Part shown: piece after piece, positions 1 through 64,000 of the stretch | Layout of the letters: every line of letters starts with the position of its first letter | How positions within the stretch are numbered: position 1 is the stretch's first letter | Source of the DNA: Octopus sinensis | Taxonomy: Eukaryota | DNA length: 64,000 nucleotides | Assembly (NCBI RefSeq): GCF_006345805.1 | Contig: NC_043010.1 | Location: 23,002,001-23,066,000, forward strand | Reading direction: 5' to 3' | Translations under genes and position numbers: made by a program | The notes under the pieces: generated by a model | The model's database searches: none | What the model saw: the letters and a program-made list of their open reading frames with translations, nothing else | What the model was told of the DNA's origin: nothing

Positions 1-884
1 TGAATTTCCCGGTTTTTATAGCTATAAGCTACCCTTCTAGAAAGGTCGGCAAAACAGTTTAGAGGTAAAATTCTCACCCTTCCTCGGAAGTTTGCCGCGT
101 CAATTATTAGTTAGCCGGTGTTGAATGGTCAGCGATAGGCGTTAATGGTTTTATGACGGTATTTTTCCATTTAAAGAGAAACATTGGACGGTGGTCCTCG
201 ATTAAGAAAATCTGAAAGCTATGGTTTAATACTTTGCTAAGATCTCGCTTCAAATATTAAAGATAAAACAGGAACCTGAAGGTCTTTGCTGGATACAACA
301 GAAGGAATCTTGGCACTAAAACAACCGAGATGAGAACACTACTTCGAATATTATCTTTTAATTATCACAGATAATTTTAAAATACAAAAACAGTGGGGGG
401 GGGGAATGATTGGGAGATATTCAAATTTGCCACTGACTGTATTGATTTCTCCAATCTCGGAGTGGGACCTGTAAAAGCATGCTCAATTTTCTAACTAATC
501 TTGATATCGGAAAGTGAATATATTTAAGGTTATTACAAGATTTCCAGTTCTATTTTCTTGTTTTGAAAACTTCTGAGAGTATCCACGCCACATGCTAATA
601 TTGAATGCCTACAAGACCTCAAAGGAATACTGGACAAATTTGATTAAAAATACAATTTATTTAGAGTAATCATGACATTAATTGTAGTAATTTTAATGTT
701 TTTTGAGTAAGGCTCCATATTTATTTACTTTTATGAAGCACAACTTAAACCATCCTTTTGATGGTTTATACAACATTCCCCATTGAACCAATATCCTTGG
801 TCCAACTGAAGACTGGCTTTTTAAAACAATTTATAAAAAATATTGTGAATTCATGTGAATTATTTTAGGTATTACAAAAGCCAA

Positions 885-1040
885 GGCCGGGACTGCGTGG
901 TAAATAGCTTGTTTAACAACCTCATGGTTCCGAGTTCAGTCCCACTGCGTGGCACCTTGGGCAAGTGTCTCCTACCATAGCCTCGGGCCGACCAAGCCTT
1001 ATGAGTGGATTTGGTAGATGGAAACTGAAAGAAACCCGCC

Positions 1041-1090
<50 letters not shown>

Positions 1091-1320
1091 TGTGTGTGTG
1101 TGAGTGTATGTTTGTGTGTCGCTGTTTGTCCCGACACCAACGCTTGACAACCGATATCGGTGTGTTGACGTCCCCGTAAATTAGCAGTTCGGCAAAAGAG
1201 ACCGATAGAATAAGTACTAGGCTTACAAAAACATAAGTCCTGGCGTCGATTTGCTCGACTAAAGTCGGTGCTCAAGCATGGCCGTAGTCAAATGACTGAA
1301 ACAAATAAAAGAAAAAGAAA
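885..1320 (+). mobile_element. SINE family A (tRNA-like head, internal (TA)n/(GT)n microsatellite, conserved tail), full-length copy
   Basis: Head ...GGTTCCGAGTTCAGTCCCACTGCGTGGCACCTTGGGCAAGTG...GGAAACTGAAAGAA, microsatellite, tail ...CATGGCCGTAGTCAAATGACTGAAACAA. The same blocks recur many times in the window in both orientations. Confidence 0.85.
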
Positions 1321-2711
1321 ATATATATGTGTATGTATGTATGTATGTATGTATGTATGTATGTATGTATGTATGTATGTATGTATGTATGTATGTGTGT
1401 GTGTATGCATGTATGTATGTGTGTATGTATGTATGTATAGTGCCTTCACGTATTCCTCCACATGGCATAAGAAGCTATATAAGAGGATGATAGAACAAGA
1501 CAAAATACGAGAAATACACACACAGACGCACACACACACGCATGCACACACATACACACACACACGCTCACACACACATATATATTTATACACACATACA
1601 TACATAAATATGTGTCTGGGTATATTCGTGTATGTATATGTGTAGTTATGTATGTACGTATGCATATCATAAATATATATATATACAACTTATAAACAAG
1701 GGCTAAAGAAAATGATTTCTATGCCAATATACTGATAACAGACTTTTAAATCAATTTCCACACATTATTTACTCGCAACAGAAAAGACGTAGAGCTGAAA
1801 TCGAGGAAAGCCAGCCAATAGAATTTTTTTTAAAATGTTCGTTATTTCTATATTGAATCAATTTCGGAATTAATATCATAATAAATTTTTCCGCCTCAGT
1901 AGAAAATACGAAAAGAAATAAATGAAATACTTACATGCGTCCATGGAAAAAAGCCGAAGCAAAAATCATGAGTACATATAAGTACCCCAGATATATCTAA
2001 ATATAAAATCGCTTGGTCAGCCTCAGCATACGTGTGAACTGTTTGCCACCACAGCTTATAGTGGTTACCAGTCCCTATAGCGAATAGTAATAAGTCTACT
2101 ATTAATATAGGATGAAGTTATGTTACAGAAAAAAAAATATATATATATATACAAGAGCTAGCTCCTGTGGCGGGCTCTTCATTAGGCCTTGGGCCCAACC
2201 ATGACACTTCGTGCTCTGAGTACATATCAAATTTATTATACTTAAACTATATTTTTAAGCAATGAACTATTTTCATCAGAACAACGATATAATTTGTCGA
2301 CTTATTGCAAAGCTGCATGATAAACAACAATAGCATCACCATCGCCTCCACATCTGCCATCAATACCTTCGACTTCACCGCCTAGCCTTCCACCACCATC
2401 ACCACTGCCTTTCACATCACTTACTCTCGCCGTCATCCCTAGCCGCCTCAGTTACCACCTCACCCTCATCATCATCACCGCCGCCTCCACCTCTATCGCA
2501 ACTACAGCTCATGCTATTTCTATCACCCCATTACCATCAGTGCTCAGTATGTTCGTTCAGTATGTTCGTTCAGTATGTATCTCTCACATACTCACTCTTT
2601 CTCTCTCTTTTAATATTACTCTCACTGCCACCATCAACATTACTACTTTTAATAAAAAACATCATCAGCTCTCCCTGAATTTCTTTGTCTCTCTTACTCT
2701 CCCTCCCTTTT

Positions 2712-2759
<48 letters not shown>

Positions 2760-2955
2760 TCATTCTCTCTCTCTCTCTCTTTGTCTTTGCCATCGCCCTC
2801 ACCGTCTCTATGCCTACTATTACTCACAAGTGTCATTGAATAGTTGTGAGAAAGGGGTCGAAGTGTGACAGTGACACACAGAAATTAGTTTTCACATTTA
2901 TTATATTAGATATACATGCTCTCTCTGCCTCTCTGTCTCTCTGTCTCTCTCTCTC

Positions 2956-3094
<139 letters not shown>

Positions 3095-3730
3095 TGTATG
3101 TATGTATGTATATGTAAGTATGTTTATATGTATATTGCACTTTATGTGTGTATCTACGTATCTTGTCTGCTGAAGATAAGGTAGGGCAATTTATGTACTG
3201 ATAACTGATAATGTCAATTGAGACCGAAACACATTTCCACAATTGTCCTTTTCTTTTCAGACCACAGACTGTCATTTCTTTAATGGCATCTGTTTTAGAT
3301 ATTCTTTGTCAATTCGTTAGATTATGTCGCTTCCTCATTTATATTTCTACCAACGGTTTGGTCTATCTTATGTATAAGGAGAGATAATTAAAAGGAATCA
3401 AGAATTTAATTTTTTTATGTTATTTAATATACTCCTCTTCAGCTATGCTGTCCAAGAGCCTGCTACTGGTAGTTCTGAGTTATGTATTTTGGTTCGTTTT
3501 AGTTTCATACATACATCATGAAGCTTATTTACATATGCATAGGTGCACGTGTGGCTGTGTGGAAAGAAGTTTGCTGCCCATCCACATAACCACATGGTTC
3601 TGCTTTCAGTCTCACTTTGTGGCAACTTTAGCAAGCGTCTTCTGCTATAGCCTTGGGCCGACCAAAGGCTTGTGGTGGATTTAGTAGACGAAATCTGTCG
3701 TGTATATATATATATATTCATATATAATTA

Positions 3731-3842
<112 letters not shown>

Positions 3843-3844
3843 AT

Positions 3845-4180
3845 GCGCATGGCTCAGTGGTTAGAGCGTCGAGCTTACGATCGTGAGGTTGTGAGCTCGA
3901 ATCCCGGACCGGGCTGCGTGTTGTGTTCTTGAGCAAGGCACTTTATTTCACGTTGCTTCAGTTCACTCAGCTGTAGAAATGAGTTGCGACGTCACTGGTG
4001 CCAAGCTGTATCGACCTTTGTCTTTCCCTTGGATAACACTGGTGGCGTGGAGAGGGGAGGCTGGTATGCATGGGCGACTGCTGGCCTTCCATAAACAACC
4101 TTGCCCTGACTTGTGTCTAGGAGGGTAACTTTCTAGGTGCAATCCCATGGTCATTCATGACCGAAGGGGGTCTTTACCCT
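3845..4180 (+). mobile_element. tRNA-derived SINE family C, apparently full length
   Basis: Pol III A-box TGGCTCAGTGG and B-box-like GCTCGAATCC, followed by TTGTGTTCTTGAGCAAGGCACTT core; sits in (TA)n; a diverged reverse copy is at ~52856-53070. Confidence 0.85.
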
Positions 4181-4270
4181 TTATATATACGTATATATCT
4201 TTAGTCTTTAATCTTTAAATTGTTTCAGCATTAAACCTGTGGTCATGCTGGGGCACCACCATTGACTGAG

Positions 4271-4776
4271 CTACACCATTATTTGAAACCTCCTCTGATA
4301 TGGATCATTTGATGAATGAGGGGGTTTGATACCGCTGCTCTCATATTTCCTGCCGTGAGATAGGTTCATCTGGAAACCGTGATGAGAGAAGATCCAGTTT
4401 TGTTTTGAACACACATCTACGCCATGCTGGTCTCTCAGGCATTTTGGAAGGATACTGAAGAGGTGTGGGCCCTTGAAACCCAACCTGTTGCAGTATCTGG
4501 TTCTGTATTTTGATAGGGATGCTGGGACCTTTGGCACCACCTAGTAGCGCCCTGTTCTGCAGTTTGAGTAATTTTCAATGCCAAAGTTAGGTACAAGGCC
4601 TTCCGGGATTTTCCAGATGTATATCACTGCATATCTTTCCTGCCTTCGTTCTAGTAAGACGAGTTTTAATTCTTTCAGTCTTTCCCAGTAGCTGATACGT
4701 TGCATTGAGATTTTCTCAGTGTAGCTTCCTTGAATTGCTTCGAGCTCCGCTGTTAATTTCATATTGTGTGGTGACC
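4271..4776 (-). mobile_element. CR1-group LINE, decayed 3' fragment of ORF2
   Basis: Translations SYWERLKELKL..LERRQERYAVIYIWKIPEGLVPNFGI and RYCNRLGFKGPHLFSILPKCLRD; homologous fragments at 10670-11470, 12700-13085, 27570-28190. Confidence 0.75.
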
Positions 4777-5840
4777 ATGTGTGTGTGTGTGTATGTATGT
4801 GTGTGCGTGTGTGTGTGTGTGTGTGTATGTGTGTGTCGTTCATTACCGCTTGATAACTGGCGTCGTTGTGTTTACGTGCCCATAACCTTGTGGTTCGGCA
4901 AAAAAAAAAAAATAACGATAGAATAATACGAAGCTGGTGTCAATTCATTCGACTAAAAACTTTTGAAAGCCAATCTAATGAGTGAAACAAGTAAAAGATA
5001 AAAGATACACCACCTAACACAACCACACGGAACGTTTCGGGCCTCGTTTAAACGCGTTGCGTCATAGACTAACTTCCCGTTAATTTCGCAGTTGAAATCA
5101 CGCCGAGAGATGACTTTCCTTTTCATCTTGGGTGTAGTGGGGTGCGATAAAAAGAAATAGCATTGGTAAATTAGGGTCCATAGAAAAATGCTTGGCCTTT
5201 TACAAATGTTAGACATCTTTTATTAAATTAAAAACTAATCAATATTGTGATTAACATTTAATCACATTAATTTTCCCTTATAATTATTAAAATTTATCTC
5301 TTTCACAATCGCGAACATTATAATTAAACTGGGAAAAAAACCACACACACACACACACAAAAAAAAAATGACGGAATAGAAACATAAATATATATCAACA
5401 GTTAGTCAGCAGAGTGGCTTTCGTTTGGAATCAGACTTTGTGCTTCATACTGGAACAGCAACGAATAAGTGGGGGTGGGGCATCCGAAAAAGAAAAGGAT
5501 AATAAAGGAAAGTAAATAACCTGTGATAACCTCGATAACCTATCGATTTATTTTCTATAAGATTAGTTCGACGGGACAACAACGTGTCCCACCGTCCGTT
5601 CAATTATGGCCGCTGAATGATGTGGTTGGGGCTTACTCGATAAAACAAACCCAGTATTAATTACATCCTGCCGCTGCTGCCAGTCATCTCAACGAATTGT
5701 ATTTACTCTGAATACAATGCTTTAAAGAATCATTCAATTCTCATCGATTTCTGTTCACATATTTATATATATACGTATTTTTTTCTTTGTTTCAGGAACG
5801 ATCTTAGATGTCGACATTATATTATATTTTTGTTGTTCCA

Positions 5841-6465
5841 AGGCGGCCACCTGGGGGAATCGTTACCGTGCCGGATAAAATGCTAAGCTACATTTTGACT
5901 ATCATTATGTTCTGAGTTCAAATTAAGTCGACGGGACCACTTTGCTTTTTATCCTTTCGCGTTCGGTAAAATAAGTAACAGTTGATCCCTGAGGTCGATG
6001 TGATCGTCTTAAACCCTCCCTTAAATTGCAGGCCTTGTGCCAAAAATTGAAGCCAGTATCATTATCATTGTTGTAAGGCGGCGAGCTGGCAGAATTGTTA
6101 GCACGCTGGATGAAATGCTCGGTGGTATTTCGCCCATCGCTACATTCTGAGTTCAAATTCCGCCGAGGTTGGCTTTGTCTTTCATCTTTTCGGGGTCGAT
6201 AAATTAAGTACCAGTTTTGTATTGAGGTCGATCTAATCGAGTGGACCCCTCAACCAAAATTTCAGGCCTTGTGCCTTATAATAGAAAGAGTAAAATGCTA
6301 TGTAGCATTTCGTCCGTCTTTATGTTCTGAGTTCAAATTCCGTCAAAGTCCACTTTGTCATCCATCATTTCTGAGTCGATAAAATAAGTAAAAATTGAGC
6401 ACTGGACTCGATGTGAACGACTTAACCAATCCTCAAAATTGCTGGCCTTGAACTAAAATTTGAAG
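5841..6465 (+). mobile_element. SINE family B, three tandem copies
   Basis: Repeated GGCGGCGAGCTGGCAGAA..GTTAGC..TTCTGAGTTCAAATTCCGCCGAGG..GGGGTCGATAAATTAAGTACCAG units. Confidence 0.8.
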
Positions 6466-6489
6466 TTATTGTTGATATTGTTGTTGATG

Positions 6490-6870
6490 GAACCTGTTGA
6501 TATTTTCCACAGCATTTTTCTTCGAGTTTCCCATACTTCTAGAGTAATATTTAATGGTGGCGGGAGCAAATATTAACCAAACGAAGGTGATGGGTTTGCA
6601 AATCCATACTTGCAGTGTCAGTTCCTACAACCAATCAGTGATACAGGGATGCTGGACGGACAGACCAGTTAACTCGCTTAGATTTATGGTCTGGTTCGAT
6701 CCAGACCTTCTGATAAATGGTTTCAGGGACGAAGTTATAAAAAAAGTACAGTATGTCACCTCACCACAAATTGGCAGAGTGAAATTTAGAACAGAAGTAA
6801 TGGACGTGAACATAGCTTCTTTTATATATTGCTTTCAAATTTTGGTCACAAGCCCAGCAATTACGGTGGA
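6490..6870 (+). mobile_element. Tx1/L1-clade LINE reverse-transcriptase fragment, heavily decayed
   Basis: ORF 6554-6880 GANINQTKVMGLQ...WTDRPVNSL..VWFDPDL...IASFIY resembles the Tx1 RT C-terminal region (GAKIN..KS.GL, LGVWF). Confidence 0.55.
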
Positions 6871-6876
6871 GGGAGG

Positions 6877-7015
6877 CTAGTCGATTACATCGATGCCAGG
6901 GTTCAACTGGTACTTATTTTATCGCCCCCGAAACGATGAAATGGACAATCGACCAAGCAGAGTTTGAACTCAGAATGTTAAAACTGGGTAAATGTTGCCA
7001 AGCATTTTGCCTGGC
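6877..7015 (-). mobile_element. SINE family B, partial reverse copy
   Basis: CTGGTACTTATTTTATCG..CCCCGAA..TTTGAACTCAGAATG is the reverse complement of the family B core. Confidence 0.7.
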
Positions 7016-7924
7016 ATCACAGTCCTTGAACATCTCGAGGCTGGTGATTTCGTGTGGCTGTTCGAGTTATATTTTTAGCTTCTATTTCTAGCATTTGCAT
7101 GTGCTATTTGACACCCTTATTTATGTATTTGCCTTTTTGGTTTTTCATTGCTGTGGCCACCTATATTATAATGTAGTTAATATATCATAATATATTAATT
7201 TATCTTTATAGTATATATTTGTATAAAACTCACAGAATGAAGTATTTTGTTAAAATCCTAAAATTTTCTCCGGATTAAAGAGATAACTTGCTTCCCGTTT
7301 GCTCATGAGAGGGGGAAAGCGTTGAAGAGCGAGCGCTAAAATTCAAAATGATTCAATCGTATATAAAAATACAAATATATGTTGTACATAAACATAATAA
7401 ATGCACAAGCAAGCAAGAAACATACACAGAAGGTCGCCAAATCCTCATCAGTTATCGGCCAAAGGGTCAAACGCAAATTCGTGCCTTAACGGTAATAACG
7501 ATAATCTCCCTCTGGTAGCGCCGCCAGGAATTGACGAGCCAAAAAACAAAACATAAAATGAACAAACAGACAAGAAATAAACTAGTATACGATACAGGAA
7601 GTTAACATACGAATGTGGAATAAATATAATTCAAGATATGAGAATTAGTGGACAGACAAGGGACAGAGACGAAAACAAAGAAGACGGCTGTGCGCATACA
7701 AACGAACTGAAATAAATAAACAAACAAAACAAAGCTTTAAGGCCAGACAGGAAAATAGTCGAGTGAGTTGACAAACAAAAGAAAGTGGTATTCAACACAT
7801 ATGGGAAGATTTATATATATTACTTAATGGCAGTTTGATTCGCTTCTACGCGCCTGATGAGTTACGTTCGGTTAACGAGCCACCGATGCTTCAAGTTGCA
7901 TGGAGCTGAATCAAACTATTATTT

Positions 7925-7959
<35 letters not shown>

Positions 7960-7970
<11 letters not shown>

Positions 7971-8545
7971 TCACATGCACACATACATATATACATACAT
8001 TTACATATATATATACAAATATACACACACACATATAAGCATATACTTTTATGTATATATGTATGTAAATATACATATATACATATATTTATATATGTGT
8101 GTGTGTGTCTGTGCGTGTATGTGTGTATTTGTTTATGGCCGTTCTTTCTGATAAATTACCAAAGAAATTACCATAATTTAAATTACCACAAATACACATA
8201 GATATGCACACGCCCACACACAGGCACACACAAGCACACACACACACCACACACACACACAAACACACGCACACTCACATGCACACATACATATATACAT
8301 ACATTTACATATATATATACAAATATACACACACACATATAAGCATATACTTTTATGTATATATGTATGTAAATATACATATATACATATATTTATATAT
8401 GTGTGTGTGTGTCTGTGCGTGTATGTGTGTATTTGTTTATGGCCGTTCTTTCTGATAAATTACCAAAGAAATTACCATAATTTAAATTACCACAAATACA
8501 CATAGATATGCACACGCCCACACACAGGCACACACAAGCACACAC
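7960..8545. repeat. Tandem duplication, 304-bp period, two near-identical units
   Basis: The non-microsatellite segment GGCCGTTCTTTCTGATAAATTACCAAAGAAATTACC occurs twice; ORF-track starts and stops are offset by exactly 304 (8076/8380, 8089/8393). Confidence 0.9.
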
Positions 8546-9362
8546 ACACACACACAAGCACACACACACACACACAATCACACACCTATACACACACGCA
8601 ATATAATTAGAGTCTCTTTTGATTGAAGGGAGATTTCAACAGTGATTAAATACATGAAAACAACAACATCCACATCATCTACAACACAGCAGCAGCAGCA
8701 ACAACAACAACAACAACAACAACAATGTCAATGACAACTACGACGAAAGCGACAAACTCTACCACCACCACCACCACCACCACCACCACCACCACCACCA
8801 CAAACAACAACAACAACAACAACAACATTCAAACAAAATTCGAAAAATTGAAATTTGCGAAAAATTCGTTTTATTGCCGTTAATAGTCTTCTTCAGTTGT
8901 TGCCGTTGTAATTGTTGTTGTAGGTATTTTGTTATGGTGTTTGTTGTTGTGAATATTGCATTAATATTGCACTTATTTGTTTTGTGAGTTGTTGTTATCA
9001 TATTTATTGTTGTGAGTTTCATTCCAGTTTTAATTGTTATTTTCGTTGTAGTCGTTGTTGTTGTTGTTGTTTTCTTAAATGGCCGTTCAAAATTTATGAA
9101 GATTAAAATAATTAATTCTTCAAAAGTTTGTTGACAGCCAAAGCTGGAGATCTGAGTTCTTGCTGCTGCTGCTGCTGCTGCTGCTGTTGTTGTTGTTGTT
9201 GTGTCTGCGCGCGCAATGTATGTACGGGCGTGCGTGTGTAATTATGTGTGTGTGTGTGTGCAAACGACAAATAGAATATATACATATATTTATTTATTTA
9301 CGTATATATATGTGCATGTATATATATATATATGTGTGTATGTATATATATATATGTGTGTA

Positions 9363-9404
<42 letters not shown>

Positions 9405-9405
9405 G

Positions 9406-9437
<32 letters not shown>

Positions 9438-9585
9438 TATATAATATATATATATACATATATGTATATATCTATATATATATATGTCATGTGGTAATCG
9501 AAGAGGTGATTACGCTGGCGATACTTCAACATGACTGCAGCCTGTAGGCTGAAACGTATAAAACAAAGAATAAAATATATATATA

Positions 9586-9625
<40 letters not shown>

Positions 9626-9697
9626 TGCAATTATCTATCTATATATATATATATATACATTCAATATACATACATACATACATATATCTATACATAC

Positions 9698-10113
9698 TTT
9701 TACTAGCTTCAGTTTATTTTAACAGCGGCCATGTTGGAGCACCGCCTTAAATATTTTAGTCGAAGAAATCGACACATGGTTTGTTCTTTATAAGCTTAAT
9801 ACTTGTTCTATCGTTTACTTTTGCTGAACCGCTAAGAGACATAAGCGTACCAGCATCGGCTGTCAAGCGATGGCGGGATGGGAGACTAAACACAAAGTTA
9901 CACACTCACACTCACACGCACACACACACACACACACACATGCACACACATGCACATATATTTATATATATACGATGGGCTTCTTTCAGTTTCCGTCTAC
10001 CAATTCCACTAAGGCTATAGTTGAAGATACTTGCCCATGTTATCATGCAGTGGGACTGAACCCAGAACAATGTGGTTGGGAAGCAAGCTTCTTTCCACAA
10101 AGCCACGCCTGCA

Positions 10114-10115
<2 letters not shown>
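9698..10115 (-). mobile_element. SINE family A, reverse copy
   Basis: Reverse complement of the 885-1320 element including internal (CA)n. Confidence 0.8.
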
Positions 10116-10155
<40 letters not shown>

Positions 10156-10669
10156 ACATATCAGTTATATACATATAAATTAGTTATAAAAATTCACTAC
10201 AACCTAGGCACATCAACGCGTATACATGCTTTATGTATAGAACGTATGTTTTTCTATGTGTGAGTTCAAGAACGACTTTGTGTGTTCGTGAATTTATATT
10301 TACATTTTAACTCTGAAAGAAACAAAACCTGAAAAAAAGAAAGCAAAAGGAAAAAAAATCATCTCGTCTAAGTACATTTTTTGAGCAAGTAACAAACATC
10401 GTTCTAAGTGGAACCAACAGCAACACCAGCAGCAGCAGTTGGAGCAACAGTAGCAGACAGCAGTGATCTTTTAGCCTCTACAATCTTTGTTTTCGCAACA
10501 CTATTGAATTAAAGACAATCGTATTCTATTTTAGATCCTCGTTTGATATGAGGAAGAAGCTTGTTTCCTTTGACATCATAATATCAAGATATTTATAGAT
10601 TGATGTTTATTTAAGCTCTGCTTATCTATCTATCTATCTATCTATCTATCTGGTTCATTTGCTATTGTG

Positions 10670-11470
10670 GAGAGGAGGATGTCTAGTTCCTTTCTGAAGA
10701 CTTCGACTTTATGCATATCTCTTATTTTTGTGGCTGGGCATTGGAGAGCTGTGGGACTTTGAACCTTAGACTATTGCAGGACATGATCCTGAATTTAGAT
10801 GGAGTGGATCGTACCTTTGGTACAATACAATGGCGTCTAATTCTACGTTTTGTATAACATTCAATGCCGAAATTACTGGCCATTCTAGAGTTTTCTATAT
10901 AAATCCTTATATAGATGGGGGGCCTTCACTCCAGGGAATAAAGTTGCAGTTTTCTCAGCCTATCCCTGTAGCTCATCCGCTGCACGGTTTCAATCTTTTT
11001 AGTGTAGTGGCGTTGAACTGCTTCACGCTCCGCTGTTAGTTTGGCACAATCTGGTGACCACAACTAAGAGCAGTAGTCCAGGCGGCTAAGAACAAAGGTT
11101 CTCTTCAAGGTCAACATACTTTCTTGGTTTCTTGTCTTGAAAGACCTCAGTATCCATTCTGGCTATTGTCTGCACTTTGCTGCCATCTTGGTAATGCGCA
11201 TATAAAATGATGCATCATTGCACATACTGATCCCCATGTCTTTCACTGCCTGTGACTCTGGGATTGTAGTACCTTCGGGTCCTGTAAAGGTAGATTGTAT
11301 TATATATGTGCTGAGTTGATAGTGCAGTGCTTGAAATTTTCCAGCATTAAACTGCATGTGGTTTGATTTGGCTCCCTTGTATATCGAAGCATTTCTATAT
11401 CGAATAACAGATCCCGCTGTAATTTTGCGATGTCATCTTGATTTTTTTAATTACCTGCGACCATTTTGTA
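10670..11470 (-). mobile_element. CR1-group LINE ORF2 fragment (RT C-terminal half)
   Basis: MQFNAGKFQALHY...AVKDMGI..ND.SF (FN..K and KDLG motifs), plus RLDYCSQ-like and SLGFK-like segments. Confidence 0.7.
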
Positions 11471-11871
11471 TGTATATATAAGTGCGGTGATGCAAACAGG
11501 AACATAGAACTCAAAGGCTGAGTACATACATATTTTTATTGATATTTAGCATAAGCAACAGAGTGAGACCAAGAGTTTCGTGCGTTGGCACTTACCTCAC
11601 TTTGTTAAGTGCCAACGCACGAAACACTCGGCCCTTAAGCCACTCATTTTTTTCTGCTATGGACAACAGGTATTAAATGAGGATGATAACGGTGGGAATG
11701 TATAATCTTGATATATATATATATATATAATATATATATATTATAAATATATCATATACGTATATGTATATGCATGCATTTATATATATATATATATTTA
11801 TTTATTTATATATATATATACATGCATTACATTTATATATATATATATCCATATATATATGTATGTATGGT

Positions 11872-12520
11872 GGCTACCCTCTCGTTATCGAGTATGGCCA
11901 TTGCACGAAGCTTAATCAATGTTGTTATCGTGCAATGCCTGTGCAAGAAGAGTGGAAAGGCTGTGCGCTGAGTCAATCCCACTCACTAAGCAACAGCAGC
12001 CATAATCCGAAAAGAAGAACAAGTCAACATCATCGGTAACCACTGAGCCGCAGGTTTCATGTCGGAGTTATCCCAGTTACCTGAGTTACCTTCTCCTAGA
12101 AGGATGCCCTAACAAAGGCTGGGACTCCTTCACTCCCAATGGTGTAACCGCGCGATCGGGTATTCAGTCCGATTATTTCTATGTCCCCGCGCATGATACA
12201 GCCTTAAGACATTTATTGGATGGCCGTTGACTCTCAAGAGTTCCTCCGCCCTTTGACGGGTTTTGTTTTTCATCCCGCAGGGTGTCCAATAAACACCCTC
12301 CTCACCAAGAAAGCTTGGTGGGGCTGCCAGTTTAGTCGCCGACGACCCGACCATGCAACAGGTTGTACTGGGTTACATGTTACCATCATCAACATCATCA
12401 TTGTTCGACCGTGGTCGAGACAATGGAATTTACCATGCTACGCCAGACTTCACGGTCCAACATATCCATGCATAATCTTCTGCTCATATAGGCTCGTCCG
12501 TTCATCTGATGACACGTTGC
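11872..12520 (-). mobile_element. RTE-clade LINE remnant: 3' end of one copy followed by 5' UTR-like sequence
   Basis: The minus strand reads MLDREVWRSMVNSIVSTTVEQ* with a (GAT)n tail, then TAACATG..GGCGACTAAAC and TCTAGGAGAAGGTAACTC, motifs typical of RTE 5' regions. Confidence 0.55.
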
Positions 12521-12699
12521 GGTAGAGTCACGCGACATGCATGTATAAATGTATGTATGCATGTTTCTATTTATCTATCTATCTTTCTTTCTCTCTCCCT
12601 CTCTCTCTCTCTATATATGTATATATATATATATGTGTGTATGCATACATATATATACATATATCTGTGTATTTGTGTGTATGTGTGTGTGTGTGTGTG

Positions 12700-13085
12700 T
12701 GGCGGAACTTGAGGCAGACCAGCGCCGCCACACAAAGACTATTGATTCAGTGATACAGATTACCTCCTGGGGGAAGCGTGAAGAACTGAAACTTTAATCC
12801 CTAGTGAAAAGGCGTGAAAGATATCCAGTGATATTCATATGGAAGATACTGGAATGTCTAATTGACAAGTTTAAAATTGGAAGCTCTACGAAGAACTTAA
12901 GTGGACGGCACTGTATAATACCAAAGACCCAATTTTCTCTACGTAGAATAACGATTCAGTACTGTAATAGTTTGGGCTTCAAAGACCTGAAACTATTAAG
13001 CATTCTGCTGAACAACATCAGATATTTGTGAGTTGTAGATGTGGAGTTCTTCAAAAAGCGTCTGGACAAATTTTACTCTGAGCCA
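12700..13085 (+). mobile_element. CR1-group LINE 3' fragment
   Basis: KRRERYPVIFIWKILE...YCNSLGFK; homologous to 4271-4776. Confidence 0.7.
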
Positions 13086-13091
13086 CTAGAT

Positions 13092-13415
13092 CTTAGGTTC
13101 TCAAAGTGGGCGCTACCGCTCCCTGGTGGGCGTTGAGTCAGTACAGGTGAGCGCTGGTGCATAAAAGGGCGGTATGGTTTAGTGAGCGTTAAACAAAAAG
13201 GAGGCGTTGGGTGGAAGGCAGTGGATTGGGGGACGCTATGAATTTATATTATTATAGTATTGTATACAAATTATATAGTATATTAAATATCAAATGATTC
13301 ATAATATATACAAATTAGTAAAATATAAAATTTTTATTTATACATAAAAGTAGAAGTGGGGCACTGGGGGTATTACGTGGTCATGGGGGGGGGGCAGAAA
13401 GTTTGAGAACCTCTG
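13092..13415. mobile_element. hAT-type MITE
   Basis: TIRs CTTAGGTTCTCAAA / TTTGAGAACCTCTG; 8-bp TSD CACTAGAT (13084-13091) / CACAAGAT (13416-13423), one mismatch. Confidence 0.8.
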
Positions 13416-13829
13416 CACAAGATGATCCCACATAGCAGTAGGAAGCACAAAGAAGAGCGGTTCTGTGCAATGCGCTTCTTCAGCAGAAACTGTACAGAAA
13501 AAAAGCCCAAACACACTGAAAGGTGGTTTTCCAGCATTATATATATGTTGTTATATTTCTGGAATGCTTATATTTTGCTAATTAAACACACGCGTACGAA
13601 TATTTAATTGGATTGGCAAAATATGGGCATACCCAACTATAACAAATTGTTTCAATACACGATTTCGCATTAAGAATCTTGCAAAACAAATACATATATA
13701 TGTATGTATGTATGTACGTATGTATGTATGTATGTATGTATGTATATATATATGTATATATGTATGTATGTATGTATATATATATGTGTGTGTGTGTCTG
13801 TATATATATATAATATATATATATATAGG

Positions 13830-13893
<64 letters not shown>

Positions 13894-14029
13894 TATACAC
13901 ATATATCTTTATATATATTATATGTATATCTATCTATATCCATATATATATAAATAAATATATATATATATATAATATATATATATATACATATATATAT
14001 GTATGTATATATATATATATGTATGTATA

Positions 14030-14512
14030 GTCAATAATAAAAGGGTAAAATTAATTAATTATCAATTAATTTTACCAAGTAGTGTTCAGTATGTAAAAAG
14101 ACCATTTACGGTATATTTAAAACATTATGTTATATACTTAGGGTTCAGTAAAATAATTTACTTTACCACACACCGAACTTTTAGAAATAGCAGCCAAAAA
14201 ATCTTAGCTATTTCCTCTACTATAAGAAAAGTCTCCCAGACAATGTATACTCAAAAATAATTCACGCAGGTATAGAGGGAAAAATAACGAAAGATCACAC
14301 GTACATCGATTACTTGAGAACGCCGTTTCTGGATTAGTTGGATATAGAGATCAACATTTCCGTCATCAGCCCAAGATTTCTTTAGGTTTGGATTTGAGAG
14401 CACTAAAAATCGACCATACCCGTCTGATATGAGTAATCCCAGACAAACCATCTTCGACCGCTAGTACTAATGAATTCAAAAAATAGAAATCTTGGGCTGA
14501 TGACGGAAATGT
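14030..14512 (-). mobile_element. Penelope-like element terminal (pLTR) remnant with a short inverted copy
   Basis: Carries a type I hammerhead on the minus strand; perfect 28-bp inverted repeat 14354-14381 / 14485-14512. Confidence 0.6.
14313..14375 (-). ncRNA. Type I hammerhead ribozyme (PLE-type, short stem III)
   Basis: Minus strand: CTTGGG-CTGATGA-CGGA..TCCA-GAAAC-GGC-GTT-CTCAAG; stem I CTTGGG/CTCAAG, intact core, C-A mismatch at the base of stem II. Confidence 0.7.
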
Positions 14513-14562
14513 GCAAGTTGTTTGCAAGACATCTAAGACCTTGTGGTAGGTAACCACTGACA

Positions 14563-14658
14563 AACCGGAAAGACGGTTAGGCATCTTGGAAAGACAAGAG
14601 GACTGCTCGGAAAGACCAGCGGACAATAGGAAAGACTATCGACACCAGGAAAGACTGG
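14563..14658 (+). repeat. Array of five stem-loops with invariant GGAAAGAC in the HERO 5' leader
   Basis: GGAAAGAC at 14567, 14588, 14609, 14629 and 14648, each flanked by a different complementary stem. Confidence 0.9.
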
Positions 14659-14783
14659 CGGAGGCTGCGGACTTACGATCCTCGCCTCTGTATTTTATTG
14701 TAACAGACATAACAGGAAATGACAGCCCCACGATTGACCGAGAGGGGGGAGTCTAGAATCAATCAAACCCAGTCAGCACGGAA

Positions 14784-17700
14784 ATGACCTCTGAAACGAA
14801 CATGATTATTCATTCGAACAGCGAACGAACTGCAAACAACTTTGGATGCAAGCTGGGCTATAGAACCTTTGCAACTGAGAGAGGTTTGAAGATACATCAG
14901 GGAAAGACTTGTGAGAAGAGGACAGAGCAGTGTGGATCGTCAGATCGTAAAACACGTGGCAAATCATCCCCGGACTCAAACCACAGCGGATCGATAAATG
15001 CTACAGCAGAGAACTCTTCACGTGAAGAAACTACAAGTCATGAAACTGGTGCATCAGATAATATTCAGAGGAAACCGAGGGTTTTGTGGCCTGCTGCTAA
15101 TGAGAAAGTGAAATATAAAGAGTTTGAAAACAAGGTTGTCGGGCTCTTTATAAAATGACAGGCTCTACAGTGAGAAACTGGGAAAATTATCAAGCTCAAT
15201 ATACGATAGGAAAAGATTTATTTGTGGAATAAAAGAGAATATCCGACTAGAGAAAGGAAAGTGTGGACCAAGCAGAGGGGATCAGAAAAATGCAGCAGTT
15301 GAGGAAGGAAAAGTCCGACTTAAGAAAGCGATGGAGATGTGCTGCCTAGAGATGAGAAACCTGGCCTTGCGTTGCTGTATAACGATTTGAAGAGGAAATG
15401 TCGTTATGTGCAACGACATATCCGCCGATATGAGCGTCGAAAAGAAAGTAAAAGGACTCGGAGGCAGTTTCTGAAGGACCCGTACGGGTTTACTAAGAAG
15501 CTGTTCACTGAACCGAAGAGTGGTACTTTATCGTGCACTAAAGAAGAATTGGATGCTCATATCAAGGAAACCTACAGCGATCCGCACCGTAATCAGCCGC
15601 TGCCACCTCTACATGGGCTAAATCATCTCTCAGGACCTGATATCTAATTCCAGATTGGGGACATCAGGGAGAGAGAGGTGAATGATTTCGTAAGAAAAGC
15701 TAGAGCAAAGAGTGCCCCAGGAGGTGATGGCGTCTCATATAAAGTCTACAAATACTGCAATCGTCTGCGAAAGAATCTCTTCGTCCTAATCCGACAACTG
15801 TGGCGCGAGGAGACTATAGTAGAGGATTGGTGTAAGGCAGAAGGTATATACCTGACGAAAGAGGCCAATGCAAAGACCATAAAACAGTTTAGGCCGATAT
15901 CCTTATTGAATGTGGAAAGCAAGATCATTATGGGAATTCTGTCGAGGAGAACAGTGACATATTTACAGAGTAACGGATATGTTGATGAATCTGTTCAAAA
16001 GGCCGGAATCCCCGGGATCCCTGGATGCGTTGAACGCTGTTTTTCGATTTGGAAAGAGATCCAGGATGCCAAACAGAACAAGAAAAGTCTGAACGTGGTA
16101 TGGCTCGACCTAGCTTACGCGTATGGTTCAGTGCCACACAAATTACTAATAACAGCCATGGACCACTTCCACATTCCTGACAAAGTGATCAAAATAATGA
16201 GGATGTACTATGAAAGTTTCGAAATGAGGTTTACAACTGGAAATTTTACAACAAATTGGCACCGATTGGAGGTTGGCATTGCTGCTGGCTGTACAATATC
16301 TGTCACGTGGTTTATCTTAGTCATGGAGTTGATTTTAAAAGGTGTAGATTTTTCGGAACAAATCGCCCATGTACAATCGCCTAAGAAAGCCTTCATGGAT
16401 GACGTGACACTTCTAGCTACAGATAAACAAATCATGCAGAATGCCCCCTTTTGAGATTAGACGAACTTGTAAGGTGGTCAAGGATGCGATTTAGAGCAAA
16501 AAAGTCGCGTAGTCTGACATTTGTTAAGGGAGTGCAGAAAGAATTTAAATTTCGAATATCTGAAGAAAGCATTCCAACAGTCAAGGAAGAGCCCGTCAAG
16601 AGCTTGGGACGAGTATACGCTGGAACATTGTCAGACAGAAGTCGTGGGATTGAAATTATGAAACAGGCCGAGGCTGGGTTATCAGCGATTGATGTTTCGA
16701 AGTTACCAGGTAAATATAAAATTTGGTGCTTGCAGTTCGGCTTGTACCCGCGACTTGCGTGGCCACTTGTAATATACGAAGTAGCATTGTCACGAGTTGA
16801 AAGGATTGAACAAAAATGTAATGTGTTCATTAGAAAGTGGCTAGGTCTACCTCGTATGTTGAACAGCTCAGCTCTTTATCGTAAAAGAGGTTCGTTGCAG
16901 TTACCAATAGCATCAATAGTCGAAATATATAAGTTGGGGAAGATACGGACGGTCATGATGCTGAGAGAATCGAAGGATATGGAAATTAGGCGTAATGCAC
17001 CAGAGGTGAAAACAGCCAGGAAGTGGAAAGCAGAAGCAGAAACTGACAACATCTTGTCTTCTCTTATACACGGAGATATGGTGGGAGCAATGCAGAACCA
17101 TCGGAAAGGATTTGGTTTTGGCGCAGATCAGTTCAGACCGTTTGCAAGCATGATACCGTGTGAACGCAGATCTGTTGTTAGCAACAGCGTCAAAACAAGA
17201 GAAGCAGAGAGAAGAGAGCTTCATTTGATCCGATGTGTTCATCAAGGTCAGATGACGAGATGGGAAGAACATGTTGTTGAGAGGAAGATAAGTTGGGATG
17301 AGATGTGGAAGTGGACGACATCTCGGCTGAGTTTCCTGATTCGTTCATCTTATGATGTTTTGCCATCACCTACGAATCTAGTAAGATGGAACGTCTTAGA
17401 GAATGACATCTGCAAATGTGGAAAAGTCGGTACACTAAAACATATTCTTTCCAACTGTTCATTAGCATTGAACAGGTACACATGGAGGCACAACTTGGTC
17501 CTTAAGGTTATCTTCAATGCTATAAAGAACCAAATTCATCTCAACAACACTGAGGAAAAATCGTTAAAAGTACCATCAAGAGAGTTCATTACCTGTGCGA
17601 CCAGGTCAGCAGATCCGTTTCAAGAAGAAGACCAAGAAACTTCCTGAGAAAAATGAAAAGTGGAAAGGCTATTGGGAGGTAACTGCAGATTTACCTGGGT

Positions 17701-18077
17701 GCCAGGTTTTCTTTCCCATCTCAGTTTCGAAAAAACCACATATTTTGATGTGGTGTGAAAGAAAGAAAGTTGTAAATATAGTCGAGCTAACGGTTCCTCA
17801 CGAAGATAATATGGACGCCGCTCGAGCTCGAAAATTAAACCGTTATGAAAAGCTCCTCGAGGAATGTGAAGACGCGGGCTGGAAAGCGGAACATTTTCCT
17901 ATCGAAGTCGGATGTAGAGGGTTTGTAGGACACAGCGTGAGACGACTGTTGTTATCGTTAGGCCTAACTCATCGTAAAGTCAATACCACCATGACTGATA
18001 TCCAATCTACAGTGGAGAAGGCTAGCCACTGGATTTGGTTAAAAAGAGACGATGAGCGATGGCTAGAAGTATATTGA
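14784..18077 (+). pseudogene. HERO polyprotein (Zn finger - RT - CCHC - REL) broken by frameshifts and a stop
   Basis: Pieces 14784-15158 (C..RTFATERGLKIHQGKTC), 15339-15647, 15678-16454 (SAPGGDG, FRPISLLN, WLDLAYAYGSV, AFMDD), 16451-17647 (VKSLGR, CKCGKVGTLKHILSNC, RYTWRHN), 17595-18077 (KPHILMW, VELTVPHE, RKLNRY, IEVGCRGF). In-frame TAA at 15645-15647; the REL PD appears as PH. Confidence 0.9.
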
Positions 18078-18118
18078 GTTCTTCATAACCAGCTGATCTA
18101 GCAAGCGGGGCTTCATAT

Positions 18119-18204
18119 CAGTGAGGGGGGCCGGTGCGTACTGATGCCGTCGAGAGGTAGGCCCCGAAACGGCGCGCATTCTCTCCTGATGACCCCATAC
18201 ACTG
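18119..18204 (+). ncRNA. Candidate permuted/pseudoknotted hammerhead ribozyme in the HERO 3' UTR
   Basis: GUC triplet (18149-18151), GAAA (18166-18169) and CUGAUGA (18186-18192), with stem I GAGAG/CTCTC and stem III GCCGT/ACGGC in exact hammerhead register but non-standard strand order. Confidence 0.7.
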
Positions 18205-18269
18205 GCTAGCTTCCGATATACGGAGCTTTTAACCGGTAGCACTTGCATGTGCAAGTTGTTTGCAAGACA

Positions 18270-18439
<170 letters not shown>

Positions 18440-19109
18440 ATATTATATAGTATATTGGATTTGGATTTCTCTCCTTATACTCTTCCTGCAAATTATAGTC
18501 TGGCCATGAGCAGAATAATTCAACTGGTTTCACCAGATAAAGCTATTTTGGTAAATGTTAATTAATTCCTGAACAACATCCTCTTTTTTGAATGCGTGGA
18601 GAGAGACAGAGAGAGAGTAGGAGAATGAGAAAGAGAAAGAAAGAAAGTGGGAGAGGGAAGAGGAGGGGCAGAGAGAGGATATTGGGATATTGATAATTAA
18701 ATATAATTGATATTCTGTGAATATTTTGATCTAGAATATCTACGTAACTAAGTTAATTACACCTAGGAGAATTAATTGTTACTAAAATATGACAACAAAA
18801 GAAAAACAAAAAAACAAAAAATTTAACCAGCGAACGTCTAATTGTACCGTATTATCGCTTATTATTATCATATTATCTTAGGGCAGTGGGCTGACAGAAT
18901 CATTAGAGCTTCGAAAATAAAAAAAAAAGGAAGAAAGAATAAAAAAGAAAAGAAAAATACCTCGTGGAATGTGTTTCAAATTTTCTCCGTCTGGTTTCAA
19001 ATCGCGCTGAGGTCAACTTTGCATTCCTCCTTTGGTAATCAAGAAAATGAAATATCAATCAATTTCAAGGCTGAATGTTATCGATTAACCCTTAATGTCA
19101 GGTCACTTG

Positions 19110-19420
19110 TGAGGTCTGGCATGAGTGCTACTAGTAACATGGAATTCAGTGCAAGCAGTTCCATGGTCTGATCGTCGGCGACTAAACCGGCACCTGCACT
19201 AGGCTTGCCTGGTGAGGAGGATTACTAGAAACCCAACAGGACTGAAAACGGACGAAACTAGTGTAGGTTCAACGACTATCTAGCAATATCAGAGGGTCTC
19301 AGAAATTCCAGGTTGGTGTCCGGCGTGCTGGAAGATTGACACCAACACTATATTATGGTATCTAGCCAGTCCTGGCACACTACGGGTTGATGTGCAGAGA
19401 CACTTATGGACTCTATAATA
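19110..19420 (+). mobile_element. RTE-type 5' region, second diverged copy
   Basis: TAACATGG..CCATGGTC..TCGTCGGCGACTAAAC..GGTGAGGAGG is shared with 12296-12382 (minus strand). Confidence 0.5.
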
Positions 19421-20265
19421 AATGTGTGTGTGTGTGCGCGCACGCGCGCGTGTGTTTTCCTTTATGCGCTATTATAAAAATAATGAGAGAGAAATAATCT
19501 TAAAGACAGAGGTGACGAAAGGATTAAGGAGGAGGGGCAGAGCAGAAGAAGAGAAGTGGGAGGAGGAGGAAGTGAAGGAGGATTGGGGAAAATGGGAGAG
19601 TAGCATGGGAGAGGTTATACAAACGAGGAATTTACTCTTTTACTCATTTATATGCTTCTGCCCAAAGACTGCGGACATGCTAGAGCACCACCAGTGAAAT
19701 CTGTTTAATTTTTATTTGCAACTCATTTCATTGTTTTATATAAAATGATGAAAAGATTTCGTAAAAGATAAAATTATGATTATTGTATCTGTTGTGTGGA
19801 AGTAGAACACCCCTATTAATTGGCTCCTAATGGACTGTGCCACAATATAAATGGACATACGCAGAGAGCCTTCAGGAGTGTAAAGCTGGGAGTTGCGTAT
19901 TGTCGAGGGTCATCACCACTACCTTAAGTAGAACGTGCGACACAACAGTATGCAAGCCATATTTTCTGATATTGCCAATGGTTACGAAAGTTTTATTTCC
20001 AATGGTACCCGTCATGTGACGCGGAACTTCTTATATAATTCATTGGAGGAAAACCACGCACCGACAACGAAATAGGCAATTAGGGAGTTAAATAAGATAT
20101 CTGGTGAAGGGAGTTGGTGTGTGTGTGTGTTTGTATACACATGCACACGCACATATACATATAGGAAAAGAGATAGATAATGATATAGAAAGATTTCTAT
20201 CTATCTATGAATGCCTGCTGTTTATTATAGATCGTTAGATAGCTATGTATATATATATATATTTG

Positions 20266-20298
<33 letters not shown>

Positions 20299-20817
20299 AC
20301 ACACACACATATATATACACACACGTACACACAGAACACAAAGAGAAAAAGTGAGAGGAAGAGCGAGAATGAAAGTGGCAGTGAGCGAGAGAGGAAGAAT
20401 AGAAAACGACGTCAATAAAATCTCGTCTTATATCAACAAATAGGACTTGAAAATTAAACGGAAACGATTTTGAGAATTTCAAGAAGGTTATACAATTCCA
20501 AGAATAATGGTGGGCAGTGAATCATGCATTAAATATAAACGGAAGAAATATGTTTTCCATTGTCTTTAATTCAATAAGAAAGCACATTTTCATGGTTCTA
20601 CAATATTTCTTAAGAGATTTCATACACGTTCAATGTTTCGCTTTAAAAGCATTCAGTAATATATCTGAAAGGAAACCCAACTAAATTAACAGCCATGTTA
20701 AACCAGTCTATTTGCCGCATTTTAGTTAAATCTTTTTAAATTTCGAGCTCGAATCCTGCTGAAGAACTATTTATTTATTTATTTATTTATTTATTATTTA
20801 TTTATTTATTTATTTAT

Positions 20818-21085
20818 TCAGTCACACCTTTGGCACTCGGTCGGTTACGACGAAGAGCGTTCCACTTCATTATGGAATAGTCTACTTGTGAAATTAACGA
20901 GCAAGGGGGAGAACTGCGTTCAGCGTAACACAGAAAGCGACAAGGCTGGTCCCTTTGACTTACAACTACAATTCACTTTTACCTACAGAGTAGACTGGCG
21001 CAACGTGAAATAAAACGTGTCACTCAAGGACGCAACGCGGCGCCAGGAATCGAATTCACGAGCGTGATCCGAATACCCTGACCAC
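20818..21085 (-). mobile_element. tRNA-derived SINE related to family C, reverse copy
   Basis: GAGTAGACTGGCGCAACGTGAAATAAA..CTCAAGGACGCAACGCGG..GGAATCGAA resembles the reverse complement of the family C head and core. Confidence 0.6.
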
Positions 21086-21229
21086 TCACCTACCTGACGC
21101 ATGTCAAACGTAAATGATATCGGTACAACATCGATTTTCCTGACTTTTGATCCCAAATCCGTTCTGGATTACTGATGCCTCCGAACCTGCGATGGTTCGT
21201 TCTGACTCTAAGCTGAACGAGTATCGAAC

Positions 21230-21970
21230 GGATTCCGGGTTCAGCCCCAGTCCGTGGCTCCTTGGGCAAGTGTCTTCTGCTATAGCTCCGAGTTGACCAA
21301 AGCCTTCTGAGTGGATTTCGTAGACGGAAACTGAAAGAAGCCCGTCATACATATTCTTTTACTTTTGCTTGTTTCAGTCGTTTGACTATGGCCATGCTAG
21401 AGCACTGCCTTTAGAAATCCACCTCAGGACATATTCTTTGTAATCTTAGTGCTTATTCTATCAGTTTCTTTTGCCGAACCACTAAGTTACGGAGGCGTAA
21501 ACACACTAACATTGGTTGTTAAGCGATTATGGAGGGACAGAGAAAGACACGCATTAACACAAACACACATACGACAGGCTTCTTTCAGTTTCCGTATACC
21601 AAATCCACTCACAAGGCTTTTATCGGCCTGAGGCTATAATAGAAGGCACTTTCCCAATTTGCCATGCAGTGAGACTGAACCCGGAACTATGTAGTTGAGA
21701 AGCAAGCTTCTTACCGCACAACCACTCCTGAGATAGAGAGAGAGATGTATGAGGGCGTGCGCGTGTGAGTGTATTTGTGTTTGTTCCTCACCACCGCTTC
21801 ACAACCGCTGTTGATTTGTTTACGTTTCCGTAACTTTGACAAAGAGAGATCGATAGAACAAATTGTAGACTTTTCGGACAAACACTGAGATCGATTTAAC
21901 CGACTAAAGCCTTCAATCCGCTGCACCAGAATGGCCGCAGTCTAATGACTGCAACAAGGAAAAGATAAAA
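21230..21970. mobile_element. Cluster of SINE family A pieces in alternating orientation (+ head, - near-full copy, + tail)
   Basis: Head at 21230-21350 (+), copy at 21355-21730 (-), tail at 21770-21970 (+). Confidence 0.75.
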
Positions 21971-22524
21971 GCTCCATTCAATGAAATAGAAGGACCTGTC
22001 TTCATTACTATAAATGGTACAAAGCTTTTAAATACTATATTGTGCAAAGCCCTAGACTGTGCAAGGTCCCAGTAAACTAGTCTCGCAGCCGCGGGAATTT
22101 GGAGTTCCTACTTGTAAATTAGAGCGGATTATGGGAGGCTCCGGGATTAGCAGTGTCTGGAAATCCGGTGTTGTACCACTATGAAGCTGTTCATCTGAGT
22201 AGAAAATAGATGCAGTTGACTAAACGCTAAGAAGAAATATTTGAACAAGCCAATCCATGAGCGGTAGTCCTTGGTACACTTGCTGTGTATGAAGGTTTAC
22301 GATTACAGTGGTGGATTCCTATTACAGGCTTCCTTTTTCTCATCTCTCTGACCTCAAGCTGTAAGTACCCTTGCAAATATTATGTAGCTGTGTGTACGTA
22401 AGTATGTCTCTGTATGTGTGTCATTATTCAGTCTATTTCAAGATTTCTTGCCAATAGAATAAGATCCGGTTTCGAACCTAGATCCAAGTCTACTTCATTG
22501 AAATTTTTACATCAACAACTGGGT

Positions 22525-22960
22525 ATGCATGCATGCATGTATGTATGTATGTATGTATGTATGTATGTATGTATGTATGTATGTATGTATGTATATATAT
22601 ATATATATATATTTATGTATGTATGTATGTATGTATGTATATATGTATGTATGTATGTATATATTTATGTATGTATGTATGTATGTATTTATGTATGTAT
22701 GTATGTATATATGTATGTATGTATATATTTATGTATGTATGTATGTATTTATGTATGTATGTATTTATGTATGTATGTATTTATGTATGTTTGTATGTAT
22801 TTATGTATGTATGTATGTATTTATGTATGTTTGTATGTATTTATGTATGTATGTATTTACGTATGTATTTATGTATGTTTGTATGTATGTATGTATGTAT
22901 GTATGTATGCATGCATGTGCAGATTTATATGTTTTATGTATGTACGCTCATGCTCATATG
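22525..22960. repeat. Degenerate (TATG)n/(TATT) tetranucleotide array
   Basis: Directly visible. Confidence 0.9.
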
Positions 22961-22963
22961 TAT

Positions 22964-23122
22964 TTAAATGAAAAACTTTTGGAAAGTTTTACTGATTTTT
23001 ACAGGTCCAGTGATGAACTGGATCTGTAGTCTTCGAATTAGCTTTCTCCTTTTGGATTTTGAGAAGCCTAATTTCTCAAAATTGGTATTTAGTCTGTGTG
23101 TTACATATCCCAAGGCCCAAAC
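22964..23122 (-). mobile_element. C-terminal fragment of a REL-type non-LTR retrotransposon
   Basis: ALGYVTHRLNTNFEKLGF...LQIQFITGPVKISKTFQKF resembles the (G)ALG-to-end segment of REL endonucleases; flanked by (TATG)n. Confidence 0.55.
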
Positions 23123-24337
23123 ATGTATGTATGTATGTATGTATGTATGTATGTATGTATGTATGTATGTATTCATACACACTCTCACAAACACACACAC
23201 ATACACAGATTCACATACTTAAGTATATATGATACATACACATACGTGTATACCCCTATATATTATATATGATATAGTACATTTCCTATAAATAGCGCTT
23301 TATTTTTTCCCAGATGTGATACATCTGGAACTAAATTCTCGTTTAAGCATTGAAGAATGTGATATTTACGATTTTTGCTGCTTGGCACTTTTTATTTATA
23401 GTGAGCGAATCGGCCTCATAAGTGGTCCCACCATTTTCTATACAAGTGGATCTCGATCTGGGACCACATGTCCCTTGCATTCCATATAAAAGTTTTAATT
23501 GTTAAAAATCATGAGAAATAAATCGAATATACCTCAACAATACGCAAGATATTTTATCAATATCTATTTTATCAATTCCTAATATTGCAATATTCAATTA
23601 TAAAAATATAAAGGGATTTTTCAAAACTTCAAATGGCTTGAGGGATGGACACTAGAATACAAAAAAAAATCAAACGGTTCATAGGCAAAAAGTGTTTGAG
23701 AACCATAGCCCTCTATAATCTCAGTAGTTAATCCTCGTCCTGGCCAGAACGATTGCGCCAAATCACGAAGAAATAAGTTTAATTCTAGTGATACGTAATT
23801 ATTATTATATTCTCAAATCGCGATAAACGTGAAGCAACGTAAAATTAATTTATCAAAGAAAGCGATATGTTGTATAAATTCTCAACCGAAGCATTTAACC
23901 AATTGTTACATTATTCAACCCCCAGCACCACCATCACCACCATCACCAACAGGCAGCTACTTCCTTCGATATTTTCACACCAGCTCGGTTGTATGATATT
24001 GAGTCATTCCTAAATTGTAACCCGAAACCAATTCTCTAATGCCGTTCACCAATTTAAGCTAACACCAAATCACTAATATAACACTAAAACCATGGTCCTA
24101 ATGGGATCTGACACAAATTTTCCATTCTCTCAAATTATGAAAGCATTACGTTGTATGGTTTATATCGATACAATGTACACGTACACCTACACGCATACAC
24201 ACACACGCGAGCGTGCTTACATACAATCATAAATATACTCTAACGCACAATGATATATAGACATACACACCCAATATATACATGCAAATATATGTGTATG
24301 TATGACTCTCTTTCACTCCTTCTTTCTGTCTGTCTCC

Positions 24338-24368
<31 letters not shown>

Positions 24369-24676
24369 ATATGTATATACATACGTACGTACATACAGAT
24401 TGCCTATATATTTCTACGCGTACACATCTTCCTTTGTATTCAGGTTTATACTTGTGTATACACGTATACAATGCATTTAGGTATCTTTCTCTCTCGCTCA
24501 ATCTCTCTCCCCCCTCTCTCCCCCTCTCTCTCTCAATAATACATATATATACATAAATACATACATACATACATACATATATATACATATATAAATATAC
24601 ATACGTTCTTGCATACATGCATACATTCACAAATATATATTTTACATATATATAGATACATATAAATATATTATAT

Positions 24677-24717
<41 letters not shown>

Positions 24718-24910
24718 TATACATATCTATATGTATATTTATATATATATATATTATATATATATATCTAATATATATATATATATATATGATATACATA
24801 GATATATTAATGTATATATAAATATATAAATATACCATATATATATATATATGTATGTATATATATATATATATATATATATAGATATATATGTATATAT
24901 ATATTATATA

Positions 24911-24954
<44 letters not shown>

Positions 24955-25210
24955 TATATATTTAAATATATACATACATATAAATATAGGTAGTGAGACA
25001 AATAGTGAGAGAAAGGGAAAGAGATTGAGAGAGAGAGGCAGAGAGAGACAAAGAGTGTCAGAAACAATTGAATGTGGTGTGTGCGAATTTATATTCGTAA
25101 CCACATTGAATACGGATATATATATATATATATACACATCTATAAGTTACATATACATACATGCATACCATACATACATGCACTCATGCATACATACATA
25201 TAGGTATGTA

Positions 25211-25253
<43 letters not shown>

Positions 25254-26120
25254 ATATATATATATAAACATACACACACACACACATATATACACGTATA
25301 TATACGTACTTCGATATATACGTGTGTATATAGGTATATATATGTGTATGCATGTATGTATGTTCGTATACTATCACGAGTACATATTTTTATATCTTTC
25401 GTTACGGTAAGACACAAACAGACAGACCAATTCTAGCAGCAGACAGTACACCAAAACCATTACCCAAAATATTCTAGCTTCCAAAATTGTTTCAAATTGT
25501 TGCAGACAATTAGCAATGAAACTACAGTAAAACGGAATTAATATCTTACCATTCTTTAAAGTAATAACACGAGTGCCAGCAAGCAATGTCCATTTACGAC
25601 TTCTTGTTTCTGTCACGTTCCGCTTTAATAAACTCGAAGCTGTGAAACGCAGCTGCGATTGTTTGGTAAAGAAGTTCGCTTCGCAAGTGTCGGAGTTTAG
25701 ATGTGATCCCACTGCATAAACTTCTTCTGTCACACTCTTGGATCAACTAATGACTTGTGACCAGGAATTGGTAAATGGAAACCATGCAAAACACCGCTAT
25801 ATTTGGCTAAAAAGAGATGATGAAGCCAGGTTGAAGAGCTGATGTGTGGACATGAGGCAAACATTGGTTTCTTATGTGGTAAGCCAGGCGTACAAGGTAC
25901 TTTTGATCGCAATATAACCACGTTTGTCAGCTCATCCAGTAGCCGAGACCGTCCATCAGTGGGTCTGGTGGTTCATTGTAAAGCCGTCGTGAGGTAAGCA
26001 CAGAATGGGGGCGCATCTCTCCTATTGATCCCTAAAAGCTACTGGTTTTCGATATGCGGAGTCTTCGATCGATTGCACTCGCACGAGCAAACTGTTTCTA
26101 AATCTTTCCTTCTCTCTCTT

Positions 26121-26157
<37 letters not shown>

Positions 26158-26168
26158 ATATATATATA

Positions 26169-26554
26169 TCTCTCTCTATATAAACGGCAGTTTGTCTGTG
26201 CGTGTTTCTGTGTGTCTGTTTTCTCGTACCCTCACCCTGACCACGGCTTTCAACCGATTCTGATGAAACTTGACACACACATAGCCCAATGTCATAATTC
26301 AAAACTAACGCAGCGAAAATTTTGAAAAGTTCCCCCAGTTCTGAAAAAAATCGATAAATTCGACATGGGGTCGAGAATAAAAAAAAACAAACCACAGACT
26401 GTCTAGGGGACGCAACTCAACCTTTTTTTACTCTCAAAAAAAAATTTACCATCATTTTTTTTCCATTTTTTTGCTATTTTTTGGCTATAACTCTCTAAAA
26501 ATGCTTATAGTTATTTCCCTTACAAACCTGAGCAACGCCGGGCGATGCTGCTAG
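26169..26554 (+). mobile_element. Non-autonomous Helitron-like element
   Basis: 5' TC after A, subterminal GC-rich hairpin CCTGAGCAACGCCGGG, 3' CTAG followed by T, no TSD. Confidence 0.75.
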
Positions 26555-26683
26555 TATATATATATATATCTATATATCTGTCTATCGCTATCGCTCTATC
26601 TTTCTCCACATATATATACACATACGCACACACGTATACACACACACACACATACGCACACACACACACATACACACACACAC

Positions 26684-26727
<44 letters not shown>

Positions 26728-26753
26728 AAGGGAAAAAGATAGGAGAGGGAAAC

Positions 26754-26827
<74 letters not shown>

Positions 26828-27464
26828 GTGTAAATATACATATCCATTGGTTATATTGTCGTATGATTGAGAGAGGAGTGCTCAGTACGTATTCTAGAGC
26901 GTTTGGGTTTCATCATTGAAAGTGAAAGTTGATCTCGTGACTCAAAGATCGCAGAGCGTGAAACTCGAGTTGGTTTCTGTTTCAATAATGGATATACAAT
27001 ATACATACATACATACATGCATGTATATATATATATATACATACATACATTATATATATATAATATATATATATATATCTATATAATATATATATATATA
27101 CTACACACTATATATAGATTTTTTTCCTCCGTCTTCCCTTCCTTGGACCTTTCCTTTTGCTATGTTTCTAACGAAATGTTAAATCCTCCTTCTTTCTTTC
27201 CTTTACTGAGCGCCAATAATACTATACTTGTTCCACGTCTTGGCGTTATTGTGTTTCCTCTTTGTGTTTTCATGTTTGGATTAACTCCACATATATATAT
27301 ACATATACATATATATACATATATATAATCAAAACAAGCAACAAGTCTATATCTAGAGGTAATGAAATACGATCGTTTCACGCAACTCCATTTAATTGAA
27401 CAATGTGCAACTATTACATCAATTAAATTTAGAGCAATCCTCAGCTGCACAAAGACATAGAATT

Positions 27465-27503
<39 letters not shown>

Positions 27504-27504
27504 C

Positions 27505-27558
<54 letters not shown>

Positions 27559-27569
27559 TTTTCTTTTTC

Positions 27570-28190
27570 TTTATGAAGTTACACCTCAGAGCTGTTATTG
27601 CTGGGAGCTTCCTCTAAAATGTGGCACTTAGTGAGAATGGAGTTTGATGTCGCTACCCTCATTTGTACCTCTTGTCGTGAGGTAGGTTCATCTGGGACTC
27701 TCGACAGGAAGAGGTCCAGTTTTGTTATGAAAACCTCTACATCCACTCTGTGTAGGTCCCTCAGGCTCTTTGGCAGAATATTAAAAAGCTGTGGGCTCCT
27801 GAAAACCAGGCTGTTACAGTAACTGGTTCTGAAGTGCGAGGCATTGCTGGGATCTTTGACACAGCGCGGTGTCGACGCGTCCTGGCATTTGTGTAGCTTT
27901 TAATGCCAAAAGTTGGCCCAATTCTTTCCAGGATCTTCCAGATTATATAACTGCATACCTCTCCCGACTTCGCTACAGGGAGTAGAGTCTTTGCTCTTTC
28001 AGCCTTTCCCAATAGCTGAGCTGTTGCAATGAGACGATCTTCTTTGTGCAGCTTCGCTGGATTGCTTCAAGGTCCACTGGTAATTTTACACTGTTGGGTG
28101 ACCATAGCTGGGAGCAGTAATCCAGGCGGCTGACCACGAATGTCTTCCAGAGGATCATTATGGTTTCCTTTTCTCTGGTTCTGAACGTTT
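27570..28190 (-). mobile_element. CR1-group LINE 3' fragment
   Basis: LWKTFVVSRLDYCSQLWSP...LEAIQRSCTKKI..LSYWERLKE.RLYSL; YIIWKILE. Confidence 0.8.
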
Positions 28191-28241
28191 CTATATTTAT
28201 GAGTAAATATGCATGTATGTCTGTAATTTAAGTATATCGAA

Positions 28242-28341
<100 letters not shown>

Positions 28342-28456
28342 GGCCTGCTCGCTTAGCCAGCGGGGTGGCGTTATTCGAAGGCTAAAACAATGCGAATGCA
28401 TTGTGACCAGCGATGTGTAACAACATCTGATGGTCTGGTCGGTCACGTGATCACGT

Positions 28457-28529
<73 letters not shown>

Positions 28530-28905
28530 GTATTGAGCGAAAACACCTAAAGCTCCACGAATCTCCGGCAGTGGGTGGTGGCGAACCCTGCTCTACTCTT
28601 TCACCACAAATTTCTTTCACTCTTTCTTCCTGTTTCTGTTGTACCTGTATTTCAAAGGAGTCAACCTTGTCACGCTCTGTGTCACGCTGAATCTCCCCCG
28701 AGAACTACGTTAAGGGTACACGTGTCTGTGGCGTGCTCAGCCACTTATACGTTAATTTCAGAAGCAGCTGTTCTGTTGATCGGATCAACGGGAACCCTCG
28801 TCGGCGTAACCGACAGAGTGCCACGTTAAATATATATGTGTGTGTGTGTGTTTATACATATATGGACACAGATACATATACGTGTGTATATATATATATA
28901 TATAT

Positions 28906-31152
28906 AAAATAGTAAAAAGTGAAAAAACTACAGAAGGCTTGTTTTAAAAGGTTAGAAAATATATATTTAAGTCAATATGTATGAAGAATATTATAAATTT
29001 TTTTCTTACAATGATATAGTTTAGAAGAAAGACCGGTTTCGCGTTTAACTTTTCAAATTTCTTACGTCGTTATGTTTATGTTGAGCAGAGTTATCGTTAT
29101 GTTTACGTTGAAAAGAGTTCTAAATAACGGGAGGTAATGAGTGATTTCTTCCGGTGTAAGGGAGATAATCGCTTAAAATTTTTTGCCTTTCCCTTGGTGT
29201 GAATTTCTCTGTATCAGTATGTTGGAATGGTTAAGTCTGGGCTTGTACTTTTCAATGAAGAATGTTTCCTTGTTTAGTCTAATTTGTGTTGATGATCCGA
29301 TAGCACATTGGTAAAATGGAAAGATTAAAAATTGTGGTAGAAGTTGCTTTGCGCATTTCTCAATGTGCTCACTAAAAGGTATCATTCTGTATTCTGGCAT
29401 GCAATCTGTTGTCGATGCAGTGTGCATCTACGTCTGAGTGATAGTCCCGTGGATCCCACGTAATCTTGGTGGCAGCCCGAGCATCTTATGACATAAATTA
29501 TGTTTTCAAAGGCACAAGTAAAGTTAGATTTGATCTTGAATTTCTGTCCCTCTTTGAAGAGGAATTCTGATCCTTCTAGCAGGTTTGGACATGTTGCACA
29601 GTTCGATCTACCACTTTTTTAACTTTTGCATCCGTAATTTTAGAAAACAATTTTGCCTTTGTGGGAATCTTTTTTAAGTGATTTAGGTTGTTTGTAGCTT
29701 TTAATGATTTGGTGTATGTTTAGAATTTCCTTTAATTTGGGGTCCTTATGAAGTATTGGTAAATTCTGGGTGATGATTCCCCCGACCCAATATCACACAA
29801 CCTCACAGACAACTCATACAAACAAAATTACACCTAACATTTTTTAGCCAGGGACCAGAGACACCAGGACTCAAGCTGGAACCTAGTAATAAGGAAAAAC
29901 CGAAGATAATCAATCTTTCAACCAAACCTCTTTCTAACATAAAAATTGACATCCTCTCAAAAGGGCTCAAATTTACACCAACTCCATGCAGAGCCAACCT
30001 AAATGAAATCAAGGATAACATAACAGAATTTTGCAGAAAATTAAGACTAGCAGAAGCATCAACCAGTTTCAATACTGAAGATGAATAACTAGTCAAGAAC
30101 AAAAGTGAACACATCCCACACAGAGGAAGAAATAAAGATCTTGACGAATTCTGTAACCACATTGAGAACTTTCCCTACCATACTATACATAAACAGAAAG
30201 TTAACTCAAATTTTAACACTACACAATGGAAGGAACTGATAGAACTTCAAAATGATGAGGATATAACCATTAAGGAAGCAGACAAGGGAAATGCAGTTGT
30301 AATAATGGATACATCATACTATAGAAATCTTGCAATTTCTTTGTAAAATCATTAAAAGCTACAAACAACCTAAATCACTTAAAAAGATTCTCACAAAGGC
30401 AAAATTGTTTTCTGAAATTACGGATGCAAAAGTTAAAAAATGTGGTAGATCGAACTGTGCAACATGTCCAAACCTGCTAGAAGGATCAGAATTCCTCTTC
30501 AAAGAGGGACAGAAATTCAAGATCAAATCTAACTTTACTTGTGCCTCTGAAAACATAATTTATGTCATAAAATGCTCCGGCTGCCACCAAGACTACATGG
30601 GATCCACGGGACTATCACTCAGACGTAGATGCACACTGCATCGACAACAGATTGCATTCCCAGAATACAGAATGATACCTTTTAGTGAGCACATTGAGAA
30701 ATGCGCAAAGCAACTACTACCACAATTTTTAATCTTTCCATTTTACCAATGTGCTATCGGATCATCAACACAAATTAGACTAAACACGGAAACATTCTTC
30801 ATTGAAAAGTACAAGCCCAGACTTAACCATTCCAATATACTGATACAGAGAAATTCACACCAAGGGAAAGGCAAAAAATTTTAAGCGATTATCTCCCTTA
30901 CACCGGAAGAAATCACTCATTACCTCCCGTTATTTAGAACTCTTTTCAACATAAACATAACGATAACTCTGCTCAACATAAACATAACAACGTAAGAAAT
31001 TTGAAAAGTTAAACGCGAAACCGGTCTTTCTTCTAAACTATGTCATTGTAAGAAAAAAATTTATAATATTCTTCAGACATATTGACTTAAATATATATTT
31101 TCTAACCTTTTAAAACAAGCCTTCTGTAGTTTTTTCACTATTTACTATTTTT
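28906..31152. mobile_element. Penelope-like element (Neptune-type) in inverted tail-to-tail arrangement
   Basis: Arms 28906-29710 and 30346-31152 are near-identical reverse complements. The spacer encodes the PLE N-terminal region (IINLS..LSKGLKFTPTP..EADKGNAVVIMD); the arms encode GIY-YIG. Confidence 0.9.
30330..30884 (+). pseudogene. PLE GIY-YIG endonuclease domain with upstream Cys motif (RT deleted)
   Basis: KCGRSNCATC...FTCASENIIYVIKCSGCHQDYMGSTG.SLRRR..LH...E.FFI..Y.P.LN; joined out of frame to the ADKG motif at ~30278-30289. Confidence 0.85.
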
Positions 31153-31207
31153 ATATATTCAACCACGTGCTTTCACAAACCAACTTTCTGATTTATATAT
31201 ATATATA

Positions 31208-31259
<52 letters not shown>

Positions 31260-32406
31260 GATTATATATATATATAGTTATATATATATATTTATAGTTT
31301 GTGCTTTAAATTCATGGTGAGGGAACCGCTTGTCTGATTAGATATGCAAATGTTAATACTTGCAGTTTTGATATTTGTAGTTTTATTGTCTTTTAAGCAG
31401 TTTAATTAGCTTTAAACATAGCAAGGTTTATAATAATAGTTAATTACAAGTACTTTTATTAGTTGCTATTTAATAAAATTTAAGTGTATATTAGTCGCTG
31501 GTAATTAAATATTATAATTTGTAGTGGAAATATATTAATGAGTATGAAGTGTTCTTTTATTAACTTTTGAATGATAAAATAATGTATATCACTCATAAAA
31601 ATATTAGTTAAATTAATTTCAGTCTTTTTTTGTTTTGGAGAAATTTTATAAGGCTTGAACTTCCATTTTAGTAGTATCTATGGAAGACCGGTGGGATTAT
31701 TATTTATATGGACTTAAAGATGGGTGGTAACTTAGCATATAATTTAGTTATTGCCGTTTACTATTAATATCGATACAATGGACATTGGTTTATATGTCTC
31801 TTTCTTGTAGTTCTATTAAAGTTAGTGTTTAATCCTGTCTATAAATTGATTGAATGAATTAATGTGGCATCCAATCTTTTATTTTTATATTACATTATGG
31901 AAGACGGTAGGGATTATAATTTTTGTATGACTTAATAGAGTTGTCACTGTTTAGTTACGTATTTAGGAGTGATTGTAATTTACTTATGGAATTTATTTAT
32001 CGATACGGTTGTACATAGGATAAATGTGTTTGAAAGTTGTGGTTTCTTTAGTTTGTTCCCGATCAACACTAATTTTAGTGCTGTTGACACCGCCGGATTG
32101 AATGGTACTACTCAGGTTTCCAAACCATAATGATATCCGAGGGGCAGCTGATGATGGAGGTATGTTGGCTTGTTGGTATGGCTGTGGAATAGTATTATAA
32201 CACATCCTGTTGATACATACATGCATGCATACATATATATATATATATATACAGCATGTTCTTTGTCTATCGCCTTACCTTCTTGGAGGTTTTAGGTAAA
32301 ATTATACTAATGTGTCCATCTGTTTTAATTTAATTCTATGTATTTATGCAGCTGAGGATTACTCTGCATTTAAGTTACCTCTGGATATCCTGTTGCTTAT
32401 TTTGAT

Positions 32407-32454
<48 letters not shown>

Positions 32455-33854
32455 CACCATATATATATTATATATATAATATATATATATACTACATTTA
32501 TAATACATATATAATGCAAAACGGACCCTACAGATTGTAGTAGCCAATAAAATATTTGTCTGTGAGGCTCGGTCCTAAAGAATCGAAGGCCTGTCTGAGG
32601 ACCCGTTTTTTAACGAATAAATTATTCATTGAAACCGTTCATATTATATATAATTTTCCTCTCTCACTGCATAATTTTTTTTTTCTGGTTCCCATTTTGA
32701 TACACCTTACTTGAAATATTTTAGCACTAACTTAAAGTATCAAGAATGACGTATTTTATTTATTTATATAAATGTCCAAAATTACAGCAAGTAATAAAAA
32801 TCTTTACAGAAGAGAATAGAATATAAAAGAACACAGAGAATGGAATAAACCAGAATACAATGGGATAAACCAGAATACAATAGAATGCAATATAAACAAA
32901 TATCTTAATATTTTCCTTTGCTGTCGTGTGTGATACGTAAACAGAAATACCACTTGACAAAGCTTGAATATTAAATTGTAGAATATAAAATAGATGACAC
33001 AGATAATCAATATGTCTTCAAAAAGAAAGTCGGAAAATAACAAAATATAGAATTCTCAATATATATCTACAATTTTCAATGAATACAATTGAACTCAAAG
33101 CATTTTCAGATCGTTCGCTCATTCAACGTGGTTACAAAACAACGCAAGAAATCTATTACTAAAATTGACTTCTGTTGTCTTTGGAAACCCAAAATCTTAA
33201 TCTTCGAGACTTTATTTATAAAGAAATACATCTTTTTGTAGATATGAAAGGAAAAGACAAATGTGTATATGTTCATGTGTGCATAGGTGTATGTATATAT
33301 ATATATATATGCACACACACACACAAATATATACGTATATGTACATATGTATATGTGTGTGTGTATGTGTGTGTGTGTGTGTGCGTGTGCGTGCGGGTGT
33401 GTAGATTCTTTCGATTATTTCATCAAACTGGATGTGCTGCTGCTAAAAAATTTCTATCATGGTTCTAACTAAATATCTGGGGATAAACCATAAAAGTACA
33501 TACATACAAAGCTATACACATATACATACATACATGCATATATATATACATACATACATACATACATACAACATACATACATACATACATACATACATAC
33601 ATACATACATACTTACATACATACATACCACAAATGCATAAAAACATGCATGCATGTATATGTATATATAATATATATATATACAAACTGAGATAGGAGT
33701 TGTAAATGCAACCCTCTATGGGATAACGTATATCCAATATACTGCTAGTGAAGTACCCAACAAAGTTAATACATAAATGTTAATGATTGCGATGCAATCA
33801 ATTCATTTACTGTTTTATATGGGCAAAGGTAAAATGATTTACCACAAATTACTA

Positions 33855-35362
33855 ATACAAGATAAGAAAATGGAGAAACACATCTAAATCAAATATCAAT
33901 TATCAGATAATACTCAATCACATACTTTATTAAACCACCACATAAGAGACTGTAGGGTTAAATATAAAAAGCAGAACAAATCAGTGTACATAAAGGAATG
34001 TACATAAAAAAGTGTACATAAAAGAGTAATGTTGTATAATAATTAGAATATATATAAAAAAGAATATGAATACAAGTAAATATAAATATAAGCATACATC
34101 ACATCTTACAGCTGTTTCGGCCATGTCGATAATTATGTCTCATTTTACCAATATTAGCCCTTTATGGTTGGTCAATATATAGATATAAATGAGACATTAA
34201 CAAAAATATCACAAGGCCTCTTCGGAGATTATGTAATATAACACAGTCTACACATATACCCACATGAGTGTGGGTGCGTACCCATAATACAACATATATA
34301 TATACATATGAGTGTATATACTCACACTCCTATACATATAAAAAAAATATACATTTACATAATGATATAAATAAATAATATAAATTAGTAAACATATATA
34401 TGTTTTCCACACCAAATGTCTCAGTTTTTTGACTTAATATTGTGATAATAAACATACACAAATTAATATCTAGATGTAAATATACATAGTCAATAGTACA
34501 TTATATCACTTCATAATAGGTTCAAAGTGTCATTAAAGTTAGTATCATTATCGTTGTCAATACAATTAATGTTATCATTGTTATCATTCATAATATTATT
34601 AATAACTCTTACATTATGATCCAGAGCAGAATATATGTATGTCCGTGATCCAGTTAATAATTTTCCTTATGGCATAAATATACTATTGGATTTGAATTTA
34701 AAATTATCATTATTTTCCTCACGGTTGGTCAATTGAGAACCGCCCGACCTCCACCACACCGTACAAGCAAAACATACACATCCACATCTAACCCTAAACC
34801 CATAAATCCACACAGAGACTCACACACACATGTACACACACATGAATACACCCCTACACATTTCTCCAATATTGGAGAGTGCATGTCTGTCATCGTATTG
34901 CTTATAGACATATCAGTACAGGCAGCAGTGTCTAACACTAACACACACACTCACACGCACATCCGCATATACGCATAAATATTAATACACTTTCCTATAC
35001 TGTGTCAGGGAACTTTCGCACACACATATATATATATGTTTTTTTAAATATATATCTGCGCACTCATATGTACAAGTAGAACCCATATTTATATCTACCC
35101 ATGAATGAATATTCCCATATACATATATACACATCCAAACACGCATCTGCGTGCTTATATGTGTAATAAAAACATACATCCGTACATCCACCCATGATCA
35201 TACCTATATGTACAAAAACATATATACTTATACATACACATTTTCACACACCTACAGAGGTTACTATTAATTTAGAATAAGTCTATTAATTATAAGTTAA
35301 ATTAATAATAGATTAGTAAGTGCCAAATAAACAAAAATAAATAATTAAATAAATAAATATGA

Positions 35363-35413
<51 letters not shown>

Positions 35414-35615
35414 TATGGCCTCGGCTTATTTTGCTATCACTGTTTTCGTGGTGGAAAATCTTCCATCTTATTCTGTGAATTATGTACACTGATTTGTTCT
35501 GCCTTTTATATTTAACCCTACAGTCTCTTATGTGGTGGTTTAATAAAGTATGTGCTTGAGTATTATCTGGTTATTGATATTTGATTTAGATGTGTTTCTC
35601 CATTTTCTTATCTTG

Positions 35616-35618
<3 letters not shown>
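33855..35618 (-). mobile_element. Non-coding Penelope-like element with 139-bp inverted terminal copy
   Basis: 33855-33993 is the near-exact reverse complement of 35480-35618; hammerhead at 34103-34229. Confidence 0.65.
34103..34229 (-). ncRNA. Type I hammerhead ribozyme with long stem II (core U4>C)
   Basis: Minus strand: ATCT-CCGAAGA-GGCC...GGCC-GAAACAGCTGTA-AGAT; palindromic ACAGCTGT stem III. Confidence 0.7.
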
Positions 35619-35649
<31 letters not shown>

Positions 35650-35675
35650 TATACATACATACATGCATACATACA

Positions 35676-35751
<76 letters not shown>

Positions 35752-36309
35752 AGAATTCACGAAAAATCAAATGACAAAGACAGGTGGTATAGAAAACAAA
35801 CAGATGTATTAGTATAAGATATATATATATATATTTCTTTACGTATGTATTTATATTTATATCGAAAACACGACTATATTCTGGTTGCATCTTTTCTATC
35901 AGAGATTATTTTCCTTCGTTTTTGCACGCCAGCACCTTATTGTTCGCTTCGAAGAATAAAACACCCACATTTTTCATTATCGACATTTCCTGTCTTCAGG
36001 AACTTTATTGTTCCAAACGATTAGCAGTTCTAATATAAAGACACAAAAACAAAAATAGAGTTGATAAAAAGAAATATCAAATATAATCATAGTCGTGTTT
36101 TTTCTATCATATTTAAAACAAAATCTGCTCCATATACACCCTCCTACCCTCACGCATATACCTGCATACACACACACACATACACACATAGAGCATATAT
36201 ACTTCATTTTTGTATCTAGTTTGCAAGATTCTTTATGTGAATGCATGCATTGAAACAAAGTTTGTTGTGTTTAGGGAGAGTTATTATACCATTATTATTA
36301 ACACACGTA

Positions 36310-36700
36310 CTGGCAGAAACGTTAGCACGCCGGGCGAAATGCTTAGCGGTATTAAGTCTGCCGTTACGTTCTGAGTTCAAATTCCGCCGAGGTCGACTTT
36401 GCCGTTCATCCTTTCGGGGTCGATAAATTAAGTACCAGTTACGCACTGGGGTCGATATAATCGACTTCATCCGTTTGTCTATCCTTGCTTGTCCCCTCTA
36501 TGTTTAGCCCATTGTGGACAATAAAGAAATAAGAAACGTTAGCACGCCGGGTGAAATGGTTAGAGATATTAAGTCTGTCTTTAGGTTATGAGTTCAAATT
36601 TCGGAAACGATAAATTAAGTGCCATTTTTTTACTGGGGTAGATCTAATTGACTGGCCTTCTCCCCAAAAGTTTCGGGGCTTGTGCCTAGAGTAGAAAAGA
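36310..36700 (+). mobile_element. SINE family B, tandem copies
   Basis: TGGCAGAAACGTTAGCACGCCGGGCGAAATGCTTAGCGG..TTCTGAGTTCAAATTCCGCCGAGGTCGAC. Confidence 0.8.
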
Positions 36701-36916
36701 TTATCATCACACACTCTAGTTTAATTCCAGTCCTTTATTGTAAATCAACTAATTAAATATCCAACTAACTAATTGATTAGTCTGTTGCATTTTTAATTAA
36801 TTGACTAACAACAAGGGAATGTAATTGAAACTGCGATTGTTAATAATATTGCCATAATGATACTCCCTAGACACAATACATATACACACGCATCTATCTA
36901 TCTATCTATCTATCTA

Positions 36917-36976
<60 letters not shown>

Positions 36977-37768
36977 ATAATATAATATATAACATATAAT
37001 ATATATATATATACATATGTATTTGTATATACATATTATATATGTATATGTATCTGCATACATATATAATTATTGCAGCTCACAGCTCTCAGCTGGTTCG
37101 AATTTCACGCTCCCGAGCTTCAGACTACATACAAATTACTGTTATAATTATAAAGCCCTCTCGCTCCTTGGCATTGTGTGCAGTTCTGAGCTTCTCGCTT
37201 GTATCTAGGTTAACATTAAACACACACATACAAACACGCACAAACACACTCATACATGTTACTGGCGCTCTAGCAAGGCTTTGATTTAACGCTCCACAAA
37301 CCACCGAATACATCTATAGATTTATGGTAAGACAGTGTCAGAGGCAAATTTTAATACCTTGATGTTGTTGAGACATAAAGGGGTATCAGCTGAACTATTT
37401 TCAGTCTTTTGCTTGAATTTCGTTGGCAACAACTGACTACCCTCTGTAGCCACCCAATTCTGTAGATATTTATCTAATGTTTTGTTTAAGAAACAAATGT
37501 AAGCTTCTTGCTTTATACACATGATATTCATGGTGAAGAAAGACAGCGGTCAATCAGATTTATTTCAATTTTGTTTTACGATTACATCAATAAGATCACA
37601 AAGTTTTTATATATGAAAAAGACGTGTCTACATCCATGCAGTCCCTGACTACAATTTATAGGTATATTTAGGCATTTATTGAAAGTATCATTCCATTTTT
37701 TGTTAAAAAACAGCAAAGTTGTAATTAGACGAAGTTTTTGTTGCTAATATTTCTAATATGACATCAAG

Positions 37769-37980
37769 GGAGCGAGCTGGAAGAATCGTCAGCACTCCCG
37801 GCAATCTGCTTGAAGGAATGTCGTCCTTCTTTACGATCCGAGTTCCAATTCTGTCGAGATCGACTGTACCTTTTATACTTTTGGGGTCAATAAAATAAGT
37901 ACTACTTGAGCACTTGGGTTGATGTAATCGACTTATTCCCTCACCGGATATTGCTGTCCCTATACAAAAATTTGAGACTA
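37769..37980 (+). mobile_element. SINE family B, diverged copy
   Basis: GAGCTGGAAGAATCGTCAGCAC..GGGGTCAATAAAATAAGTAC. Confidence 0.65.
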
Positions 37981-38311
37981 ATATATCTAGTAAGTTTGAC
38001 CGATGACGTATAGTCTCAAACTGACTCGATACCTTCCTTTTAAAAGAGATTAAAAAGTAATTTGCATGTTAATATCTACACTTGAAATAGCCTTAGAATT
38101 AAAATATTAGTGCTGATACTATTTATGATGTGTAGAGAAGAATGGAATGACAGAGAAACGTGTATGTTAAAAGCAGAAGGCTTCACAAAGAACTTCGGTG
38201 GATCATTAGAAACAGTATTTCGATTGATTTATTCTCCTCAATATCAAATATCCCGGACCTTCTAAGCTAAGCCCAAAATATTTGTTCTGATATAGAAATC
38301 CACAGCCAAAG

Positions 38312-39652
38312 TGCGAAGTACATACAAAAAGTATCAGACTTTATTTTTCCCCGCCAAAACTAATGCTGTATGAGCAAACTCTTTTTGGGTGGGAGGTGAC
38401 GCTATCCTTCCAACGCATTTTTGTGCCGGTAAGCCGCACCAGTTCCCGGCTGTTACGCCTGGAGTACAGACGTGTAGAACTCGCTCAACTGATTTTCGTT
38501 TTCACATCAAGCTGAAACTACAAACCCATTTCTTATCACCGGTAATGTTGGTCTTCATGAAGTTTGGGTCATTGTTTGCACAGACCAGCATGTCCTGAGG
38601 TATTTCCATGCAGAGCTGCTTCCGCTGCTCCAGTACTTTGTGGAGGACTTTTGCCGACACACTCCGCATGCACAAATCCTCCGTTAAAACGGAATACACT
38701 AATCCCGTGCTTATTCTCACTTTGTAAGCAATTTCTTAGATTATCACACGACGGTCACCCATGACTATTCACCGAACCTTTTCAACAGGCTCCTCGTTTT
38801 GGCTTGTGGACGATCTACCAGAAAGTTCTTCGCTCTCCACTTAGTTGTGGCCGTGTTTGGAGCGGTTGTACCAATGACGTTAGCACGCCGGGTGAAATGC
38901 TTAGCGGTATTTCGTCTGCCGTTACGTTCTGAGTTCAAGTTCTGCCGAGGTCGACTTTGTCTTTCATCCTTTCAGGGTCGATAAATTGAATACCAGTTAC
39001 GCAATGGGGTCGATATAATCGACTTAATTCGTCTGTCTGTCCTTGTTTGTCCTCCCTGTGTTTAGCCCCTTGTGGGTAGTTAAAAAATAGGTATTTCGTT
39101 TGTCTTTACGTTCTGAGTTCAAATTCCGCTGAGGTCGACTTTGTCTTTCATCCTTTCGGGGTCGATAAATTAAGGACCAGTTACGCACTGGGGTCGATAT
39201 AATCGACTTAATTCCTTTGTCTGTCCTCGTTTGTCCCCTCTGTGTTTAGCCCCTTGTGGATAGTAAAGAAATAGGTATTAAGTCTGTCTTTAGGTTATGA
39301 GTTCAAATTTCAGGATCGATAAATTAAGTGCCAGTTGCATACTGGGGTAGATCTAATTTGAATTTTGCCCACGACATCATCGCCAAAGGCCTTTTGAATT
39401 TTCTAGATGTCTTCAGCTTGAATATCACCAAGCTTTTAGCAAAATGTGTTTCAATATCTCAGCCTGTTCGGTGGAAACGAAAATCCTACAAGCGCGCGCT
39501 ACACGACTCTACTCTTGGCGTAACAACCGATGACTGCAGCAGCTTACAAGCATCAGGAAGGATGTCGTTACTACCTGCCCAAAGAATTTTGTCCACGCGG
39601 CATTAATATAAGCGGAAAGAATGAAGTCGGATACTTTTGAACACACCTCGTA
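38312..39652 (-). mobile_element. Mariner DNA transposon remnant, interrupted by SINE B tandem (38877-39357)
   Basis: Minus-strand transposase pieces: KIQKAFGDD (HTH) and MRSVSAK...NDPNFMKTNITGDKKWV (ITGDE.WV motif); TIR-like TACGAGGTGTGTTCAAAAGTATCCGAC at the right end and a diverged match at the left. Confidence 0.75.
38877..39357 (+). mobile_element. SINE family B, tandem array nested in mariner
   Basis: Two full and one partial ~185-bp units. Confidence 0.8.
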
Positions 39653-40324
39653 TACACTATAATTTGTGCGAAATCTAGTAGGGCTACAATTAAAATCACA
39701 CACACACTTAAAACAGGCTTAGATTCAAATACATGCGTTTATAACTTGCATACGAATGCAAACATGGAACGGCACAAGAAGTAATATTTTATCCTAAAGA
39801 ACTTCTCAGCGAAGCCCTTTATTAAAAGCACGGAATTCAGCTCTATATGTTTGGGTAAAGTGAGGCTGCTTTTCCTAGCCTAGCAAGTACAGCAAATGTT
39901 GATTTGACAACAGCTTCATTTGTAAACGAATAAAGAAAAGCAAACGTTTATCTAGAAACTGGAATATTTTTCTCGTTTTCTCTGCAAACGTTTCATTTAT
40001 TCTCGACCTCCTTATAATGCGTTCATTCGGGTTTGTTTTTTTAAAATCTTTTTCTTTAATTTCTTGGGTTTTGATTCTTGGCTCGTGTTTTACATTTTCT
40101 TGTGAAATGCGATTAAGTAGCATGTAGATTTATGGCTAACCTAAGTGGAAATGATGACAAGATTTTTCAAGAGAGACGAGAAGAGGAGAGCCAAAGAAGC
40201 TGTTGTTGTGTTTGTTGTTTTATGATGATGTTATGGTATGTTACCTTGTATGTTATAGAGTTTAATTTATTTACTAGACTCCAACAATACGCATACATAC
40301 GTAAATATCACACATACATATATG

Positions 40325-40378
<54 letters not shown>

Positions 40379-40619
40379 ATATGTATAAAAAAATATATAA
40401 AAATACAAAATGGGACAAGAACGCAAAACATTCAAATAGACGACACAAAAAATGGACGGGTCATTCGAAGCCTCTAATCTTCATCCGTACCCATGTACTT
40501 ATACACATATATGGACATATACGTAAATACACATACATGTACATGTATGCATATATATGTGCATACAAAGACACATGTATTTCTATGTATATGTGTGTGT
40601 GTGTGTGTACGTGTGTGTT

Positions 40620-40840
40620 TTCTGTTACTTGTTTCAGTCATCTCACTGCGGCTATGCTGGAGCTCTGTCTTCGGTCGAACAAATTGACCCCAGGACTTAT
40701 TCTTTGTAAGCCTAGTACTTATTTTATCGGTCTTTTCTGCCGAACTGCTAAATTACGGGGACGTTAACACACCAACTTCGGTCGTCAAGCGATGGTGGGA
40801 ATGGGACAACCACACACACATATCTACGAAGGGCTTCTTA
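40620..40840 (-). mobile_element. SINE family A, reverse tail
   Basis: TTACTTGTTTCAGTCAT..GCGGCTATGCTGGAGC..CTTTGTAAGCCTAGTACTTATT. Confidence 0.75.
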
Positions 40841-41151
40841 TACGTATATACATGTATATACATGTATATATATACACACACACTTATATATGTATATCAC
40901 TATGCATGTGTGTGCGTTGTGTGTGTAGAGGGGCTTTGCTGTTTTTCTCCCTAGAAAGATACATAAGTAAACAAATGTTAATTCCTAATATTTGAGTTTC
41001 TAGACGGCTTCCTTCCTTCTGCAATATCTGGTTACTGTTGACTTTGTTGTTGTTGTTGCTGTTGTTGTTGTTTTCGTTGTTGTTGTTCTTCTTGTTCTAT
41101 TTATCTATCTACCTAGCTAGATAAATAGATCAATAGAGTGTGTATATATGC

Positions 41152-41200
<49 letters not shown>

Positions 41201-41327
41201 TATATATATATATATATTATATATATATCTATATGTATTATATAGTACGTTTATATATTTGTTGTTCAGATTTTTTATGTGAAGTCGTGTGTTGAAACAT
41301 ATTATTATATTTCGGAATGGTCATATA

Positions 41328-41390
<63 letters not shown>

Positions 41391-41657
41391 ATAATATATA
41401 TATATATATATATATATACATGTGTGGTGTGTGTGTGTGCGTGCGTATGTGTCTGTGTCTGTATATATATATATATATAATAATATATGTATATGTATGT
41501 ATATATATATACAGACACAGACACATACGCACGCACACACACAACACCACACACACATATATATACAAATATATATATCTGTTTCTCTCTCTCAGTTTTT
41601 CTCTCTCTCTGCCCACTCTCTTTCTCTCTCTCTCTCACTCACTCTCTCCCTTTCTCA

Positions 41658-41696
<39 letters not shown>

Positions 41697-42120
41697 GTCT
41701 GAACTAATTATCTATCTCTCAGCAAATATCAAGTATAATATAAACCCAACAACCAGATGTTGATAATTAAGAGTACAAATCCTAGCTTTTAGAGCTGGGC
41801 TGGAATATGTATATGTGCAAATATATATGTATGTGTGCAAAGATGATTCTACGTCTGTATAAATGCACACACTCACAAACAGACATACACACGCAAGCAC
41901 ACACACACAGGTAATGTATGTCGTATACATATATACTTATATATACATATATATTATATATATATATATTATATATATATATATGTGTGTGCATGTGTGT
42001 ATATGTAAATGTATATATATATGTATATATATGTATGTATATCTATCTATATATCTTTATCTATCTATCTATCTATCTATATTATATATATATATTATAT
42101 ATAATATATTTAAGTGTATG

Positions 42121-42152
<32 letters not shown>

Positions 42153-42949
42153 ATATATAAACAAATATTTATTTCTATATATATATATGTGTGTATTTGT
42201 ATGTATATGTGCGTGTGTATGTATTTGTATGTATATATACACGTACGTGTGCGTATGTGTGTATACTTTTGTGCCTGGATAAGGTGTGTCTGATATTTAT
42301 CTCTATTAATTCTGACACTTAATGGCGGTGCTGTTATTTCGGGTTTTCTCTCCTTATATTCACCTTTACCGTAAACAGGAATATTGACAAATGAAATCCG
42401 AAACATTTCGTAGCAGGAGAAAGAAAGGAAGAGAGAGTGAAACAAGAGGAGGTTCAGGAAGTGGGGAGCTGGGGGTGGGCGTTAACTTTCATGAAGTCAG
42501 TTATTGTAATCCTGTCCAATTTGACTGGAATCATGGGGGTCTGGCACTTCCTTTGCTTCTTTCATGATTTATGTTATTTTAATTTATCCCAAAGTTTTGT
42601 GCTGTTATAAACCCGTCAGCATTAGACAATGTTTCAGCTAACACACAGTTGGTTCAGGAAGGGCCTTCCAGTTTCCATTTAAATGAAATGAAACTAATTT
42701 TTTTTGATATGAGAATGTGAGATGTTCATGCATTTCGGAAATGAAACTGATGCTGCTGCTGCTGATGATGATAAGTATATTCATGTCTGTCAACATCTCA
42801 CAAATGTATGCTGTATGTGAGTGATTGGTTGAATGGCTAGAAATAGCAACAAGATGTTTCTCAAATCATACACTATCATCTTAATACGAATGTCAGTAGA
42901 AAAGTTCATAGGTTGACTATGGAGTGGTGCTAAAGCTGTGAAATATTGC

Positions 42950-43097
42950 ATGTATTACATTATTTACATTTGACGGATATTCGTCCTCTTCTTGTTTGTT
43001 GTTAACTCAACATTTCGGTTGATATACACTCCAGCCTCCAACAGGTGTCTTGGGGGAAATTTCGAACCTAGGTTCTCATTCCTAAAGTATTTTTCAA

Positions 43098-43099
<2 letters not shown>
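42950..43099 (-). mobile_element. Short hammerhead-bearing repeat (PLE-type), inverted relative to 45047-45234
   Basis: Reverse-complement homology to 45047-45234; degenerate core GACAC-CTGTTGG-AGGCTG..CAACC-GAAATGTT. Confidence 0.6.
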
Positions 43100-43180
<81 letters not shown>

Positions 43181-43187
43181 CATTATT

Positions 43188-43765
43188 CAGTAGTTTTATT
43201 TTTATAGCGTGCTTTCACTTCACTACCGAGCGCAGCTTTGTGTGCCTTGGGTATGTGCTGTGATTTGTTGTGATGCTCTGATGGTTATTGTATGGAAAGT
43301 GTTCTGCGTAGGATGTGTGCAGTGCCTAGTAGTGCAATTTTCTGTATGTTATATGTGTTTGTAAGTCCTGGTGTTTTGTTATGTATTTGTCTGAATATTT
43401 TTTTATCATGCCTAATGCACCTACTATGATAGGAATTGTTTCTGTTTTCAGATTCCACATTCTAGTTACCTCTATTTCCAGGTCTTTGTATTTTGAGAGT
43501 TTCTCCATTTCTTTTAGAGACACGTTGTCATCTGCCGGTATTGATACATCAATTAGAAAGCACTTTTTTTCTTCATGATCTCTGACAACTATATCTGGTC
43601 TGTTGGCCTTAATTTCTCTATCTGTGTCTATCGGCATATCCCAGAGTATGGTTGCTTTCTCGTTTTCTGTGACCTTTTCTGGTGTGTGCCTATACCATCT
43701 TTTTTCTGTTGTTATTCCATAATGTTGGCATAGCTTCCAATGTATGTAGGTTCCAATGTATGTAG

Positions 43766-43767
<2 letters not shown>
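43188..43767 (-). mobile_element. R4/Dong-clade non-LTR retrotransposon, 5'-truncated, inserted in (TAA)n
   Basis: ILWDMPI.TDREIKANRPDIVV...LIDVSIP.D.NV..KE.EKLSKY.DL..E..RMW...IPIIVGALG (REL domain); long (ATT)n on both sides. Confidence 0.9.
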
Positions 43768-43861
<94 letters not shown>

Positions 43862-44415
43862 GAGTGAGAGAGCAGTTCATGCCATCAAAGTGACACTGGG
43901 GTAAAATATACGAAGCCCAATATACCCATCATGACTACCTGTCTGATAAGGGTACACCAGGCACATGCATCACAACCATATGTGCGCGACATGGTGATCT
44001 CATATCAAGATAAACAGTACATGACCATGCAGGTGGGGCTCAGTTAGAATTTTCTTCTGGTTGAGTAGCTCATCCCGCTCAAAAGGTCCCTGAATAAGGG
44101 TTGTTTAAGGATGTTGAAAGAACCACCCATGTTTCCAGAGGTGAATTATTCAAACCCCAAAGAATCCCTCTCAACACATGGCTATGATGCTCCCCCACTA
44201 CTTCTGCTCGTGATTAGAGATGCACATATCGTTAGCCACTAAGGAACATGCTCAACTGGTTAAGGTCAAACAACTGACAAGCAAATCTGTGGTATTGAGC
44301 AGAATATCTGCTGTAGCCCATCTTTTATACCAAGACAAAACAATGTACATGATAACACTTCCAATCAGTTAAGATCAGAAGCCATGAGAGCCACTGCCTG
44401 GTACTGCATCAGGGC

Positions 44416-44417
<2 letters not shown>
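43862..44417 (-). mobile_element. Non-coding ~555-bp insertion bounded by (TAA)n, probable non-autonomous retroelement
   Basis: Sharp boundaries against (ATT)n on both sides, no ORF; strand inferred from neighbours. Confidence 0.55.
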
Positions 44418-44482
<65 letters not shown>

Positions 44483-44505
44483 TTTTGTTGTTGTTGTTAT
44501 TATTA

Positions 44506-44841
44506 TTTCCTTCTTTCTTCAAATTTTCTTCCATTTCTCGCCGAGTGTTTTCCGTACACCTAGGGCAGAGAAGCTCATTGTATGTATTCCCAGACTACAC
44601 ACGCAAATTCACAGGTAAAATATGTATTAAAAAAATAAAAAATTAAAAAATTCATGAATGGATGTTGTTTTCACAACGATAAATGCTATTCTCAGTACAT
44701 GATCCGTTCCAGTTAACGCGATTTTTTGCACTTCCTGTGGGGATAATAAGCCTGGTATCATTTTCAAATAGGTTTCAGTACCTTTTTTTATCATTCCTAG
44801 AGCTCCTACAATCACTGGTACTGTAGTCGCCTTGAGATGCC
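44506..44841 (-). mobile_element. Second, diverged R4/Dong 3' fragment in (TAA)n
   Basis: LKATTVPVIVGALGMIKKG...EVQKIALTGT.HVLR; flanked by (ATT)n/(GTT)n. Confidence 0.8.
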
Positions 44842-44866
44842 TATTATTATTATTACTATTATTATT

Positions 44867-44900
<34 letters not shown>

Positions 44901-44925
44901 GTTGTCGTCGTCGTCGTCGTCGTCG

Positions 44926-44960
<35 letters not shown>

Positions 44961-45001
44961 GCTGTTGTTGATGATGATGATGTTGTTGCTGTTGTTGATG
45001 A

Positions 45002-45032
<31 letters not shown>

Positions 45033-45046
45033 ATTGTTGTTACTGT

Positions 45047-45234
45047 TAACATCGAAATATACCTTAAGAATGAGAACCTAGGTTCGAAATTTCCTCAAGA
45101 TACCTAATGAAGGCTGGCTGGTATATCAGCGGAAACGTTGTGCTAACAACAAACACGATGAGGAGAAATATCCGTCAAATGTAAATAATGTAAATAATGT
45201 ACATAATTCCTCATCTCTTAAATATAGAACTGTA
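45047..45234 (+). mobile_element. Short hammerhead-bearing repeat (PLE-type)
   Basis: GATAC-CTAATGA-AGGCTG..CAGCG-GAAACGTT-GTGCT; homologous to 42950-43099. Confidence 0.6.
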
Positions 45235-45369
45235 CTTGTATGCATTAGTTTCGTCTCTTCTTATTAATATCTGTATTGTTTCTTTCCAGGTAAACTGATA
45301 TCTGACTATTCAGAGAAGACTTCAAAAGTAACTAGTAGCAACTCCTATTGAAAACGGACAAAATTTAGC

Positions 45370-45560
45370 AAGGATATTCATGCTGATATGGTTACTAGAT
45401 TAGGGGATGATGCTCCAGCTTTATCAACGGTGCAAAAGTGAGAAGTTAAATTTAGGACGAGATGGAAGATTCGTGAAGATGACACAAAGTCTGAACGGCC
45501 TGCAACTGCCACCACCGACGAAAAGAGTGATCATGCTATCACATGGTGGTACATTAGATA
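45370..45560 (+). mobile_element. Mariner transposase N-terminal fragment
   Basis: Reads DIHADMVTRLGDDAPALSTVQK*...EDDTKSERPATAT (HTH and GRP-like motif). Confidence 0.65.
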
Positions 45561-45882
45561 ATATTGTCCTGGATGCTCACAACGATGGTCATGGAAGATA
45601 ACTCTTATTGCAATTGGTCTGTTTGATCATGGCTCTCTTCATGTTAAACGAAAATAATAACAAAGATTTTAATGATAATGAGGCGCTGGTGGGGCTCCAT
45701 ATGATTCTTCTTTGATATGCTGGAAAGGACAGCATCATCTTCAAAGCAAGTAATAAGACTGTTTATAAACAATACATCATATACTCTGTTGTATACTTCA
45801 GTGTCAACAGAAGATCGGATCAAATTACTTGCCAGACAAGAACAATTCGAAACCATTTCATTTCGATTTTTTTTGTCTGAAA

Positions 45883-46305
45883 GCGGCAAGCTAGCAGAAA
45901 CGTTAGCATGCCGGGAGAAATGCTTAGGGGTATTTCGTCTGTCTTTACGTTTTCAAATTCCACCGAGGTTGGCTATGCCTTTCATCCTTTCGAGGTCAAT
46001 AAATTAAATACCAGTTACGTACTGCGGTCGATCGAATCGATTGCCCCCTTCCCAAAAATTTTGGGTCTTGTGTCTCGAGTGGAAAAGGATAAAGGCGGCG
46101 AACTAGCAAACATTAGCATGCTGGGCGAAATGTTTAGCGGTATTTCGTCTGTCTTTACGTTCTGAGTTCAAATTCTGCCGAGGTCAAATTTGTCTTTCAT
46201 CTTTTCAGGGTCGATAAATTATGTACCAGTTACGTACTGTGGTCGATCTGATCGACTGCCCTTATCCCCAAAATTTCGGGCCTTGTGCCTAGAATAGAAA
46301 AGAAT
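45883..46305 (+). mobile_element. SINE family B, two tandem copies
   Basis: GCGGCAAGCTAGCAGAAACGTTAGC and GGCGGCGAACTAGCAAACATTAGC units. Confidence 0.8.
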
Positions 46306-46871
46306 ATTTTTATATGGCTTCTTTCATTTTTTTCTTCTTTCACTCATTACACTGCAGCCCTGTTGGGGCACCGCCTTGAAGGATTGTTAGTCAAATGAAT
46401 CGACCCACACCCACTACTTTCTTTAAAACCTGGTACTTATTCTGTCGGTCCCTTTTGTTGAACCTCTACAGGGAGGTAAATACTTCAACACCAGTTGTTG
46501 TCAAGCGGTGACAAGAAAAACACATACACATGGCGCAATATAATCCGTATAGACAAAATTTAGTCGTCAGTATTTGTGTCTGTATGTGCTACAAGCACAT
46601 ATATTGCTAGAAATAGCTGCGTTAAAGCACATTTATATATACTGACAGGAGAGACAACTGTCCCGTGAACAAAGCAAAACTAGAACATTTGACGGCACAA
46701 TTTCACCCCAAAGGGAATTGTCAATAGTGTGCTTCCAATGCCTCCATGCAGCAGTTATCTCCCCTGTCATTGTATATAAATGTGCTTTTGCGCAGCTATA
46801 AGTGGTTTAACTCTTATTACTAGCAATATGTATGCTTGTGGCACATACAGTCACAATTAGTGAGGTGTATA

Positions 46872-46912
<41 letters not shown>

Positions 46913-46959
46913 TATGCATGTGTGTGTGAACATGTATATATATATACATATATACATAC

Positions 46960-46991
<32 letters not shown>

Positions 46992-47036
46992 ATGTACACA
47001 CACACACATACATACTCACACGCAAAGGCACGCGTA

Positions 47037-47092
<56 letters not shown>

Positions 47093-47609
47093 ATGGGCTT
47101 CTTTCAGTTTTTGTCTACCACATCCGCTCACAAAACTTGGATTGACACCAGACTATAGTGGAAGACACTTGGCCATTAGTGGAAGACACTTGGCCATGGT
47201 GCTACGTAGTGGGACTGAACCCCGGGTTCAGTCGTTACCGCAAACCTGTTACCGCACAGCCACACCTACGCCTTATAGAAGACTATATTATAGTCTTAGT
47301 CAAAGTTGGTATTTGGATGCTGGAAAAAATGTTTGTGCAAAAACGTGTACGTAATAGCACCAAAGATTGAAAATTTGTCAGGTGATCCAACGGATCAGGG
47401 ATGGACAGAAGCTTTGGTATGATTTATACGAATCTATTTACAGAAGATCTCGTCTACCAGTAGCGCCTGCCTAAAAAACCAACTCTCACTTATGGTTTTA
47501 CGAAATATCTGCACACAGCAGTCCTCGATCTTCTGGATGATGGTGTTGACTGCTCGGCTAAACAAAGATGAAGGTAAGCAACGAGTTTTAAACCAACGCT
47601 AAAATTATA

Positions 47610-47859
47610 TTGGGTTGGTGCATAATTATTGCGGCTTTTTTCAACAAATTTTATTCAACAAAAACAATAAGAACATGCAACAAAAACATCTTTAAATGAT
47701 TATTCCGGAGCATATTTACCATCTGCTCCAATTACTGCTTCCCATTTGCTTAGCAGGCGGTCAGACCGTCATTTAAAGATGTTTTTGTTATATAGTGTTA
47801 TTGTTTTTGTTGAATAAAATTTATTGAAAAAAAGCCGCAATAGTTATGCACCAACCCAA
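47610..47859. mobile_element. Mariner-derived MITE with ~90-bp TIRs
   Basis: TTGGGTTGGTGCATAA.../...TTATGCACCAACCCAA with flanking TA; the centre encodes the mariner C-terminus LLSKWEAVIGADGKYAPE* on the minus strand. Confidence 0.9.
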
Positions 47860-50002
47860 TATTAGTGCTTGTTACGCTGCACATGCGAAAATTGAATTTC
47901 CAGTGAGTTGCACGAAAGAACCCAATCATCTATGATCAAGGTAAATCGGACATAAAGATGGTATACAGAATCATTACTGTATCTCAAAGCACAGTGAAGG
48001 AGCTAAATTGTTTTGGTCAATCAGATGCCTCCTTGATATATCTCCATTCGCCACGCCAATGGTTCAAGCTGTCACAGACGAGTGAGTGGGGCTGGTCGCT
48101 GGTAAAGCTCTCTTTCTAATCCATGTCTAGTGAAAGTCAAGACTCGAACCTTTTGGAACCACAGAAGGCAATCAGGGATCTAAGTAGCATGTGTGTCTGT
48201 TTTAAAGAAATTCCTCGACTTTCGTGGTTTTCCCGCTCGTGAGGAGACACGGAAGCGGCAGATTCCGTGGAATGGACCAATCACAATTTTCTTGTCATTT
48301 ACATGACTGTCTTCTGCCTTGCTGCTACTCTTTAAGAAGTACCGTCAATTTCTAAGAGGTGACATTTTGGAAATATTTGAAATTAGAGGAGGAAAAGCAA
48401 CGATTTATCTAAATTGACAGTTGGAAATATATACCTCTAAAATTAATGGTGTGGAAGCATGAATATCACAACATCTCATAATGTTTTTATGTGATATATC
48501 AATTGTTATATTGAAATTAAATTATGCTATCTTACACGGTAAATACTTTTTTGGAAAGGTATGCAGATCACAGCATCTATAGTGTCCACACTTACCCCTG
48601 CTAGAAATAAACACAGGACTTGTGTACCATGACAGTTGTTGTGCATGTGGTAAATAGTGTTAAAGCATGTCATGTAGCAAAACGCTTTCGATTCCTGCTT
48701 CAAGCTGTTTCACTTCACTGATCCAATTTCTGCTAATGGTGGAGACATGAACGACATCTCACAATTCCATTCCTGTTCCATAGAAATTGGTGCATGAGTA
48801 AGAATTCCATAATTTGATTGCCGCGTAAGTCCTATTGAAATATATTTTACTTAGAACGTCAAAGACGCCTACAATAGCACATTAAAAATCTCTCAGGGGA
48901 GTATTAATCTAACGGAAGCTAAAAATCTAATTATCAGTCTCTTAATGTCTTATAGTCAAACGAACGAAGATATTAGGAGATTCAGCGAGAGAATAAACCG
49001 CTGTAAAAGCTGGTAGCTTTTGTAGTTTTTAACGCCGGTTAAAACTGCTCTTTATTCTATCACCGATACCACCACTGTTACCACCACCAGCGCCACCACC
49101 AGCATAGTGAAGATAATTTGATGCAATCGTTTTATGTAGAAGGCGTGGGATCAGAGCGCAAGAAATTTAGCCATTCTCCAAGGAGTTAATGTCAACAGAG
49201 AAACTCTTGCATATCTTACCCTGTTTTATTTGATTTTAAAAAGGCTAATAAAGAAACAAATTTTCAAGTTATTCATATCTTTCAGCATAATCCACAGAGA
49301 ACTAAGAGCGAAGATAGCGTTTTCTTTTGCTACAAGAAGAAAATATCCTGGAAAAAGTTTTAATTTATAGACACGAAAGGTTTGTTTTTGAAATGGCGGC
49401 ACACTGGTATATCTCTCAGATATGAAAGCTTTTAGTCAGCATCAGTCAGCCAGAGATTACGGAAATTATAGGCATTTACAGAAAATAAAAAGAAAATAAC
49501 AAAAATAAATAAAGTGACCAAGAGGTATGGAATCTATGTTTGAAGTATATTCTAGCTAAATAATAAACTTTATCATTTTCTACCGGAATTTTCGTTTAAT
49601 GATATTGCATTTTGTCAATTAAATCAGTGTTTATCAGAATGGAATAACTGCTCTTACATCTTGGACAGTTTTGCTCCAACACAGACGTAAATCCAGACTA
49701 CGTCACCAACCCGAAAAGGTTACCCGACTGAATGACCTGAAATCGTCTACAAACACACACATGCTCCAACCTCTTCCTCACGGAGAAGTTCGCTGCTATT
49801 TCTGTCTTTAATTCTCCTTTTACGCTAGTCTCTACTCTTCGCATTGCTGCTCTCGTAACAACCTCCACTTGGGTCTATTCAACACACTCGCCTCTAATGT
49901 TTTGTCGCCTACATTCTGCCTAATCCTCCAACTTTCTCTCGCAGAATGTCGGTCCTTTGGTATTCTTGATCTGTCGCCTGTTTCTGTTTTTTCCTTCCGG
50001 AC

Positions 50003-50160
50003 AACTAGCGTAGCGAAAGGGAGAGCGGACTACCCTGGGTGGCACTTTTGAAGGGGCTGCACTTTTGGGTCTGTTGTCGGCAATATGTGCTTTTTGTGGG
50101 GTCCGGGGGCGGCAAACGGAAGGGCCGCACCAGGCGGCACACACTCTAGCTACGCTAGTG
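50003..50160. mobile_element. hAT-type MITE (158 bp)
   Basis: TIR ACTAGCGTAGC / GCTACGCTAGT; 8-bp TSD TTCCGGAC (49995-50002) / TTCCGGCC (50161-50168). Confidence 0.8.
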
Positions 50161-50451
50161 TTCCGGCCACTCATTTGCAGATTTCCAAGAGGAACACTAA
50201 CTACTTGTTTTCCGAACATAGCAGTTCTGTATTGAAAAAAAAAATGAAAAAAAAGGCATCGGAGGGGCGTTGCATACTCTACGTGCACACAAGGATAAAA
50301 TAAAATCTAATTTAATTAACATATTGTCAGATGAATTCATATTTCAACATAATAGCATCAAGAGTTATTTCCCTTGCTTATCGTTTATGCATATATAAAC
50401 AAAGAAAAAAAAGGCCATTTTGATTCACTCGTCCGCCAGTTTCGAAGATAA

Positions 50452-52100
50452 CACTGGGCAAAAACAAAAAATCATTGTCTGCTACCCAGACAAATGGTGC
50501 TGTACCAAACTAAATCAGGTACGCTGATTCCAAATCTGAACTAAGAATTGCTGTATCGTGTCAGGATTTTGAGTCATGCGCATAATTATATATTAATACT
50601 ATATTAGAATGAGGAACAGTTAAGTCCAAGGTAAATAATTATTATAATAGTATATTAGTACTGTATATAGTATATTTATGTTAGAGGCATTATCATTTTA
50701 TTTGCTATCAGACATCAATTCTCTGATCTCGTGTCCAATGAAAATGCCTGCTTTCAGTTTTGCGTCACTTTTTACTTTTAGGTTCTAGAAGCCCCAACCA
50801 TCGTGACATTGCTTTTACGAAGTTTTTAATGAAGCCGAGTTTGATGTGGTGTGGAAGGAAGATCTTTTACAGATCTACCAGCGGTATATGCTGTACATTG
50901 TACCCACCGACTATGCGCTCATCTCTTTTAGGCCAGACTTTTACAGTGTAATGAATGATGTCGTCGCAGCTGTTCCAAGCACACAAGAAGCACGTGTTTT
51001 TGGTGTATACCAGCTGCAGTCGTAGGAGAAGGGAAATCACCCTTAAATCACCACAAACATTCCACTCATGAACTGAGTAATTAACTCTTTGCTGAATGAG
51101 TTCCCTCGATTCATAAGTTTCTTCCATACCGACATGACCCACATTATGTAACAACACAGCTTTGAGGCTAACCTTACTCGAGCCTATAAACAATCTACAT
51201 TCGTTAGCCATATGCTCGTGTCCTAGATTTTGCATGTGTATATTAACGTCAGTACAGAAACAAACATTATTTCCTTGCTTGAAAAAGACAGATAGGCCTT
51301 CATGGTGAGAACGGAAAATGGAAATTTTCGTACCTTGCTGTAGGAGATTCCGTTGCTGTAGTCTGGATCCCAAAACTTTTGCCTTCTCCTTTGACAATGC
51401 TAGGTCTCTGACTAAATTGTTCAAATCTTGATTTAACAAGCGTGGCTCATTTTTTTAGAATCAACTACGTACTCTTCGAGAATCAAGGGGTTCATCGTGC
51501 GACCTGTCAAGGTCATCAACTGAATCATCGGGGAGAGGAACTGGGACAGGATTCTCGAAGTCATGTGGGACCGGTTTTAAAGTCGACTTACAATCTCCAT
51601 ACACAATTTTCGCTTCGGTTTTCTTTGAGAAACCACTAAAATTAGTCATGCAAAATTAACAATCAGAGACATGCTTGGTTGGCTCACGCCATACCATTGG
51701 TTCCGCAAAAGGCATTCCCTTCCGTTTTCCATTCAGCCACTGTGTAAGCCCTGAGTAACACACGGTGCAGCATATATGAGGTGCCCACCTCTTGTCTTGG
51801 TCTTCAACTTTACACCCGAAATAATATTTATAGGCAATTTTTAATTTGGTGGCAATGTTCTTCCGCTGGTCACGCGAAGCAAATTTTCCACAGACATAAC
51901 AAAAGTCATCTGGGTGACTCACACAGCCTCTCCTATTCATGATCTAACATAATGAACACAGATAAAACAGTAATCACACCGAGCGAGAGATACACATACC
52001 ACACGTGACGGCAGCGTAAACGACACTGAGTTACAAAGAACAAACTGACGTATTTGGCATAGCACACAATACATCAACGCCATCTATTGCTAAACTAAAT
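50452..52100 (-). mobile_element. Chapaev3-like (CMC) DNA transposon, decayed and internally deleted
   Basis: Terminus CACTGGGCAA preceded by TAA; transposase pieces on the minus strand; the other terminus is not clearly identified. Confidence 0.7.
50715..51940 (-). pseudogene. Chapaev3-like transposase, frameshifted
   Basis: C..HPDDFCYVCG..YFGCK..DQDK.WAPHICC..WREP..H..DC; LVRDL.LSKEKA..LGSRL; LFI.SSK.SLKAVLLHN; CGDL; LPP.HIKLG.IKNFVKAM. Confidence 0.75.
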
Positions 52101-52855
52101 AATAAACTTTCTCATCGTTTGTTTTATTGCTGTTATTTAATTTTGAATTAAGACCGCTTTGATTTTAGCAAATTTTATAATACGGCCTATATCTAGCCGA
52201 AAGTATAGTTATAATCTTGCGCATGCGCATAACTCATGGGTTCGAGCCGCTCACCCAATGAGTTAATTGGTGAAAATCCATTCAGCCATTTCCCAGTAAT
52301 TTTGCAAACACACAGATAAACGAGCGACTACAATACCCTGTTTTCGAATACATGTGCAGGGTAAAAATAATCCTCTCTTCATCCATATAATTTTTTTTTA
52401 ATGTGGGATGGAAGAGCAAATAAGAGAAATGATTTATAGAATTTAGTATTTGTGCTTCTCAATATTTGGATTTCGAATCCCTCGCGATTCAACATGGGCT
52501 TTCATCTCTTCTGAACACATAAGTATGCTCAACAGAGATTTATTTTGGAAGTGCGTAAAATCTTATAAATGTCGAGTCGGTTGATCGAACAGGTCCATGG
52601 GGTTTTAAATAATGAGATGATTGTCGTTATGAGTTGATATGTTTATACACACACACACACACACACACACACAAATACACACACAAACACATACACAGAT
52701 ATGACCAATGTATATTTAAAAAAAACCTTCCTTGCTGTTCATTTTCACTTCCTGGATACTATCGGTTGATATCATCTACTCTAGGCATGATTTGAGCAAG
52801 GACTTGCGAGAAAAATTTGACAGACGGAAACTAGGAGGCGCTGTAAAAGGGTAAT

Positions 52856-53070
52856 GCAGTCAACCATGCATACCAGCCTACCCTCTCCCCACCACTGATG
52901 TTATCCAAGGGAAAGTCAATGGGGCCGATACAGCTTGGCACCGGTGATGTCGCAACTCATTTCTACGGCTGAGTGAACCGGAGCAATGTGAAACAAAGTG
53001 CTTTGCTCAAGAACACAACACACAGTCCGGCCCCAGGTAAAAAACTCACTACCTCATGACTGTGAGCTCA
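52856..53070 (-). mobile_element. SINE family C, reverse copy
   Basis: Reverse complement of ~3880-4075. Confidence 0.8.
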
Positions 53071-53080
53071 TATATATATA

Positions 53081-53400
53081 TTAGCAGAGATAGCCGGCGT
53101 TGCCCGTGTTACATGGAATTGAAGAATTCTACTTTTATATTTTCTCTAATGAACTGGAATACCTGCGATTCGAATTTCATCAAAATTGGAGATTAAGAAA
53201 TTTAACGACATATCTTTCCCTCTGTACACACAAACATTCTAACCATGACACCTCATGCTACTCATCTGTGTGCCGAGATTCCAAAATCTAAATCATATAA
53301 AACCTATTCAAAGGCTTTTGCTCCTGAAAAATCGAGCAAATGGAGCTCTAAAATGCGGTAGTTTAGGGTCTCAAAGTCAACCAGAGAAGCTTTTTAACTT
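53081..53400 (-). mobile_element. Helitron-like 3' end (extent uncertain)
   Basis: Minus strand ACGGGCAACGCCGGCTATCTCTGCTAA resembles the hairpin plus CTAG end of 26169-26554. Confidence 0.45.
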
Positions 53401-54722
53401 GTGTTTTATATCTATTGTTCAAATTTCTTTGAAATAGGAAATATATGAATGTTCACCGGGTTTGTGAAAGTGAGCAAAGCTAGAGGAAGCTAAAAGACGA
53501 ATGATTACAAAAAGCAGTCAGCTACCCTAGTCGTTACCACTCCCCAATGTAGGATTCCTCACCATGCAGGTGACGGGCACAGCCGTAAGATGCATTACGG
53601 ATCTATAGCAATTGGAAGTGCGTGACCCAACACAAATAAACATTAACAACTGTATGACATGAGGGCTAAGGGGAAATGAAAGAGTCACCTCTGGAGTTTG
53701 GCAATGCCGATAGGTAACCGAACAGAATAAATTTGCAATCTATAAATCTCTTTGAATGACCAATCACTTATCTGGAAAGGCCTTGAAATCAATGTTACCA
53801 TCTGGGGACTATCTCTGGCCCAGTGATAATAAAAAGACTCAAAAGAAGTCTGCAACCAAATAACTTTACCCAAAATAACTCTTTGCAGCTGAATCAGTGG
53901 GGGCTAAGATGCCTCTCCTTCACTTGACAATTTATGCACCGCATTGCAGAAATCAGAGTCTAAGTATATCTCAAAACAAACTCTTACACTGTTGTACTAT
54001 TGAATTACAAATAATGCTCATCTTGTATCCTCGGGTGACTTTACAGCTTTCAAGACTACAATTGTTGTATTCGTCTTGGCTTAGGAAAAATGACTAAATT
54101 GTTGGGGGTTAAGCCCCCACTAAAGGGTCTTACGAACCTCCTAAGAAGTTGAAATTTTAGGAATATTACTTCATTTGTGTCTAATATCTATGGCTAAAAT
54201 TTCATCAACAGCAAAATTATATGAATTTTCATGGAGGCTATGGCCTCATTTATGCCCCTTCACTTTCAAACTTATATAGAGCATTACTCTGTACATATGC
54301 ATAGAATATAATTTCTAAATTTCATAAAAATCTATTTAGTAATTTTGATCTAGGTTTGGATCATTAAAAATTCCTAAAATTTACATATATATTTATATAC
54401 ATAGATGTATATGTATAGATGTATATGTATACATTTATATGTATAGATGTATATATATATAGATTGATATTTATATATATATATGTATATCTATGTATAT
54501 GTATATATATATATATATGCATAAATATATGTATGCATGTATATATGTACATATATATTTGTGTATATATTACATATACATCTATATATACATATATATG
54601 CACATGTATACATGCATGCATATATCTATACATATATATTCATATATATATATACACATATATATACATGCATATATACATATATATATATGCATAATAT
54701 ATACATATAGGTATATATATAT

Positions 54723-54802
<80 letters not shown>

Positions 54803-54815
54803 CCTTTATTCTTTT

Positions 54816-54995
54816 CCTTTTTATTTGTTTCAGTCATTTGACTGCGGACATGTTGGAGCATCGAGAAAATCGATTCCAGGACTTATTATTTGTAAGCTTT
54901 GTACTTTTTCTATTGGTCTTTTTGCCGAACCACTAAGTTACGGGGACGTAAACACACCAGCATCATTTGTCAAACACCAACAGATATATAAATAT

Positions 54996-55048
<53 letters not shown>

Positions 55049-55150
55049 TACATACATATATACGACAGGCTTTTTTCAGTTTCCGTCTACCAAATCCACT
55101 CACAAGGCTTTGGTCGGCCCGAGGCTGTAGTAGAAGGCACTTACCGAAAT
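54816..55150 (-). mobile_element. SINE family A, reverse copy
   Basis: Tail, (CA)n and head pieces in reverse orientation. Confidence 0.8.
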
Positions 55151-56465
55151 GTCGGGGAAATTGTTTTGGCCCATGACACTGCATGGACCATAAGTAAGGC
55201 ATGTGTAAAATTTTTTTAATTAATAAGAACTTATCAATAAATTAAATTCTGGACGCTTGTAATTTACATTAGCCATGAACACCATTGTAGCCTGGGATTG
55301 GACAGGGAAAAGGTTAATGAAAGAGTAGCTGGATGAATTGCTTAATTTTGTTTGGTGGTGCTCGTAGGGAAGAAGGTCCCGTCCATGCGGCATCTGAGTC
55401 TACGAATGTTTATAGATAACCTGGTAGGTCTGCAGGCCCGCATTAATGAAGAAGTCAAAAATAACTGGCGTTTCGCTAATTGTAAGCAGATGTCACTTTT
55501 GTACATCACAATAATGGGTTGTAGAAATGCTGATGGTACAAACCAACGTTGTGCTGCCTGGTTCTACTTCCTACAAGTACTAAGTGAAACGTCCAAACCT
55601 AAGATTGGTAACAAATGATACAAAAACAATAGCAAGAACGAGAGTAAACATGGCGTCCTAAACATTGGCTACATGCCGAGCAGTTTCCTTATACTATTAC
55701 ACTAGATCGTGTGTGTGTGTGTGTGTGTGTTCGCGCACAGAGAGGGTGTGTGTAAAAGTATATTTGCGAGCGTTGTAGTTAGAAAAGTGATACAGTTTAC
55801 TTGAAGTATTATGGAGTATGTAGAATATCGAAAGTTCCAAAAGGCGATAGCATTGTAGATAGAACAATAAATATAAGAATAAGGAACGAAACAGAGAGAG
55901 AGACAGACAGACAGGCAGACAGAGACAGAGACAAAGAGAAATAGTGAGAGAGAAAGAGAGAGGGAGGCGGGGAGGAAGAGAAAGAGAGAGAGGCGAAGAT
56001 AGAGAAAAATTACGAATCCATTTCCTTCTTTAAAGCTTTGAAAAAGAGTTTTTTAACTCGAATTATTTGAACTAATTAACTATTTCTAAAGCAGTATTTG
56101 AATGCCTTTGTATTGTTATACGATTTTTAATTATATCCTAATGTTCAAGTTACATTACTATCGCCTTCCTTAACTCAGCGATTTCAACACAACACACACA
56201 CACTTATATACACACACACATGTATCGTCTATTATACATAATATATATATATATATAATATACATATATTCTATTATATATTATAAATTCATATATATTG
56301 ATATATATTCTGTTATGAATTATGTGGGGGGGGGGGGTGTATCCTATACGCTTTCTCTAACTTATCACCAGATCTGAAATATTTGTGCATATCTGACATA
56401 TTTCATGCACCACAGTGAAAGCTGATCACGTGTAAAATGCGTATGTTATAATAATATGCTTATAT

Positions 56466-56820
56466 TGGCGCAGGCGAGGCTGTGTGGTAAGAAGCTTGCT
56501 TTCCGATCATATAGTTCGGGGTTCAGTCTCGCTGCGTGCCACCTTGAGCAAGTGTGTTCTGCTATAGCCACGGACCGACCAAATCTTTGTGAGTAGATTT
56601 GGAAGACGGAAACTGAAAGAAGCCAGTCTAGTGTATGTATTCTGTATATATTCTTTTATTCTTTTACTTGCTTCAGTCATTTGACTGCGGCCATGCTGGT
56701 GCACCTCTTTTAGTCGAACGAATAGCCGTCTTGGACTTATTCTTTCAAAGCTTACGGGGACGTAAATAAACCAACATCGGTTGTGAAGCAAGGTGGGTGG
56801 GACAAACATAGAAACACACA
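56466..56820. mobile_element. SINE family A head (+) followed by tail (-)
   Basis: GGCGCAGGCGAGGCTGTGTGGTAAG..GGAAACTGAAAGAAGCC, then CAGTCATTTGACTGCGGCCATGCTGG. Confidence 0.7.
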
Positions 56821-56833
56821 AATATATCTACAC

Positions 56834-56883
<50 letters not shown>

Positions 56884-56967
56884 TAATCCAAACGGGAACA
56901 CAAAAAAACAACAATGGAACAATTACAGTATTATTATTAATAGGCGCTCAGAAAAGGAAGCAGGGAG

Positions 56968-57005
56968 GTATGACGTTTCGAGCGGAGCTCTTCGTCGGAA
57001 ACATA
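56968..57005 (-). ncRNA. Minimal PLE-type hammerhead variant (core altered)
   Basis: Minus strand TTT-CCGACGA-AGAGC-TCC-GCTC-GAAACGTC. Confidence 0.5.
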
Positions 57006-57559
57006 AAGAAGGAAGAGAAGAGAAAGAAAGATCCCAGAGCGGGCAACAGGGAAAAGAGAAAAAAGACGACTGGTGTTTACGAGTTGCACATGGTGAAAGG
57101 CGGATGTTTACGAAAACAGAGCAAAGTGGGTTTTTAAAGGCAAAAGAGTGGAGACAAGTGGAGACAAGTAGTAAGAAAAAGAAGGAAGGAGGAAGGGAGG
57201 GAGGGGAAGGGTGGGGGCGGTTGCGTGCCAGCGTGTGTTGTTAGTAGTGTGTGTGTGTGTCCAGTGTCGTGGTGGTATAAATGGCGAGTAGATTGAATGT
57301 GTGTAAGAGTAATGTATATATTAAAAGGCAATGTGTGTATATGTGTGCGCGTGTGTGTAACGAAAAAGGGGGGGGGGTTAAGGAAAAAGGACTCCAGCTG
57401 AGGGGAAGATGGAAGAGTGGTCCCGCGGAGGCGGGCGTGGGAAAACCCAACGACACGCGACGGTCCCAGGAACGGGCGGGAGGTCTTGTCGGTTCCAAGA
57501 GCGAGGTGCCTGCGGAGCGTATGCGTACGCGAACCGGCGCAAGCGCGTGCGTGCGCGAG

Positions 57560-58890
57560 CCTGCGAGTATGTGCGTAAGTATGTATGTGTGTGGATGTGT
57601 GAGTGTGTGTGTGTGTATGTATGTGTGAGTGTGTATGTATGTGTGTGTAGGATGCATGTATGTGTATGGGTGTATGTATGCGTGTGTGTATGTATGTATG
57701 TGTACGTGCGTGTGTGTGTGTGTGTATGCGTGTAGGTGTGCGCGTGTGCATGCATGCATGCATGCATGTGCGTATGTGTGTGTGTGTGTGCATGTGTGTG
57801 GGTATATATGTATGTGCGTATATGTGTGTGTGTGTGCGTACATGTGTGTGTGTGTGTATGCATGTGTGTGTATGTAGGTGTGTAGGCGTGTGTGTATAGG
57901 TGTATGTATGTAAGTATGTATGGGTGTGTCCGTGTATGTGTGTGTATGTATGTGTGTGTATGTAGGTGTGTGGGCGTGTGTATATGTGTGGTGTATGTAG
58001 GTGTGTGGTGGGCGTGTGTATATAAGGTGTATGTGTGTATGTCTGGGTGTGTCCGTGCAGTGTTGTGTGTGTGTGTGTACGTGTGTAATGTATGTGTGAT
58101 GCGTGTGTATGCGTGCGTGTGTGTATGTAGGTGCGTGTGTATGTGTGTGGGAGTGTAGGTGTGTGTGTGCGTGTGCGTGCGTGTTTATTTTGGTGTGTGC
58201 GTATGTGATTGTGAGTGTATGGGTGTTGTCATGCATGTGTGTGCGCGTGCAGGTGAGTGTGTGTGTAAGTATGTGTGTGTGTATGTTTGTGTGAGTGTGT
58301 ATGTGTGTATGTCGTGTGTATGTATGTGCGTATAGGAGTATGTGGGTATGTGTGTGTGTATGTATATGGGTGTATGTATGTATGTGTGTGTGTGTGCATG
58401 TGTATAAGTATATGTGTGTGTTCGTATGTGTGTATATGTGTATGTGTGTGTGTTTATGTATGTGTGTATGTATGTGTGTAGGCGTGTGTGTGTAGCTGTA
58501 TGTATGTATGGGTGTGTCCGTGTGTGTTTGTGTGTGTGTGTAGGTAGATGTGTGTGTCTGAGTGAGGGTATGGCTGTGTAGGTTGTGTGTGTATGAATGT
58601 AAGTGTGTGTGTATACAAGTGTAATGTATGTATGTAGGTGTGTGTGTGTGTGTATGTGTACGTGTGCGTGTGTATGTGTGTGTGTGTATGCGTGTGAGTG
58701 TGAGTGTATGGGTGTATGTCTGTGTGTGTGTATGTCTGAAGTAGGTATGTATGTGTATGTATGTATGTGTGTGTGTGTGTGTGCAGGTATGTGTGTGTAT
58801 GTGTGTGTGTGAGTAGGTGTGCGTGTATGTATGTGGGTAGGGATGCATGCGAGTGTGTGGGTATGTATGCATACATACGCACGCGCACAT
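57560..58890. repeat. ~1.3-kb degenerate (GT)/(GTAT)/(GC) compound microsatellite
   Basis: Directly visible; source of the spurious 556-aa His/Thr ORF. Confidence 0.9.
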
Positions 58891-58902
58891 CCGAAGCAAG
58901 CC

Positions 58903-58938
<36 letters not shown>

Positions 58939-58939
58939 C

Positions 58940-59300
58940 CACAGGCTTCTTTCAAATTAGACCTCTACCAAATCAACTGGCATGGCTTTGGTATTTCCGA
59001 AGTTATAGTAGAAGATGCCACTCAGTGGGACTGAACCCGGAACTATGTGACTGGGAAGCAAGCTTCTTACCATACAGCCACGTCTGGTGTGTGCTTTCGT
59101 GTCTTTGTTTATCCAACACCACTTAAGAACCGGCGATGGTGTGATGACGTCCCCATAACCTAATAGCTTCTCAAAAGACACGGATAGAATTTGTACCAGA
59201 TTGTAAACAATGTACTGGGGCCGATTGATTCGGATAAAGGTTCCCGAAGGCGGTGCCCCATCATGGCCGTAGTCTACTGGCAGAATCAAGTAAAAGATTG
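58940..59300. mobile_element. SINE family A head (-) and tail (+)
   Basis: CAGTGGGACTGAACCCGGAACTATGTG and CATGGCCGTAGTCTACTGGCAGAATCAAGTAAAAG. Confidence 0.7.
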
Positions 59301-59985
59301 GAGATAACAGATTCTCCAACTTTCGCTTCCCTAGCATCTCATGCTGCCAAATATGCTATTGAAGTTACCAGCGTATCTGAATTATTTGTGCATATCTTAC
59401 ATAATTCATGCGCTAATTGGAAAGCTCATCACGTTTGAAATGCTTATGTCGCAATAATAGGCTTACATAAACTGCGCAAGCGTTATAGATATATAGATTG
59501 TAGTTAATGGTTTCTGAGGTAATGAACATTCAAGTTTAACGTCGTTTTATTCAGAGGACACAGAGTATATATATACGATATGCTGAGATGATATCTACCG
59601 TAGGATATAGGAACAGCATAGCCGAACGGTTAAGAGCGTTTGTTTCGCATTCCTGATGTCTCAGGTTCGATCTCAATCAGTGGGTATTTTTTCTTATTTA
59701 TCTTTTACTTAAGTCAGTCGTTTGACTGCGGCGATGCTGGAGGTCAGTCTTGAAGAATATTCACTGAATGAATCGACCCCCTGTAATCATTTTTTTGAAA
59801 GCCTGGTACTCACGGTATCTTTTGCTGAACTGAGACAAGAAATTTAAACACACCAACACAGGTTGTCAAGCGGTAAAAGGGGGAGACACACAGACACAAA
59901 GACACCCACCTATATATATATATATATAATACTAGGGACTATATAATTATATTTATGATATGTGACAAATTAGTCGGTTGCCATT

Positions 59986-60044
59986 ATAAAACTTCGAGTT
60001 TCGGATGTCGGGGCGGAAGACTGCTCCGACATCTCGTCAGTTAT
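59986..60044 (-). ncRNA. Type I hammerhead ribozyme, intact core
   Basis: Minus strand ATAA-CTGACGA-GATGTCGG..CCGACATC-C-GAAACT-CGA-AGTT-TTAT; partial inverted copy at ~60156-60201. Confidence 0.75.
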
Positions 60045-60266
60045 TAAGACAAAACAAATATGCTATAAAAATGACCGTTAAATGAAGGGAAATTACCCAA
60101 ATAGAGAGAAAGTAAAAATACTCGAAGAAGGTAAACCCACACTCATAGAATTCTCGACATACGAAACTCGGAATTTTATTATGGCAACCGACTAATTTGT
60201 CATATTCTATTAGATAAATTCCTCTATTTACATAATATCGAGGTCTCTTTCATTCTTTTGTTGCCA

Positions 60267-60333
<67 letters not shown>

Positions 60334-60366
60334 TTATATTATTATTATTAATTATTATTATCATTA

Positions 60367-60398
<32 letters not shown>

Positions 60399-60771
60399 TA
60401 TATATGAGGGGCTTCTTTCAGTTTCCGTTTATCAAATGCACTCATCCCTTCACAAGGCTTTGGTAAACTCGAAGCTAAAGTAGGAGGTACTTAGCCAACA
60501 ATAGTTCCGGGTCGAAACTGTGAGCGAAGTTTTGTTGACAGAAACTGTGTGGAAGCCTGCTGGACTCGGTTGTGTCTGTAACTCGGAAGGTGCAACCTTA
60601 TCTCAAATATAGGAATAAGCAATCTGCATCCCAGATGCTCATCAATCGAAACTGAGCGGAGAATCAAGCCTCTGTGCGGGTGTGTGTGTGTTTGAGTGTG
60701 TGTGTGTGAGTGTGTGCATGTGTGTGTACGTGTGTGTGTGTGTATATGTGTGTGTGGGGGGGTACGTGTGT

Positions 60772-60818
<47 letters not shown>

Positions 60819-61067
60819 TGTGTGTGTGTGTGTGTCTGTGTGTGTCTGTGTCTGTGTGTGTATTCTCATCTGTTTTTAATTATCTAAATTCTTCGTTTGG
60901 GGAAGGAGTTGGTTCCTAATAAAGTTCAACAGCTTCATCGATGGAATGTAAATGCATGCATGTATCTATGTATGAATGGTTGGATGGATGGATGGATGGA
61001 TGGATGCGTGTATCTATTTATCTATCTATCCACCCATCTCTCTTTCTTTGTGCCTTCCCACCCACCA

Positions 61068-61392
<325 letters not shown>

Positions 61393-62158
61393 TATATCTT
61401 TGTATTTACCACTAGCACACAAAATAGCGCCATCTCTAACGCCACCACCACCATTACCACAACCAACACACACATACGCACAAACGTGCACTACTACCAG
61501 CAATACCGTCCAAACCCGTATCATCTCCAGCACCACTACCATCACCAGCTCCACCACGAATCCCACCACCGGCAACATCACCAATCATAACCGCCACCAC
61601 CACCACTACCATCATCACCACCACCACCGTCATCATGATCATCACCAACATCATCATCGCTACCATCACCATTTGTCGTCGTCGTCGTTTTCGCTATCAT
61701 TCACATCATCGCCGTTTTTGTCCTAGTCCACTTTTAATCGGCATCACCGTCGTCATCATTATCATCATCTCCATCAGCTGCAGTGGGGTGATAACAGCGT
61801 CACAATTCTTCTCTTCTTCTTCTCTTCTTCTTCTTCTTCTTCTTCTTCTTCTTCTTCTCTTCTTCTTCTTCTTTTTCGCCTCCTCCTCCTTCTTTTTCTT
61901 CTTCGCCTCCTCCTCCTTCTTCTTTTTCTTCTTCTCCTCCTCCTCCTCCCCGTTCTTCAACATCACGGGTGGAAACAGAAGAAATTGTCAGCGTTACACG
62001 AGACCGTCCTCCACCCCACCCCCGCCGAGAGAAATTATGTAAATGTTGGCAGAAAATGAAGGAAGTGCGCTAAGCTAGATAGGAAAGCTTCACATTTGCT
62101 CCATCAACATCAGCTGGAGATAACAACGACAATAACAACAAGCATTACCACCACCACC

Positions 62159-62190
<32 letters not shown>

Positions 62191-62627
62191 TAATAATAAT
62201 AATATCAACAACAACAACAACAACAATAAACCCAGAAAGCACGGAAGACAACCACAAAAGCTCCGAAAAGAAGCAAATTGAGATGGAAAAAACCAGACGT
62301 ATAAAATATACAAAATTCACCATAAATTTCTGTCATGTGAAGATATTGATTTCTGTTTCTGAGACGTTTTGGTTAAATTGTGAGGGTAAGAGATAATAAG
62401 CACTGGAACCGAACCTTTATATGTGGCTACTAATTATTTCTTTGATCGACACACCACCACCACCAACACCACCACCATCACTAGCAGCAGCAGTAGCAAC
62501 AGCCCGATCGCCATGTGTAGCAGTGTTTAGAGCCATCTGTCACCATGTTAGAGACAAAATTGTCACAATGTCGACCCCGATCCGTCCGTGATTGAATTAA
62601 AGAAAAAAAAGAAAAAAAGAAATTGGT

Positions 62628-62792
62628 TATAGGCGCAGACGTGGCTGTCTGGTAAAAAACTTGCTTCCCAACCGCATGATCCAGTGTTCTGACACACTAT
62701 GTGACACATTTGCTAACCGTCTTCTGCTATATGCTCGGACTGACAACAGCTTCGTGAATGAGTTGGGTAGACAGAAACCATAAGAAGCCCGT
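62628..62792 (+). mobile_element. SINE family A head
   Basis: GGCGCAGACGTGGCTGTCTGGTAA..GACAGAAACCATAAGAAGCCCG. Confidence 0.7.
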
Positions 62793-63009
62793 TGTGTTCG
62801 ATTAGTATTTGCCAGGGAGGTCATCGCTCCCATCTCTAACATTTCGTGATACAAACATACCCGGGTTTCTGGATGGTCACCTATCTTCAGTGTGTGTTAA
62901 TCGATGGCTAGTGATGAAGAACTCATTCCACTCTCAAAAGATGCTATCCTCTTTCTAGCCACACACTCGCGCTGATCTCGTGAAGAGAAAGAGAAATTAT
63001 ATTAAATCA

Positions 63010-63093
<84 letters not shown>

Positions 63094-63095
63094 CT

Positions 63096-63167
<72 letters not shown>

Positions 63168-63377
63168 CTATATATAACATATATATACATACATATATAT
63201 AAACATATACATATATATATAGCAGATACACACACACACACAAACACACACATATATATATATATACATACATAAATACACACATATATATAGAGTTGGA
63301 ATTTACAAACAAACGACGAAGATGGGTGTGTAAACAACAAACAGATATATTTGTTAACACTCGGGAAGTGAGACAGT

Positions 63378-63413
63378 CTTTTACGTTTCGAGCCTACACT
63401 CTTCAACAGAAAG
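63378..63413 (-). ncRNA. Minimal PLE-type hammerhead variant (CUGUUGA core)
   Basis: Minus strand CTTT-CTGTTGA-AGAGT-GTAG-GCTC-GAAACGTA-AAAG; stem I CTTT/AAAG. Confidence 0.55.
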
Positions 63414-64000
63414 GAACACAAAAATAAGCAGGGAGGGAAAATAGAAAAAGGTTTAGTGGCTAACGATCTATCATGGCAAATGCCGGACAGAGGGATCACA
63501 CAGGAGAGTTAGGAAGAAGGGGATATAATAAAGTAGTGGTGATCCCAAAATGAAGGTGCGCGTGCGTGTGTATGTGAGAGCGTCTGTAAGAGGGCTGGTG
63601 ACATTGACGTGTGCGTGTGTGCATGTATAGGTGTGTGGATGATGGCGTAGGTGCTGGAAAGTAGCCAGTGCTAGTGTGTGCGCTAGTGTGGGTACTGTGA
63701 AGTGGTCAGTGCCAGTGTGTGGGGGGTATGGTGGTGTGTGGTGAGATGGTATATGGTGTCTGGGGTGGTGTGGTGTAGTGTTGTTGCGGTGTGGGTGAGG
63801 CGAGAGTGGGGGAAGCAAGGGTCGGAGTCTAAGATTTGGGGTGGAGGTCTAAGCGTTGGGGAGGGGGCAGGATGGGATGTATAGGGATGGTGAGGTTGGA
63901 ATGTGTAGGGGTGGGGTAACGATGGAGGGTGATGATGAAGGGAGAGGGTGGAAGTGAGAAGGTAGGTAGGAGTGATGAGAAGAAGTAGGTGCCAGAGCAA

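Follow-up and report, generated by a model that had tools for sequence, protein, structure and literature searches.

The 5′ leader of a retrotransposon in the genome of Octopus sinensis carries an array of five short hairpins that is almost certainly an RNA structure under selection. The array is directly joined to a hairpin resembling the anticodon arm of a tRNA, whose loop covaries with a non-AUG codon a short distance downstream. Judging from these sequence patterns, translation of the element, which we assign to the Hero clade, probably starts by tRNA mimicry, and on balance the array would be the upstream part of an element in the Hero 5′ leader through which ribosomes enter independently of AUG. 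The window analysed is a stretch of 64,000 nt (assembly GCF_006345805.1, contig NC_043010.1, positions 23,002,001 to 23,066,000 of the forward strand), and all coordinates below are positions within it.

The array occupies 14558–14658 on the + strand and consists of five UGAC-led hairpins with GAAAGA loops, the word GGAAAGAC occurring at 14567, 14588, 14609, 14629 and 14648. The hairpins, their coordinates, their periods of 21, 21, 20 and 19 nt, their linkers and both flanking hairpins agree with a preliminary description of this DNA. All five hairpins and the two flanking ones are included in the centroid fold of the + strand (z = −2.52, with 1 of 200 shuffles equally stable); folding of the minus strand is no less stable (z = −3.64). 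The longest run of GAAAGA-loop hairpins spaced by at most 25 nt was five in the window versus a maximum of two in 500 dinucleotide shuffles of it. The leading hairpin (14543–14557, + strand) has a variable loop, and its helix in relatives is paired in 80% of cells, with double changes at 4/4 pairs. An Rfam scan of the window at E up to 10 left the array unmatched and returned 14 matches, all by chance, and the leader matched none of the Rfam IRES families at E up to 10. The mismatch described in the third hairpin is indeed present in the window, and is corrected here to a subfamily change, most copies in the same genome being paired at this place: among 30 of them the strand reads CGAGC in 20 and CGAGT in one (both paired), eight have the mismatch and one was unparsed. 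The loop, which had been called invariant, is so within the window's own family; among relatives it follows the consensus G-A-N(1–2)-A-G-N. Their 78 parsed loops are 6–7 nt long and include GAAAGA (29), GAGAGA (12) and others such as GAAAGU and GAACAGA, with a UGAC lead-in in 58/78 and UGGC or AGGC in 11/78.

Relatives were obtained from a protein search (348) and from a scan of metagenome contigs, of which the best 80 of 295 loci were used; in many of these the 5′ end is missing. The array was detected 26 times in 25 of these 80 loci, with stems that differ yet pair, and with three or four units each. When 21 arrays were aligned by sequence alone, pairing was found in 82.0% of 762 cells, compared with 64.9% after shuffling and 31–41% in slid controls, and changes on both sides were seen in 30 of the 37 pairs. 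Cells changed on both sides numbered 153 vs 57 in shuffles; neither this count nor any other measure was reached by any of 500 shuffles, and such counts are not probabilities because the sequences are related. RNAalifold recovered 16 array pairs unaided, and G-U pairs outnumbered A-C mismatches 47:18, as a + strand RNA predicts. A covariance model, R1, scored the window, which was outside its training set, at 59 bits (E=5e-16) and five more untrained loci at 74–123 bits, with weak matches at L148, L128 and L125. Relatives thus keep the pairing as their stems change, in line with the selection on single-stranded structure that had been proposed. In a quickly built RT tree with 95 rows, the array-bearing loci are scattered through a clade of 89. 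One lineage (L099/L102) has a full leader and no array, with an in-frame AUG near the place of the paired codon. A basal group (L137, L139, L140, L141, L148) has a long leader without a clear anticodon-like arm and only two hairpins, with the loops GATTGG, GTAAGT, GAAAGT and GTAAGA by eye.

The array lies within a non-LTR retrotransposon of 3,738 bp (14536–18273), about 25 nt from its 5′ end, in a host genome of 2.7 Gb. A single ORF of Hero type (14700–18077, + strand) encodes a zinc finger, RT, CCHC knuckle and restriction-like endonuclease, and is broken by stops and frameshifts in the window copy. An RVT_1 match (E=1.6e-14) lies within 15648–16451, and the layout is that of the Hero clade, with one N-terminal zinc finger and with the RT followed by the CCHC knuckle and restriction-like endonuclease; the endonuclease motif was recognised by eye and is broken in the window copy. 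The closest solved structures are those of R2 proteins, which are far more distant from the family profile. By eye, the RT stretch is identical to HERO-1_BF at 50 of 85 residues, as printed in the supplements of two papers (PMC5678591, PMC7650587), and for this reason the element is treated as Hero. The host of the array would thus be a decayed Hero (R2-superfamily) LINE; Hero elements occur in the genomes of many animals. The Hero clade is described, in the available text of one report, as having some microsatellite preference and no strict target site (PMC4640811), and the 3′ flanks of the octopus copies, which are varied and often TA- or CA-rich, fit such loose targeting. Comparison of copies places the 3′ end of the element at 18247–18273 (+ strand), followed by a (TA)n run, and in a first look at the octopus genome candidate 5′ ends numbered 108 and candidate 3′ ends 2,315. 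A conserved C-rich/GAGA/G-rich block, seen in an alignment, lies some 10 codons into the reading frame (14727–14750, + strand) and may form a GNRA hairpin. The window also holds a SINE-like repeat of 184–215 nt in tandem copies at 38906–39309 and 45898–46306.

The 3′ flanking hairpin had been regarded as incidental, and this view is contradicted: the strongest functional signal lies there, in the form of anticodon–codon covariation. The hairpin (14659–14690, + strand) resembles an anticodon stem-loop, with a 7-nt loop at 14672–14678 and the 'anticodon' UAC at 14674–14676. The predicted partner of the loop, from covariation, is a GTA codon in the ORF frame (14700–14702, + strand; the frame of 14550–14756 and 14757–15158), the putative P-site codon, which is followed by ACA. 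Across 28 elements the first position of the loop is a pyrimidine in 26, the second is U or C in all 28 and the sixth is A in 21, and the closing stem is GGG/CCC in 20. Three G-C pairs in the anticodon stem are a hallmark of the initiator tRNA. In these 28 elements the middle triplet of the loop is complementary to a codon 19–65 nt downstream, the loop/codon types being AGC/GCU (17), GGC/GCU (5), AGU/ACU (2), UGC/GCA (2), CGC/GCA (1) and, in the window's family, UAC/GUA (1). Positions 1 and 2 form Watson-Crick pairs in 28/28; at position 3 there are 22 Watson-Crick pairs, five G-U pairs and one mismatch (L107). Decoding likewise has strict pairing at two codon positions and tolerates wobble at the third. 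Pairing at positions 1 and 2 was equalled in 15 of 200,000 permutations, and in 4 of 720 when each of the six distinct types was given one row.

Because curation of the sites had partly used the pairing, checks blind to it were made. An anchor in the DNA fell within 1 nt of the pairing site in 23/28 elements, four of the misses being a clade with a 12-codon insertion, and an anchor in the protein gave offset 0 at 17 of 21 sites, while no other offset between −6 and +6 had more than two. In a sequence-only alignment, loop–codon covariation was 0.206 vs 0.111, a value reached by 0/500 shuffles, and the loop–codon changes fall on separate branches of the quick RT tree. The paired codon is in frame at 20 of the 21 sites with a readable zinc-finger frame; four of those 21 lack an in-frame AUG upstream of the zinc finger, and some elements have AUGs nearby. 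Of 120 database proteins, 19 could be anchored, and these have A (14), V (3), T (1) or M (1) at the paired codon, followed by T in 16/19, with their called start methionines scattered; by eye, P0087 also has Met at this place. In the octopus genome the GTA is kept in 30/30 copies and the UAC triplet in 29/29 parsed loops. Met is found 10 codons downstream of the paired codon in four close proteins (P0011, P0017, P0024, P0042) and in 2/30 of the octopus copies, and an AUG lies just before the paired codon in L109 and just after it in three elements. The predicted pseudoknot is merely 3 bp in several elements, an extra hairpin below the anticodon arm is present in some relatives and absent in others, and L096 has the array and no clear anticodon loop.

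Immediately before the 5′ end lies a 27-nt copy of the element's own 3′ end (14509–14535, + strand), identical to 18247–18273, which makes a head-to-tail junction. A target-site duplication was rejected as the origin of this repeat; other copies carry the same junction, with 3′ pieces of variable length. Among the 30 best 5′-end loci, 28 have a piece of 27–982 nt of their own 3′ end abutting the 5′ end with no spacer, and the other two have about 9 nt; these represent about 16 independent loci, because 14 have identical breakpoints and two have common flanks. The same junction was seen in 9 of 10 further loci. Many of the upstream pieces extend beyond the predicted ribozyme cut at 18151 (see below), which is easier to reconcile with a template that was circular, or concatemeric and uncut, than with a linear, 5′-trimmed RNA. 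The upstream piece has more minor alleles in common with its own 3′ end than with any other at 5 of 13 loci, with one tie and seven that were uninformative or not best. Four sequencing runs, guessed to be of RNA, gave contigs spanning the array, three of them in the joined 3′–5′ form; as proof of circular RNA this was ruled out, the form existing in DNA as well.

Some further features of the copies and their junctions were observed. Internally deleted copies that keep both ends (L004, L006, L007, L011, L017, L027, L039, L182, L183, L187, L188), retrieved with the 5′ end as the query, have differing breakpoints, mostly at element positions 640–825 and 3110–3440, and are possible non-autonomous mini-elements; L007 and L017 have a common 5′ breakpoint at different sites, and one deletion was also found in two sequencing runs. 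At the 5′ junction of the window copy, 14354–14381 and 14487–14514 are a 28-nt inverted copy of the flank that overlaps the first 4–6 nt of the element, and this may have arisen by a template switch onto nearby DNA during integration. The flank (14300–14485) belongs to another dispersed repeat with 436 candidates, among 40 scored examples of which the inverted piece is unique to the window locus. In L145 (2492–6546) the 3′ UTR before the array is unlike that at the contig end, so that the locus is either a junction of two subfamilies or an assembly chimera.

The 3′ UTR contains a hammerhead-like core with a non-standard strand order (18127–18192, + strand) and a predicted cut after 18151. Across 20 elements its four helices are paired in 94% of 371 cells, with double changes in 89 cells vs 22 when shuffled and at 18 of 20 pairs. 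Stems I–III and the core nucleotides follow the S-G-C order, and U3-A8 replaces C3-G8 in L104, L109 and L110. The fold is like that of the type-SGC hammerheads as presented in the available part of PMC10085705 in the order site-GAAA-CUGANGA, a short linker between stems I and II, and an extra joining stem. It differs from them in that CUGANGA is not directly continued by a strand of stem II, the 5′ strand of which instead lies upstream of the whole core (PMC10085705). The word GGAAAGAC is absent from the supplement of that paper (Eckert et al. 2023). In relatives, a hammerhead core lies 64–118 nt upstream of the first detected array loop at 16/16 junctions, picked from the 25 array-bearing loci for a 3′ UTR-like upstream part; collapsed assembly of tandem copies may contribute to these joined arrangements. 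Just before the hammerhead, nine loci (L096, L111, L117, L120, L124, L129, L130, L145, L166) have a hairpin whose loop is a palindromic 6-mer (TGATCA, TGGCCA, TGTACA or GACGTC), resembling a kissing or dimerisation loop, which is not obvious in the window copy.

Hero is not the only setting of the UGAC/GAAAGA hairpin. A search with a pattern of two units gave matches in 31 viral contigs and in 49 stretches of prokaryotic genomes, and in only two viral contigs when the spacer was made one base longer. In the 65 distinct matches, 81 of 130 hairpins had their three free base pairs intact, vs a shuffled mean of 10 and maximum of 22; the remaining hairpins include chance matches in ORFs. Among these 80 loci the module lies within 14 tmRNAs, both bacterial and phage (12 identified by ARAGORN and two more by Rfam), and it also occurs upstream of tRNAs and some 100 nt downstream of a 16S rRNA, which are untranslated places. 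Elsewhere it stands 23–67 nt before genes led by a Shine-Dalgarno sequence, which it often abuts, the products being phage proteins and secreted-looking proteins. One locus (L195) has the order hammerhead, array, tRNA. Three tombus-like RNA virus contigs have leaders with 5–7 units, with an RdRP_3 match (E = 1e-74) beyond a readthrough stop; in L193, one of these viruses, 10 AUG triplets lie upstream of the AUG of the ORF. At gathering score, Rfam found only tmRNA, tRNA, rRNA and hammerhead in 40 prokaryotic and viral loci, and no match was obtained for 15 loci at E up to 0.05 or for the three virus contigs at E up to 0.1. Taken together, its occurrence in tmRNA, in tRNA leaders, in the mRNA leaders of bacteria and in the leaders of RNA viruses suggests an RNA module, absent from the catalogues, that is shared across domains.

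Several of these loci have other features of note. The tombus-like contig L273 (1–562 and 3370–4480) has a 560-nt leader with seven units and a 1.1-kb non-coding 3′ region with hammerhead-like words. Two units lie in a conserved, non-coding-looking phage/Bacteroidales region in L196, L197, L202, L210, L214, L219, L232, L251, L255 and L264, for which Rfam gave no match in L196 and L232. By eye, a second Shine-Dalgarno-like sequence occurs just upstream of the hairpins in L234, L237, L238, L248, L258 and L261, which are prokaryotic leaders of secreted-looking proteins, and it is sometimes accompanied by a tiny ORF that ends in the array. A search of viral contigs with TGAC-N5-GGAGAGAC-N4-TGAC was set aside, as its 11 matches were mostly a Shine-Dalgarno sequence plus AUG, without paired stems; a further pattern gave a single match, by chance.

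These observations suggest a mechanism in which transcription through a tandem copy would give an RNA that is cut by the hammerhead and probably rejoined as a circle, and reverse transcription from a fixed internal point, more than once round the circle, would leave the head-to-tail junction. Hero RNA is probably uncapped because its copies are head-to-tail with a permuted hammerhead fold. In the ribosomal P site, pairing of the anticodon-like arm with a codon would set the frame, with decoding beginning at the codon after the paired one, mostly ACN. The array would act as an affinity domain that contacts the ribosome or a conserved ribosome-associated factor, doing what pseudoknots II and III do in dicistrovirus IRESs. 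That it serves translation at all is the weakest step, since the module also precedes tRNAs and sits in an rRNA spacer, and it is a step towards which we lean slightly. The complete picture, of a ribozyme-cut circular RNA translated without AUG or initiator tRNA, with few or no initiation factors and with a hairpin docking module found across domains, is put forward tentatively, as something less than an even prospect.

The type 6 (intergenic region, IGR) IRESs of dicistroviruses engage ribosomes independently of initiation factors and initiator tRNA. As far as described in the available text of two papers (PMC10275262, PMC12221177), they are like Hero in domain 3/pseudoknot I, having a mimic of the anticodon stem-loop and a downstream codon mimic, and, as predicted for Hero, they set a non-AUG frame. 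The extra hairpin of domain 3 is optional among Hero relatives, as it is between types 6b and 6a (PMC10275262, PMC12221177), and the Hero leader (~150–190 nt) is of similar size to a type 6 IRES. However, pseudoknots II and III, L1.1, SL-IV and SL-V are absent in Hero, which has 3–5 like hairpins instead. Because pseudoknots II and III are missing, the Hero leader is placed outside the type 6 family and is like it in domain 3 only. Unlike in a type 6 IRES, the Hero mimic often pairs with a bare codon and with third-position wobble; its stem ends mostly in three G-C pairs, as in the initiator tRNA, and its host is a retrotransposon rather than a virus. GCU, which in Hero is the paired codon, is in most type 6 IRESs the codon decoded first. 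Some predicted type 6 structures bind ribosomes and do not support translation, according to the available text of PMC12221177. A second comparison is with R2, for which the available text of one paper gives the mechanism of translation as unknown and a Met codon as not required (PMC13580325), and which has an HDV-like ribozyme at its 5′ end (Ruminski 2011, as cited in the available part of PMC13725137). R2 and, as predicted here, Hero would have in common an uncapped retrotransposon RNA that is processed by a ribozyme and needs no AUG for its translation; the R2 ribozyme is at the 5′ end, whereas in Hero the hammerhead-type fold lies in the 3′ UTR and the covarying start signal is a feature apart from it.

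Arrays in which numerous short hairpins share a loop word and are free to vary in their stems are familiar from lambda boxB, the MS2 operator and CsrB/RsmZ, and the Hero array is like the boxB and MS2 type in its repeated hairpins, constant loop and exchangeable stems. BoxB has a GNRA-like pentaloop and MS2 a bulged-A tetraloop, and the Hero loop, with its 6–7 nt, its G-A-N(1–2)-A-G-N consensus and its UGAC lead-in, is of neither type. Unlike lambda boxB, the MS2 operator and CsrB/RsmZ, the module occurs in eukaryotic elements, phages and bacteria. The K-loop, the site of L7Ae/Snu13, has tandem G-A/A-G, invariant adenines and a loop of at least 3 nt; it was ruled out as the array loop, in which the last position varies between A, U, G and C and 2–3 nt separate GA and GN. 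The preliminary description had read the array as a multivalent aptamer for the element protein or a host factor. The first option loses ground as the unit, its stems covarying, recurs in unrelated prokaryotic and viral records, and a conserved host factor, or a fold that is complete in itself, is more likely. The recurrence of this hairpin in tmRNAs of bacteria and phages, in leaders of tRNAs and mRNAs and in tombus-like virus leaders makes a partner specific to the element unlikely; for a module common to bacteria, phages and RNA viruses, the Hero protein is a less likely partner than some conserved component of the translation machinery or than the RNA itself.

Other readings of the array have to be weighed against a role in ribosome entry. 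It could be a general module of RNA processing or protection, which marks or shields the 5′ boundary of the structured molecule once a ribozyme or RNase P has cut it, or aids its folding, with the tRNA mimic alone starting translation. Where the module sits before tRNAs and in an rRNA spacer, protection or processing is the simpler role, and its presence inside tmRNA, the hammerhead–array–tRNA order of L195 and the short distance from hammerhead core to array at all 16 junction loci examined (64–118 nt) also agree with it. However, the tmRNA module is internal, the mRNA-leader module often touches the Shine-Dalgarno sequence, a circular Hero RNA, if it is so, has no end needing protection, and in Hero the array passes straight into the anticodon-like hairpin; we consider this reading rather unlikely, and give it more weight than those that follow. 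A less probable reading is that the array binds the element's own protein, either positioning reverse transcription at an internal start 5′ of the array or loading the protein in cis. Insertions do end 25–30 nt before the array on the joined RNA, the internally deleted copies keep both ends despite their varied breakpoints (the 5′ end having been the query), and R2 UTRs bind R2 protein, as stated in the available text of PMC13580325. On the other hand, this is hard to square with units in bacterial, phage and RNA-virus RNAs, with a loop consensus that stays constant as proteins diverge to 37–72% identity, and with the L099/L102 lineage, in which the array is missing.

A cluster of m6A sites or of purine motifs like those bound by splicing factors, through which a eukaryotic reader would drive cap-independent translation or export, seems improbable. 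DRACH is the m6A consensus, and the UGAC-H and AGAC-H words of the array are DRACH-like in an RNA that is probably uncapped. Yet the A is replaced (UGGC, AGGC) in 11 of the 78 lead-ins, the stems show covariation, and the motif is also preserved in bacteria, which are not known to have this pathway. A neutral product of tandem duplication, which the gain and loss of units (three to five per element, and one fewer in the octopus copy L190) might suggest, can be dismissed, as it is refuted by array covariation, with compensatory changes in every helix among elements at 37–72% protein identity, and as the exact spacing matters in viral matches (31 vs 2 with one base more).

In the literature within reach of the search, which did not extend to figures, Repbase notes, subscription papers or bioRxiv supplements, the Hero leader array, the tRNA mimic and the head-to-tail junction are undescribed, as is the GAAAGA hairpin module in work on tmRNA pseudoknots and phages. 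Intergenic-type IRESs in non-LTR elements were raised in a 2013 review, in its available text as speculation only (PMC3894237). How translation of R2-superfamily elements starts without a cap or a required AUG is posed as an open question in the available text of PMC13580325, and for Hero the predicted start site, frame and compensatory pairs mean that a few reporter mutants suffice as a test. If the proposal is true, the true N-terminus of Hero proteins would be fixed, where gene callers now use scattered AUGs, and the leader, at ~150 nt, would be a compact candidate IRES for use in circular RNA. It would also mean that a class of factorless IRES exists outside viruses, together with an RNA motif for docking to the ribosome that crosses the domains of life.

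What the first reader, a model, noticed from the sequence alone, without database searches (positions are those of the whole stretch)
18119..18204. Complete hammerhead core in a non-circularly permuted, pseudoknotted order in the HERO 3' UTR
Seen: stem III GCCGT (18146-18150) pairs with ACGGC (18169-18173) after GAA. The unpaired C18151 gives a GUC cleavage triplet. Stem I GAGAG (18152-18156) pairs with CTCTC (18181-18185), immediately followed by CTGATGA (18186-18192). The two usual stem II strands (GGCCCC before GAAA, CCCC after CTGATGA) cannot pair with each other, but both can pair with the upstream splint GGGGGGCC (18125-18132). Extra helices are GGTGCGT/GCGCATT (18133-18139/18174-18180) and CAGTG/CACTG (18119-18123/18200-18204). 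Established: type I/II/III hammerheads are circular permutations of the order NUH > CUGANGA > GAAA; here the order is NUH > GAAA > CUGANGA, which standard models would miss. Rearranged hammerheads have been reported, and from memory (unverified) fish HERO 3' UTRs have a similar layout, so novelty must be checked. Predicted cleavage is after 18151.
Basis: partly seen in the sequence, partly recalled or inferred. Interest (0 to 1): 0.9.

Follow-up and report, generated by a model that had tools for sequence, protein, structure and literature searches.

The report
Rewired hammerhead ribozyme in HERO retrotransposons
The tail of this jumping gene, and of many related elements, holds all the catalytic letters and paired stems of the self-cutting hammerhead RNA in a wiring that we did not find described; it is predicted to cut itself and likely lets the element copy from a circular RNA.

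Summary
The letters are confirmed at the stated places, in the 3' UTR of a dead copy of a HERO-like RLE LINE. The block order S-G-C matches the validated type-SGC hammerhead (Eckert 2023), but here stem II's partner strand lies upstream. A9 runs into an extra helix A that stacks on a hairpin B, so a four-way junction sits between A9 and G10.1. This is a further circular permutation of SGC that splits a block the authors assumed unsplittable. The strict layout is in 31 of 58 related loci (controls 0 of 352 and 0 of 2320). Every helix covaries, and the cleavage base is never G (0 of 42). The same fold occurs in a Naiad-type Penelope family, a group reported to lack canonical hammerheads. No copy starts or ends at the cut site. 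All 30 loci with the 5' end carry an upstream piece of the 3' end at one fixed junction, as expected from a circular or tandem template. Cleavage and circles are untested.

The parts
14509..14535 (+). 27-nt copy of the element's own 3' end in front of its 5' end (shortest kind of partial tandem); not a target-site duplication
   Evidence: identical to 18247-18273; other copies with unrelated flanks end in the same letters
14536..18273 (+). one unit of the HERO-like RLE LINE
   Evidence: 1998 first-look candidates in G000, top 40 at 97-100% identity; boundaries
14693..18077 (+). broken single ORF: N-terminal zinc finger, RT, CCHC knuckle, restriction-like endonuclease; several stops before 15650, frame changes near 16445 and 17590
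   Evidence: tblastn with P0013, 55-68% identity; RVT_1 E=1.6e-14; P0013's best PDB matches are R2 proteins
18098..18105 (+). outer closing helix, 5' strand; pairs with 18202-18209 (one mismatch in this copy)
18107..18110 (+). helix A, 5' strand; pairs with 18193-18196
   Evidence: 85% paired in cis vs 46% swapped when placed from stems II+B only
18111..18126 (+). hairpin B, 5-bp stem (C18112T gives a U-G wobble in this copy)
18127..18132 (+). stem II strand carrying G10.1 (18127); pairs with 18160-18165
   Evidence: 86% vs 57% paired when placed from A+B only; first pair G-C in 35 of 42
18133..18139 (+). helix X, 5' strand (stem I-II tertiary helix); pairs with 18174-18180
   Evidence: strong 5-bp helix in 88% cis vs 26% swapped
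18146..18156 (+). block S: stem III 5' strand, C17 (18151, predicted cut on its 3' side), stem I 5' strand
18157..18173 (+). 3-nt linker and block G: stem II strand ending in C11.1 (18165), G12-A13-A14, stem III 3' strand
18174..18192 (+). helix X 3' strand, stem I 3' strand, core C3-A9 (18186-18192)
18193..18209 (+). helix A 3' strand directly after A9, then the outer helix 3' strand
18210..18273 (+). rest of the 3' UTR; no poly(A); followed here by (TA)n
   Evidence: of 30 copies, 28 end at about 18269-18277 equivalents and 2 run on into a next unit

Best explanation
The 3' UTR holds a covarying hammerhead fold, predicted to self-cleave after C18151, that likely cuts more-than-unit transcripts into unit-length RNA which would then be ligated into a circle and copied into the genome. 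Shown by sequence comparison: core in S-G-C order; stems I, II, III and helix X; a two-helix arm (A on B) inserted between A9 and G10.1, with closing pairs and no spacer bases in 39 of 42 sequences. Inferred for the fold: helix II stacks on the core and stem III as in any hammerhead, and A stacks on B, so the active site is unchanged. Shown in the genome: insertions run through the cut site unbroken, and full-length copies carry more than one unit at a fixed junction. Inferred for the life cycle: a partial-tandem copy with two ribozymes is transcribed by read-through and cut twice; about 30 bp of helices hold the two ends together; a host RtcB-type ligase or the ribozyme seals them; the RT primes internally about 120 nt downstream of the seal on AT-rich targets and can run past one full turn. 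My odds: conserved hammerhead-type fold 0.92; self-cleaves 0.78; circle is the template, given cleavage, about 0.6.
For: Strict layout in 31 of 58 related loci, partial in 5; controls 0 of 352 and 0 of 2320. Cis vs swapped pairing in 42 sequences, each of I, III, II and A placed without using its own pairs: I 94/52%, III 94/70%, II 86/57%, A 85/46%; B 96/56% (fitted). On a sequence-only MAFFT alignment, 7 pairs of stems I and III are 95.6% paired vs 65.7% shuffled, with 88 double changes. Position 17, located from stems alone, is C 21, A 11, U 10, G 0, and never G in 30 clusters against 30% G in linkers, as the NUH rule requires. Position 7 takes all four bases. Four families in G000 share the fold with different letters. 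All 30 loci holding the 5' end (16 independent events) carry an upstream 3' piece of about 10-982 nt; 11 of 16 cross the cut site and none begins at it. The junction has no indel in the 28 of 30 loci read directly. The two 3' copies within one insertion share rare alleles in L296, L299 and L301. 8 of 58 outside loci have a next ORF start downstream on the same strand. The same circle model was proposed for Penelope elements (PMC4209133), and circles were shown for retrozymes (PMC7229834).
Against: No cleavage or circle data. Interrupting A9-10.1 breaks a feature of every classical hammerhead, and the geometry was not modelled. The core words were the search anchors, so their conservation is partly built in; the junction count comes from a best fit; sequences are related, so the P values are overstated. 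Nothing in the genome marks the cut site: 291 exact copies span it, and the 5 and 1 hits that could have started or ended there are point mutants. An uncleaved template predicts the same. In a Penelope element, hammerhead cleavage was not needed for insertion in vitro and unprocessed RNA was the main substrate (PMC11167929). The nested minimum-energy fold of this copy pairs the G-run with stem I and C3 instead (pseudoknots not modelled). Diagnostic alleles disagree between the two 3' copies at two sites in L300 and one site each in L310, L045 and L055. 6 of 58 loci lack the motif, one of them (L257) inside the motif-bearing group. Short-read contigs can collapse partial tandems.
Confidence: 0.5

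Rival explanations
1. The ribozyme is active but is not what makes the template. Uncut multi-unit transcripts are copied by internal priming, as in the Penelope element PAc. Cleavage serves to free a 5'-OH mRNA 160-300 nt before the next ORF for translation (as HDV-like ribozymes do for R2), or to destroy excess RNA.
For: No insertion end maps to the cut site. PAc precedent. In five tandem loci the cut lies 163-244 nt before the next ORF match. Translation role of ribozymes described in PMC13725137.
Against: No insertion with two whole units was seen among the 20 stretches fetched. Without such masters, a linear template can only shorten the upstream piece, yet young copies carry up to 982 nt. 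Deletion derivatives also regenerate partial tandems.
Confidence: 0.27
2. The fold descends from or mimics a hammerhead but no longer cleaves; it is a protein-binding 3' UTR structure that sets where reverse transcription starts.
For: Stem II is not contiguous with A9 (direct pairing possible in 3 of 42). RLE LINEs bind structured 3' UTRs (established for R2). Templates are intact across the site.
Against: G is avoided at 17 while 7 is free, and G10.1-C11.1 and A15.1-U16.1 are kept across RLE LINEs and a Naiad element whose proteins are unrelated. These are chemistry rules, not expected of a binding site.
Confidence: 0.15
3. Partial tandems come from RT template jumping onto a second linear RNA or from insertion targeted to the element's own 5' end; the ribozyme has an unrelated, regulatory role.
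For: Upstream pieces have lengths like ordinary 5'-truncated copies; template jumping by R2 RT is recalled, not read here; L055's upstream piece carries a different internal junction from its downstream unit.
Against: Insertion 3' ends vary over about 8 nt, whereas the internal junction shows no indel in 28 loci; rare alleles are shared within insertions.
Confidence: 0.08

Closest known systems
Type-SGC hammerhead / HRIMA-1 (Eckert et al. 2023, PMC10085705)
   Same: Order S-G-C; linker of about 3 nt from stem I to stem II; tertiary helix formed by the strand after stem II and the strand before stem I; full core.
   Different: In SGC, stem II and the tertiary strand follow CUGAnGA(U) directly. 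Here they are moved to the 5' end, and helices A and B occupy the place of the optional U. SGC was found only in metatranscriptomes, none in genomes of known organisms; its published search patterns require G after the core and would miss this.
Pseudoknot-containing hammerhead (Zhan et al. 2024, PMC11300833)
   Same: An extra helix and pseudoknot replace most of a conventional helix II while the active site is unchanged.
   Different: There A9 and G10.1-C11.1 remain the short stem of one loop; no four-way junction, different strand order.
Hammerheads in Penelope pseudo-LTRs (PMC4209133; PAc, PMC11167929; Naiads, PMC8557442)
   Same: Ribozyme in the spacer of partial-tandem retroelements with internal priming; circle model proposed.
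   Different: Those are type I, often minimal and dimeric; the host here is an RLE LINE. Naiads are reported to lack canonical hammerheads, yet family 4 carries this fold.
Non-LTR retrozymes (PMC7229834)
   Same: One ribozyme per unit, tandem copies, circles made by a host ligase.
   Different: Non-coding, 170-400 nt, type I; here a 3.7-kb coding element (family 3, 841 nt and non-coding, is closer).
HDV-like ribozymes of R2 and other LINEs
   Same: Self-cleaving RNA in an RLE-clade LINE.
   Different: Different ribozyme class, at the 5' end, and it defines the element's end; here no end maps to the cut site.

Membership tests
Hammerhead ribozyme | Core C3 U4 G5 A6 N7 G8 A9, G12 A13 A14, A15.1-U16.1 | tested here: met
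   Exact in the window; 40-42 of 42 at each fixed position, partly by anchoring
Hammerhead ribozyme | NUH cleavage triplet | tested here: met
   H17 C21 A11 U10 G0, located from stems only
Hammerhead ribozyme | Stems I, II, III with covariation and G10.1-C11.1 | tested here: met
Hammerhead ribozyme | [quoted passage not shown] | tested here: met
   helix X, 88% cis vs 26% swapped
Hammerhead ribozyme | 10.1 follows A9 directly or after 1-2 bases (classical types I-III) | tested here: not met
   base after A9 pairs with 11.1 in 3 of 42; a direct 4-bp stem II is possible in 4 of 42; no Rfam match over 18119-18204 at E<=5
Hammerhead ribozyme | Site-specific self-cleavage | not testable with these tools
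   no bench data; no raw RNA reads available
Type-SGC hammerhead | Block order S, G, C with short I-II linker and tertiary helix | tested here: met
   against text and SGC-1 oligos
Type-SGC hammerhead | Intact block C: stem II strand right after CUGAUGA(U)G | tested here: not met
   published descriptors
RLE-clade LINE | Single ORF with zinc finger, RT, CCHC knuckle, restriction-like endonuclease | tested here: met
   definition from PMC5678591
HERO clade | RT groups with Repbase HERO references | not testable with these tools
Naiad PLE (family 4) | C-terminal RT, CxC motif, DKA motif | tested here: met
   read by eye in L346 and in RT pieces of L345-L352; criteria; L345 reads DKG; Pfam RVT_1 weak, E=8.5e-4 in 1 of 3 pieces
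Naiad PLE (family 4) | N-terminal GIY-YIG endonuclease | tested here: inconclusive
   the 8 long copies fetched are 5'-truncated before it
Non-LTR retrozyme | Non-coding 170-400 nt tandem unit with type I hammerhead | tested here: not met
   coding 3.7-kb unit; family 3 is 841 nt with the split-C fold

The most novel reading that the evidence does not exclude
A new hammerhead permutation with a four-way junction inside the catalytic strand is a clade-wide part of HERO LINEs and also supplies the 'missing' ribozyme of some Naiad Penelope elements; it lets an autonomous, protein-coding RLE LINE replicate through a self-made circular RNA, as viroids and retrozymes do.
Probability: 0.4. Interest if true: 0.92.

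Novelty: new variant of a known kind. Interest (0 to 1): 0.82.

Why it matters
It would be a non-circularly permuted hammerhead in animal genomes; the founding paper found its SGC type only in metatranscriptomes. It would show that the core tolerates a whole two-helix arm, carrying both RNA ends, between A9 and G10.1, a new place to attach sensors or open the molecule. It gives a hidden ribozyme to a LINE clade and to a Naiad family, a group thought to lack hammerheads, and makes the open question of how partial-tandem retroelements arise (circle or uncut multimer) testable in an R2-like element. Standard Rfam models and the published SGC patterns miss it, so such motifs are probably undercounted.

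Tried and rejected
Rfam over 12-22 kb at E<=5: only microsatellite-driven hits, none on the motif. The 27-nt terminal repeat as a target-site duplication: rejected. Linear monomer beginning at the cut site: no 5' pile-up at 18152. Template ending at the cut site: 1 hit, a point mutant. Sequencing runs: no RNA holder listed; four contig sets laid showed no place where many molecules begin or end and cannot show RNA ends; no evidence either way. Viral contigs: no relative of the protein; 48 core-word matches, none with stem I. L113, a possible fifth family, is single-copy and decayed. The tree is the quick version only; the careful search did not finish. MAFFT misaligned the upstream helices, so one search covers only stems I and III. 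Literature: 10 searches of open-access PMC and bioRxiv listed no paper on this motif in HERO or Naiad elements; most hits were seen as listings only, and subscription journals, Repbase Reports and theses were not searched. Earlier findings: none matching by sequence, place or words, one adjacent.

Full report
1. Observation. The motif starts about 20-30 nt after the stop codon (18075-18077) of a broken ORF with RT, CCHC knuckle and restriction-like endonuclease motifs. Rfam gives no match on it. The 3' end has 1998 first-look candidates in G000, the top 40 at 97-100% identity.

2. Corrected fold. The 29 sister copies show that this copy has private changes: 18112, 18139, 18141 and 18204 carry the window's letter in 5, 1, 2 and 1 of the 68 family copies examined. 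The family instead supports an outer helix (18098-105 with 18202-09), helix A (18107-10 with 18193-96, directly after A9), hairpin B (18111-26), stem II (18127-32 with 18160-65, giving G10.1-C11.1), helix X, stem III and stem I. A, B, II and the core meet with no spacer bases, which is a four-way junction. Coaxial stacking of II on the core and of A on B is my inference from hammerhead geometry; it was not modelled.

3. Other families. Generic S-G-C patterns in G000 (114 matches vs 1 reversed control; 280 vs 173) revealed three more families with different letters and the same pairs. Family 2 lies 365-481 nt downstream of HERO-like ORF matches in four loci. Family 3 is an 841-nt non-coding unit (2151 candidates) with inverted 5' partial copies in 8 of 25 loci and direct ones in 7 of 25, a Penelope-like signature. 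Family 4 (1476 candidates) lies about 1 kb behind a C-terminal RT with CxC and DKA motifs, the Naiad criteria in PMC8557442. Individual copies are decayed: all helices intact in 28 of 30, 14 of 25 and 9 of 25 copies of families 1, 3 and 4.

4. Outside this genome. An alignment of C-terminal halves fetched 79 metagenome loci and 3 genome-collection loci; 58 reach the ORF end. The strict descriptor matched 31 fully and 5 partly. Of the 22 misses, 4 are cut off within 141 nt, 12 show the layout with mismatches, and 6 show nothing. Controls gave 0 of 352 ORF windows and 0 of 2320 shuffles. In a quick tree, motif-bearing loci interleave with named fish, amphioxus and Argonauta proteins; 5 of the 6 motif-less loci form one long separate branch, and L257 lies inside.

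5. Covariation. I used 42 sequences: 38 of the 58 (dropped: 4 cut short, 6 without motif, 3 without anchor, 5 near-duplicates, 2 cut after the core) and one copy of each G000 family. They form 30 clusters at 80%. With each helix placed from the others, cis vs swapped pairing was I 94/52%, III 94/70%, II 86/57%, A 85/46%; B (fitted) 96/56%; X 88/26%. The cleavage base placed from stem I alone and from stem III alone agreed in 39 of 42. On the sequence-only alignment, 7 pairs were 95.6% paired vs 65.7% shuffled. Position 17 was never G and position 7 was free. The base after A9 could pair with 11.1 in only 3 of 42. Caveats: the core words were anchors, and related sequences inflate counts.

6. 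Genomic footprint. All 30 loci with the 5' end, 16 independent events after merging one 14-locus and one 2-locus duplication, are preceded by the element's own 3' end, about 10 to 982 nt long; 11 of 16 cross the cut site and none starts at it. Six of seven older loci with the 5' end show the same. The junction has no indel in the 28 loci read directly. 291 exact copies span the site; the hits that could have begun (5) or ended (1) there are point mutants. The upstream and downstream 3' copies of one insertion mostly share subfamily alleles, and rare alleles in three insertions, with disagreements in four. Eight of 58 outside loci have a next ORF start downstream. The window copy has only 27 nt upstream and one ribozyme, so it could not itself yield a circle.

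7. Mechanism. The template is continuous across both the unit junction and the scissile bond. A motif that obeys the hammerhead's chemical rules across two unrelated retroelement classes most likely cleaves. The simplest way to have both is cut, ligate, copy around the circle. The main rival is an uncut multimer with internal priming, as shown in vitro for PAc, with cleavage serving translation or turnover. My data do not separate these.

8. Comparison and novelty. [quoted passage not shown] Their patterns need stem II right after the core, with an optional U. The SGC-1 oligos, read by eye, give the same connectivity as here except that stem II and the tertiary strand follow the core. The HERO form is therefore SGC opened at that U position. 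It works like a hammerhead by every testable feature but is not a member of types I-III or SGC. Ten searches listed no description (see Tried and rejected).

9. What I saw of each paper. PMC10085705: abstract, parts 2-5 of 8, most of the discussion, supplement part 1 and search passages. PMC11300833: parts 1-2 of 6. PMC8557442: passages and section 6. PMC7229834: abstract and passages. PMC4209133, PMC11167929, PMC3088659, PMC5678591, PMC7650587, PMC13725137, PMC10162972 and bioRxiv 10.64898/2026.07.22.740005: passages only; the preprint's supplements are closed and could bear on which elements carry which ribozymes. Figures were not visible. The name HERO, R2 3' UTR binding and R2 template jumping are recalled.

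10. Verdict. New variant of a known kind, clade-wide and strongly supported as a structure; catalysis and the circular intermediate are predictions. Interest 0.82.

Noticed in passing
L345-L352 (e.g. L346, motif at 5868), L186-L210: A Naiad-type Penelope family (CxC, DKA, C-terminal RT) carries the same split-core hammerhead about 1 kb after its ORF, although Naiads are reported to lack canonical hammerheads.
   Followed up: partly
L161-L185; tandem in L174/L180 (G000:C2:88.98 Mb): 841-nt non-coding repeat with the same ribozyme, two preferred 3' ends about 60 nt apart, and inverted or direct partial copies: a retrozyme-like element probably moved by a Penelope-like partner.
   Followed up: partly
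L033, L035, L038, L045, L055, L056, L307, L309, L313: Internally deleted derivatives of the HERO-like element (5' 260-820 nt joined to 3' 300-630 nt), each still in partial tandem; candidate non-autonomous families.
   Followed up: partly
window 14356-14382 and 14486-14511: Perfect inverted repeats of about 26 nt bounding a 155-nt MITE-like element directly in front of the LINE copy; they contain CTGATGA by chance.
   Followed up: no
L216, L255, L253: Variant cores with U at position 3 (L253 also G8A) in otherwise intact folds; natural variants or decayed copies.
   Followed up: no
L291-L293: HERO-like ORFs on short contigs of three bacterial genome records, probably animal DNA contamination; L293 has a complete motif.
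   Followed up: no
G000:C18:3.78-5.16 Mb and unplaced contigs (L039-L060, 14 loci): One truncated insertion amplified many times inside a larger duplicated segment; several copies have lost part of hairpin B and stem II.
   Followed up: no
window 18123-18130 with 18181-18187: A competing helix that would sequester stem I and C3 in the nested fold of this copy; a possible off-state.
   Followed up: no
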